This document shows, piece by piece, positions 1 to 61,333 of a DNA stretch of 61,333 bases. The position numbers were made by a program, and so were the translations under genes. Where the stretch lies: the NCBI GenBank assembly GCA_030324005.1, contig JARDVH010000106.1, forward strand, positions 70,744,930 to 70,806,262. The letters are read 5' to 3'. The notes below the pieces were generated by a model. The model was not told where the DNA came from. It made no database searches and saw nothing but the letters and a program-made list of their open reading frames with translations. Source of the stretch: Negaprion brevirostris. Taxonomy: Eukaryota. How positions within the stretch are numbered: the stretch's first letter is position 1; each line of letters starts with the position of its first letter.

Positions 1-560
1 TGTCAGAATTTTATATGTTTCAATTAGATCCCCTCTCATTCTTCTGAACTCCAGTGAACACTGGCCTAGTTGACCTAATCTCGCCTCATAATCCATCCCA
101 GAAATCAGGCTGGTGAGCCTTCACTGCACTTCCATTGTGGCAAATATGCCCTTTTCTTGGGCATATTTGCCCCAATAATGCTCTATTGTGCACATATTAT
201 TCCTGGTGTGGTCTCAGTAAGACCTTGTACAGCTACAGTAAGACATCCTTTTTCCTGTACTTAAGTCCTTTTGCAATGAAGGTCAAGTAAGCATTTTCTT
301 CCTAATTGCTGACTACACTGCAAGCCTGCTTTCAGTACTAGTATATAAGGACATGCAAGTTCTTTTGTATGCCAACTATCCCCAATCTATCACTATTTAA
401 ATAATGCTTCACCATTCTGCTTATCTTACCAAAGTAGCTAACTTCACACTTGCCTTCTATTGCATCCGCCATGTATTTACCCATTCACTCAACTTGTCTA
501 AATCGCCTTGAAGCTCTTTACATCTCCCTTACCACTCTCATTCCCACCAGTTTAGTGTTG
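1..560 (-). mobile_element. CR1 LINE ORF2 3' fragment, degenerate
   Basis: Reverse complement resembles the CR1 RT C-terminal region (LYKVLLRPHQEYYVHN-like motif), with frameshifts. Confidence 0.75.
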
Positions 561-1076
561 ACAGCAAATGTGCATGTATCAATTTCTCACATTTTAAAAA
601 ATTGCTTCTCAAGACCCCTTTGACATTGTCTGCATTCGTCTGATGCTGCAGATCTAAATATTGAATTCAAATGCTTGGAATTATAAAATCGTGGTTATCT
701 GTTTAAATGAACTAGTTAAGAGAGAGCTGTGTGCATGCGTTGTGCCCGGTATCTAAAATAACAGCGCTAAACAATGCTGTCATGTGAAAATGTTAGTTTA
801 TGCTCTGTGTATTAGACGCAGAGTGTAACTTTGACTCACTCTGATAACACTGTAGTGCCAAGTTCCTGATAATGCCTATACAAATGAAAAATTAGTGCAC
901 ATTGTGGAAGTGCCACATCCAATACAAGTTAAATTGGAAAAAAACCCACAATTAGGACCTAATACCGTTTTTACCTGTTGTAGTGCCTGAAGTAGCCTTG
1001 TTCTTCATCGTAGCCAGGTTGCATTCCATTTGCCAATGCTCTGCCCACTGAACCATTGATATCCTCCTGCAGTCCA

Positions 1077-1635
1077 CGACTGAACACAGCTCAACAATCA
1101 CCAGGCAAGATTGTTCCCTTCCTGTTGGCGAACACTTCAGTGGTTACGGACATTCGGCCTCTGATCTTGGGGTAAACATTCTCCAAGATGACCTTCATGA
1201 CATAGGACAGTGCAGAGTCGCTGAGCGGAAACGTAGCCAAGTTCCGCACATGAGGATGGCCTCAACCGGGATCTTGGGATCATGTCACACCATCTNNNNN
1301 NNNNNNNNNNNNNNNNNNNNNNNNNNNNNNNNNNNNNNNNNNNNNNNNNNNNNNNNNNNNNNNNNNNNNNNNNNNNNNNNNNNNNNNNNNNNNNNNNNNN
1401 NNNNNNNNNNNNNNNNNNNNNNNNNNNNNNNNNNNNNNNNNNNNNNNNNNNNNNNNNNNNNNNNNNNNNNNNNNNNNNNNNNNNNNNNNNNNNNNNNNNN
1501 NNNNNNNNNNNNNNNNNNNNNNNNNNNNNAAGCTAGTGGCGTTTACTACCAAATAAACCTGTTGGACTTTAACCTGGTGTTGTGAAACTTCGTACTGTGT
1601 TTACCCCAGTCCAATGCTGGCACCTCTACATCATG
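1077..1635 (+). mobile_element. Penelope-like retroelement 3' end (GIY-YIG endonuclease C-terminus plus pLTR), interrupted by a gap
   Basis: Translates TITRQDCSLPVGEHFSGYGHSASDL...KFRTHEDGLNRDLG, followed by the terminal motif ACCAAATAAACCTGTTGGACTTTAACCTGGTGTTGTGA that recurs in the window. Confidence 0.8.
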
Positions 1636-2189
1636 AACCCCACGGGAAGCAGACTTCCAGACATAGAGATATTCTCTGCCATCACCTTCCTGCTTTCCTG
1701 CCTCTCAGTTTTGGATTCAATGTGCCACTGAGCCTTGGATCCCATGGGCCTTTACTTTCTTGATGATATGATATAACAATTTTATTTGCTCGAATACCAT
1801 GTTTTTGGAAGATGTGCCTGGGGAATACGAAATACTGTTTTTGTGTATTGGCAATGTACCACCTGCTGGCCAGACCCCGTGAACAGCTTTGGCACCAGAG
1901 GGTGAATAGTTATGCACAGAGGAGATTGATTATAACTGGAAGAAGGGAACATTATATGCAACAGAATGTGATCACAAATGAAGAGGTCTTGCTGACATTG
2001 ACGTTGTATAAACTGTTTTGACAATGATAGTTTGGACCCGATGGCATTAAAGCAAAGAGAAGTGAAAATCCCTGAAACCGAGTCAAGTAATTTGGACTTT
2101 ATTTCCAGTTTAGAGTGTACAAGTCTTGTGTCTGACATTGAAACCGTTTTGCAGCAACATTNNNNNNNNNNTGTGTATTAAACATAATT

Positions 2190-2770
2190 AATTGATCTTA
2201 ACTGATGGAGGCAGCAGAGTTTTGGACCTCAAGTTTAGGTCAAGAGTACATAAGAAGAGTCAAGTATAGGGGAATAAAGGCATGGATAAGAATTTCAGCA
2301 GAAGATAAGTTAAAGTGGGAATGCTATGAAGGGCAGTTAGGGATGGGTAACAAATACTCTTCTTGCCAGCAACGCCCAAACCTCATGAAAGAGAAAAGTA
2401 GAAATAGACAGTTTTGGCCGTGGTGCAAATCTGTGATTAAAAGCTTGGCTCAGATTTGTTATTGACGTTGCAAACTGTCTTATTTGTGCTCAGACAGTTG
2501 CCAATGGAGAAGGATGGATTCCGTGGCTAGGGAATAGATTTTTTGGTGGAGTCAAAAGATGATGGCTTTAGTCTTCCCAGTATTTAGATGAAGGGAATTG
2601 CTGTTCATTCATTATTGCATGTTGGACAAGCAGTCTGACAATTTCAAGATGCTGAAGGGTTTGAGAGAGGTGGTGGTGAGGTAGAGCTGGTATACAGTCG
2701 CTAGTCCATATGGAAACTAAAATATTTTAAGATGATGTTGCCATGAGGTACATGTAGACGGGGAATAGGA
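2190..2770 (-). mobile_element. L2-type LINE RT fragment, degenerate
   Basis: Minus strand gives a degenerate FHM.ADD.QLY...LSDCLSN...LNTGKTKAI RT segment. A related copy lies at about 7440-8150. Confidence 0.6.
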
Positions 2771-2814
2771 GACAAAGGTAGAACATAGTTACTGGACAAA
2801 CAATCCAGGAGTCT

Positions 2815-3340
2815 TCAAGAACAAGGGAGGTTATACTTCTGCCCGATCTGAAGTACTGTGTACAACATTGTTGGTCTGACTTAAGGAAAAATGTCATTGT
2901 CTTAGAAGTAGTTCTGAGAAGGCTGACTAGATGAATACCTGGAGTAGGCGAGAGTTTAGAAGAGTAAGAGGCAACTTGATTGCAATACAGAAGATCCTGA
3001 GGGGTACTTACAGGGTGGACGTGGAGAGGATGTTTCCTCTTGTGGGAGAATCTAGAACTAGGGGGTCACTGTTTAAAAATAAGGTTTTGCCTATTTAAAA
3101 TAGATGCGAAGAATTTCTTTTCCCTGAAGATTATGGGTCTTTGGAACTCTCTTCTCCAAAAGGAGGTGAAGGCAGAGTCTTTGAATAGTTTTAAGGCAGA
3201 GCTGGATATTTTCTTTCCAAGCAAGGTTTTGGCAAGAATGTGAAGTTGAGGTTAATATCAGATCATCCAAGATTACTTGGAATGGTGGAGTAGGCTTGAA
3301 AGGCCAAATGGCCTACTCCTCCGAATTCGTATGTTTGTAT
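2815..3340 (+). mobile_element. CR1 LINE 3' end inserted into a tRNA-derived SINE (SINE parts at about 2785-2810 and 3340-3620)
   Basis: GGHCLKIR...KNFFSLKIMGLWNSL CR1 C-terminal motif, plus a 3' tail ending GGCCTACTCCT...TATGTTTGTATG. Confidence 0.8.
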
Positions 3341-5861
3341 GGACTCATTCTCCAGATGGCGAAGTTCAAATCCCAACACTGAAGTACAGGATCTTAAATT
3401 CAATTGGTTAATAAATCTGGAATAAAATGATCATGAAATTGTCATAAAATACCATTTGGCAGAAAATCTGTCAGCCTTACCTCATCTGGCCCACACATGT
3501 CTCCAGATCCACAGCAGTGCGGGTGATTCTTAGCTGCTTCTGTAATGGCCAAGCAGGCCACTTAGTTGTATCATCCTGCTACAAAAAAGGAATTGTGCTT
3601 GTACCTACACCACATGGGCAGCAAGGAACTTGGAAGAAGTTTGATGCTGTGGGTTAAAGGAAGGGAGGGAAATGGCAGAGGCAGCGGATAAGATTGCCTC
3701 AGTGTCGATGACAAGGAAATCCATGAACTCCTCGCACTGGTTGAAGGAGGAAGTAGTGGAGTGGAGGTCAAGAAGGCAGTTTGCAGCAGAGAAGAGAAAC
3801 CAGAAGTTAACTTTGCATTCCAGGATGATCTTAGAATGTGAACAATTTTAGCAGATGAGAACTGGACCCAACAGTGATTTCTGATCGTCAGTTTTCCTCA
3901 TTATCCACTTAAGAATGTTTCCCTTAGATTTAAGGAATTGGGGATGAGATTTGAGGAACAGCCAGGTTAAGAGAATATAATGGTTTTAATCAGGACCAGG
4001 GCATCAAAGGTAGCGGTGAGGGTGCAGTTGAGCAGATAGCTAGCTGCAGGAATGACACAATGAACAGAAGACCAAAGGCTGGACAGCTGGGATTTTGAAA
4101 GAGTAGTTCTAAGTGAATTCAGGGAGTTGCTTTCCTAAAGAGATACAGCAGGAAGTAGGGCTTGGAAGGGAAGTGGGATGTAGGTGATGTAATGACGTAA
4201 TTAGAAATAACTTTACCTGTGATTGACTCTATGATGTGTGATGAGAAGCTCAAGGGGATGACTGTGAATATGGTTCATGAGTTTACATGGAGGAGGGGGG
4301 AAGAAGACAGAGACCAAATTTTGCCAGGGCCTGAGTCTTGACAATTGAAACTAGCAGTTAACTAAATGAAGGAGAAGGTGCACCCAGTTTTAGAAATGGG
4401 GACATGTCAATGTGATCAGTTGAAGAATATATCTATCTGTGCAGGACTGAGCTCCCTAAGAAGCTGACTGCCTAGGAACCATCTTGAAAACTTCAGTATC
4501 AAATGTTTCCTTAGTTACTGAAGCAGTCTATGAAGCAAGACCTGACTAATAGCCATACTTGGGCTGATAAATAGTAAGAATTGTTTGTGCTACACATGGG
4601 CCAGGCAATGATCATCTCCAACAAGAGATTGTCAAAACTCCCACTATTAACATCTTGAAACCACCATTGTCCAGAAACTTAACTCAGATAGCCACATAAG
4701 TTCTGTGGCGACTGCAGCAGGTCAAGAACTAGATATTTTGCAGCAAATGGGCTCACCTCGAGTACCCTGAGATGCCTGTCCACCACCTACAAGTTAAGAG
4801 TTTGAGAGAACGTTCTCCACTTGTCTGGATGGTTACAGCTGCTACAACACTCAAGAAACTCAGCATCATCAAATAATCCACTTTATATCCACCCTTCCAC
4901 TATCTCAAATTCAAAGGAAGTGGATAGCAGGGATTTGTGGGTAAGCAGGCTTTAATTATCAGGTACTCACCGGGTGAAGCCTTCCATTGTGTGCTGGAGC
5001 AGGCGAGTGAAGGAGCAGAGAGTCAAGTAAGAAANNNNNNNNNNNNNNNNNNNNNNNNNNNNNNNNNNNNNNNNNNNNNNNNNNNNNNNNNNNNNNNNNN
5101 NNNNNNNNNNNNNNNNNNNNNNNNNNNNNNNNNNTATTGAATGGCGGGGCAGGCTCGAGGGGCTAGATGGCCTACTCCTGCTCCTATTTCTTATGTTCTT
5201 ATGTTATGAATATCCATTCCCTCCACCAACTGTGGACCATGGCTGCAGTGTGAATTATCAACAGGAAGTACTGTGTCAGGTCGTTGAGGCTTCTTGAACA
5301 GCATTTCCCAATCCTGTAACTCCCACTATCTCTACCTTCTCCACCAAGTCACACATCATCCCTACAAGGACATGTACCAGTGTTCCTTCATAGCTGTGTC
5401 AAATCCAGTGAATCCCTATCATAACAGCACCTTAGGTGTACCTGCATCACATGAAGCAGTTCAAGAAGGCAGCTCATCATCATCTATCTGCTCAAGGAAA
5501 ACAAACGATCAATAAATGTTGACCTCACTAGTGACAGCCATCCTGATAAAGCAAATATCTTAAAAATGAAATGCTTTGGACCTTTTGCTGCATCTGTGTT
5601 CAGCCGAAATTGGGGTCAAGTTTCTGACAGTCCAAATATTGCTTTTAGAGAAGACAGGTTATATTTGTGGAAAATATTGCACTTGATATTTTAACCATTA
5701 TTCTTTCTATGTGGTCAGACTAAATCTGCAGAGTTTACAAAGTGGTTATGATCAGAATTGGTAATGTTTATGTAGATTGGGTATATTTTCCTTTATGGAA
5801 TTTTTTTATTTTATATTTTTTCAGTCATATCACAGAAATACTTTTCTTTTATCTTGCATAG

Positions 5862-5894
5862 GACAGTCAGAAGAGAAATCTGATGGCAACAGTG
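5862..5894 (+). CDS. GTF2F2: Putative 33-nt alternative (micro)exon of GTF2F2, encoding (G)QSEEKSDGNS
   Basis: CTTTTCTTTTATCTTGCATAG|GACAGTCAG...GGCAACAGTG|GTAAGT: strong acceptor and consensus donor. Length is divisible by 3 and the frame is open in phase 1, matching the start phase of exon 5. It sits in a non-repeat island. Confidence 0.75.
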
Positions 5895-6368
5895 GTAAGT
5901 GTAATATTTACATTTTCGTCACTTTCACTTTAGTGGCTGAAACCAAAAACAATTAACGAAAACATTTTAATTTGTGGTTTAGTTTTTCATTTTTGTAAGT
6001 TTTGTTAATAAGAGATTGAATATGGGTTGAATAAATGGGGTCAATTCCATGCAAAATACAATTGATCTTGTTTCTTTGAATTAATTGTATTGGACTCTGT
6101 CTGAGAACAAAACTGATAAAATGGTGCCCTAGGAAGGGCAATTCTGGTCCATCATGATGCTTTACGACAAACTCGCCGGACTTCGTAATTGTGGTCACAG
6201 TATACTGGCATCTGTTGGGTTGGAAGACAGTAGTGNNNNNNNNNNNNNNNNNNNNNNNNNNNNNNNNNNNNNNNNNNNNNNNNNNNNNNNNNNNNNNNNN
6301 NNNNNNAGATCGCTCGCCCAACCTTTTAGTAAGGTGAAAAGCAATCATGAGAAGCCAAAGCTTGCAAT

Positions 6369-6670
6369 TCATAGAATGCCTAGAGTACAGAAGGAGACCA
6401 TTTGGCCCATAAAGCTTGCACCAACTCTCTGACATAGTATCTTAACCAGGCCCTATCCCCGTAACCCCACTAATCCCCCTAACCTACATATCTTAGGACA
6501 CTAAGGGGTAATTTAACATGGCCAATTCACCAAACCTCTACATTCGTAGACTGTGGGAGGAAACCCATGCAGACAAGGAGAGAATGTGCAAACTCCACAC
6601 AGTCACCCAAGGGCCGGAATTGAACCCAGGTTCCTGGCACTGTGGGGTAGCAGTGCTAATCGCTGTGTCA
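6369..6670 (-). mobile_element. HE1 (V-SINE) tRNA-derived SINE
   Basis: Reverse complement has a tRNA-like head (TTAGCACTGCT...GGTTCAATTCC), the V-domain TGTGTGGAGTTTGCACATTCTCC and a CR1-like tail. Confidence 0.85.
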
Positions 6671-9600
6671 CCCACAATTGAGAAGTACGTTTGCTTATTG
6701 CTTGAATTCAACTCTAGAAGTTGGGTTTCAGTGTTAAACAGAACTTGTGCTTCAGTTATAAGGATCCTGTTTGGAAAGCTTGAGCACTTTCAGCCTGAAT
6801 CTTATTTTACGTATGTGGAGTTGACACGTGAGCTTATTATTGGGGGCATAGTTTTTTAAAGAGATTAATTTATATAGCACCTTACCAAATGTTGCAAATG
6901 TTTCAATGTGCAATTAATTCATTTTGATATAGAGTGACTATTATGTGATAAAGATGGAACTCAATTTGCAAAATCCGCAAAATCAAACTAAACCGATCAG
7001 CTAATATGTTTTGGTGATGGCTTGGGGGAGTTTTACTCTTCAATCCATTGTAGAGTACCTGACCTGAGATGTCTGCTTCTGTTAAATGGAAAGATATTTA
7101 ATTATCCAGCTCTGAATTTCTTCACTTTAATGAGGCATAAAATTAAAAGAAAGAGTAACCACTTCTACTACTCACGTTTGTCACAATTATCCTGTTTAAT
7201 GATGATTACAGCTGAGTTACTGAAGGTATCACAGTATTTTACACCATATCCACTTGCATTAATATAGCAGATTTAAGGTAATGGAACACTCCAAAGCACT
7301 TCACAGACACAAATGAATNNNNNNNNNNNNNNNNNNNNNNNNNNNNNNNNNNNNNNNNNNNNNNNNNNNNNNNNNNNNNNNNNNNNNNNNNNNNNNNNNN
7401 NNNNNNNNNNNNNNNNNNAAGCACTTCACAGACACAAATGAATAGATGCCAAGCTAACAAGAGAGGAAAATTTTTGTTGAATAATGGGTTTTAAACAGAT
7501 GTTTAATAATGGAACAGTGGAGTTGCCTGGGGAGAAATTTCTGCGTAGGAATAGACTGGAGCACCTGTTGGCCTCACCAAGAGTGGTGAGGGGGTGGGGG
7601 GGTGTGCGTAGAATTGGGACAAGGGAACACTGATGTAGGTAGACAGAGATGTACGATTGGAGGGACTTGCTTGGAGCTAGGATTAGGATGAGGCCATAAG
7701 GCTGTTGAAGGACAAAGATAAGAATTTTAAATTTAATGTGTTCATATGTGTGTAGGTGGTGAAAGTCACTGAGGAGAGGTGAGCAGGCATTTGGGGCAAT
7801 ATCTAAGCAGCATAGTTTTGAACAAGTTGGATTTTATGGAGAGAAGCAAATGGGAGGCCAGCAAGAACACCATATGAGAAGTCCAGTCTGGAAGTGACAG
7901 AGTTCCTTTTGTGACAGGGTGAAGGAAGTAAACGAACTAGGTATAGTTGCACTGTGGTGTGCAAATATCAGTCCTCAGCCAAATGGGAATGTGGGGATGT
8001 GAATGATCTATTTGAGCTTGAGTAATGGCAGGACCAGCAGTTTGTAATGGGAGGCAAAAAGCAATAGCGTTGGCCTTTCTAATGTTGAACTGGAGAAAAT
8101 TATACCATCCAAGACTCGCTGTCAGATAAACTGTGTGACAGGACAGCGTGCTTGTGGCAAAACGTGTATTATAGAATTATAATTGTACAGTTCACTTCCT
8201 CAGAGTTAGGAAACATTAAAGTTGAAGGAACAAGGGTCTTGGCTAATTTCCTTTAAATGCTCAAATTCCAGATTAGACTTTACCTGATTTTACTGAATGT
8301 GCAATATGTTTGTGCCTTTACATATGTAATTTCTGTTTGTTGATGCACATCAAAATGACAGAAATGTAGAGAGAAAGCAAGTGTGTAGCAGGCAGATTTC
8401 TAAATTGATTCACTCGTATGAAGGAACCTTCTCAAAAAATGTGGGATAAGCCATAGCAATCTTCAGATACTTCCCTGCTAGGCCTTTGCGTAAGTTGATT
8501 GAAGCAATGGGTAAAATGTACATGCAATAATTAAAGAATAAAGGAAACATATTAAAACTGCAGAGGATCAATTGGAGAAAAATGGAATCTGGAATACATT
8601 AGAAGCTGAAACTATTATATGACTGGTAATTGTATTGAGAATTGCATTAATGTTTTAGAGTGAATGGAATTCACAATCAAACTGATCTACGATCCTCCAC
8701 AGTGACATTTTGGTATTTTAGAAAATTAATGTCTATTCCTTTGGCATCTTTACTGACGCCATCCTGCTGATAGCTTCACTGTGTTCCGACTGCTGACCCT
8801 AGCAAATTCTTGCCCTTTCAATGCTCGCCCTCCTGATATTTATCTCCTCCCTGTTTATATGTTCACTTTCCTGGCCTCACCATTTGCTTTTTCTCCTGGT
8901 TTTGGTTTCCTCTGTCCTTACTGCTTGTTTTCCTGGTTCCTGCCAAGAGTGAAAACGAAGTACTCAGGATATTATGTATGAAGAAATAATTCAATACTGG
9001 AGAAACTAATGGGACTTCAAGTTGTCAAAACCTCTGGACTTGACATCCTGCATCCTAGTGTTTTAAGAAGCACAATGATAGTGGATGTATTGTTTTTCGA
9101 GCAGTGTCTCTGAATTTGACGGTGGGAAAACAGCAGTCAAGAGAGGAAGGAAAAAATGGGGAACCGTGGCTAATTAGCTTGACATCAATAGTAGCGAAAA
9201 TGGGGACATGATAACTGAGGCCTTAACAAATCATTATGTGACTGGGAGAGTCAACATGTCTTCATGGAAGGAAAATGTTTGTGAAAAATCTGTGTTTTCA
9301 CTTCACCAGATCATCACCTCACTTTTTGATATCAGCTCGGTGACCACAAGACTTAGGGGTAGAAATAGGCCGTTCGGCCCATCAAGTCTGCTCCCCCATT
9401 CAATGAGATCATAAGCATCAATTCCACTTTTTCACTGTATCCCCATAACCCTTGATTCCCTTACTGATTAAAAATTTATCTCTCGCAGTCTTGAACATAC
9501 GTAGTGACCTGGTCTCCACAGCTCTCTGCGGTGAAGAATTTCACAAATGATGATCCTGAATGATTCATACCATGCAGGATATGCTGAGTCACAAAGTTAC

Positions 9601-10829
9601 AGATTATGATGAAATATAATTTTGTTACAGCTGATGACCCACAGTGCCTCAACAATATCCAGATCTGAGCTGCTAGCTCTGTCCCCTTAAGCACAATAGT
9701 ATTGCCACTGTTGAGGGTGTCCTCAATGTGATGACACAACTTGGTTTCTATAATGAGTGTGCTTTGGTCATTCATACCAAAATTGTCATAGACAATCTGT
9801 AAGAGGTAGATTGGTCAAGTAGCTTTTTCCCTCTTGTTGATAACCCCACCATCTGCTTCAGGCCTAGTCTGACAGATTTGTTTTTAGGATTCAGCCATCT
9901 GGATTACTGGTGGTCCTATTGACAATCAAGTCCCTAACCCAGAGTACATTCTGTGCCTTTACTACCCTCTATGCTTCATCCAAGTGGTGTTCAAAATGGA
10001 GGATCACTTGTTCATCAACCAAGTGGGCATGGTAGGTGGTAATGTGTAGGGGGTTTTCTTGCCCATGTTTTGCCTAATGCCATGAAGCTTCATGCGGTCT
10101 GGAGTCAATGTAGAAAAATCCAGTTGCCACTCCTTCCTGACTGTGTTATCATCTCTGGTGAGTCTATCCTGCCGATGGAACAGGACATACCAAGAATGGT
10201 GATGTAGGAGTCTGGGACTTCGGCTGTTAAGGTATGATTTGATTAATATGACTATGTCAGGCTATTGCTTTACTAGTGTGGATCACGTTAATGGACAGAA
10301 AACAGAATATGAATAAATGAATAACTTTGTGTTGGTAGACTGGAACAAGCAAGTTTCAGTACATGAGCCTCAGTTATTTACAATCTAAATCATTAACTTA
10401 GATGTGGGAACCAAGTGTAAGTTTGCTAACAATACAAAGTGAGGTGGAAAAGTAAACAGTGGGAGAACGCAGGGACTCCAGTAGAATATAAACAGGTTGG
10501 GTAAGTGGACTTATCTCCAGTGTATAGCAAATGGAATATAAAAGAGGATGAGTGTTAAGTTACGTGGAGTATTGTGTGCAACTTTGATGTCCTTACTTCT
10601 TTGGAAGGAATGCTCAAAAGTGCACTGTCCTGTTTCTGTTATAGCATTAGACTAAATTCCGGGATGAGGGGATTGTCCTATAAGGTGAACTTGAGCGACT
10701 GTTAAATTCCATAAAACTTGTTGAAGGGTAGAACTAGAATCAATCTTCAGATGATTTTGTAAGCATTTATTTACAGGATTCCACATTACAAGCAAGCACC
10801 TCCTAACCCAACAACGACAGTTTCATGAG

Positions 10830-12020
10830 CAAAATACTGCGATTGCTGAAATCTGAAGCAAAAACAGAAAATGCTGGACATACTCAGCAGGCCTGGCATC
10901 ATCTGTGGAGAGAGAACCAGAGTTAATGTTTCAGAACCATGGATTCCCCGCAGTGCAGAAAGAGGCCATCTGGCCCATCAAATCTGATGTGGGTATGCTG
11001 GCGTTGGACTGGCGTAAACACAGTAAAAAGTCTGACAACACCAGGTTTTTATCAAATAAATAAAGGTCTATTATCAAATAAATCGGTTGGACTAAAACCT
11101 GGTGTTGTAAGACTTTTTACCATCAAACCTGCACAGATTCTCCAAAAGAGCACATCACCCAGCCTCTCCCCTCCGCCCTATCTCTGTAACCCCACACCTT
11201 TACCACCTAACCTATGCACCTTTGGGAACTAAGGGGCAATTTATTATGGCTAGTCCACCTTACCCGCACATCTTCCTGTGAGAGGAAGCAAGAGCATCCA
11301 GAGCAAACCCACATAGACATGGAGAGAATGTACAAACTCGACACACAGTCAGCCAAAGCCAGAATTGAACCCGGGTCCCTGGCGCTGTGAGGCAGCAGAG
11401 CTAACCACTGTGCCGCCGAACAGTGACCATACATCAGACTAGGAAAGGTTAGAGATATAATAGATTTTAAGTAGATGAAATGGGAGAACATGGAAGAAGA
11501 ACCAAGGAGGGAGATCAGTGACAGAATCAAAATGAGTTGTAATGGGACAAGTAAAGAAATAAAAGATATGGAAGGAGGTGGGAATGGCAGAACCATGAAC
11601 AGCTGCTGTCCTGAAAGCCAACTAAAAGATAAACGAGATTAAGACCAAAATATGCAAAGAAAATGAACTAAAATAGAAGCAGAGGTTATGGTCTGAAACT
11701 TCTGAACTTGAGATCAGAAGGTGTAAAGTGCAGAATCAGAAGATGAGGTGCTGTACCATAAATTTGCATTGAGCACCATTGGGATACTACATTAGGCCAA
11801 GGACAGAGATGCAAAGTGGAGAACTAAAGTAGCAAGTCACCAGTAGCTGAGGATCACCCTTGCACATGGAATGGAAGTATTCCACAAAGTGGTCACCTAA
11901 TCTGCTCTTGGTATCCCCAGTGTATGCAGAGTGCATTATGAGCAATGAATACAATATACCAAATTGAATGAAGTACACACAAATCACTATTTCATCTGAA
12001 AGGTGTACTTGGGACCTTTT
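10830..12020 (-). mobile_element. Penelope-like element (second family): GIY-YIG remnant plus pLTR, split by nested HE1 and mini-element insertions
   Basis: ORF 11787-11987 reads AYTGDTKSRLGDHFVEYFHSMCKGDPQLLVTCYFSSP, matching the GIY-YIG pattern YIGETKRRLGDRFAEH. The pLTR motif CAGATGATGCCAGGCCTGCTGAGT...CAGCATTTTCTG is on the minus strand at 10830-10935. Confidence 0.75.
10936..11417 (-). mobile_element. HE1 SINE, near full length, carrying a Penelope-derived insertion at 10987-11120
   Basis: Minus strand starts GGCGGCACAGTGGTTAGCTCTGCTGCCTCACAGCGCCAGGGACCCGGGTTCAATTC (Pol III A and B boxes) and continues into the V-domain. Confidence 0.9.
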
Positions 12021-12899
12021 GGCACCACTATTTCAGTCTGCCACTATTTATGGAGGCATAAACGAATCCTCAGTTAATGTCCACAACTTGCAATCAATTA
12101 AACTCAGTGAATGTGCGATTCACATAGAGTAGACCTATTTTTCCCAGAATTTAGATAGGCTTTTCATACTAGGGCAGATGCTGAGAGGATGTTTCTCCTA
12201 GATTCAGAGTTGAGAACAGGACATCCCAGTCTTGGAATAAGGGGGTAGCCATTTCGGATATTTTGGACTGAGAGATTTCTTCACTCAAAGCATTTTGATT
12301 CTTTGGAATTCAGTGCACAGAGGAGTATGGATGCTCAGTTGTCGATTATATTCAAGACAAGTTTGTTTTGGTGCAGGATTAAAGGATGATTGACCTTATT
12401 GTGCTCTTATTTCTTGTGTTCTTTTGTAATGCTGTCGCTTCTGGCTTCTGCCTCCCGTTACTCACTCTCTCTCTCAACCTCCATCACTGCTCCTCATTTC
12501 CTTCCTGCTGTGTGCCCCATCGAGCCATGATTTCTTCGACTTTGTCTCTGCTTTTGATCCTGATTCCTGTTCCTGCCAGGTCAACACCCCACCAATGCTC
12601 GACTTCGCATCCTTGCCAATGCTCCCCTTCAATCTCTGCTGAATTCCTTATGCAGTAGCTGCACAACCTCCCAGCTTCTGTCTCATGCTAATGCCTCTGT
12701 CACTGCTGTTCCTGATATTTGCCACTACCTTCATCCCCAGTTTCAGTGATACCCACATTTTCTTTCAGTTCCCTGCTCATGTAGATGGTATAAGATGTGG
12801 GGCAGCATGAATAGAAAGCTGGATGACAAATGCGAAGCAACGAGTTAGGGGAAATGTGTGTTGCTCAGAGGCCAGCAGGATTGGGACACAATAGCATTT

Positions 12900-13690
12900 G
12901 TTTCTTTCTCAATGCAAGTATAAATGATTCGCCTTGGGCATAAAAAGTATGACCTCAATATTCTGACACCACGAAATTAAGAGAGTTGACAAACTGAGGA
13001 TGACTATAAAAGACTTTTGAGGAATATGTTAGATACATTTCATTGTGGCTAAAAGCGAGGGAATGTGTTTTAGGAATATGTTTTAAACAGGGAGGGATTG
13101 GTTGGTTAAGACAAAAAATTACCACCATTTTGGGTTTTATTAAGAGGAGTATTGAACACAAGAGGATTGAAGTAATGATAAATTTGTGCAAAACACTGAT
13201 TAGGTGATAGGTTACTGTGTGATGGTTTGATTGCACCATTTTCAAAAGGACATTTAAGTCACTGATAGTTTAGGACATAATTCCACAAGGCCTAAAACTA
13301 TAGTTACAGGACAGATTTGAAGTGCTGGAATAGATCCACTTTTGGAGCAGAGAAGGATGAGAACGATTTAATAATTTTCTGAAAATTGGCGTATTTTGAA
13401 GGGGAAATACCTTCTTCTCTGGTTGGAGAATCATACAGTTCAGATTGAGTGTGTTTAGGACAGGTCATTACACACAGGTTTGTTGGAAAATGGAATTATT
13501 TTCACACTGTAGTTTAGGCAGAGACCATTGTATCCTTTAAGGGAAAATTGTATGATTATTTAAAGCAGGGAAGCTTCAGGATTGTGGGGAGAGAGCTATT
13601 CTGTGGAATTAGTTTTGGAATGATGTGGTAAAGAGCTGGCACAAATGCAGTGAGTTTACTGAGTGAATGCTGGAACCTTCTGTGGGTCTG
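12900..13690 (+). mobile_element. Old CR1 LINE 3' fragment
   Basis: Degenerate CR1 RT C-terminal sequence (e.g. GTAATGATAAATTTGTGCAAAACACTGATTAGG) and tail. Confidence 0.6.
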
Positions 13691-13698
13691 TGGTGTTT

Positions 13699-13895
13699 AC
13701 TGATCCTTACGGTTCCTCTTGGATCTCTACTCCCACTGACATTTGTTTTTTAGTCCAAATGCTTACTTTCACTGACACTTACTGTTCCTCCTGGATCCCT
13801 ACTCCCACTGATGTTTGTTCTCTAACCCAAACACCCACTTTCACTGACACTGTTCTTCCTGGGTCTCCACTCCCACTAATACTTGCTTTTCTCCT
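13699..13895. repeat. Degenerate minisatellite, 36-bp units alternating A/B
   Basis: ACTGA-starting units at 13699, 13735, 13771, 13807 and 13843, plus an ACTAA unit at 13875. Confidence 0.8.
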
Positions 13896-14249
13896 TTCTT
13901 TGGAATGCTGAGCCTCCTACTACAGTAAGATATTAAAATTCTGATTCAACAAGCCATAAAGCTTGACAGCTAATGTTCGACAAAATGAATTACGTAAACT
14001 CATGTTTCATTTTAAAAGCAAACAGCATTTAATAGATTGTATCATAATGCTGTATGAACAATAACTGGGTACTGTTTTATAACATTTATGTGGGCAGTAA
14101 CAACAAATGTGAAATACTGTCCCTGCTTTAATGTTTATGTGACTCTTTAACCTGACTTGTTTTTTGCCATTAATGTTATGATGTACTACATAAAGAATAC
14201 TGATTGATTGAAACTTTTTTGAAGTATTTGAAAGTTTGATATAGTTAGC

Positions 14250-15342
14250 GCCATAGAGTCATAGAATTTTATGGCATGGAAACAGGCCCTTCAGCCCAAC
14301 TTGTCCATACTGCCCTTTTTTTTAAAACCTCTAAACTCGCCCCCATTGCCCGTGTTTGGCCCATGTCCCTCTATACCTACCTTATNNNNNNNNNNNNNNN
14401 NNNNNNNNNNNNNNNNNNNNNNNNNNNNNNNNNNNNNNNNNNNNNNNNNNNNNNNNNNNNNNNNNNNNNNNNNNNNNNNNNNNNNCCGTGTTTGGCCCAT
14501 GTCCCTCTATACCTACCTTATCAGTGTAACTATCTAAATGCTTTTTAAAAGACAAAGTTGTATCTGCTTCTACTACTACCTCTGATAGCTTGTTCCAGTA
14601 AGAAGTCTCACAACACCAGGTTAAAGTCCAACAGGTTCATTTGATAGCAAAAGCCACTAGTTCTTGGAGCACTGCTCCTTTGTCATGTAAGTGGGAGTTC
14701 TGTTCACAAACTCAAATTACAAAATAATGGTTGGAATGCTTGTTGCAGACCGGAGATGTGCAGGTTAGATGGACTGGCCATGCTGAATTTCCCTTAGTGG
14801 CAGAGGGAGTATCTAGGGTAAATGCATGGGGTTATGGGGATAGGGCCCAGCTGGGATTGTTGTCGGTGCAAACACGATAGGCTGAATGGCCTCCTTCTGC
14901 ACCGTAAGATTCTATGATCAGACACTCACCACATTCTGTGTGAAAAAATTGCCCCTCTGGACCCTTTTGTATCTCTCCCCTATGCCCTTTAGTTTTATAC
15001 TCCCCTACCTTTGGAAAATGGTGTTGACTATCTATTTATCTATGCCCTTCATTATTTTATAGACCTCTATAAGGTCACCCCTAAGCCTCCTACGCTACAA
15101 GGGACAAAATCCCAGTCTATCCAGCCAGTCCTTATAATCCAAACCATCAAATCCCAGTAGCATCCTAGTAAATCTTATCTGCACTCTTTTTAATTTAATA
15201 ATATATTTTCTATAATAGGGCTGAGAACTGTACTAGTGTGGCCGTACTAATATCTTGTACAACTTCAACAAGCGTTCCAACTCCTGTATTCAATGTTCTG
15301 ATCAATGAAACCAAACATGCTGAATGCCTTCTTCACCATCCT
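14250..15342 (-). mobile_element. CR1 (HER1-like) LINE 3' end with nested Penelope fragment (14599-14737) and partial HE1 (about 14752-14917, + strand)
   Basis: Starts with the reverse-complement tail CATAGAGTCATAGA...AAACAGGCCCTTCAGCCC. The CR1 sequence resumes after the nested inserts. Confidence 0.8.
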
Positions 15343-15488
15343 NNNNNNNNNNNNNNNNNNNNNNNNNNNNNNNNNNNNNNNNNNNNNNNNNNNNNNNNNN
15401 NNNNNNNNNNNNNNNNNNNNNNNNNNNNNNNNNNNNNNNNNNNNNNNNNNNNNNNNNNNNNNNNNNNNNNNNNNNNNNNNNNNNNNNN

Positions 15489-15765
15489 TCTGTCACTGTA
15501 TAACACTGGGTTACAGTACTGGTGGGGACGGGTCTGTCACTACATCACACTGGGGTACAGTACTGGTGGGGACGGGTCTGTCACTGCATGACACTGGGGT
15601 ACAGTACTGGTTGGGACGCGTCTGTCACTGTATAACACTGGGGTACAGTACTGGTGGGGACGGGTCTGTCACTGCATGACACTGGGGTACAGTACTGGTG
15701 GGGACGGGTCTGTCACTACATGACACTGGGGTACAGTACTGGTAGGGATGGATGTATCACTGTAC
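15489..15765. repeat. 44-bp tandem repeat, at least 6 copies, extending into the adjacent gap
   Basis: Unit TCTGTCACTGTATAACACTGGGGTACAGTACTGGTGGGGACGGG starting at 15489, 15533, 15577, 15621, 15665 and 15709. Confidence 0.95.
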
Positions 15766-16704
15766 AACAGTTTGCACAGTGCTGGCGCATAGACACACGC
15801 TCTGTAGATCACACACAGTCTCTGTAGACCGCATACATACTCTGTAGAGCACACAAAGGCCAGATCTTTCCAGCCGTTCACACTGGCAGGAACCTCTGGT
15901 CCTGTTGATGGTCAGCTTGATGCGTTTCTCCTGGTGGCATGTGGTGCAGTCTGTGGAAATAACCATGATCAGCCACGGGACTATTGGCAAACAGCATGCT
16001 GCTTCCCGCTGTGAGAAACACACTGTGGGGAGGCCAGAATATCCCCCTCGCACACTCTATAGAACACCCAGCTGCTCACATATTTTATGAAGGGTATGAA
16101 GGATGAATCTGAAAATGAACCAATCAATTTGCAGTGGGTGCTAAAGTATTCAATACTACGTGGCAGGGACATGTGGCTGTTATGCAGTAGTGACATGGGC
16201 AACACTACATTGGACTCTCTTTTGTTCAAACATCCTCGCAGACAACTGGATGAAATACTGCCCCAATTTAACTTGGGAGAAAAGGATCCTGAATTCATTG
16301 TGGAAGATTATTCTGCCATACTGGGCAAACCCCCATTGGAACTTGTGTTCAAAGGGCAAAATGGCCTGCTCCTAATTTCTATGTTTGTTGGGATTATCCA
16401 GCTGCACTCACACCAAAGTCAGAAAATCCCCCAAAGTCAATGGACCTTTGCATGATCCCCCTCCCCCCACCAACCCTCTACGGCTCCCACGGTGGGAGGC
16501 ACAAGAGATTTCACCCCTTTATGTTAAATTTGACCCAAAAGTGGCTCTTTTGTTTTGAAGTTAAAATTCTGCTCATTGTCTACACAAAGGACATCAGTAA
16601 CGGGACACAGGTCACAGGTCAGCCCTGTGTGGCTTAACACCTGGCGAATATTTCTGATGCTTCTAAGGGGAAGCTAGGTAAATACATGAGGGAGGGAGTC
16701 TTTA

Positions 16705-16907
16705 CTAATGTTTAAAGTTTATTTTTAGTTAAAATCCCCTAGTCGCCACACTCTGCCACCTGATCGGGTACACTGAGGGAGAATTTAGCACGGCCGATGC
16801 GCCCTAACCAGCATGTCTTTAGGACCGTGGGAGCAAACCGGAGCACCCGGAGGAAAGCCACACAGACACAGGGAGAATGTGCCAAATCCACACAGTGACC
16901 CAAGCTG
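16705..16907 (-). mobile_element. HE1/V-SINE-related SINE, 5' part in gap
   Basis: Reverse complement contains the V-domain (CCTCCGGGTGCTCCGGTTTGCTCCCACGGTCCTAAAGACATGCTGGTTAGG). Confidence 0.8.
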
Positions 16908-19072
16908 NNNNNNNNNNNNNNNNNNNNNNNNNNNNNNNNNNNNNNNNNNNNNNNNNNNNNNNNNNNNNNNNNNNNNNNNNNNNNNNNNNNNNNNNNNNNN
17001 NNNNNNNATTAACCTCCAATCATCAGCCCACTGGCCCAATTGATCAAGATCCTGTTGTAATCCTAAATAACCTTCTTCACTGTCCACTACACCACCAATC
17101 TTGGTGTTACCTGCAAACCTTCTAACCATGCCTCCTAAGCTCTTAGACAGTTACATGGGTAAGATGTCTAAGAATGAATGCAGAAACTTAACTCTTCCGC
17201 TGATTTCCAGAACATAACCACACTACTCACTGTACTCCTGGGTAAAACAAATCATTTTGTTTTCATTTTGAAAAGTGCTGCAATGGCAGTCGTGTGACTC
17301 AAAGATTTACCCAGTCTCCAGCTTGGGAATCATAGATTTTAAATAATGTGCTTTTAGTTTCCTGGCTAGAAATGACAAATGCCAGGAAACCTGCTGAGAG
17401 ATTCCAGGAAAGAATAAAATCTGGTGAGGCTGTGAGAAATGCACTAATTTTATTTTTGTAGGGCAAGCCTAACTTGTTGAGGGGCATGGTAATTTCCACT
17501 TTTTTTAACTTGGGTCTTATATGCGATAACTTAGAGATTGACTAGTATGCGGCTTGTGCAGGAACATCTGGATTACTGTGTGGCTTAGAGTGAACACTGA
17601 TTGAGAGTCAGGATTATAACATTTCTGAGATGGGGGAGGGCAGAAGAAGGCAATAGTTGAAAGAGGTTATTCCTCTGTGTGTTGCTAATTGGTTGGGCGG
17701 TAGGAGACGGAGAATAGGATNNNNNNNNNNATAAATGGCTTATTCTTGGGTTGCTGGGATATGGTGTCATGTTCCCTAGCGATCAGCCCTGAAACTTCAG
17801 TTTTTCTTATCAATGATGGATGCTTGAATAAAATATTGTGTGACCAGATTTGCTGACAACAGTTGGGGTTAGAAGGCACAGTGAGTTGTGTGACTAGGAG
17901 GAAGACGTTACAAGGAAACTCGGATTGAGTGGCAAAACTATGGTAAATGGCAGTCTGTATGGACAGATGTCAAGTCGTCCACTTTGTATTTGAGAAAGAA
18001 AAATCCAAAATACTTAGTTTATGGTGGAAGGAGCATTGGAGGAGTGAAGAAATTATGGTGTCCATGTACCCAAAAACTAATATACAACCTTTGTCTCAAG
18101 ATGTTAGAACACAAAACTTGAGTAAACAATGTTTTGCTCAGACCCCATTGGCAACATTATGTTTTGTCTTTGGATCCTGGATATCAGAAAGGATATTGTG
18201 GTCCTGGATGAGATGCAGTGTAAATTCATCAGAATCATACTTGGTCTTAGGTGGACCTAACAGTGCTGTTAGGCAGGGATTTAATTATGAAGCCAAATTG
18301 TGTAAATATGGCCTGCATTCCCTTGAGTTTAGAAAGAAAGAACTGGTGTTTATAAAAAAAACTTTTCACAACGATAGGATATATCAAAGTGCTTTAGAAT
18401 TAACAATGTATTTTTGAAGTGGAAAAATATTTTGAACTGTTGTACAGCCTGTACGTGTTTCTTAATTCATTCATGGGAGGCTAAATTATTGGATAGATGC
18501 ATTTCTAGATTCTAAAGATGTCAAAGGGTATGAGGAGAATGTTAGAGTATGCCAGTGAGATGCCAGGATCAATCATAGTCATGTTAAATAGTGGAGAAAG
18601 CTTGAAGGGCTGTGCATATTTTTGCTGTGGCTGTCGCTGATTTTACTAGCATTTATTGCCCATTCCTAATTGCCTTTGAGGAGATGGTGATGAGCTGCCT
18701 TCTTGAACCACTGCACTCCATGTGACGTAGGTGCCCCCACAGTGCTGTTAGGCAGGGAGTTCTAAGATTTTGATCCAGCAACAGTGAAAAAATGGCTGGG
18801 TGTTGAGTGGATAGGAGGGGAACTTCCTGGAGGTGGTGGTCTTCCTGTGTGCACAGCAGTGAGATAGGCCCAAGATAATCTATTTTAGTGATATTAGAAC
18901 AAAGAACAACCCAGCACGGGAAACAGGCCCTTCGGCCCAACGAGCCCGCGCCACCATCACCCTACACCTATTNNNNNNNNNNNNNNNNNNNNNNNNNNNN
19001 NNNNNNNNNNNNNNNNNNNNNNNNNNNNNNNNNNNNNNNNNNNNNNNNNNNNNNNNNNNNNNNNNNNNNNNN

Positions 19073-19360
19073 AGAACAATGAGAACAATATTGTTTGAGG
19101 GATAAATATTGTCCAGAGCACTCGAGAGAACTCTCCTTCTTTTCGTCGAAATTGTGACGTGATTTATTTTTAAAGCCTATCTGAGTGGGCAGAAACATTG
19201 GTTTAACATCTCATCCAAAAGTCAGCATCTCGGGTCATGCAGCACTCCCTGAATACTGCATTGGAGTGTGAGTCTAGATAACACATTAAGCCTCTAGATT
19301 TGGACTGGAAGCCAAACTACTGATTCTGAATTGAGAGCACTACCACTGAGCTGTGCTTGA
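19073..19360 (-). mobile_element. Deu-domain SINE (SacSINE1-like), 5' part; further pieces at about 18335-18420 and 18850-18895
   Basis: Reverse complement resembles the copy at 49300-49730 (GGATGAGATGTTAAACC...GAAAAGAAGGAGAGTTCTC...CAATATTTATCCCTCA). Confidence 0.7.
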
Positions 19361-19884
19361 CACCATAAGGTTCAGGTGGTTATCCAACTGAGATACTAGA
19401 ACAAGTGAAGTATCCAGCCAAGCAACCTACTGTAAGGAAAAGCTACTTCCTTTTGGCGTGGTGATCCAAACTGGGGGCCATAATCTTAAAATGTGCACAT
19501 CTGAAAATGTCACCAATGACACTGATTGTATGATACTTATTTAAATGGAAATACTTCTTTTAAAAAAATGATACGAGATAAGCAGAACATCAGCAGAAGT
19601 TTAAAAATCAAAACAAGGGTAACATAGGAAACAAACTAGCNNNNNNNNNNNNNNNNNNNNNNNNNNNNNNTGTAAATTAAGGCAACTATAGCCTTTGTTT
19701 TAAAGAAAAAAATTATAGAATCAACTTAAGAGACCAAATGGCGCGTTATAGAAAATTAACCGGTCAAATTGTTTAAACAAAGCACATTACTAGTTGATTT
19801 AATGCATTATCTTTCTCCTTAGTTTCTAAATTTTTTCCTTCTTGAAAACAATTTAAAAGCAGCAGAATATTTGGTTTTAAAATC

Positions 19885-19890
19885 TTTATT
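19885..19890 (-). promoter_or_regulatory. KCTD4: Candidate distal polyadenylation signal of KCTD4 (other AATAAA at 21012-21017 and 21298-21303)
   Basis: TTTATT on + equals AATAAA on -, near the end of the repeat-free AT-rich stretch downstream of the stop codon. Which site is used cannot be determined. Confidence 0.35.
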
Positions 19891-21347
19891 GCTTTATACT
19901 CATTAAATACAGGGCATGCTGAACATAACTGCTTAAATACCTTAGTTGCATTTGACAATATGGTCTTATTTTTGCAATTATAAATATATAATTCATAGAT
20001 GTAGGTTACAATTTATCATATTTCCTACCAGAAAGTCTCATTACCAAGACCAAAAGAACAAAGGATAAAACTGTTAAATACAGGTTATTTTTCTGTCTTT
20101 AGAATTGTTTATATCTAAGCTATTGTCTCCCCTCCATCTTCTCCCCAGTAAGAAGACATATGGAAAACTTGCTGCTGACTTGTCACCAAGCTGTTTTATA
20201 AGAAATTGTTGGCAAATACATAGAGATGGCTTCTTCTGGCATGTTTTCCTTCCTTATGTTGAATGATCTGACCTGTGTTAGGTGCTTCCCCATAGTGACA
20301 TGACTGGGATTTGACATTCAGTGTTGACAATTGAAGATGCTCCTCAGCATTCTGTGGCACCATATGTGAAAAATGCATTGATGGGGAGGGGGCATTTGAA
20401 ATCATTCCAGAGTAACAGGAGATGGTTTGGTGATCATTTAAATTTGGGAATGCACCGTATAAATGTATATCAGTCAACCTGAACCAAACCATTTTAAAAT
20501 GAGCTTGCACACACTGAAATTATTTCATGATCATTTAATAGCTTCCAAAGTTAGCAGCTTGCAATGAATTCAGCCTCGTGCCAATAGAAGGAATTTGAAT
20601 GCATGACTGATGGTGGATCATGGCAATTAAACAATAACATTCTGATGCACAAATTTACATTTGGTTGTTTGTTTTGTTTTAAATTCAGAATGGATTCTTT
20701 TCTGTTGAGATTTAAACCTCCACAGGCATATCAGCCTATTGTGGCTGTGCCAGCAATCCAGAACTAATTTTGCTTTCTCCATCTATATAATCTGTAACTG
20801 ATGAAAGTGTTTTGCATTTTAGGTGCTTTGTTGTGTGTTGTTACTCAGAACCTTATAGGATAGAGCTGTGTAGTATGGTATTAACTTGCATACATATCAA
20901 AAATGAATACATTACCTAAGAATTTCATGCTAGAGAAAGAAAGAAACCTAAGTTAAAGGAAATTACTATACATATTCCAAGATTGAGACTATGGAACAGT
21001 TTTAAAATTGTTTTATTTTCCTGTACAGAATATTACAATAATACACAAGGATCTAAATAACTTACTCATTGTAAATTCATAATCAGCAAAGCAAGTAAAT
21101 TACAAATGGAATTGATATGATGAACAAGATGCTTATAGGCAGATTGAAGAGATTATAATGTAATCAGGTGATTAAATTCTCTTTTGTGATTTAGTGATGC
21201 ATAGCACATATCATTATATTAATCTACCAAGCAGCCTATTTTGCTGTTTCATTATTGTGATATGATAGTTGCAAAACCGTCCTTTGTAACTCAAGTGTTT
21301 ATTATTGTGGTGTGCAGCTCACTTCTGTATCACTTGTAAAGCAAGAT

Positions 21348-22175
<828 letters not shown>

Positions 22176-22179
22176 TCAC

Positions 22180-22210
22180 CTGTATACAGTGCAGTAGGAA
22201 TAATGAAACA
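22180..22210 (-). promoter_or_regulatory. KCTD4: Splice acceptor of the KCTD4 coding exon (exon starts at 22179, 61 nt of 5'UTR)
   Basis: Minus strand reads TGTTTCATTATTCCTACTGCACTGTATACAG|GTGATC: a pyrimidine-rich tract and CAG|G, 61 nt upstream of the ATG. Confidence 0.65.
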
Positions 22211-25200
22211 GTAATGTTGGCAGGATTTCATAAAATGTCAGCACTATTTCACAGTAAACGGCATTTCAACTTAGCACAAAGTGAGTTTGCAGCAATTTAA
22301 TTTGATACCAAAATTTGCCCTCCGCTCTCTCAAAGTAGAGGTGGAGTTACTACTTGAATTAAAGCTGAGTGACTTTTTTTTCCAAACATAAGCATGAGGC
22401 TTTATCAGAATTGAATTTGCTTGAAAGGTGTTCCACAGTCTGTCATGAGACTTGCTAATGTTGATGTAGATGTTATTTGTGTGCGCAAGTCACTGACCTG
22501 TATTTTTCTTACACATTAGTTGCTGACTATGTGATTTTCCAATAGCTTGGGCTACAAAATGGAGCCAATCTCACTCACTAATGCAGACAAATTGTTTTAA
22601 AACGATTCACTTACGAAGCAACAATTTTGTTTTTGTGGAAGGCCTCCAATGCCTCTAAAGTATCTGAAAAATTAAATAGTTAGACGCTATAGTTATAGCA
22701 TGAGTCATTTGTCGATCCATGGGAGCCATGGGAAGAACTGGAGTTCATATGAATAAATTGAAAACTCTGATCACCTTTTTGGTTTTCAAATGAGGAAATA
22801 CATACTTCGCAACAGTCGTTCCATTTTATTTGTCCCAGTCTACATAAGTGAAACTGGTTTAATTATTGAATTGAATATACTGTTTTTGTGACTGCAACTT
22901 CCATTTATTTAGCAGTTAACATCCTGTACAAGTGGTACTTTTTGTTCTAAAATGGCTGGCAACAATTTATTACTCTCTTGGTGCACAAAGTTATGAACAG
23001 GATAAGATACTTTGATCCAAAGATTTCAGAAGTGTTTGTACCATTTAAGATATTCTAATCTGTTCCTGGAACCGCAGTCTTGTTTAAAAGCTTTGCTTGC
23101 AGGATTTTCTATTATGCCTGCAAACTGGATTATTGACTAATTTAGCTATTCCTCCAAAGAATTTAAATCAATTTATGACATGTCACTTAATTTGTTCTAA
23201 ATTGATCCTGACATCTTGCTGCCTCTAAGTGCTTCACATTTCTCTTTCTGCCAACTGGTCTATAATTCTTTTAGAATCATAAAATCATAGAATTCCTTTA
23301 CTCATGTCTTGTTGCTTTTTCACTGGCTGTTGGGAAATCTGAAATTAAGATTACACTGACGTGGCGTGTGGGTAACCCCCAATAAGGTACTGGCACAAAA
23401 GATGTCAACCACAGCACTGACACTGTGAAAGCAGCATCCATTTACATCAGGGATTTGAAAGGCAGGAAGCACTCATTTTCCAAATATCCAATAATTCCAG
23501 AATTTGTGGGGATTCATCCCTTACTTCAATATTTTCATAAATAAGAGAGCTGATACATTTCATAGATTATGAACCAACAGCACCCAAGAGTTAACGTGAT
23601 ACTAGGGCCCAAATTTTCAGGGAGTAGTGGAGACCCCATGACTCAGCCGAAGTGGTAATAGGACTGTGGATCCAGAAGAGCTGCCTCTGGTAGATCCTAT
23701 TTTTGCCATTAGGGTAAAGGGAATGGGATGTGATTCTCAGATTTGGGCATTCCGAACCCACAGGCCTATTTGAATGCATGGCAGAGTTTTTGCTGGTACA
23801 GTGCATGTTTTCTCACAGTGTGCAACTTACTATTTTTAAAAGTATACGTGAATGTGTGTAAAAGATGGATAAGGCATGTGGAACTGTCAAGTTATCAAAA
23901 TCCTCAGCTCTTGGAACTTTGAGTAGAAAACCAGCCTGCTGTGTGTTTTGTTGGAAAGAATCGGTGCTTGCAATTTCAACTGCTGTTTATAAGCTTGATG
24001 TATACATTATAGCATTAGTCCTGCTGGACCTGTTTGACTGTTTCCAACTCATTATTATCATAGTTTGGTGGGGGTGGGGCGGGGAGGGGGAGGGGTGCTG
24101 TAAGTTTGCATTTTGATAGGTCCAAGAGGTTATTAAAGGATTAGCTGGTTTTGAATACAGGGCAGGCAGGGCAATGAATACAAATGTTTGTTTTTATAAG
24201 GGATTAAAAATTAAAGGAGATTTAAATTATTGAACGGGCTATTATCAATGACGGTTTTATGTAGTGAAGTCTGTATTAGGTACTTTGAACTTTATCTTAG
24301 CACATCCCCTGAGGTTTGCCATGATGAATATTGAGTGAGTTAGCATAGAGTGTAAGTACCACTTGTACAGGATGGTGTGTTTTGGGAAATTGGTTTGGTA
24401 TATGTTGGCATTGAAACTGTTAGAGGACTATAGAAATGTGCAAGAATTCCTGGGTTGATAAGTTGGTAAAGGGACTACAAGTGGAAGTCCATGAGTGGAA
24501 GGGTCATTGGTTGACCTGAGTTGGCATGAAATTAACGTAAGGGTGCTTTGTGACCATGGAGAATTGGTGGAGAAGCATAGAATAGCAGGGTTGATATGAG
24601 TGTCCATGGAAGAGTGGATAGAGAGGCATAAGTTTGCATAGAAGGCATGAAAGGCCAGTGGGAGGTGAGTAGAGGAGCATAAATTTGCACTGAAGTAATG
24701 TGAGGCGGGATTAGATCATGGGGTGAATAGGGGACTGGAGTTGACCTGGTGGGTATGAAGGACCATAGGTTGGCCTGGAGGGTATAAAGGGCCATGGGGC
24801 TGGGTGGAAGGGGGCGTGCATTAACATGGGTGGAAAGTGGGTCTGTTTCTTTCAAGGAAAGTGATGAGCCAGGTATTTTCTTGACTCTGAAAATCTGGAT
24901 CTCGTTCTTTCACTGGATAAGTCAAAAGGGGCATGTTGAAAAAGCTTATGATAGCTGCTGTTTTCCCACAAATGATAAGCTGATATCAGAAACACATGGG
25001 TTGGAAGCATACAGCCAAGAATTTTAATGGACAGGAATGCACAGACAGAAACCCCAGATCAGATGGTGATGGGTGACTAGCTTTAAAATAACTTATTTAT
25101 GTTAGAACAGTGAACCAAGATTTCATCAGGCATTTGCCACCTGTCGTGGTTGATAAAAATTTGAGACATATGGGTACTAACCATACATGTAATGTATTTC

Positions 25201-27784
25201 AATGCAGACAGGAAGAATTTGGTGCAAATAATTATTTATAAAGATGATCTTGAATAGTTTTTGTGGACATTCAATTTTAATTAATTTTTTGGAGGGAATC
25301 TTGATAAACTTGAAGAACCATTTGGAAAAATAGGAGTTAGTTTAATGTTTGTGACTGCGTTCAAGTTTGGTTCATTTAGTCAACAAGCAGCCTTGGTGGT
25401 TTTGAGTACCTTTGAAACAGTGTAACCCAGCAGTTGCTCAATAATCTAAGTTAGGGAAGGATGGCCTATTATGACATACAACACATTATATGGGAGGTAG
25501 AAAATGGCCACTGGAAAAGGAAGAAGATTAAAAATGTGCACCACAAGCCTGAACTAGCACAGTGTAGAGGAAAATAAAGTTGCTTTGATGTGGCAGATAT
25601 ACTGTTTGTATTTTGTTCCATTCTGAGAACATTGATGTTGCTAGCAATGCCAGATGTTATTGCTTGTTTCCTTTATTTCCATTGAGAAGGTTGTAGTGAA
25701 CTGCCTGCCTTCTTGAGTCATTGAATCCATATGGCGAAGGTCCTCCCACAGTGATAGTTAGGTAGGGAGTTCCATGATTTTGACCTAGCATTCATGAAAG
25801 ACTGATGATATTGATGTCTAACTAGATTTAGAGAACATCACAGAATTACAGACTTATTACAGTGAAGAAGGAAGCCATCTAGCCCATCCTGTCTGCACTG
25901 GCTCTCCCAATAAGCAATCTTGCTTTTGCCCCATAATCCTGCAGATTCTTCCTTTTCAGATAACTATCAAATTTCCTTTTGAATATGCAGTCCCTTGTTT
26001 ATTCTTGACATTTTTGAAAATAAAAAAATTCTGCAAAATTGTTTCTGCGACTGTTTTGACATGCACAAATGGAATATAAAATGAATTGATATTTGATTAA
26101 TGCATTTAAAATATTGGTTGATGGTGCTTTAGTGGCAATCAGAGAATTTCTTTAATGCCAGTGGAATTGTTGTGCTTTTTTCTTTACAGAAGAGAAGACT
26201 TTGAGGTGACCTGATAGAGATCTTTAAAGTTATGGTGGGGTTGCATAAATGTAAATAGAATGTTTCCCCTTGTGGTAGGCTCCTAAACTAAGGACCTTTA
26301 AATGTAAGATAGTTAGTAACAGATCAAATTGGGAATTGAGGAGAAATTTCTTTACTCAGAACGCAAGAAATAGGAGCCATTTGAGTCTGATCTGCCTCAA
26401 CAGTATTTTCCCAGAAAGTGGAGCTTGTTACCACAGGAAATAATTGAGGTAAACAGATTTTATGTTTTCAAAAGAAAACTAGGCACTATAAAAAATAATA
26501 ATGTGGTGGAAAGCTTAAATGAGTTAGATAAATGGGGGGAGATTCTTGTACAAACACCAGCATGATCTAATATGTATTCCATCCCATGCTTGACTTCCTC
26601 CTCCTAGAAGGTGGAGAGGCTTTGGGGAGTCAGGAGATGAGCCTTCCACCACAGAATACCCAGCTTTTGACCTTCTCTCGTAGTCAGGGCTTTTTCGTGG
26701 CTCTTGCGGTTAAATTTCTGATTAATGACCTCCCCCAGACAATAGTGAGGGATTCAATGATTCAGGTTGAAGGTAGTGATTGTCTGTTGTGGCACAAATG
26801 TTTCTTGCTGTTTGTAAATTGGCTGCCGTGTTTATCTCCATTATAGCAGCAACTAGACTTTANNNNNNNCTTTTGCCTGTAAATAAAGTCGAGACATCCT
26901 GAGGATGTGAAAGCGCGTGCTCTTTTCTTGCCTCTGGGATGAGATGAAAATTGAGTCATTTTTAATTGGTGCCCTACTTGATCCCTGCTAATGGCCTGGC
27001 TGAATCTTTGTAATTGGTTAGATTTATGTAAAATGCCTTGTACCAAATTACATATCACAAAGTAAAGAAAATGCTAAACTGTGCCGATATCACAATTATT
27101 TTTTCTAACCTCCAATAAATCAACTAAGGTATGGTTCAGTGAATATGAGTATGTCTGGCTGTTGTCGCTTGACTATTAAGTGGACTGCTTTCCCAATCTA
27201 GGTTCAAGTCATAGAATTGGCAAATGAAGCATGCAGATTTGGCAATCACCTTATTTGATCTTGTTACTCATTGATATCTTGTATGTACACTCCTATGCAT
27301 GTTTCACCCTTGACTTATTGTAACCTATAATTTACCGGAGACTTGGTTCCAGAACAGTGCAGAGGCAACCTTTTCCAGCCCTCTTTTAGTCATCTAATTC
27401 TGAAGGTTAGCTTTCCTCATAAATACAAAATGCCCCTTAAGATAGCACAAACATCAGAGCAATTCTGGTTACTAACTTATATTAGGACCAGGAACCTCAA
27501 GGTATATTGTGAAGCCAGACTAGACCCCAACAATTGTTCTATTTAGGCATAAGTGTAAGGACAGGATGTTTCACTCCAGGTACAATTTTATTGACCAACC
27601 AGGGAGCTTTAATCAAACCAAATATTATTTAGCAACATGTATTAGTGATAACAAATTAATTAGCTTAACTTTGTCAGTTGAACAATACTTAAACATGACA
27701 AGATACAATCCTAAACTGCTAACCTACAAAGTTGTCCTCACAAATATCTGGGGACCGTTAATTAAAAGGTCAGTCAAAGGAACA

Positions 27785-28060
27785 CAAGTTCAAGGTGAGG
27801 AGCAGGAGATTCAGGGGAATGAGAGGAAAAACCTTTTTACCCAGAGGGTGGTGACAGTCTGGAATGCACTGCCTGGAAGAGTGGTAGCGGCGAGTTGCCT
27901 CACATCCTTTAAAAAGTACCTGCATGAGCACTTGACATATTTAACATTCAAGGCTGTTGACCTCTGCTGGTAAATGGGATCCAGTAGGCAGGTTAGGTGT
28001 TTCTGAGGTGTCCGTGCAGACTCAATAGTCCGAAGGACCTCATCTACACTGAGAGATTCT
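27785..28060 (+). mobile_element. Young CR1 LINE 3' end; closely related copy at about 46720-47060
   Basis: RKNLFTQRVVTVWNALPGRVV..LTSFKKYLHEHL C-terminal CR1 ORF2 motif plus 3' tail. Confidence 0.85.
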
Positions 28061-30000
28061 GCGACTAGAACTTATATTGGGAAAGCTGTCCACTTAATAG
28101 TCAAGCGACAACAATATGACGTATTCGTATTCATTGAATTGTACCTTTTAGCTGGCATTTCAGACCAGCAATGTCCTGTTCCATTGGCAGCATAGACTCA
28201 GCAGAGGTGGCGGTGGCACAAAACATAACATCAAATGTAAGCAAGTAAACTTCCTATGATTACCACCTATCACCCTTCCTCACCTGATAAGTCCATGCTC
28301 CTCCATGTTGAACACTACTAGGCAGAGGATAACGAGGGCGCAGAATTTACTCTGGGTGGTGGCTTGATAGCATCACTATTGACTGAACTGGTTGAGTTCT
28401 GAAGGACAAAATTGCCACACTGAGCCTGCAAGCAGGTTGGTGAGAAAACCAACAAAAGAAAAAAACCTATTTGACCTCATCCACACTAATCTGGTTACTG
28501 CAGATGCATCTTGCCGTGTTAGTATCAGTAGAAGTAACCATCACACAATCCTTGTGAAAATGAAGTCTCAAAGATATTCTTCATCATGTAGTATTGCACT
28601 ATCATGTTAAATAGAAAAGATTCAGAACGTATTTAGTAGCTGAAAACTGAGCATCAGTGAGGCATTGCAGTAGAATTGTATTCAGCTACAATCTGTAAAC
28701 TCATGGCCCACCACATCCCTCAGCTGACCATTACCATCAAGCTAGGAGATCAACCTGAAGTGCAGAAAAACATGTCAGGAACAGTTATATGTAAAACTGA
28801 GGTACCAACCTGGTCATACTACAGCACAGGACTACATACATACTGAGACAGAGCTAAGCAATCCTGAGAACCAGTGAATCACATCAAAGCTCTTCTGTCC
28901 TGTCACAGCCAGTCAAAAATACTGGTGGACAATTGCCAAAGAGGGCACTTGGTGAATGGTGCTGTCCTCACTGATGGTAAAGGCAGCATTTGAATGCAAG
29001 AGACAAAACTAAAACATTTGAAAACCCCTTCAGCCAGAAGTGCCAAATAGACGATCCATTCAGCCTCCTCCTAAGAACTCCACCATCATGGAAGTTGATC
29101 TTCAGCCAATTCCATTCCCTTAAGAAGCAGCTGAATACACTGCATACAGTGATGGCTATATGGAAATTGCCAACATCCTGGCTGAAGAATTGTTCTCCAG
29201 AAATAGCCACACGTCTCGTTTACTGTTCTATTAGAGCAACAACACTGGCATCTACCCGACAATGTGGAATATTATTAGCGATGGCCTATACATAAAAACC
29301 AGGACGCATTCAAACCAGATCATTGCTGTTCTATCATTCCACTCTTGCTCATCAGCAGAACGATGTAAGGTATCGCCAATAATGCTATAATGTTTAACCT
29401 GCTCACCAATGCTAAGTTTAAGTTCTACCATTGCCACTTCATTCCAGTCTTTATTGCAGCCTTGGTTTAAACATGGATGATGAGAGAACTGAATACAGAG
29501 GTAAGGTGAGAATAATTTCCTTGACATCAACGCAACATTTGACAGAATGTGGCATCAAGGAACCTGAGCTAAATAAAAGTCAGTGGTAATCGGGGAAATC
29601 TCTCAAGAGCTGGAGTCATACTTAGCACAAAGAAAGATGATTGTGATTGCTTGGAGGCCAGTCCTTTCAGTACTAGGACAGATTTCTCAGGGCAGTAGCC
29701 TAACATTCAAGAAGGTCAACACAATCCAGGGCAAAGCAGCCAGTTTGATCAGGACCCATTCAACTTTCTACCCTCACATTCTTCATCATTGGTGTACCTC
29801 AAACAACACACTAAGTTTTCTTCAGCACTACCTCCCAAACCGGCAATCATTTACCACTAGAAGGGCATTAGCAGCAGGTACATGAGAACACCACCAGATG
29901 CAAATTCTCTTCTAATTCCTACCAAACAGCACTATGGGATATCGACACCACATGCACTACAGCGATTCAAGAAGGCGGCTTCACCACAGTTTTGTCAAGC
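28060..30000 (+). mobile_element. Degenerate CR1-group LINE (endonuclease through RT and 3' tail)
   Basis: KNLFDLIHTNL...SNHHTILV (APE end), LKNCSPEIATRL (RT start) and tail CAGCGATTCAAGAAGGCGGCTTCACCAC. Many stops and frameshifts. Confidence 0.8.
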
Positions 30001-31265
30001 TCTGTTCGTCATCTAATGGCAATGTAGGGTGTCTGTGTGGGAAATGTCTGGCCAGAACAAAATAGATAATGATGTGATGCTCACACAGTTGTATAACCTG
30101 TCCACACCTGATGTACATGTTCATGGTTTGTGGTATCAGGGATTGCCTGCAGAAGTGAACCAAGCCAGGGTTTGAGCCTGGGAGGAAAATATTTGGAGGT
30201 GAGCTGAGATGTGAATTAAATAAAAAGGATCAATAAAGGAATTGGTTTCAGTCTACTTTTGAAATACAATGTAGTAATTTTTACAATGCTGCTTAAAGAT
30301 GTCTATGTTGGGCATTATCAGGAGGCGGAACTTCTCTCAGCTTTTTCCATTCTTCCATTTGATTAATATTTTGCTTGCAGCTTTTGACAAATCAGTGTAA
30401 TTGGTTTTCGTGCTAATATTTTCTTGTGGGCATTTCTGAAGAAAACTGAGAGAATTCGGTTAAATTTGTTCTATGGATTAAAGTCTACATATCTTTTCAG
30501 CTCCAGGGTCTTGCAATTTTGTAGATTTGTTTCTCGCATTTTGTGAAGTGCCAACAAAAATCAGTATTCAAAGATTCTTTGGAGACAATTGGCTTACAGC
30601 TGCTCATGTTTATTTAGTAGCTATTCTGAGTTGATTTTGTGATATTTAATGCTTGGTTACGGGGTCTTTTTATATTGCTGTGGTATTTCATTTGAAGATG
30701 GGAAAAGAGAATCTTTCTGTTTTACACCTTTTCAACTGTAATAAATCAGTTTTTTTGAGAGGGAGAGTCTCGTTGCAAGCTCACCTTTCATTCCTTACAT
30801 TTCCCCAACCTCTGTTCTACCAATTGTTACTCATCATTGCGTTGATAATCTGTTTGAAATTTCCATTTGATAAACACTCTGCTCTAGTCTAAAGGGAATA
30901 TACTTTAAAGTCTCAGTCTGCATTGTCCAGATGGCTGAGACATATTCAGCAATTCCCCACTTTGCCTTGAACCAGGCAGGCAAAGAACAGTGACTGCTCT
31001 CTTGTAATAGAGTGCAAAGTTAGATTTAAGTCACCCAACCCATTACCAAAACATTGGATTAAAGGAATGGAGGATAATTGTTCCCCGTCAGCTTACTGCT
31101 TCTGGTTTTGAAAAGGAGCTTTTGTTAAAGAAGGCTGTCGTTTCATACATCCTGATGGTAATCTGGGACCTAAGAAGTTCTGATGTTCTGAATTTTAGCG
31201 ATGTTCTTCAATGCTGTGTGTGATTCTTCAGTGCTCATTTTTATTTTCCTTTCTTCCATCTCAAG

Positions 31266-31347
31266 AAAAGCTAACGTTTGAAGGAGTTGTGGTTCAGCGT
31301 GCAGAATGTAGACCAGCTGTCAATGAATCTTACATGAGGTTAAAAAG
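31266..31347 (+). CDS. GTF2F2: GTF2F2 (TFIIF subunit 2, RAP30) coding exon, equivalent to human exon 5, 82 nt
   Basis: Polypyrimidine tract, then TCAAG|AAAAGCTA...TTAAAAAG|GTCAGT. Translates KLTFEGVVVQRAECRPAVNESYMRLKR versus human KLSLEGIVVQRAECRPAASENYMRLKR. Confidence 0.96.
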
Positions 31348-33039
31348 GTCAGTAGTAACTTTGGTAGCAAAGCAACATTTTGTTTAAATTCGCTGTTTGA
31401 CACCCTACAGTCCCCAGTACATTAAGTGGTTCTGACTTGATGCAGACCCAGTCATACATTGCTTATGTCGTGAAATTGTAAACTAATTTATCGTCTGTGT
31501 ATCTATATTAGCCTTTCACCAAAATACTGTGATGTGCTACTTGTGACTCCCTATTTTTACAGAAAAAAAACAGTTTTCACCCTGACATCATTTTTCAAAG
31601 GCATTGTGTGACTATTAAGCGATAATCCTTCAATGGAAACTGCCACTGACTCCCTCTATCTCGAATGCTTTCAAATAAGTTGCCAAAAAGCGGAAGGACT
31701 GACATTGCACCTGAGGAAAAGATCATGGGGTTAGTTTGGTCACTCCAGTGACCCACCTGAATAACATGGCAACATCCTGAGCATTCGTTGAGTTGAAAAG
31801 CTAACTCTCTGGGGCCAGTTTTCAGCTGTTCGAGCAGGAGTTTTTAATTGTATGGGTCTCACATCCACAATGGCGTGTTTGTGACCGGTAGGTTGACTTG
31901 ACTCTGACTTTCAAACAAATGAAGTACAGAAAAGTTAAAATTATCTCAATTAATGTAACATGATCGAAAAGGCAGAATGGAAACCAAGTAAGCATGAGGG
32001 AATAGGGGAATACAGAAAGTACAAGATTGTGTTTACTACGATGATGTTTGTACTCCGATATCTCCTTGTTCAGAGGTGGAATGGTCTTGTTGGGAGGAAG
32101 ATTAAAACATTGAAAGTTATCCTTTTATTGTCTATGGTGTCATTAATGGGTTATTATTATATAGAAAATAGGAACATTGCGTTGTTGTGTATTTCTGTTC
32201 AGATATCCCTCTTTGCAAACAAGGTGAATTTAAATCTCAGTATCTTTAAGGGGGAGGCTGTTTTTAAAATGAGAAATGATTAAAGTTAGTGATGTTTCAT
32301 TGCATAGTGTTCAGATGTCCCTGTAATGACGTTGGCCGGGGAGGAAAGAAGGTGAGGGAGAGAAGAGGGTGTTGAGCAGAGGCAAGGGATATTATGCTGA
32401 GCAAAGGAATACTGAATTACACAGACTGAGATTTGTCATTTTTAGCTGCCACGCTGGAACCCTATGGGAGAAAACCTGTCATCTTGGCACCATTAAAGGT
32501 GTGGAGAAAATCAACTAGGTGGAAGATATTGAAATTCATTTTCACAATTTGTGTTTCCACATGCTGCTCCTGATCATTATTAGATGGATATTGTCCTTCA
32601 CTTCCAAGTGAAAACGTCAAAAGTCTGCTGAACAGCGCGCTTCCTTAAGCATTTTACTGCTAAACCTCCACCTGGACTGAGCCATACAGACATCATAGCA
32701 ATGGTAAAGCAGGCTGGAATATACCTGTCACGTGCTCCTGGTTTAAGCGATTTTAAGTAATCGCATGTTAAACAGAACTGTGGCAAACTCACCCTTTTCA
32801 TGTTCGAGATACTCGATTAAAGAATACTACCTCTGTATATGTTAATGTTCAGCTTTTCTTTTAACATTATATAATTCTTTCCAATCCCTGCATTCTTCCC
32901 ACAAGGTTCACTCATAGATTACCCTTGGATCCAACTCTCTAAAGCAGTTGATGATACAATAGGTTAAATTGCTCAATAACACTCTTTACTCACTAAAGAG
33001 ATAAAAATGCCAGTAAGTGAAAAATATTGCATGTAGAAA

Positions 33040-33430
33040 AAGTGGTGTACCGTGTTAAATGAGAAGGGATCTCATCAAAACATTTATGATTCTGAGATGA
33101 TTCAACAGGGTTGTTGCAGAGAGGCTGTCTCCCCTTACTGAAGTCACACGCTTGAGATATAGGCACAGTCTCAGGGTAAGAGCTATCCTAATTCAGACTG
33201 AGATGAGGAGAGGTTTCTTCAGTCAGAAGGTTGTGAATCTTTGGAATTCTTAGAGTAATTCAAGACATGGGTTGATAAATCATTTGAGCTTTATGGGAAT
33301 TGTGGATATGGAGGTAGTACAGAAAAGTGGAATTGATGTTGAAGATTAGCCATGGTCTTATTGAATAGCAGAACAACTTCAAGGGACCAAGTGGCCTATT
33401 CCTTACCCTATTTCCGACGTTTTTTATTGT
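33040..33430 (+). mobile_element. CR1 LINE 3' end
   Basis: GAGATGAGGAGAGGTTTCTTCAGTCAGAAGGTTGTGAATCTTTGGAATTC motif and tail. Confidence 0.75.
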
Positions 33431-36400
33431 ATGAGGTGTCAAAATGGCTAAGGATGGAGCTAAAACGACTAAACCCAGCGCTGCACAACCAGTGCAGAGC
33501 AACAAACTACACAGACAGAACAATGAAATATTGTGCAACAACAGCTACTTTTGTTCACTGAAATATGGATGACATTCTCCTCAGCACTGTGCCCTAAGAG
33601 ACACTTTAACCTCATGATCTTTGTTGAGCTAGCTGACTTCAATCTTGGTTTCAGTTGCAGTCCAATAATCGCCTATTGTGTTGAATGAAGGGGGAGAGAT
33701 TTTTAAAAATTAGCCATGGTTGCTAGACCTTCGCTGTAAACTGTGCATGTATGGACATCTTGTCACATTCAGACAATCTGCTGATTTTGGAGTGGTGTCA
33801 CACAAGAAAAATGCTCTCTCGAGTGAGGCAGTGTGCATCAGCCAAAATAAGTGATTTAACAGATGGGGAGAAAACTGGAAGAAATAACCTTATTGTTGAA
33901 GAATGTATTGATTTTAAGGCTTGTGAAAATTAGAATGCACAAATCGTCTATTCCTCAGTGGAAGTGCGTGACTACTGGTGCATGTTTTTTTTATTGTGAA
34001 AATCGTGAAATGTGCCTGGCACGGACAGGCTTGATTGATGAAATTACCCAGCTAAAGCATTTGAGAGCGTAGTCTCTTTATAAAAGATAACCTTATCCAC
34101 ACCAACAAACTCCCCAGAGTGCTGACCTTTGCAGGCAAAGGTTCCTGAATGTTAATTATTCAGCATTATTAACGTTAATTATTCTATGTTTTTAAATGCA
34201 CCCTATAGCTGCCAAAAGCTCAAAAATGATTTTTATCATTACTGTCAGAATGATAAGCAGCTTTAATAAAGGGTTGGATATTCTCCTATTGTAAAAGCGC
34301 CGTGATGCTTTTCCAATCCCTTCAATGCTCAGCTGAATCCTGCAAATCCAGGTAAAATATATGTGGAATTAATACAAGTTCTGACTGACTCATTTGTAAT
34401 GATAAATTCAAAACAGTACACCGGATGATGGGGATGATCTTTGTATCGAGGCTTTTTCACCCTTGCATTGAATGTAACAGCAGGCAGACTGGTTAATAGC
34501 TTATTTTTATTTTTGATTTTAGATCTCAATTGCCTGTAAAATTTAACTGGAATTGCTCCGATGTCTGGCATTAACCGTTTCTTTCTGTAATGTTACAGTT
34601 TGGTGAATAACTTTCTCTCTCTCTACTATTCTAAAAGTAAGCAGAACCACATGTGTCAGACACGAATCTTAACAGATAATCATTTAGTAATGTGACCCTG
34701 GCGTTTGCAGTAGAACTGAGGCAGAGATGCCGAATGCTTAAGATGGCTGCAGTTCAAGTGCTGCTGTCAACATCCAATTCCTTTCAGATAAATAGGAGGA
34801 ATTGCTGTTCAGTTTCAACAATTTGATATTCAGTGCTGACTTTCAGTTGATTTATAAATATCTATGCAGGTTGTTTTGTTTGAATTACTCTGCCAGGGGA
34901 GAGAAGTTGGTGAACGAGACGGTTGCTATTGAGCTGCATTAACTACTGGTTAGCGATTCCATCTGTGCTGCAATGAATTGAGTTCCCTGCCATGGTTGAG
35001 CTCAGTAACTCCTCCAAGCGAGTACACACTGCACCATCAAAACAAAAAATAAAGAGCGCAGGGCAAGAAATAAAGGATGCTAACATNNNNNNNNNNATTA
35101 ATAACTCACTTTTTAAAGAAGTGATACCGGCGGTGGAAGTGACTCTCTTGAAGCATATAGCAGAAATCAAGATGTGATCATGCACCGTAGAGCCACATTT
35201 ATAAACAGAATATATCGACGCAAAAACCACTGCAAGCAGATTGTACAGAGATTGGTAATTTTTGGAGCTTTAGTAAATACTTCAGTATCAAACGAGCAGA
35301 AGGATTAGATCCCAGTTATGCTCAGCAGTTATTAATTGATAGTGGGCCAAATAGGTTGCTTAACTTTAAGTCCCTGCTTCTCCAATTTCTAATAAGCAAC
35401 ATTAGTTGTGAAATTCAGGAGCGGAGATTGAACGAAGCAGTTTTTTCAGAATCTACCTACCTCTGTTTCTTTAACTTTCATTCACACGGGATAACAGGTT
35501 TTTCCCCAACAATCTTCTAAATTCAGTGAGCTACTTATTTTTGGCTGCAAAATGTAACTCTCCAATTCGGAAAAAAATCTGTCATCCGAATTCTTGAATC
35601 ATGAAAAATGATACTGTGCCAACTTCAATCTACAAGTTGCCCAGCGTTTTGAAATAGTTTCCGTTACTGGCCTGCGTAACCCTGAGAGAATTTAAAAGGT
35701 TATAAAATCGACTCAACTGTTCACTGTAACTCACTGGTGTCATTTGCAGTAGGTTAGGAGCTCAGTGTTCAAAATACCTCCATGTTAGCATTTTAACAAA
35801 AGGAGCAGAATTGTACTGAGACACACGATACCATTGAATTTTATTCGATAGACTTTAGTAAAATATTCAGTACGTCAATGACTGATGAAAGAGGCAAAAT
35901 ATATTTTAAATGTCCTTACCTTTTGGAGCAGAGATCAGTTCTGTTACAACCGATAGTGGTTTGTAGTTTAAGTGGTTGTGCCTTACCAAGGCAGGGCTGT
36001 ACAGAGAAGAAAAGGAAATGAAGGCTGAGGAGCTGCTGATTGTTGCAGAAGTGTGGTGGCAGTGACTCAGTGTGTCCAGGAGTTGGGTAACTATAAATTA
36101 TAACCATGAACCCTAGCTACTGAGCACCTACATCAGATCATGGCTGGGGGAAATTAAACTCATTATATATTACTCATTCAAAAATAAAAAAAAAGTGGCA
36201 GACTGGAGATGGTATTCAGGAGCTGTTTATCAGCATGTTCAGTTTAACTCTTGAGTGGCAGGGCTCTAACCACATGATTGAGGAGATGCAGTGTTAGGTT
36301 GGGCTCACTGTAGCAGCTTACTACATCTGCCTCCCTCCTCACCATGGCTATAATGTAATCCTTTGGGACTTTTCATGTTAGCTCTTAACCCCAGCATCTC

Positions 36401-37494
36401 CCCTCCCTTCCTGCAGGCAGTGAGTTTTGTTTTGCTTATGGTCTCTCGAGTGTGAACTCCTTCTATACTTCGCACGAATAGCTCCTTTTTTTCTATGAAT
36501 TTGGATAGCGGGTGTACAAAGGCTGTTTGGCTAGGAAAGACATCACAGCCAATCTTGATTTTTACCCAGTGATCCCTGTCATCATTATTTGTGAAAATAC
36601 TTCTGGAATTGAATTTTGTTAAGAAATTGTCTCCAATTATAGCTTTCCCCCACTTCACTGCTCCAACTTCTTCATCTCAGCCATTCCAAAAGGAATGAAG
36701 GGAGAGAAACTTCGAGTGAATGAACAAAGAACAGTACAGCACAGGAAACAGACCCTTCGGCCCTCCAAGCCTGTGCCGCGCATTGGTCCAACTAGACAGG
36801 TCAGGCCAGGAGAAATGGAGACATTTGGTGGGGGGGGGGGGGGCGGAATTTGTCAAATAGAATAATTAACCCAAGTCTTGTTCCTGTGTACTTTTTGCTA
36901 GGTCTGAATCCAAAATTTGGTCCCCTCTATCAAAGGAGGAAGGAAAGCAACATCCATATAAGATGAACTTGGCATCTGATCAGCAGGTAAAACGCTTTCA
37001 CTACATCTACAGCCGCACACTGCCCTTTGTGTTCAAGTTACAGTGTTATAGATTCATCAAGGAACCACAGAACTTGTGTGAAATATTCTTCTTAGAATAT
37101 AGAACGGAATGACCTGCTACACCTCATTCTATCTCCTCAGGCCATTACTGAGCGTTGCTTAAAATCAAAGGCACAACTTTTGTTTTATTTCTGCATTAAG
37201 GCCGTTTAAGCTTGCATGTGTAGGGGGCTACTTCCCGTAACAAGATTACTTAAGTATCTACACAGAATTAGACAGGATGTGCAGCACAGCATTTGGCCTC
37301 CCCAGCCTTGAACACGGTAAGAAGCCTCACAACACCAGGTTAAAGTCCAACAGGTTTATTTGGTGGTCAACGCCACTAGTTATCGAGACAGACGTGACTA
37401 CCACCCAGTCTTGCCAGTCTTTATATCCCACTTGAGCCCCTTCCCACTCTGTCTGAAGTAAATTTATCATCAGAATCATCTATTGCGTTCTCCC

Positions 37495-37550
37495 TTATAT
37501 CCTTGTTTATCCTTGTTTATCCTTGTTTATCCTTATATACTTGTTTATCC
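37495..37550. repeat. 10-bp tandem repeat (CCTTGTTTAT)n
   Basis: Three perfect copies at 37501-37530 with degenerate flanking copies. Confidence 0.85.
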
Positions 37551-37745
37551 TCCCTTTAACTGCCCCTGTATTGTGTTGGGTTTCGAGGAATTCTGTTGGG
37601 TTTCGAGGTGGTGATTAATGGTCTATAGTTAAGCTCTTACCCAGGAAACATTCTCTCTGTATCCGTGCTATCGAAACCTGCCAGAATTTTGTGACCTATT
37701 AGGTGGCCTATCATAGAGAGGGTGCAGTGAAAGTTTACCAGACTG

Positions 37746-37948
37746 GGCGGCACGGTAGCACAGTGGGTTAGCACTGCTGCTTCAGAGCTCCAGGGAGCTG
37801 GGTTCGATTCCTGGCTCGGGTCTGTGTGGAGTTTGCACATTCTCCTCGTGTCTGCGTGGATTTCCTCCGGATGCTCCGGTTTCCTCCCACAGTCCAAAGA
37901 TGTGCGGGTTAGGTTGATTGGCCACGCTAAGAAATTGCCCCTTAGTGT
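37746..37948 (+). mobile_element. Young HE1 SINE, 3' part in gap
   Basis: GGCGGCACGGTAGCACAGTGGGTTAGCACTGCTGCTTCAGAGCTCCAGGGAGCTGGGTTCGATTCC (A and B boxes) plus V-domain. Confidence 0.92.
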
Positions 37949-39249
37949 NNNNNNNNNNNNNNNNNNNNNNNNNNNNNNNNNNNNNNNNNNNNNNNNNNNN
38001 NNNNNNNNNNNNNNNNNNNNNNNNNNNNNNNNNNNNNNNNNNNNNNNNTGAATTTGGCATTGGCAGAGATCAGGAATAGTGTTATGCACCTCTGACTGCA
38101 GTGAGCCACAAAAGGCAATAATTTGAAAAATAAACAGACTGTTGGAATGCATTCAATCAGTCATTCTCTTTATTTACTATGTCATCTATAATTCAAAACA
38201 TCTGATTTGTTTTACCAACATATATACTATGCTGAAATTTCAAACGAGGTGTTCAAAGCACTGAAATGCAAGAGTAAGCAGATTAAATATTAAATCATTT
38301 TCTCAGCTCCTTTCCTCTTCCTCTCCACATTTGTAATGTAATCCGTTGGCTTTTTGTTATTTCTTACCTCTGTGCCCCTCCCTTCCAATTATATAGACTA
38401 GTTTCTTTAGATTTTAAAAGTCTCATTCTTCTTACCAATTTTCTACTGCATTCATAACAATGTGGGTGTCACTGACAGGGTCAGTATCTGTTGCCCATTT
38501 TGATTGTCTTTATGTAGATTGTGGTGAGTCGTCTTCTTGAACTGCTGCAGTCCTTGTGTTGTAAGTATACCCATAGTACAGTTATAGTTAGGTGTAGGAG
38601 TTGATGAATGGTGGTGTAATTGCACTTTGCAGGGTTGATTAGGCTGGGTATGTCTTTTGTTGTGATTGATACTTAGGTCATTGCCGGGTTGTCCATCCAT
38701 TTTTTATTCTTGTCATTCTTCCATAGCAGTTTGATACAGCTGAGAGGCTTGCTAAGCCATTTCACAGGGAGCTAAAGAGTCAGCCACATTGCTGTGGGTC
38801 TGACCAGGTAACAAGGGCAGATTTCCTTCCTTAAAGGACACAAGTGAGGCAGATAAGATTTAATGATGAGCTGAGAGTTTCATAGTCACCATCACAGATA
38901 CAAGGGGGATTCCATGTTTATTTAATTAACTGGATTTAAAATCACCAGCTGTTGTGATGAGATCCTGATTATTAGGCTAGTAACATAATTACTACACCAC
39001 TCCCATAACATTCCATGGCCACATCGCTTCCTATAACCTCGTCCAGCCGCAAACCTCTGATTTTCTCCATTTCTAATCTGTTGTGTATTGCTGATTTTCA
39101 ACACTCTGGCATTGGTGGCTATGCCTTCAGCTGCCTGAGCTCTGTAATTCCCTTCTAAACTCTCAGCTTCCTTTTCCTTCTTCAAAACATCTGTTAAAAT
39201 TTGCTTCTTTAGACATGTTATCCTAATATCTTCTTTACATGGTTCCGTG

Positions 39250-40310
39250 TCAGATTATTCTTACAAAACTCATCTCCAAACTCCATGGCCTTGGGCTCAG
39301 CTCCTTGCTCTGTAACTGAATCCTAAACTTTCTAACCCACAGACTGCAATCATTAAGGTTAGGCAACAACTCTTCCTGCACGATCACCCTCAACACCGGT
39401 GCCCCGCAAGGCTTACTACACTCCTTACATAAGTAGCCAAATTCTGCTCCAACTTGATTTTCAGGTTTGCTGATGACACCGCTGTAGTGGGTCGGATCCC
39501 AAACAATGATGAGACAGAGTACAGAAATGAGATAGAAAATCTGATGAAATGGTGCGATGACAATAATCTCTCCCTGAATGTCAATAAAACAAAGGAGATA
39601 GTCATCAACTTCAGGAAACATAGTGGAGAGCATGCCCCTCTCTACTTCACTGGGAATGAAGTGGAAATGGTCGAGAGCTTCAAGTTTCTAGGTGTCCAGA
39701 TCACCAACAATCTGTCTTGGTCCCTCCACACCAATACTATAGTTAAGAAAGCTCGCCAACGCCTCTACTTTCTCAGATTAAGGAAATACAGCATGTCTGT
39801 TATGACTCTCTAATTTTCACAGATTCACCATAGAAAGTATCCTTTCTGGATGCATCATTGCTTGGCATGGCTGCTACTCTGACCAAAACTGCATGAAACT
39901 ACACAGGGTTGTGAACGAAGCCCAGTCCATCATGCAAACCAGCCTCCCATTCATTGACTCTTCATGCTGCCTCGGAAAAGCAGTCAGCATAATCAAGGAC
40001 CCCACGCACCCTGGACGTACTCTCTTCCACCTTCTGTCAGGAAAAAGATTGAAAAGTCTGAGAACACATACCAACTGATTCAAAAACAGCTTCTTCCCTG
40101 TTGCCATGAGACTTTTGAATGGATTTATCTCATATTAAGTTGAAATTCCTCTACTGTCTAGTTATAACCATAACACTATATTCTGAACCCTCTTCTTTCA
40201 CTCTCCTCTATATACCCTACGTATGGTATGCTTTGCCTGGATAGTGTGCAAGAAACATTACTTTTCACTATATACCAATACACATGATAAAATAATAAAT
40301 CAAATCAAAG
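39250..40310 (+). mobile_element. Rex1/Babar-clade LINE, 5'-truncated RT plus 3'UTR
   Basis: FADDTAVVGRIPNNDETEYRNEIENLMKWCDDNNLSLNVNKTKEIVINFRK...SFKFLGVQITNNLSWSLHT..IVKKARQRLYFLR. Ends in AATAAATCAAATCAAA. Contains stops and deletions. Confidence 0.88.
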
Positions 40311-40566
40311 ATATAGTTTAACTGCACTCTGTTCCACCCTGTTAACAAGAACTGTGTAACTACAGGTTAGGCAGCATATGATGCAAGACCATCAATCTAG
40401 AATGTTAATTCTGTTTCTTTTCCCACAGATGCTGCCAGATCTGCTGAGCTTTTCTAGCATTTGCTGTTCTTACTTGATTTTCAGTATCTGCAGGTACATG
40501 TGTTTGTTTATTGATTACTAATAACTAATGCACTGATTTTATCCCCCCCCCGCCCCCGAAAACCAG

Positions 40567-40666
40567 GCAGCAAATTGAAGAATCTTCCAAACCATTCCGT
40601 CTCTCTCTACAACTGGATAAGGCTGTTACAACAAATTACAAGCCCGTAGCAAACCATCAGTACAAC
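40567..40666 (+). CDS. GTF2F2: GTF2F2 coding exon, equivalent to human exon 6, 100 nt
   Basis: CCAG|GCAGCAAATT...TACAAC|GTAAGT. Translates QQIEESSKPFRLSLQLDKAVTTNYKPVANHQYN versus human LQIEESSKPVRLSQQLDKVVTTNYKPVANHQYN. Phase is compatible with exon 5. Confidence 0.96.
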
Positions 40667-41134
40667 GTAAGTCTGACTTGTTTACTAACTGCATTGAAAC
40701 ATGTTATCATCCCATCAATACCAACAAAAACAAATTTATCAGCATTTTTCAAGCGTGAGATTTTTAGCAGAGGAGGTTATTACTGAACAGTGTAGGCTGA
40801 TAGGAGATGTATATTTGTGTGTGGGGAGTTGTACAGTTTACAACAGTGGTGTCTTAACAAAACATGCAATTTTCAATCTCTTGGGTTATGAAGATTGCCT
40901 TTGTCTTAACATTAATCTGTTCTATTATATTTTATTAGATCGCCTTTCTACCTGAATGTTAATATAAAGCTGTGGTCATTAAAAGATATTAAAAATATTT
41001 ATCCTTGTGCAGTCAATGCAGTTGAAATTGGATTGCTTTACAGTTGGTGTTAGGATAAGCTTGAATGGGGACGGAGAACCCAAAACCGAAGTACACTTTC
41101 TCTAGACAGCCCAGAACAGAAAATTTGTCATAAA

Positions 41135-41270
41135 ATAAATAAAAGCAAATTACTACAGGTGCTGGAATCCATCAGCTTTGACAAAAGGTCGCCTGGCCTT
41201 GAGACGTCAGCTCTTTTCTCTCCTTGCAGATGCTGTCAGATCTGCTGAGATTTCCCAGCATTTTCAGAAA
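41135..41270 (+). mobile_element. Penelope-type pLTR fragment with degenerate hammerhead motif; similar fragment at 40375-40495
   Basis: TTTGACAAAAGGTCGCCTGGCCTTGAGACGTCAGCTC...CAGATGCTGTCAGATCTGCTGAGATTTCCCAGCATTTTC. Confidence 0.65.
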
Positions 41271-41659
41271 ATTTGTCATTCTCGATTTCTCTGAAAGGGT
41301 GAGACTGTTTGACTCTTGGAGCATCCTATGCGGGACAGGGTGCCCAGAAATCTGCTCACGGTTGAATAGTCTAATCTCTCACCCTACTGAACTTCTGCCA
41401 CTGCAGTTTCTGTCCTCTCATCAGGCCCTCTTCAAGCACACCTTGTGCATGAGGTCCATGCCCTGCTCCCTTAACCCTATCCTCACCAAATGCTGCTTAC
41501 ACAACCTCCCTTTCCTGGCCTTGTTTACTGATGGAAATCAAAATGGGATCCTCATCTTCAGATGTTCAAAATTATCATTGTCAGCCAGTCCTGGAAACAG
41601 TACAGCTTTGATCCTTCTGTTGTTGCAAACTTCTGCTCCACTTTCTATTTCCCATTACC

Positions 41660-44010
41660 CATGCTGTCTTTAAACATACTGTCAGATCAATTTAAATCCT
41701 CCACCCTCCCAGACTCCTGCACTACAATCTCTGAGTATGTCCTGTTTACCACCAATAAGACAGACCAACTATAGGTGGTGGCATAGTGATAAACAATGGG
41801 GAGGAAGATGACTTGGAAGTCCTCTACATTGACTCTGGACACCATGAAGTCTCATCAGGTTAAACATGGGCAAGGACACTTTCTGAATCAAACCTAATAT
41901 CCTCCCTCAACTGATGAATTGGTATTCCTTCATGTTGATCACCACTTAGGTAGCAAAGGCACAGAATGTATTCCTGTTGTAGGAAAGGCTTTGTGTGCAT
42001 CGCCGAGAGTGGCTCTGTAGCATCTCAAGAAATGGTACAGGTCAAAACCTGAAAGACATATTTGCCAAACTGCACCTGCATCAGGTGATGAAGGAAGCAA
42101 NNNNNNNNNNNNNNNNNNNNNNNNNNNNNNNNNNNNNNNNNNNNNNNNNNNNNNNNNNNNNNNNNNNNNNNNNNNNNNNNNNNNNNNNNNNNNNNNNNNN
42201 NNNNNNNNNNNNNNNNNNNNNNNNNNNNNNNNNNNNNNNNNNNNNNNNNNNNNNNNNNNNNNNNNNNNNNNNNNNNNNNNNNNNNNNNNNNNNNNNNNNN
42301 NNNNNNNNNNNNNNNNNNNNNNNNNNNNNNNNNNNNNNNNNNNNNNNNNNNNNNNNNNNNNNNNNNNNNNNNNNNNNNNNNNNNNNNNNNNNNNNNNNNN
42401 NNNNNNNNNNNNNNNNNNNNNNNNNNNNNNNNNNNNNNNNNNNNNNNNNNNNNNNNNNNNNNNNNNNNNNNNNNNNNNNNNNNNNNNNNNNNNNNNNNNN
42501 NNNNNNNNNNNNNNNNNNNNNNNNNNNNNNNNNNNNNNNNNNNNNNNNNNNNNNNNNNNNNNNNNNNNNNNNNNNNNNNNNNNNNNNNNNNNNNNNNNNN
42601 NNNNNNNNNNNNNNNGCAGGAGTGCTAACCACTGTGCCACTGTGCTGCACTATTCATTCCCTTAGGCTGGGGGAACAACCCTGGTTCAATGAGGAGTGCA
42701 AGAGGGCATGCCAAGAACAGCACCAGGCATACCTAAAAATGCAATCCAACTAGGTGAGGCTACAAAATAGAACAACGTGCATTTTGAACAGTGGAAGCAC
42801 CATGCAGTAGACGGAGTTAAGTGACCGCACGACCAACAGATCAGATTAAAGTTCTACATTCCAGTTACATCCAGTTGTGAATGGTGGTTAGTTAAACAAC
42901 TAACTGAAGAGGCTCCATAAATGTCGCCATGCTCAGTGATGGAGGAGCCCAGCATATCAGAGCAAAAGACAAGGCTGAAGCATTTGCGGCTACCTTCAGC
43001 CAGCAGTGCCAAATGGATGATCCATCTCAACCTCCTCCTAATCTCTCCAACGTCACAGTTGACAGTCTTTTCTGTTCACTCCATGTGACATCAAGAAATG
43101 GCTGAAGGTATTAGATAATGCATGACTCTCGACAATATCCTGGCAATGGTACCAAAGAGTTTTGCTCCAGAACTAGTCATGTCCCAGTCAAGCTGTTCCA
43201 GTTTGGCTACAATACTGGCATCTGCCTGGCAATGTGGAAAATTGTCCAGGTATGCCCTATCCACAAAAAGCAGGACAAAGCCAACCTGGTCAACTATTGC
43301 TAGTATCAATCATATTGATGAAAGGCGTTGTCAACAGTGCTGTCAGGTGGCGCTTAAACAGCACTAACTTGTTCACCAATGCTCAGTTTAGATTCAAGAG
43401 GGCTACTTGGCCCCTGATCCTATTATAGCTTCAGTCCAAGTGTAGGCTAAAGAGCTGAATTCAGTATGAAGTGAAGGTGATTTCCCTTGACACCACAGCA
43501 GCATTTGATTAAGGAGCCCAAGTTAAAAAGAAGTCAATGGGAATAAGGGGCAACATTTGGCATTGGGTGGAGTCATACCTTGCACAAAGGAAGACAATTA
43601 TAGTTGTTGGAGGCCAGTCGTTTTATTCATCAGGGCATTACCGCCGGATTTCTCAGGATACTGTCCTAGGCCCAACCAACTTCAGTTGCTTCACCAATGT
43701 CCTTCTCTCCATCGCAATGTCAGATGGATATCTGATGATGATTGCTCTATGTTCGATACCACTCGCAATTCCTTGGTTACTGAAGCAGTCCATGTCTGTA
43801 TGCAGCAAGATCTGGGCAGTGTTCAAGCTTAGACAGATAATTGGCAACATGCATGCCACGTAAGTGCTAGGTGACCATCTGCAGTAAGAGAAAATCTAAC
43901 CATCTTCCTTTGACATTCAATGGCATTACAATCATTGAATCCCCCCAGTGGGACTACCATTTAAATACTGGGGCTACAAGAGCAAGTCAGGGGCTGGGAA
44001 TTCTGTGGTT
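41660..44010 (+). mobile_element. Degenerate CR1-group LINE (same family as 28060-30000), with a minus-strand HE1 SINE probably filling gap 42101-42615
   Basis: GEQPWFNEECKRACQEQHQAYLKM, KLFQFGYNTGICLAMWKIVQVCPIHKKQDKANLVNY and WVESYLAQRKTIIVVGGQS RT motifs. GTGCTAACCACTGTGCCAC after the gap is an HE1 head on the minus strand. Confidence 0.85.
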
Positions 44011-44073
44011 TGTATTTGACTGGTGCAAATGCGATGGGCTAGGGGCCTTTTTCTGTGCTGTGGACCTCTATGA

Positions 44074-45793
44074 TTCAATTGCTCTAGGAAATACACAAAT
44101 CACCATAAGTAGCAACATAGGTTAATAAGACCATTAAAAGCAGCAAATCATGAATAGGGCTTTTTGTGGAGGGATGGAAGTGAAAAGTTGCTAAACTTGT
44201 ATCCACGTTGGTATTTTTTGTGCAGTTCTAGGCGTTATATTCTAAAAAGGATAAATAAAGAAGCACTTGAGGGTACAAAAAAAATAGTGAAAGCAGGGCT
44301 GTAAGGTTAAACCTGTCATAGTGAACAGGCATGGTCTCATTTCTCTGGAAGAGGAAGTTGAGGGGTGAACTAACAAGGGTCTTTACTTCTACATAAAGCC
44401 TGTACATCATCTACAAGACACAAGTCAGGAGTGTTATGGCATATTCTCTACTTGCCTGGATGAGTACAGTTCCTGTAANNNNNNNNNNNNNNNNNNNNNN
44501 NNNNNNNNNNNNNNNNNNNNNNNNNNNNNNNNNNNNNNNNNNNNNNNNNNNNNNNNNNNNNNNNNNNNNNNNNNNNNNCTCTCCAGAAGCTTGGCACCAA
44601 CCAGGACAAAGCAGCCTGCTTGATTGGCATCCCATCCACCACTTTCAGCATTCATTTCCTTCAGCACAATATATAGTGGGAGCAGTTTATACCATCTACA
44701 AGATGCACTGCAGCAATTCACCAAGGTTGCTTCAATAATACCTTCAAGCCTGTGAACTCTACCACCTAGAAGGATAAGAACAGCAGGTGGATGGGAACAT
44801 CACCACCTGGAGGTTCCTCTCCAAGCCACTCACCATTCTGAGATGAAAGTATACTGCTGTTCCTTCAGTGTCACTGGGTCAAAATCCTGGAATTCTCTTC
44901 CTAACAGTGCTGTGGGTATATATACACTACGGGTGCTCCAGTGGTTCAAGATGGCAGCTCACCACCACTGCCACCTTAAGGGAAATTAGGGATGGGCAAC
45001 AAATGCTGGCCTCATCACAGATGTTCACATCATGTGGAAGAATAAATAAAATAAAACACTCCCTATGGTCAAATTCCATATTCTCACCACTCTCTGAATG
45101 AAGGAAGCCTTTTCTGAAATCCCTATTTGGCTTCTTGGTGACTCTTTTAAATTAATGGCCTCATGCTTTGTCCCTCCCCATAAGTGGAAACCTTCTCTGT
45201 GTCTACTATCAAAGATTTTCATAACTTTTAGGATCCTTGTTAGTCCACCCTTCAACTGCAGTGTATCTTGTAGATGATACAAACTGCTCCCACTATATAT
45301 TGTGCTGAAGGGAATGAATGCTTAAAGTGGTGAATGGATGCCAATCAAGCAGGCTGCTTTGTCCTGGTTGGTGCCAAGCTTCTGGAGAANNNNNNNNNNN
45401 NNNNNNNNNNNNNNNNNNNNNNNNNNNNNNNNNNNNNNNNNNNNNNNGTGTCTTGTAGATGATGTACAGGCTTTATGTAGAAGTAAAGATCCTTGTCAGT
45501 TCACCCCTCAACTTCCTCTTCCAGAGAAATGAGACCATGCCTGTTCACTATGATAGGTTTAACCTTACAGCCCTGCTTTCATTATTTTTTTGTACCCTCA
45601 AGTGCTTCTTTATTTATCCTTTTTATAATATGATGCCTAGAACCTCATAAAAAAAACCAAGGTGGATACAAGTTTAACAATTTTCACTTCCATCCCTCTA
45701 GAAAAAGCCCTATTCATGATTTGCTGTTTTTAATGATCTTACTAACCTATGTTGCTATTTATGGTGATTTGTATATTTCCTACAGCAATTGAA
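44074..45793. repeat. Long inverted duplication (arms 44074-44713 and 45256-45793)
   Basis: Arms are reverse complements with scattered mismatches. The ORF track shows the same peptides on opposite strands (MMYRLYVEVK..., MPIKQAALSWLVPSFWR). Confidence 0.93.
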
Positions 45794-48489
45794 AAAGGTC
45801 CCTTGGCCCATCGCGTCTGCGCGAGTCAAGTACAAACCATCCAAATATTCTAACCCAATTTTCCAGCACTTGGTCCATGGCTTTGTGTGCCTTGGCATTG
45901 CAAATGCACATCTAAGTATTACTTAAATGCTGTGAGGGTTTCTACCTTTTAGACAGCGAGTTCCAGACTCCCTCCACCCTCTAGGTGAAAAAGTTTTTTG
46001 TCACATCCCCTCTAAACCATCAAGTTCCCCCCCGAGTCTTCCCTGCCCCAAGGAAAACAACCCCCGTCTATCCAATCTTTCTTCAAACTTTCCAGCCCAG
46101 GCAACATCCTGGTAAATCTTCTCTATTTGTAATCTCAGACTACTTTGCTCCTCTACCACATTTAGATTCTTCTTTTCTAATTAATATGTGATCTCTTGAT
46201 TTATCTTTCTATAAATGCAGTTGTTGATGTATGCAGTCCAGGCTCAAACATTAAAATGTCAAGATGATTGAAGGATAATGGTGTGCACTGATATCCAGAG
46301 AAGCAGAAGCACAGCATGTGTCTTTGGTTGATGAATGAGACCTAATACAGAAAAGAGAGGGAGATTATGTTAGTGTCTGTTTTAAGTTTATTAAGTTGCT
46401 TGATTTGCCTGTCTAAGGTATCTTGCACCTTGTCCATACACACTGGATCAGCGCTTACAGAGGAATATTTTAATATATTGTTAGACATTAGTGCCATCTT
46501 GCTGCTGCTTGTTCAAGTAGGATGTTGGGACCCTCAAGTGAAGGAATGATGACTATGACTGGGTTGATGGACGGTCATGAGATGCAAGATACTTCTGCAT
46601 CCAGCAAACCTCAAGCATCAGATTGGTAGATATGGTGAGAGAATGACAACAAGAGGTTTGAATAATAACAAAAGTTGCGGCTCTTTAGACTGCAGATTCC
46701 ACGTTAGAGGAAAGAGAGGCATGGACAGGGGTGTTTAGGGAACAACTGTTCCCCTTAGTTCCAGGGTCAGTTACAAAGGGACACAAGTTAAAAGTGAGGG
46801 GTGGGAGGTTTGGGGAGATTTGAGGGAAAGCGTTTTTACTCAGAGGGTGGAATGCGCTGCCTGGAATGTGGTGGAGGTGGGATGCGTCACATCCTTTAAA
46901 AAGTACCTGGATGAGTACTTGGCACACCATAACATTCAAGGCTATGGGCCAAATGCTAGCAAGTGGGATTAGGTGGGCAGGTCAGGGCATTTCATGCATT
47001 GGTGTGGACTCGATGGACCGAACAGCCTCTTCTGCACTGTAGTATTCTGTGATTCTGTGAAGAGGCAAGCAGTTCAGTGAGTTCCAGAACTGCTGCCAAA
47101 TGCATTAGAGGTGGTCCATCTGAAATATGCACACACTGTCTTCTTACTACTGCAGGCCTTCCACTATCAAGAAACCTTGGCTGAAAAGTTTTAAATATTT
47201 GAGTTTAATTTAGCTGATTCCCTCGGTTGAGAGTCAGCTTTTGGATCTCGCTCTCTCTGTCTGTCCCTCAGAAATTGATGCTCTTGTTCTCTCCAATCCT
47301 TTATTTGCTAAAATGGGGAGAACCAGCAGGGTTTTGAGTATGGAGATGTTACAACTGGGGCATGGTCCTCTTGTACCTAATAATCCAAGTTTCAATTGGG
47401 GTAACTAGGCAGCAATTCCTCATATACTTTCCTGTTACCTCACAATTCAGCTTTTTGCCAGTTGAACTCCTTTCTTCCAACTTCCATCAACTACAAACGT
47501 GTTGGAATACCACAGCCTGTGCTCTCACCTTCACTCAATGCCGATCCCCCTTGTTTTCAACTCCTGGCATGTTTTCCTGCTTCTGCAGTCTCCCCAAAGC
47601 TCTATGTCCTTGTGGAAACCCTCAGTTTTGCAATGCTTCGATTTCTGCTCCACATCACTGGCTAATTCTTTGGCCTCCTTGCTCTCTGGAACTTGCTTTC
47701 TCAGCATCTATCATTTACTGTTTCCCTTTCTATCTTCTGAAGACCTTCCTATGCGGCTCCTTTTCCCTCCTTCAGACTTCTCTGTTCCTTCTCCAAAGGA
47801 CTAGAAGCATGTTAAAGCAACATATTGTAAATCGGAAATTGTTTTGCCATGAAGGTAATCAACAGAGGAGTTCATTTACCCTTCCACCTGTTTTCCACCA
47901 TTCAGTTGGCTTAACTCCATTTACCTGCTATTGCCTCATATCCCTAATAACCTTGGTTAACAGAAAACTGCTGATCTCAGAATTAACAAGTAACCCAGCA
48001 AAAGCTGTCATCTGTGGAAAATAGCTTCAGATATCTTCTACCATTTGTGTGTTGAAGTGTTTCCTAGTATCACTCATCCTAGATCTAATTTTTAGATTCT
48101 TTTAAAAGAAGTAGATGAGAATCATAATGATACCCTAACTATAACCTTCTAAAGCTCTCCTGACTTGATAACTGTTTCCATAGATTGGAAAATTATTCAT
48201 ATCACTCTGTTATTTGCGAAAGAGAGAGAAAGCCATGGAATTACAGACCAGTTAACTGAGCATTTATTGTCAGGGAATTGCCACCTGTCCAATTAAGGAT
48301 GGAATGACAGAGAATCTTCAGCTGGTCAGAGAGAGCCAGCAGGGATTCCTAAAGGATAGGTCACGCCTGATAAACGTCATCACACTTTTTTGAGGAGGTA
48401 ATTGAAGTAGTGGGCAGGGAATGTCTAAAAATGTTATTTATATGGGCTTCCAAGGTATTCTCAAAAGTGACTCTGAGCTAAAAATGGGG

Positions 48490-49142
48490 AGGTGGCGGTG
48501 TAGTGGTAATGCTATTGAACTAATAATTCAAAGACCCACGCTGATGATCTGGAGACTTAGTTTCAAATCCCACAGTGGCAGCAGATGGAATTATAAAAGT
48601 TTCTTTTTATACATCCTTTTGTAGCACTTACTATCTGTTTTGTCACCCCTTGTTGTTCTTTCCTACTTCTTGCATTTTTGTATGCTTTTTCTTTCCATTT
48701 TATCTTGTCTCTTGCCTGTACAGTGACTACNNNNNNNNNNNNNNNNNNNNNNNNNNNNNNNNNNNNNNNNNNNNNNNNNNNNNNNNNNNNNNNNNNNNNN
48801 NNNNNNNNNNNNNNNNNNNNNNNNNNNNNNCAGTGACTACATGTCTGTCAAAGCTCTTGCTCCTTCGAGGTGTAAACTGGTGATGTATCACCAATTTTAA
48901 TTTGCATATGTCCTGCTGATTATCTGCAATGGCGATCATGAAACTATCATTGATTGTGAAAACCCATGTGGGTCACTAAGGTACATTAGTAAAGGAACTC
49001 TGCCACCCTTACTGGGTCGAGCCTACATGTGACTCCAGACCCACAGCAATATGGTTATCTCTTAACTGCCCTCTGAAATAACCCAGCAAGCCCCAATTTG
49101 AGGGCAATTAGTGATGCCCACAAATGAATAAAGAAAAAAAAA
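48490..49142 (+). mobile_element. tRNA-derived SINE nested in a CR1 fragment and interrupted at about 48597-48925 by a locally duplicated segment
   Basis: Head GGTGGCGGTGTAGTGGTAATG...GTTTCAAATCCCAC. The body resumes at GGCGATCATGAAACT...TACATGTGACTCCAGACCCACAGCAAT and ends in an A-rich tail. Confidence 0.75.
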
Positions 49143-49299
49143 TGAGTGCAACTTATTGACTTGGCTCGGAAATTGACTGAGTGACAGGAGGCAGTAGGGA
49201 TAATGGACAGGGGCTTTAATTGGCAGAATGTGGCTAGAGGTATGTCATAAGAACCTAATATCTGATTATTAACTTCTGTGGAAAGTCTGACACGCGTCA

Positions 49300-49730
49300 G
49301 TCATGCTTTAGTTGGTCGACCTTGAGTCACAAAGTTGCAAGTTTAAGTCTCACTCCAAGACTTGAGCCGAAAATTCACGATTCACATTCAGCTGCGTCAC
49401 TGAGCAAGTGCTGCACCCTAAGGTGCCATTCCTTCAGATGAGATGTAAATCGAGGCCCCATCTGCTCTGCCAGGTGGATGTAAAGGGTCCTGATGCACTA
49501 TTTCAAAGAAGAGCAGGGGTGTTAGTCATGATGTCCTAGCTAATATTCTTCCTTAATTAACTGCTCCAGAACAGACTGTCTGGGCGTTATGGCGTTGCTG
49601 TCTGAGGGTGCTGCCATGTTTCCTACATCATAACAATGACTATATTTCCAAAAGTACTTCATTGGCTTGAAAAGGCTTTGAGCCCTCTGGTGATCATGAA
49701 AGGTGCTATATAAATGTAAATTTCTTTTCA
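49300..49730 (+). mobile_element. Deu-domain SINE (SacSINE1-like), near full length
   Basis: GGTGCCATTCCTTCAGATGAGATGTAAATCGAGGCCCC...CACTATTTCAAAGAAGAGCAGGGG...AAAGGTGCTATATAAATGTAA matches the recalled DeuSINE organisation. Confidence 0.8.
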
Positions 49731-50284
49731 TGCTGATCTTGTCATCCAATGTAAAACTGACACAAAGTAATTAATCAGCATGTCACCATTTCCTTGACAA
49801 CATCACCGTTATCAGTTTTTTGGATGCCCATATTGCTCCCGATCACACTCTTTTTCGTAATGTAATTGTAATTTATTTTTGTTGATTCAGCATTCCTTTC
49901 AAATTTCTTTTTGTGCATTCTTCTGCAGCGCTTACTTTCTGTTTTGTCACCTCTTTCCTACTTTTTTCACTTTTGTGTGCTTTTTCTTTCAATTTTATGT
50001 TGTCTGTTGCCTGTACAGCGACTACATGGCTGTCAAAGCTCTTGCTCCTTTGAGGTACAAACTGGTGATGTATCACCGATTCTTTTGTGAACACCTCCTG
50101 CTGATTATCTGGCATTTTATCCATTAACAGATTTGCTCAGTTGACTGTCTCTGTCACATCCCAATGACGTTAAGCAGCCTTACCTAAATCTAGAATCTTA
50201 GCTGCTGCTTCACATTTCTTCCTTTGATCAATGTTAAATGTGATCACATTATGATCACCATTAAATAAATGTTCACACAACATT

Positions 50285-50575
50285 GGGACGGCACGGTAGA
50301 ACAGTGATTAGCGCCTGTGTTCAATTCCAGCCTCGGGTCACTGTCAATGTGGAGTTTGCACACTCCTCCCACGTCTGTGTGGGTTTCCTCCACGTGCTCC
50401 AGTTTCCTCCCACAGTCCAAAGATATGCGGGTTAGGTTGATTGGCCATTCCAAATTGACCCTTAGTGTCAGGGAGATCAGGGTCAATATGTAGGGTTCTG
50501 AGAATAGGGCTTGAGCGGGATTGTGGTCAGTCAGACTCGATGGGTCGAATGGCCTCCTTCTGTACGGATTCTATG
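50285..50575 (+). mobile_element. HE1 SINE with internal deletion in the tRNA head
   Basis: V-domain and tail ...GACTCGATGGGTCGAATGGCCTCCTTCTGTAC. Confidence 0.88.
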
Positions 50576-50971
50576 AAATAAGTCACTATGCCTTCACTAT
50601 ATACTTGTCTCATCACCACATTTATGCAATCACCCACTTCACTGCTTATACATAACTCCTGCTGCAGTCTTAAATATTTGTATATCTTAATTCTACCCGC
50701 AAGTTGCCATTGCATGTTAAGTTCTTGTTAATCTTCTCTTATTAGCAAAGTCATTTCATTCATAATCACTAAGGCTGCTCCTCCCCTCTACCATTTTTCC
50801 TGTCTTTCCTTTGGAGTTGTAACTTGGCACAGTCAGTGTCCAGGCCTGATAAGTCTGCAGCCGTAAAGGTAAAATCACCACTGTCTGAGAGGGGTAGAGC
50901 TCCCTGGTGGTGATTTAACCTGAAGATCACCACACCTCAGGTGAGAAGCAAAGTTGAGAAGGCAGGCCTTC

Positions 50972-51270
50972 ATAGAAACAAAGAAATTAAAAACAGGAAT
51001 AGGCCATTTGGCCCTTCAAGCCTACTCCACCATTCATTTTGATGATGGCTGATCATCGAATTGCATATCCTGATTTCCTCCCCCACTTGCCCCCATATCC
51101 CTTAATCCGTTTAGCCCCAAGAGCTATATGTAATTTTGTCTTGAAATCAGATGGCATTTTGGCCATAACTATTTTCTGTGGTAGTGAATTCCTCACATTC
51201 ACTACCCTCTGGGTGAAGAAATTTCTCTTCACCTCAGTTCTAAGAAGTTTACCCCTTATCCTCAAACTAT
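50972..51270 (-). mobile_element. CR1 LINE 3' end
   Basis: LRIRGKLLRTEVKRNFFTQRVVNVRNSLPQKIV motif plus tail. Confidence 0.85.
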
Positions 51271-52263
51271 GATAACCTCAGCCTACTTGAGCAATGGCTA
51301 CCATGTCATTATCCTCCGAGTTGAACTTGAACCTGCCATTTACTTAATGTATTCCTTATACATGTGTGCGTTTCTGTCAAGAAAGCTTATTTGGGTCACA
51401 TATCCTAACCACCTCTTCTGCTGTAATGTTTTACTGACATACGTCTTATTTCTCTCAACTTATTTCACTACTTCACATCTTTTAGTTCTCTCTGTACCTG
51501 TTATGTAGCAGGATTTGACCACAGAACACTACAATAGAGTAGGATTGAAAAACTGGCTTAAGAGTAGCAAAATTAGATGGAGAGACATCAGTTCTGAATC
51601 ATGTTTGGACAATGGACACTATTGAAGAGGTTGAATAAACTATAGCCGGTCAAGCGAGCTGGATTTAATTTTTGTAGAATTCATTTTGTGTCTTTCTCAT
51701 GATTTTGCAGAATTGATTAATTCAGAAGCTTGTAACCTTGGCAAATTGAAAAATGGACCAACATGTGGGTGGCTTTCTTCATGCAGATCAAGTCTCCTTC
51801 CTTGGAGCTTATTACCAGTTGGTCAAGACTGATGTGTTTGAACACATTTGTCAAGTAAAAAAACTATAGAAATGTTCCTAAAAGTAACAGTCAGTAATCA
51901 TGCAGGCAGCAAGGTCCAAGTTCCTACTACAATGACAGTAAAGACATTGCATTTGGCTTCACTGAACCTAACCTGGGGAAGGTGCCTCTCACTCCTTATC
52001 ACTTATCCTGACAGGGTTGGTGCAGAGCATATCTTCGGATATTAGATAATGACAAGAATTGAATCAGCTGCCAGGCATGGACTGACCACAAGTGAAAAGT
52101 AACCAGTTAAGCAAGATACCAGAGAGTGACCAACAACCATAGACAATAATTCTTAGCTTAGTCAAATTCTTAGAGATAAAAATAATGGAGGAAAATGAGG
52201 TTTAAGAAAACAAAATAAATCTGTTCAAAGTGTGATGGCTTAGGCTCTGCTCAGAGTAGTCTA

Positions 52264-52413
52264 GCAAAAAGTCTCTCAACACCAGGTTAAAGTCCAACAG
52301 GTTTATTTGGTAGCACAAGCCACAAGCTTTCAAAGCGCTCCTCCTTGTGTTACCAAATAAACCTGTTGGACTTCTTACTGTGCTTGCCCCAGTCCAACAC
52401 CGACATTTCCACA
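52264..52413. mobile_element. 150-bp Penelope-pLTR-derived hairpin insertion with 13-bp target-site duplication
   Basis: TCAGAGTAGTCTA at 52251-52263 and 52414-52426. 30-bp inverted arms at 52290-52319 and 52344-52373. Confidence 0.88.

Positions 52414-61333: not shown

What the first reader, a model, noticed from the sequence alone, without database searches (positions are those of the whole stretch)
5862..5894. Frame-preserving 33-nt cassette (micro)exon in a general transcription factor (GTF2F2/RAP30)
Seen: strong 3' and 5' splice sites (T-rich tract-TTGCATAG | 33 nt | GTAAGT) in a repeat-free island of intron 4. It is open in the required phase 1 and would insert GQSEEKSDGNS before the KLTFEG strand of the RAP74-dimerisation domain. 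A UGC lies just before the AG, and YCAY motifs occur on both sides. Known: UGC near the 3' splice site marks SRRM3/4-regulated neural microexons, and the canonical human protein lacks this insert. Inference: a tissue-specific TFIIF isoform. I recall a similar GQSEE-type insert in teleost gtf2f2a isoforms but could not verify it. The peptide QSEEKSD also echoes the protein's own C-terminus QSEDKSE.
Basis: partly seen in the sequence, partly recalled or inferred. Interest (0 to 1): 0.75.

Follow-up and report, generated by a model that had tools for sequence, protein, structure and literature searches.

The report
Ancient TFIIF exon lost in placentals
This cartilaginous-fish gene for a core transcription factor (TFIIF beta) holds a 33-base optional exon that annotated proteins from lamprey to marsupials also carry and that placental mammals likely lost; it adds a predicted floppy loop, is likely included in most tissues rather than only in brain, and would at most fine-tune transcription initiation.

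Summary
5862-5894 is a phase 1-1 cassette exon of GTF2F2, between exon 4 (16.5 kb upstream, outside the window) and exon 5. Public annotations already carry it: 17 of 26 cartilaginous-fish records have the insert and 9 lack it. It recurs in lamprey, bony fish, lungfish, amphibians, sauropsids, monotremes and marsupials, but in 0 of 38 placental records. The long form therefore looks ancestral and the human form derived.

The neural SRRM3/4 reading is not supported. The exon is over 27 nt and orthologues run 33-60 nt. UGC occurs at 26 of 95 background acceptors and YCAY is not enriched. The gene is absent from a list of 708 zebrafish neural exons, and seven shark or ray species list only the included form. 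No reads were obtained, so tissue pattern is inferred.

The peptide is a predicted disordered hairpin loop of the dimerisation domain, at the position of the 69-residue yeast Tfg2 insertion, whose partial deletion shifts start sites genome-wide. That link and the placental loss turned up in none of my paper searches. The scan had not reported this exon before.

The parts
5862..5894 (+). GTF2F2 cassette exon, 33 nt, phase 1-1, encoding an 11-residue acidic Ser/Gly-rich loop
   Evidence: sequence; same peptide at the same junction in 17 of 26 cartilaginous-fish records
5800..5861 (+). Acceptor region: T-rich tract, UGC at 5855-5857, AG at 5860-5861; further AGs at 5823-5824 and 5834-5835
5895..5900 (+). 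Consensus donor GTAAGT
1..5861 (+). 3' part of the 16,490-nt intron between exon 4 (G000:C106:70734156-70734300, outside the window) and the cassette exon
21348..22118 (-). KCTD4 coding exon (256 aa), nested antisense in the 25,371-nt intron after the cassette; synteny marker
   Evidence: Pfam KCTD4_C E 6e-63 and BTB_2 E 5e-19; same nesting in cattle intron 4 (PMC3656791)
31266..31347 (+). Next constitutive exon (human exon 5 equivalent, 82 nt); last strand of the dimerisation domain
40567..40666 (+). Exon 6 equivalent (100 nt), linker
   Evidence: tblastn
56766..56885 (+). Last coding exon: end of the winged helix and the C-terminal tail (56862-56882) that the cassette peptide echoes

Best explanation
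This is a 33-nt cassette exon of GTF2F2 (RAP30, TFIIF beta) that is likely ancestral to vertebrates, likely included by default and skipped in some transcripts, and likely lost in placental mammals; it encodes a predicted disordered loop that would at most fine-tune TFIIF. Shown: splice sites, frame, position between exon 4 and exon 5, and long and short annotated isoforms across vertebrates. Predicted: the 11 residues lengthen the hairpin loop between two strands of the RAP74-binding domain without changing the fold. Inferred: strong splice sites and a purine-rich core give broad inclusion, and skipping gives the human-like 249-residue form. Because the dimerisation domain sits on the Rpb2 lobe and the same loop matters for start-site choice in yeast, I think the likeliest effect of the loop is a small modulation of TFIIF action at initiation (about 1 in 3); otherwise it is a tolerated spacer.
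For: Phase and frame. Insert in 17 of 26 cartilaginous-fish records; both forms are listed for 5 species, and 7 species have a record without an isoform suffix, all 7 with the insert. Inserts of 11-20 residues, net charge 0 to -3, in 15 of 15 chosen long isoforms from lamprey to opossum. Placental records: 0 of 38 with the homologous core, 31 short, 3 with unrelated inserts (p 0.055 or more against four reference inserts), 4 unparsed. The curated Xenopus proteins carry it, as does a Bothriechis UniRef entry, likely from a venom-gland assembly. Model: strands 93-99 and 114-127, pLDDT under 50 at 103-110; it overlays 1F3U at Z 10.8, rmsd 3.0, 112 aligned. The yeast deletion construct 4V1N (331 against 400 residues) is joined at exactly this loop, and tfg2 delta146-180 shifts start sites upstream (PMC4291466, PMC7265651). 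Long loops are common in distant RAP30s: 24 of 43 span 20 or more residues, against 13 in human and 24 in shark.
Against: No reads or junction counts for this species, so default inclusion is inferred from annotation patterns. Placental loss rests on protein records (15 of 364 members of the main cluster listed), not genome alignments. 5 of 5 sturgeon, paddlefish and bichir records and two Tasmanian devil '-like' records lack the insert, so the loop is dispensable in several lineages. 12 of 43 distant RAP30s have short loops. The lamprey insert is only weakly similar to the shark one (p = 0.015). The yeast insertion is six times longer, was not compared in sequence, and works in a scanning type of initiation that animals do not use (own knowledge).
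Confidence: 0.6

Rival explanations
1. One reading: an SRRM3/4 (or Nova) dependent neural exon that makes a brain-specific TFIIF.
For: UGC at -7 from the acceptor; short, frame-preserving, in a surface loop; 82 of 136 zebrafish neural exons of 28-51 nt respond to srrm3/4 loss, so 33 nt does not exclude it (PMC12626424); short isoforms exist in many species.
Against: UGC is in 26 of 95 background acceptor-like sites; YCAY p = 0.86, 0.068, 0.86 and 0.25 in four flank windows; no GCATG within 300 nt. No gtf2 gene among 708 zebrafish neural exons, while mef2ca and taf1 were found as controls. GTF2F2 is not named among 4,059 chicken PanAS, low-frequency and switch-like events, although some rows have no gene name. 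Seven species with only the included form. Length varies 33-60 nt.
Confidence: 0.1
2. A regulated, non-neural switch: skipping is specific to a tissue or stage and yields two functionally distinct TFIIF forms.
For: Short isoforms are annotated in parallel in sharks, rays, bony fish, coelacanth, frogs, lizards and birds; a zebrafish short form is a curated NP record; the core motif is kept across jawed vertebrates.
Against: No tissue data obtained; not named in the chicken table; several species list no short form.
Confidence: 0.2
3. A near-constitutive exon with leaky skipping that encodes a neutral spacer; the conserved core reflects a purine-rich splicing enhancer rather than protein function.
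For: The core codons are purine-rich; loop length is free to vary, span 12-40 in 43 distant proteins; several lineages do without it.
Against: The core resembles the protein's own C-terminal tail at p under 0.02 in 9 of 15 lineages (not independent) while the serine codons differ between the two places, which fits selection on a peptide motif; the yeast loop has a phenotype.
Confidence: 0.3
4. A pseudo-exon that is not spliced in this species.
For: No RNA evidence for this species was obtained.
Against: Peptide identical at 9-10 of 11 positions to annotated shark and ray inserts, intact splice sites, correct phase.
Confidence: 0.02

Closest known systems
RefSeq/UniRef long isoforms of GTF2F2 in cartilaginous fish (e.g. 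XP_067848631.1 Heptranchias X1, XP_060689337.1 Hemiscyllium) and Xenopus RAP30 Q03123 (264 aa)
   Same: Same junction, 11 residues in sharks, near-identical peptide; long and short forms annotated.
   Different: Database annotations only; I found no paper that discusses the exon, its tissue pattern or its loss.
Yeast Tfg2 non-conserved insertion in the dimerisation domain (about 141-209; 144-192 in PMC2810376), allele tfg2 delta146-180
   Same: Same hairpin loop, between the VFTE strand and the last strand; the domain binds the Rpb2 lobe.
   Different: 69 residues and constitutive, against 11 residues on an optional exon; sequence homology not tested; the phenotype is read out through yeast promoter scanning.
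SRRM3/4-regulated neural microexons
   Same: Short, frame-preserving, surface loop, UGC near the acceptor.
   Different: Over 27 nt, length not conserved, missing from placental records, not in the zebrafish neural list, and apparently included by default.
Broadly alternative (PanAS) exons of transcription regulators (PMC5630039)
   Same: Frame-preserving, disordered, in a transcription gene, two coexisting isoforms possible.
   Different: GTF2F2 is not named in the chicken table; inclusion level unmeasured here.

Membership tests
GTF2F2 / RAP30 orthologue | TFIIF_beta_N and TFIIF_beta domains; exon structure | tested here: met
   Six exon matches in order on C106 at 83-91% to a shark RAP30; PF02270 in the window; both Pfam domains on the shark relative P0146. 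Exon 7 was not found in the window, and PF17683 gave no match when searched directly in the genome.
GTF2F2 / RAP30 orthologue | KCTD4 nested antisense in intron 4 | tested here: met
   21348-22118 minus strand; cattle arrangement in PMC3656791
Conserved alternative cassette exon | Symmetric phase, open frame, canonical splice sites | tested here: met
Conserved alternative cassette exon | Both inclusion and skipping isoforms exist | tested here: met
   Met in relatives: both forms listed for Hypanus, Mobula birostris, Narcine, Leucoraja and Heptranchias. Not shown for this species.
SRRM3/4 neural microexon | Length 3-27 nt | tested here: not met
   33 nt; orthologues 33-60 nt; definition in PMC9303857
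SRRM3/4 neural microexon | UGC near the 3' splice site | tested here: inconclusive
   One UGC at -7, but 26 of 95 background acceptor-like sites have one at -20 to -4
SRRM3/4 neural microexon | Neural-enriched inclusion | tested here: inconclusive
   No shark reads. Proxy evidence is against: absent from 708 zebrafish neural exons, not named in the chicken table, sole annotated form in 7 species. Absence from a list can also reflect coverage or naming.
SRRM3/4 neural microexon | Loss of inclusion without SRRM3/4 | not testable with these tools
   The eLife source data list mutant changes by event id only, which I could not map to this gene
SRRM3/4 neural microexon | High conservation of length and sequence from fish to human | tested here: not met
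   0 of 38 placental records carry it; 11-20 residues elsewhere
Nova target exon | YCAY clusters beyond background | tested here: not met
   2, 3, 3 and 4 motifs against 2.5, 1.2, 4.0 and 2.7 expected; lowest p 0.068

The most novel reading that the evidence does not exclude
Non-placental vertebrates tune a general transcription factor by splicing: an optional exon adds or removes the RAP30 loop that in yeast sets start-site choice, giving two TFIIF forms with different initiation behaviour, and placental mammals fixed the loopless form. The loop's core may be a second copy of the C-terminal tail motif that recruits the same kinase or partner next to the Pol II lobe.
Probability: 0.12. Interest if true: 0.7.

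Novelty: already known. Interest (0 to 1): 0.3.

Why it matters
The exon itself is in public annotations, so it is not a discovery. Two points seem undescribed in the papers I could search. First, the human RAP30 used in all 60 full-length vertebrate PDB entries matched is likely the derived, loop-less form, while most vertebrates can make a longer one. Second, the optional loop is at the position of the yeast Tfg2 insertion that affects start-site selection, which gives a natural, cheap test of whether this loop does anything in animal initiation. If the loop is neutral, it is a tidy example of clade-specific exon loss in a housekeeping gene.

Tried and rejected
No read alignment was obtained, so junction use and flank conservation stay open.

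Paper searches with no hit or no relevant hit: GTF2F2+microexon 0; GTF2F2+alternative splicing+exon+neural 1, unrelated by title and abstract; gtf2f2a 1, unrelated by title and abstract; RAP30+Xenopus+TFIIF+isoform 2, unrelated by title and abstract; GTF2F2+skipped exon 0; KCTD4+GTF2F2 11, mostly association studies by listing. Subscription papers are not covered.

Supplements without gtf2f2: PMC12626424 (12 of 12 files), PMC9303857 (12 of 18), PMC12626420 (12 of 13), PMC13281805 (2 files, one cut when stored), PMC5630039 (11 files, then Table S4). Unseen files could hold the exon.

PF17683 found nothing in the genome and nothing in controls: uninformative. A first AlphaFold model on 22 vertebrate rows was poor (mean pLDDT 48.7) and was replaced by one on 64 rows (80.3). 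My splice-site scan for exons 6-7 found neither; tblastn found exon 6 only.

Rejected: that the human X1 (26 aa), bat X1 (27 aa) or lemming (12 aa) inserts are remnants of this exon (p 0.055-0.96); recent DNA duplication of the C-terminal tail as origin of the echo (serine codons differ in class at both positions). No complex prediction was run because no RAP74 sequence was held. One earlier scan note (a Cryptosporidium TFIIF beta gene) did not bear on this.

Full report
Observation. The segment 5862-5894 is 33 nt, follows a T-rich tract and AG, and ends at GTAAGT. The window is G000:C106:70744930-70806262. A shark RAP30 protein matches six exons in order on this contig at 83-91% identity. Exon 4 lies outside the window and its donor at 70734301 is in phase 1; exon 5 starts at 31266 with the two bases that complete that codon. 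Inclusion adds 11 residues and skipping keeps the frame. The flanking introns are 16,490 and 25,371 nt. In window 1-31265 only 2 segments pass the same splice-site and frame filter. A KCTD4 coding exon lies antisense at 21348-22118, as in intron 4 of cattle GTF2F2 (PMC3656791, passages), which supports orthology. Exon 7 was not found in the window; there are N gaps where it should be.

It is an exon, and it is annotated. A search with the last exon gave 412 relatives, of which 120 were listed. Many come in pairs: 249-252 residues without and 260-270 with an insert at this junction. Among 26 cartilaginous-fish records, 17 carry the insert and 9 do not. By species (15 of 29 members of the main cluster were listed): 7 have a record with no isoform suffix, all with the insert; 5 show both forms; 3 show only long forms; 3 show only a short X2; none shows a short form without suffix. 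I read the lack of a suffix as a single annotated protein (own knowledge of RefSeq naming). Long forms occur in lamprey, chimaera, eel, gar, carp, sea bream, lungfish, frog, caecilian, lizard, bird, turtle, platypus and opossum, 11-20 residues long and mostly acidic (15 chosen examples). A truncated Dromiciops record also has it.

Who lacks it. Of 38 placental records, none has the homologous core: 31 are short, 4 could not be parsed (one visibly short) and 3 have inserts unrelated to four reference inserts (human X1, a bat X1, a lemming model; p 0.055-0.96). Only 15 of 364 members of the main mammal-containing cluster were listed, and no genome alignment was possible, so loss on the placental stem is an inference. 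5 of 5 sturgeon, paddlefish and bichir records and 3 of 7 monotreme or marsupial records are also short. Among 43 distant RAP30s the span across the loop has a median of 22 residues, with 24 at 20 or more and 12 at 15 or less, against 13 in human and 24 in shark. A long, variable loop is thus common in the family.

Is it neural? The evidence leans against. Microexons are defined as 3-27 nt (PMC9303857, passages), although 82 of 136 zebrafish neural exons of 28-51 nt respond to srrm3/4 loss (PMC12626424, passages). The UGC at -7 is matched by 26 of 95 acceptor-like sites in the window, YCAY counts are not above shuffles (lowest p 0.068 of four windows), and no GCATG lies within 300 nt. The list of 708 zebrafish neural exons has no gtf2 gene, while two control genes were found (supplement); the cyprinid insert is 16 residues, so the exon would fall in the 28-51 nt class. 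GTF2F2 is not named among 4,059 chicken PanAS, low-frequency and switch-like events, though some rows lack names (PMC5630039, passages and Table S4). Three more zebrafish papers gave no hit in the supplements I could search. The curated Xenopus laevis and X. tropicalis proteins carry the insert. So does a UniRef entry shared by two Bothriechis taxa, and assembled transcriptomes of two Bothriechis species were deposited by a venom study (PMC7014597, listing and passages); tying the entry to venom gland is my inference. Against this, no reads were obtained for this species, and absence from lists can come from coverage or naming.

Where it sits. An AlphaFold model of a shark long form on 64 sequences (mean pLDDT 80.3) has strands at 93-99 and 114-127, with pLDDT under 50 at 103-110, inside the cassette. 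It overlays the human RAP30/RAP74 crystal structure 1F3U (Z 10.8, rmsd 3.0, 112 aligned) and yeast Tfg2 in 4V1N (Z 10.3, rmsd 2.9, 103 aligned). The 4V1N chain is 69 residues shorter than full-length Tfg2. In a profile alignment its residues 140 and 141 fall on either side of the vertebrate insert, and 141 corresponds to full-length 210. The yeast insertion, placed at 144-192 by PMC2810376 (passages), is therefore in the same loop. The allele tfg2 delta146-180 lies within it. It shifts start sites upstream at ADH1 (PMC4291466, passages) and across promoters genome-wide (PMC7265651, passages). The original allele paper (Eichner 2010) I did not read. The dimerisation domain binds near the Rpb2 lobe and Rpb9 jaw (PMC7111264, passages); point mutants in the Tfg2 dimerisation domain also alter start-site reporters (PMC12633254, passages). 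Whether this loop faces Pol II was not determined.

The echo. The cassette core resembles the protein's last seven residues: p = 0.0046 against shuffles over a whole short isoform, and p under 0.02 in 9 of 15 lineages, which share ancestry and are not independent. The serines use TCN codons in the cassette and AGY codons in the tail, so it is not a recent duplication. It may be a shared peptide motif or a compositional accident; a phosphosite near the human C-terminus is recalled, not checked.

Mechanism. Most likely the exon is included by default through strong splice sites and a purine-rich core, and skipped in a share of transcripts. It lengthens a dispensable surface loop. I give about 0.85 to the ancestral-exon, placental-loss reading, 0.75 to broad inclusion, and about 1 in 3 to a measurable effect on initiation. 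The neural SRRM3/4 reading gets 0.1.

Verdict. A real exon, already in public annotations and not a member of the neural microexon family by the tests possible here. The placental loss and the match to the yeast start-site loop appeared in none of ten paper searches (open-licence papers only) and give a cheap experiment. Interest 0.3.

Noticed in passing
window 21348-22118 (-): Intact KCTD4 coding exon (256 aa, BTB_2 plus KCTD4_C) nested antisense in the intron after the cassette, as in cattle; the nesting predates the shark-mammal split.
   Followed up: yes
window 5823-5835 (+): Two further AGs 39 and 28 nt upstream of the used acceptor, the first behind a longer T-rich tract; using either would extend the exon by 37 or 26 nt and shift the frame.
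   Followed up: no
proteins P0351, P0353, P0357, P0361, P0077: All five sturgeon, paddlefish and bichir records lack the insert, though gar has it: possibly a second, independent loss or low inclusion.
   Followed up: partly
proteins P0135, P0329, P0132: Human, a bat and a lemming have unrelated in-frame inserts at the same junction, so the loop may tolerate new exons after the loss.
   Followed up: partly
proteins P0131, P0359: Marsupial 'GTF2F2-like' records differ: the opossum one has the insert, the Tasmanian devil one lacks it. If these are retrocopies they would record germline isoforms; their gene structure was not checked.
   Followed up: no
window 40667-56765: Exon 7 (about 144 nt) is missing from the window sequence, probably inside one of the N stretches such as 42101-42615 or 52670-53427.
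   Followed up: partly
window 29356-29364 (+): A 9-nt segment with acceptor, GTAAGG donor and open phase-1 frame, the only other candidate of this kind in the intron; no matching two- or three-residue insert was looked for in relatives.
   Followed up: no
window 5135-5216: End of a very common repeat with many 96-100% identical copies across the genome.
   Followed up: no
proteins P0416, P0417: Myotis myotis records named 'zinc finger protein 641' fall in a GTF2F2 cluster, suggesting a retrocopy fusion or a fused gene model.
   Followed up: no
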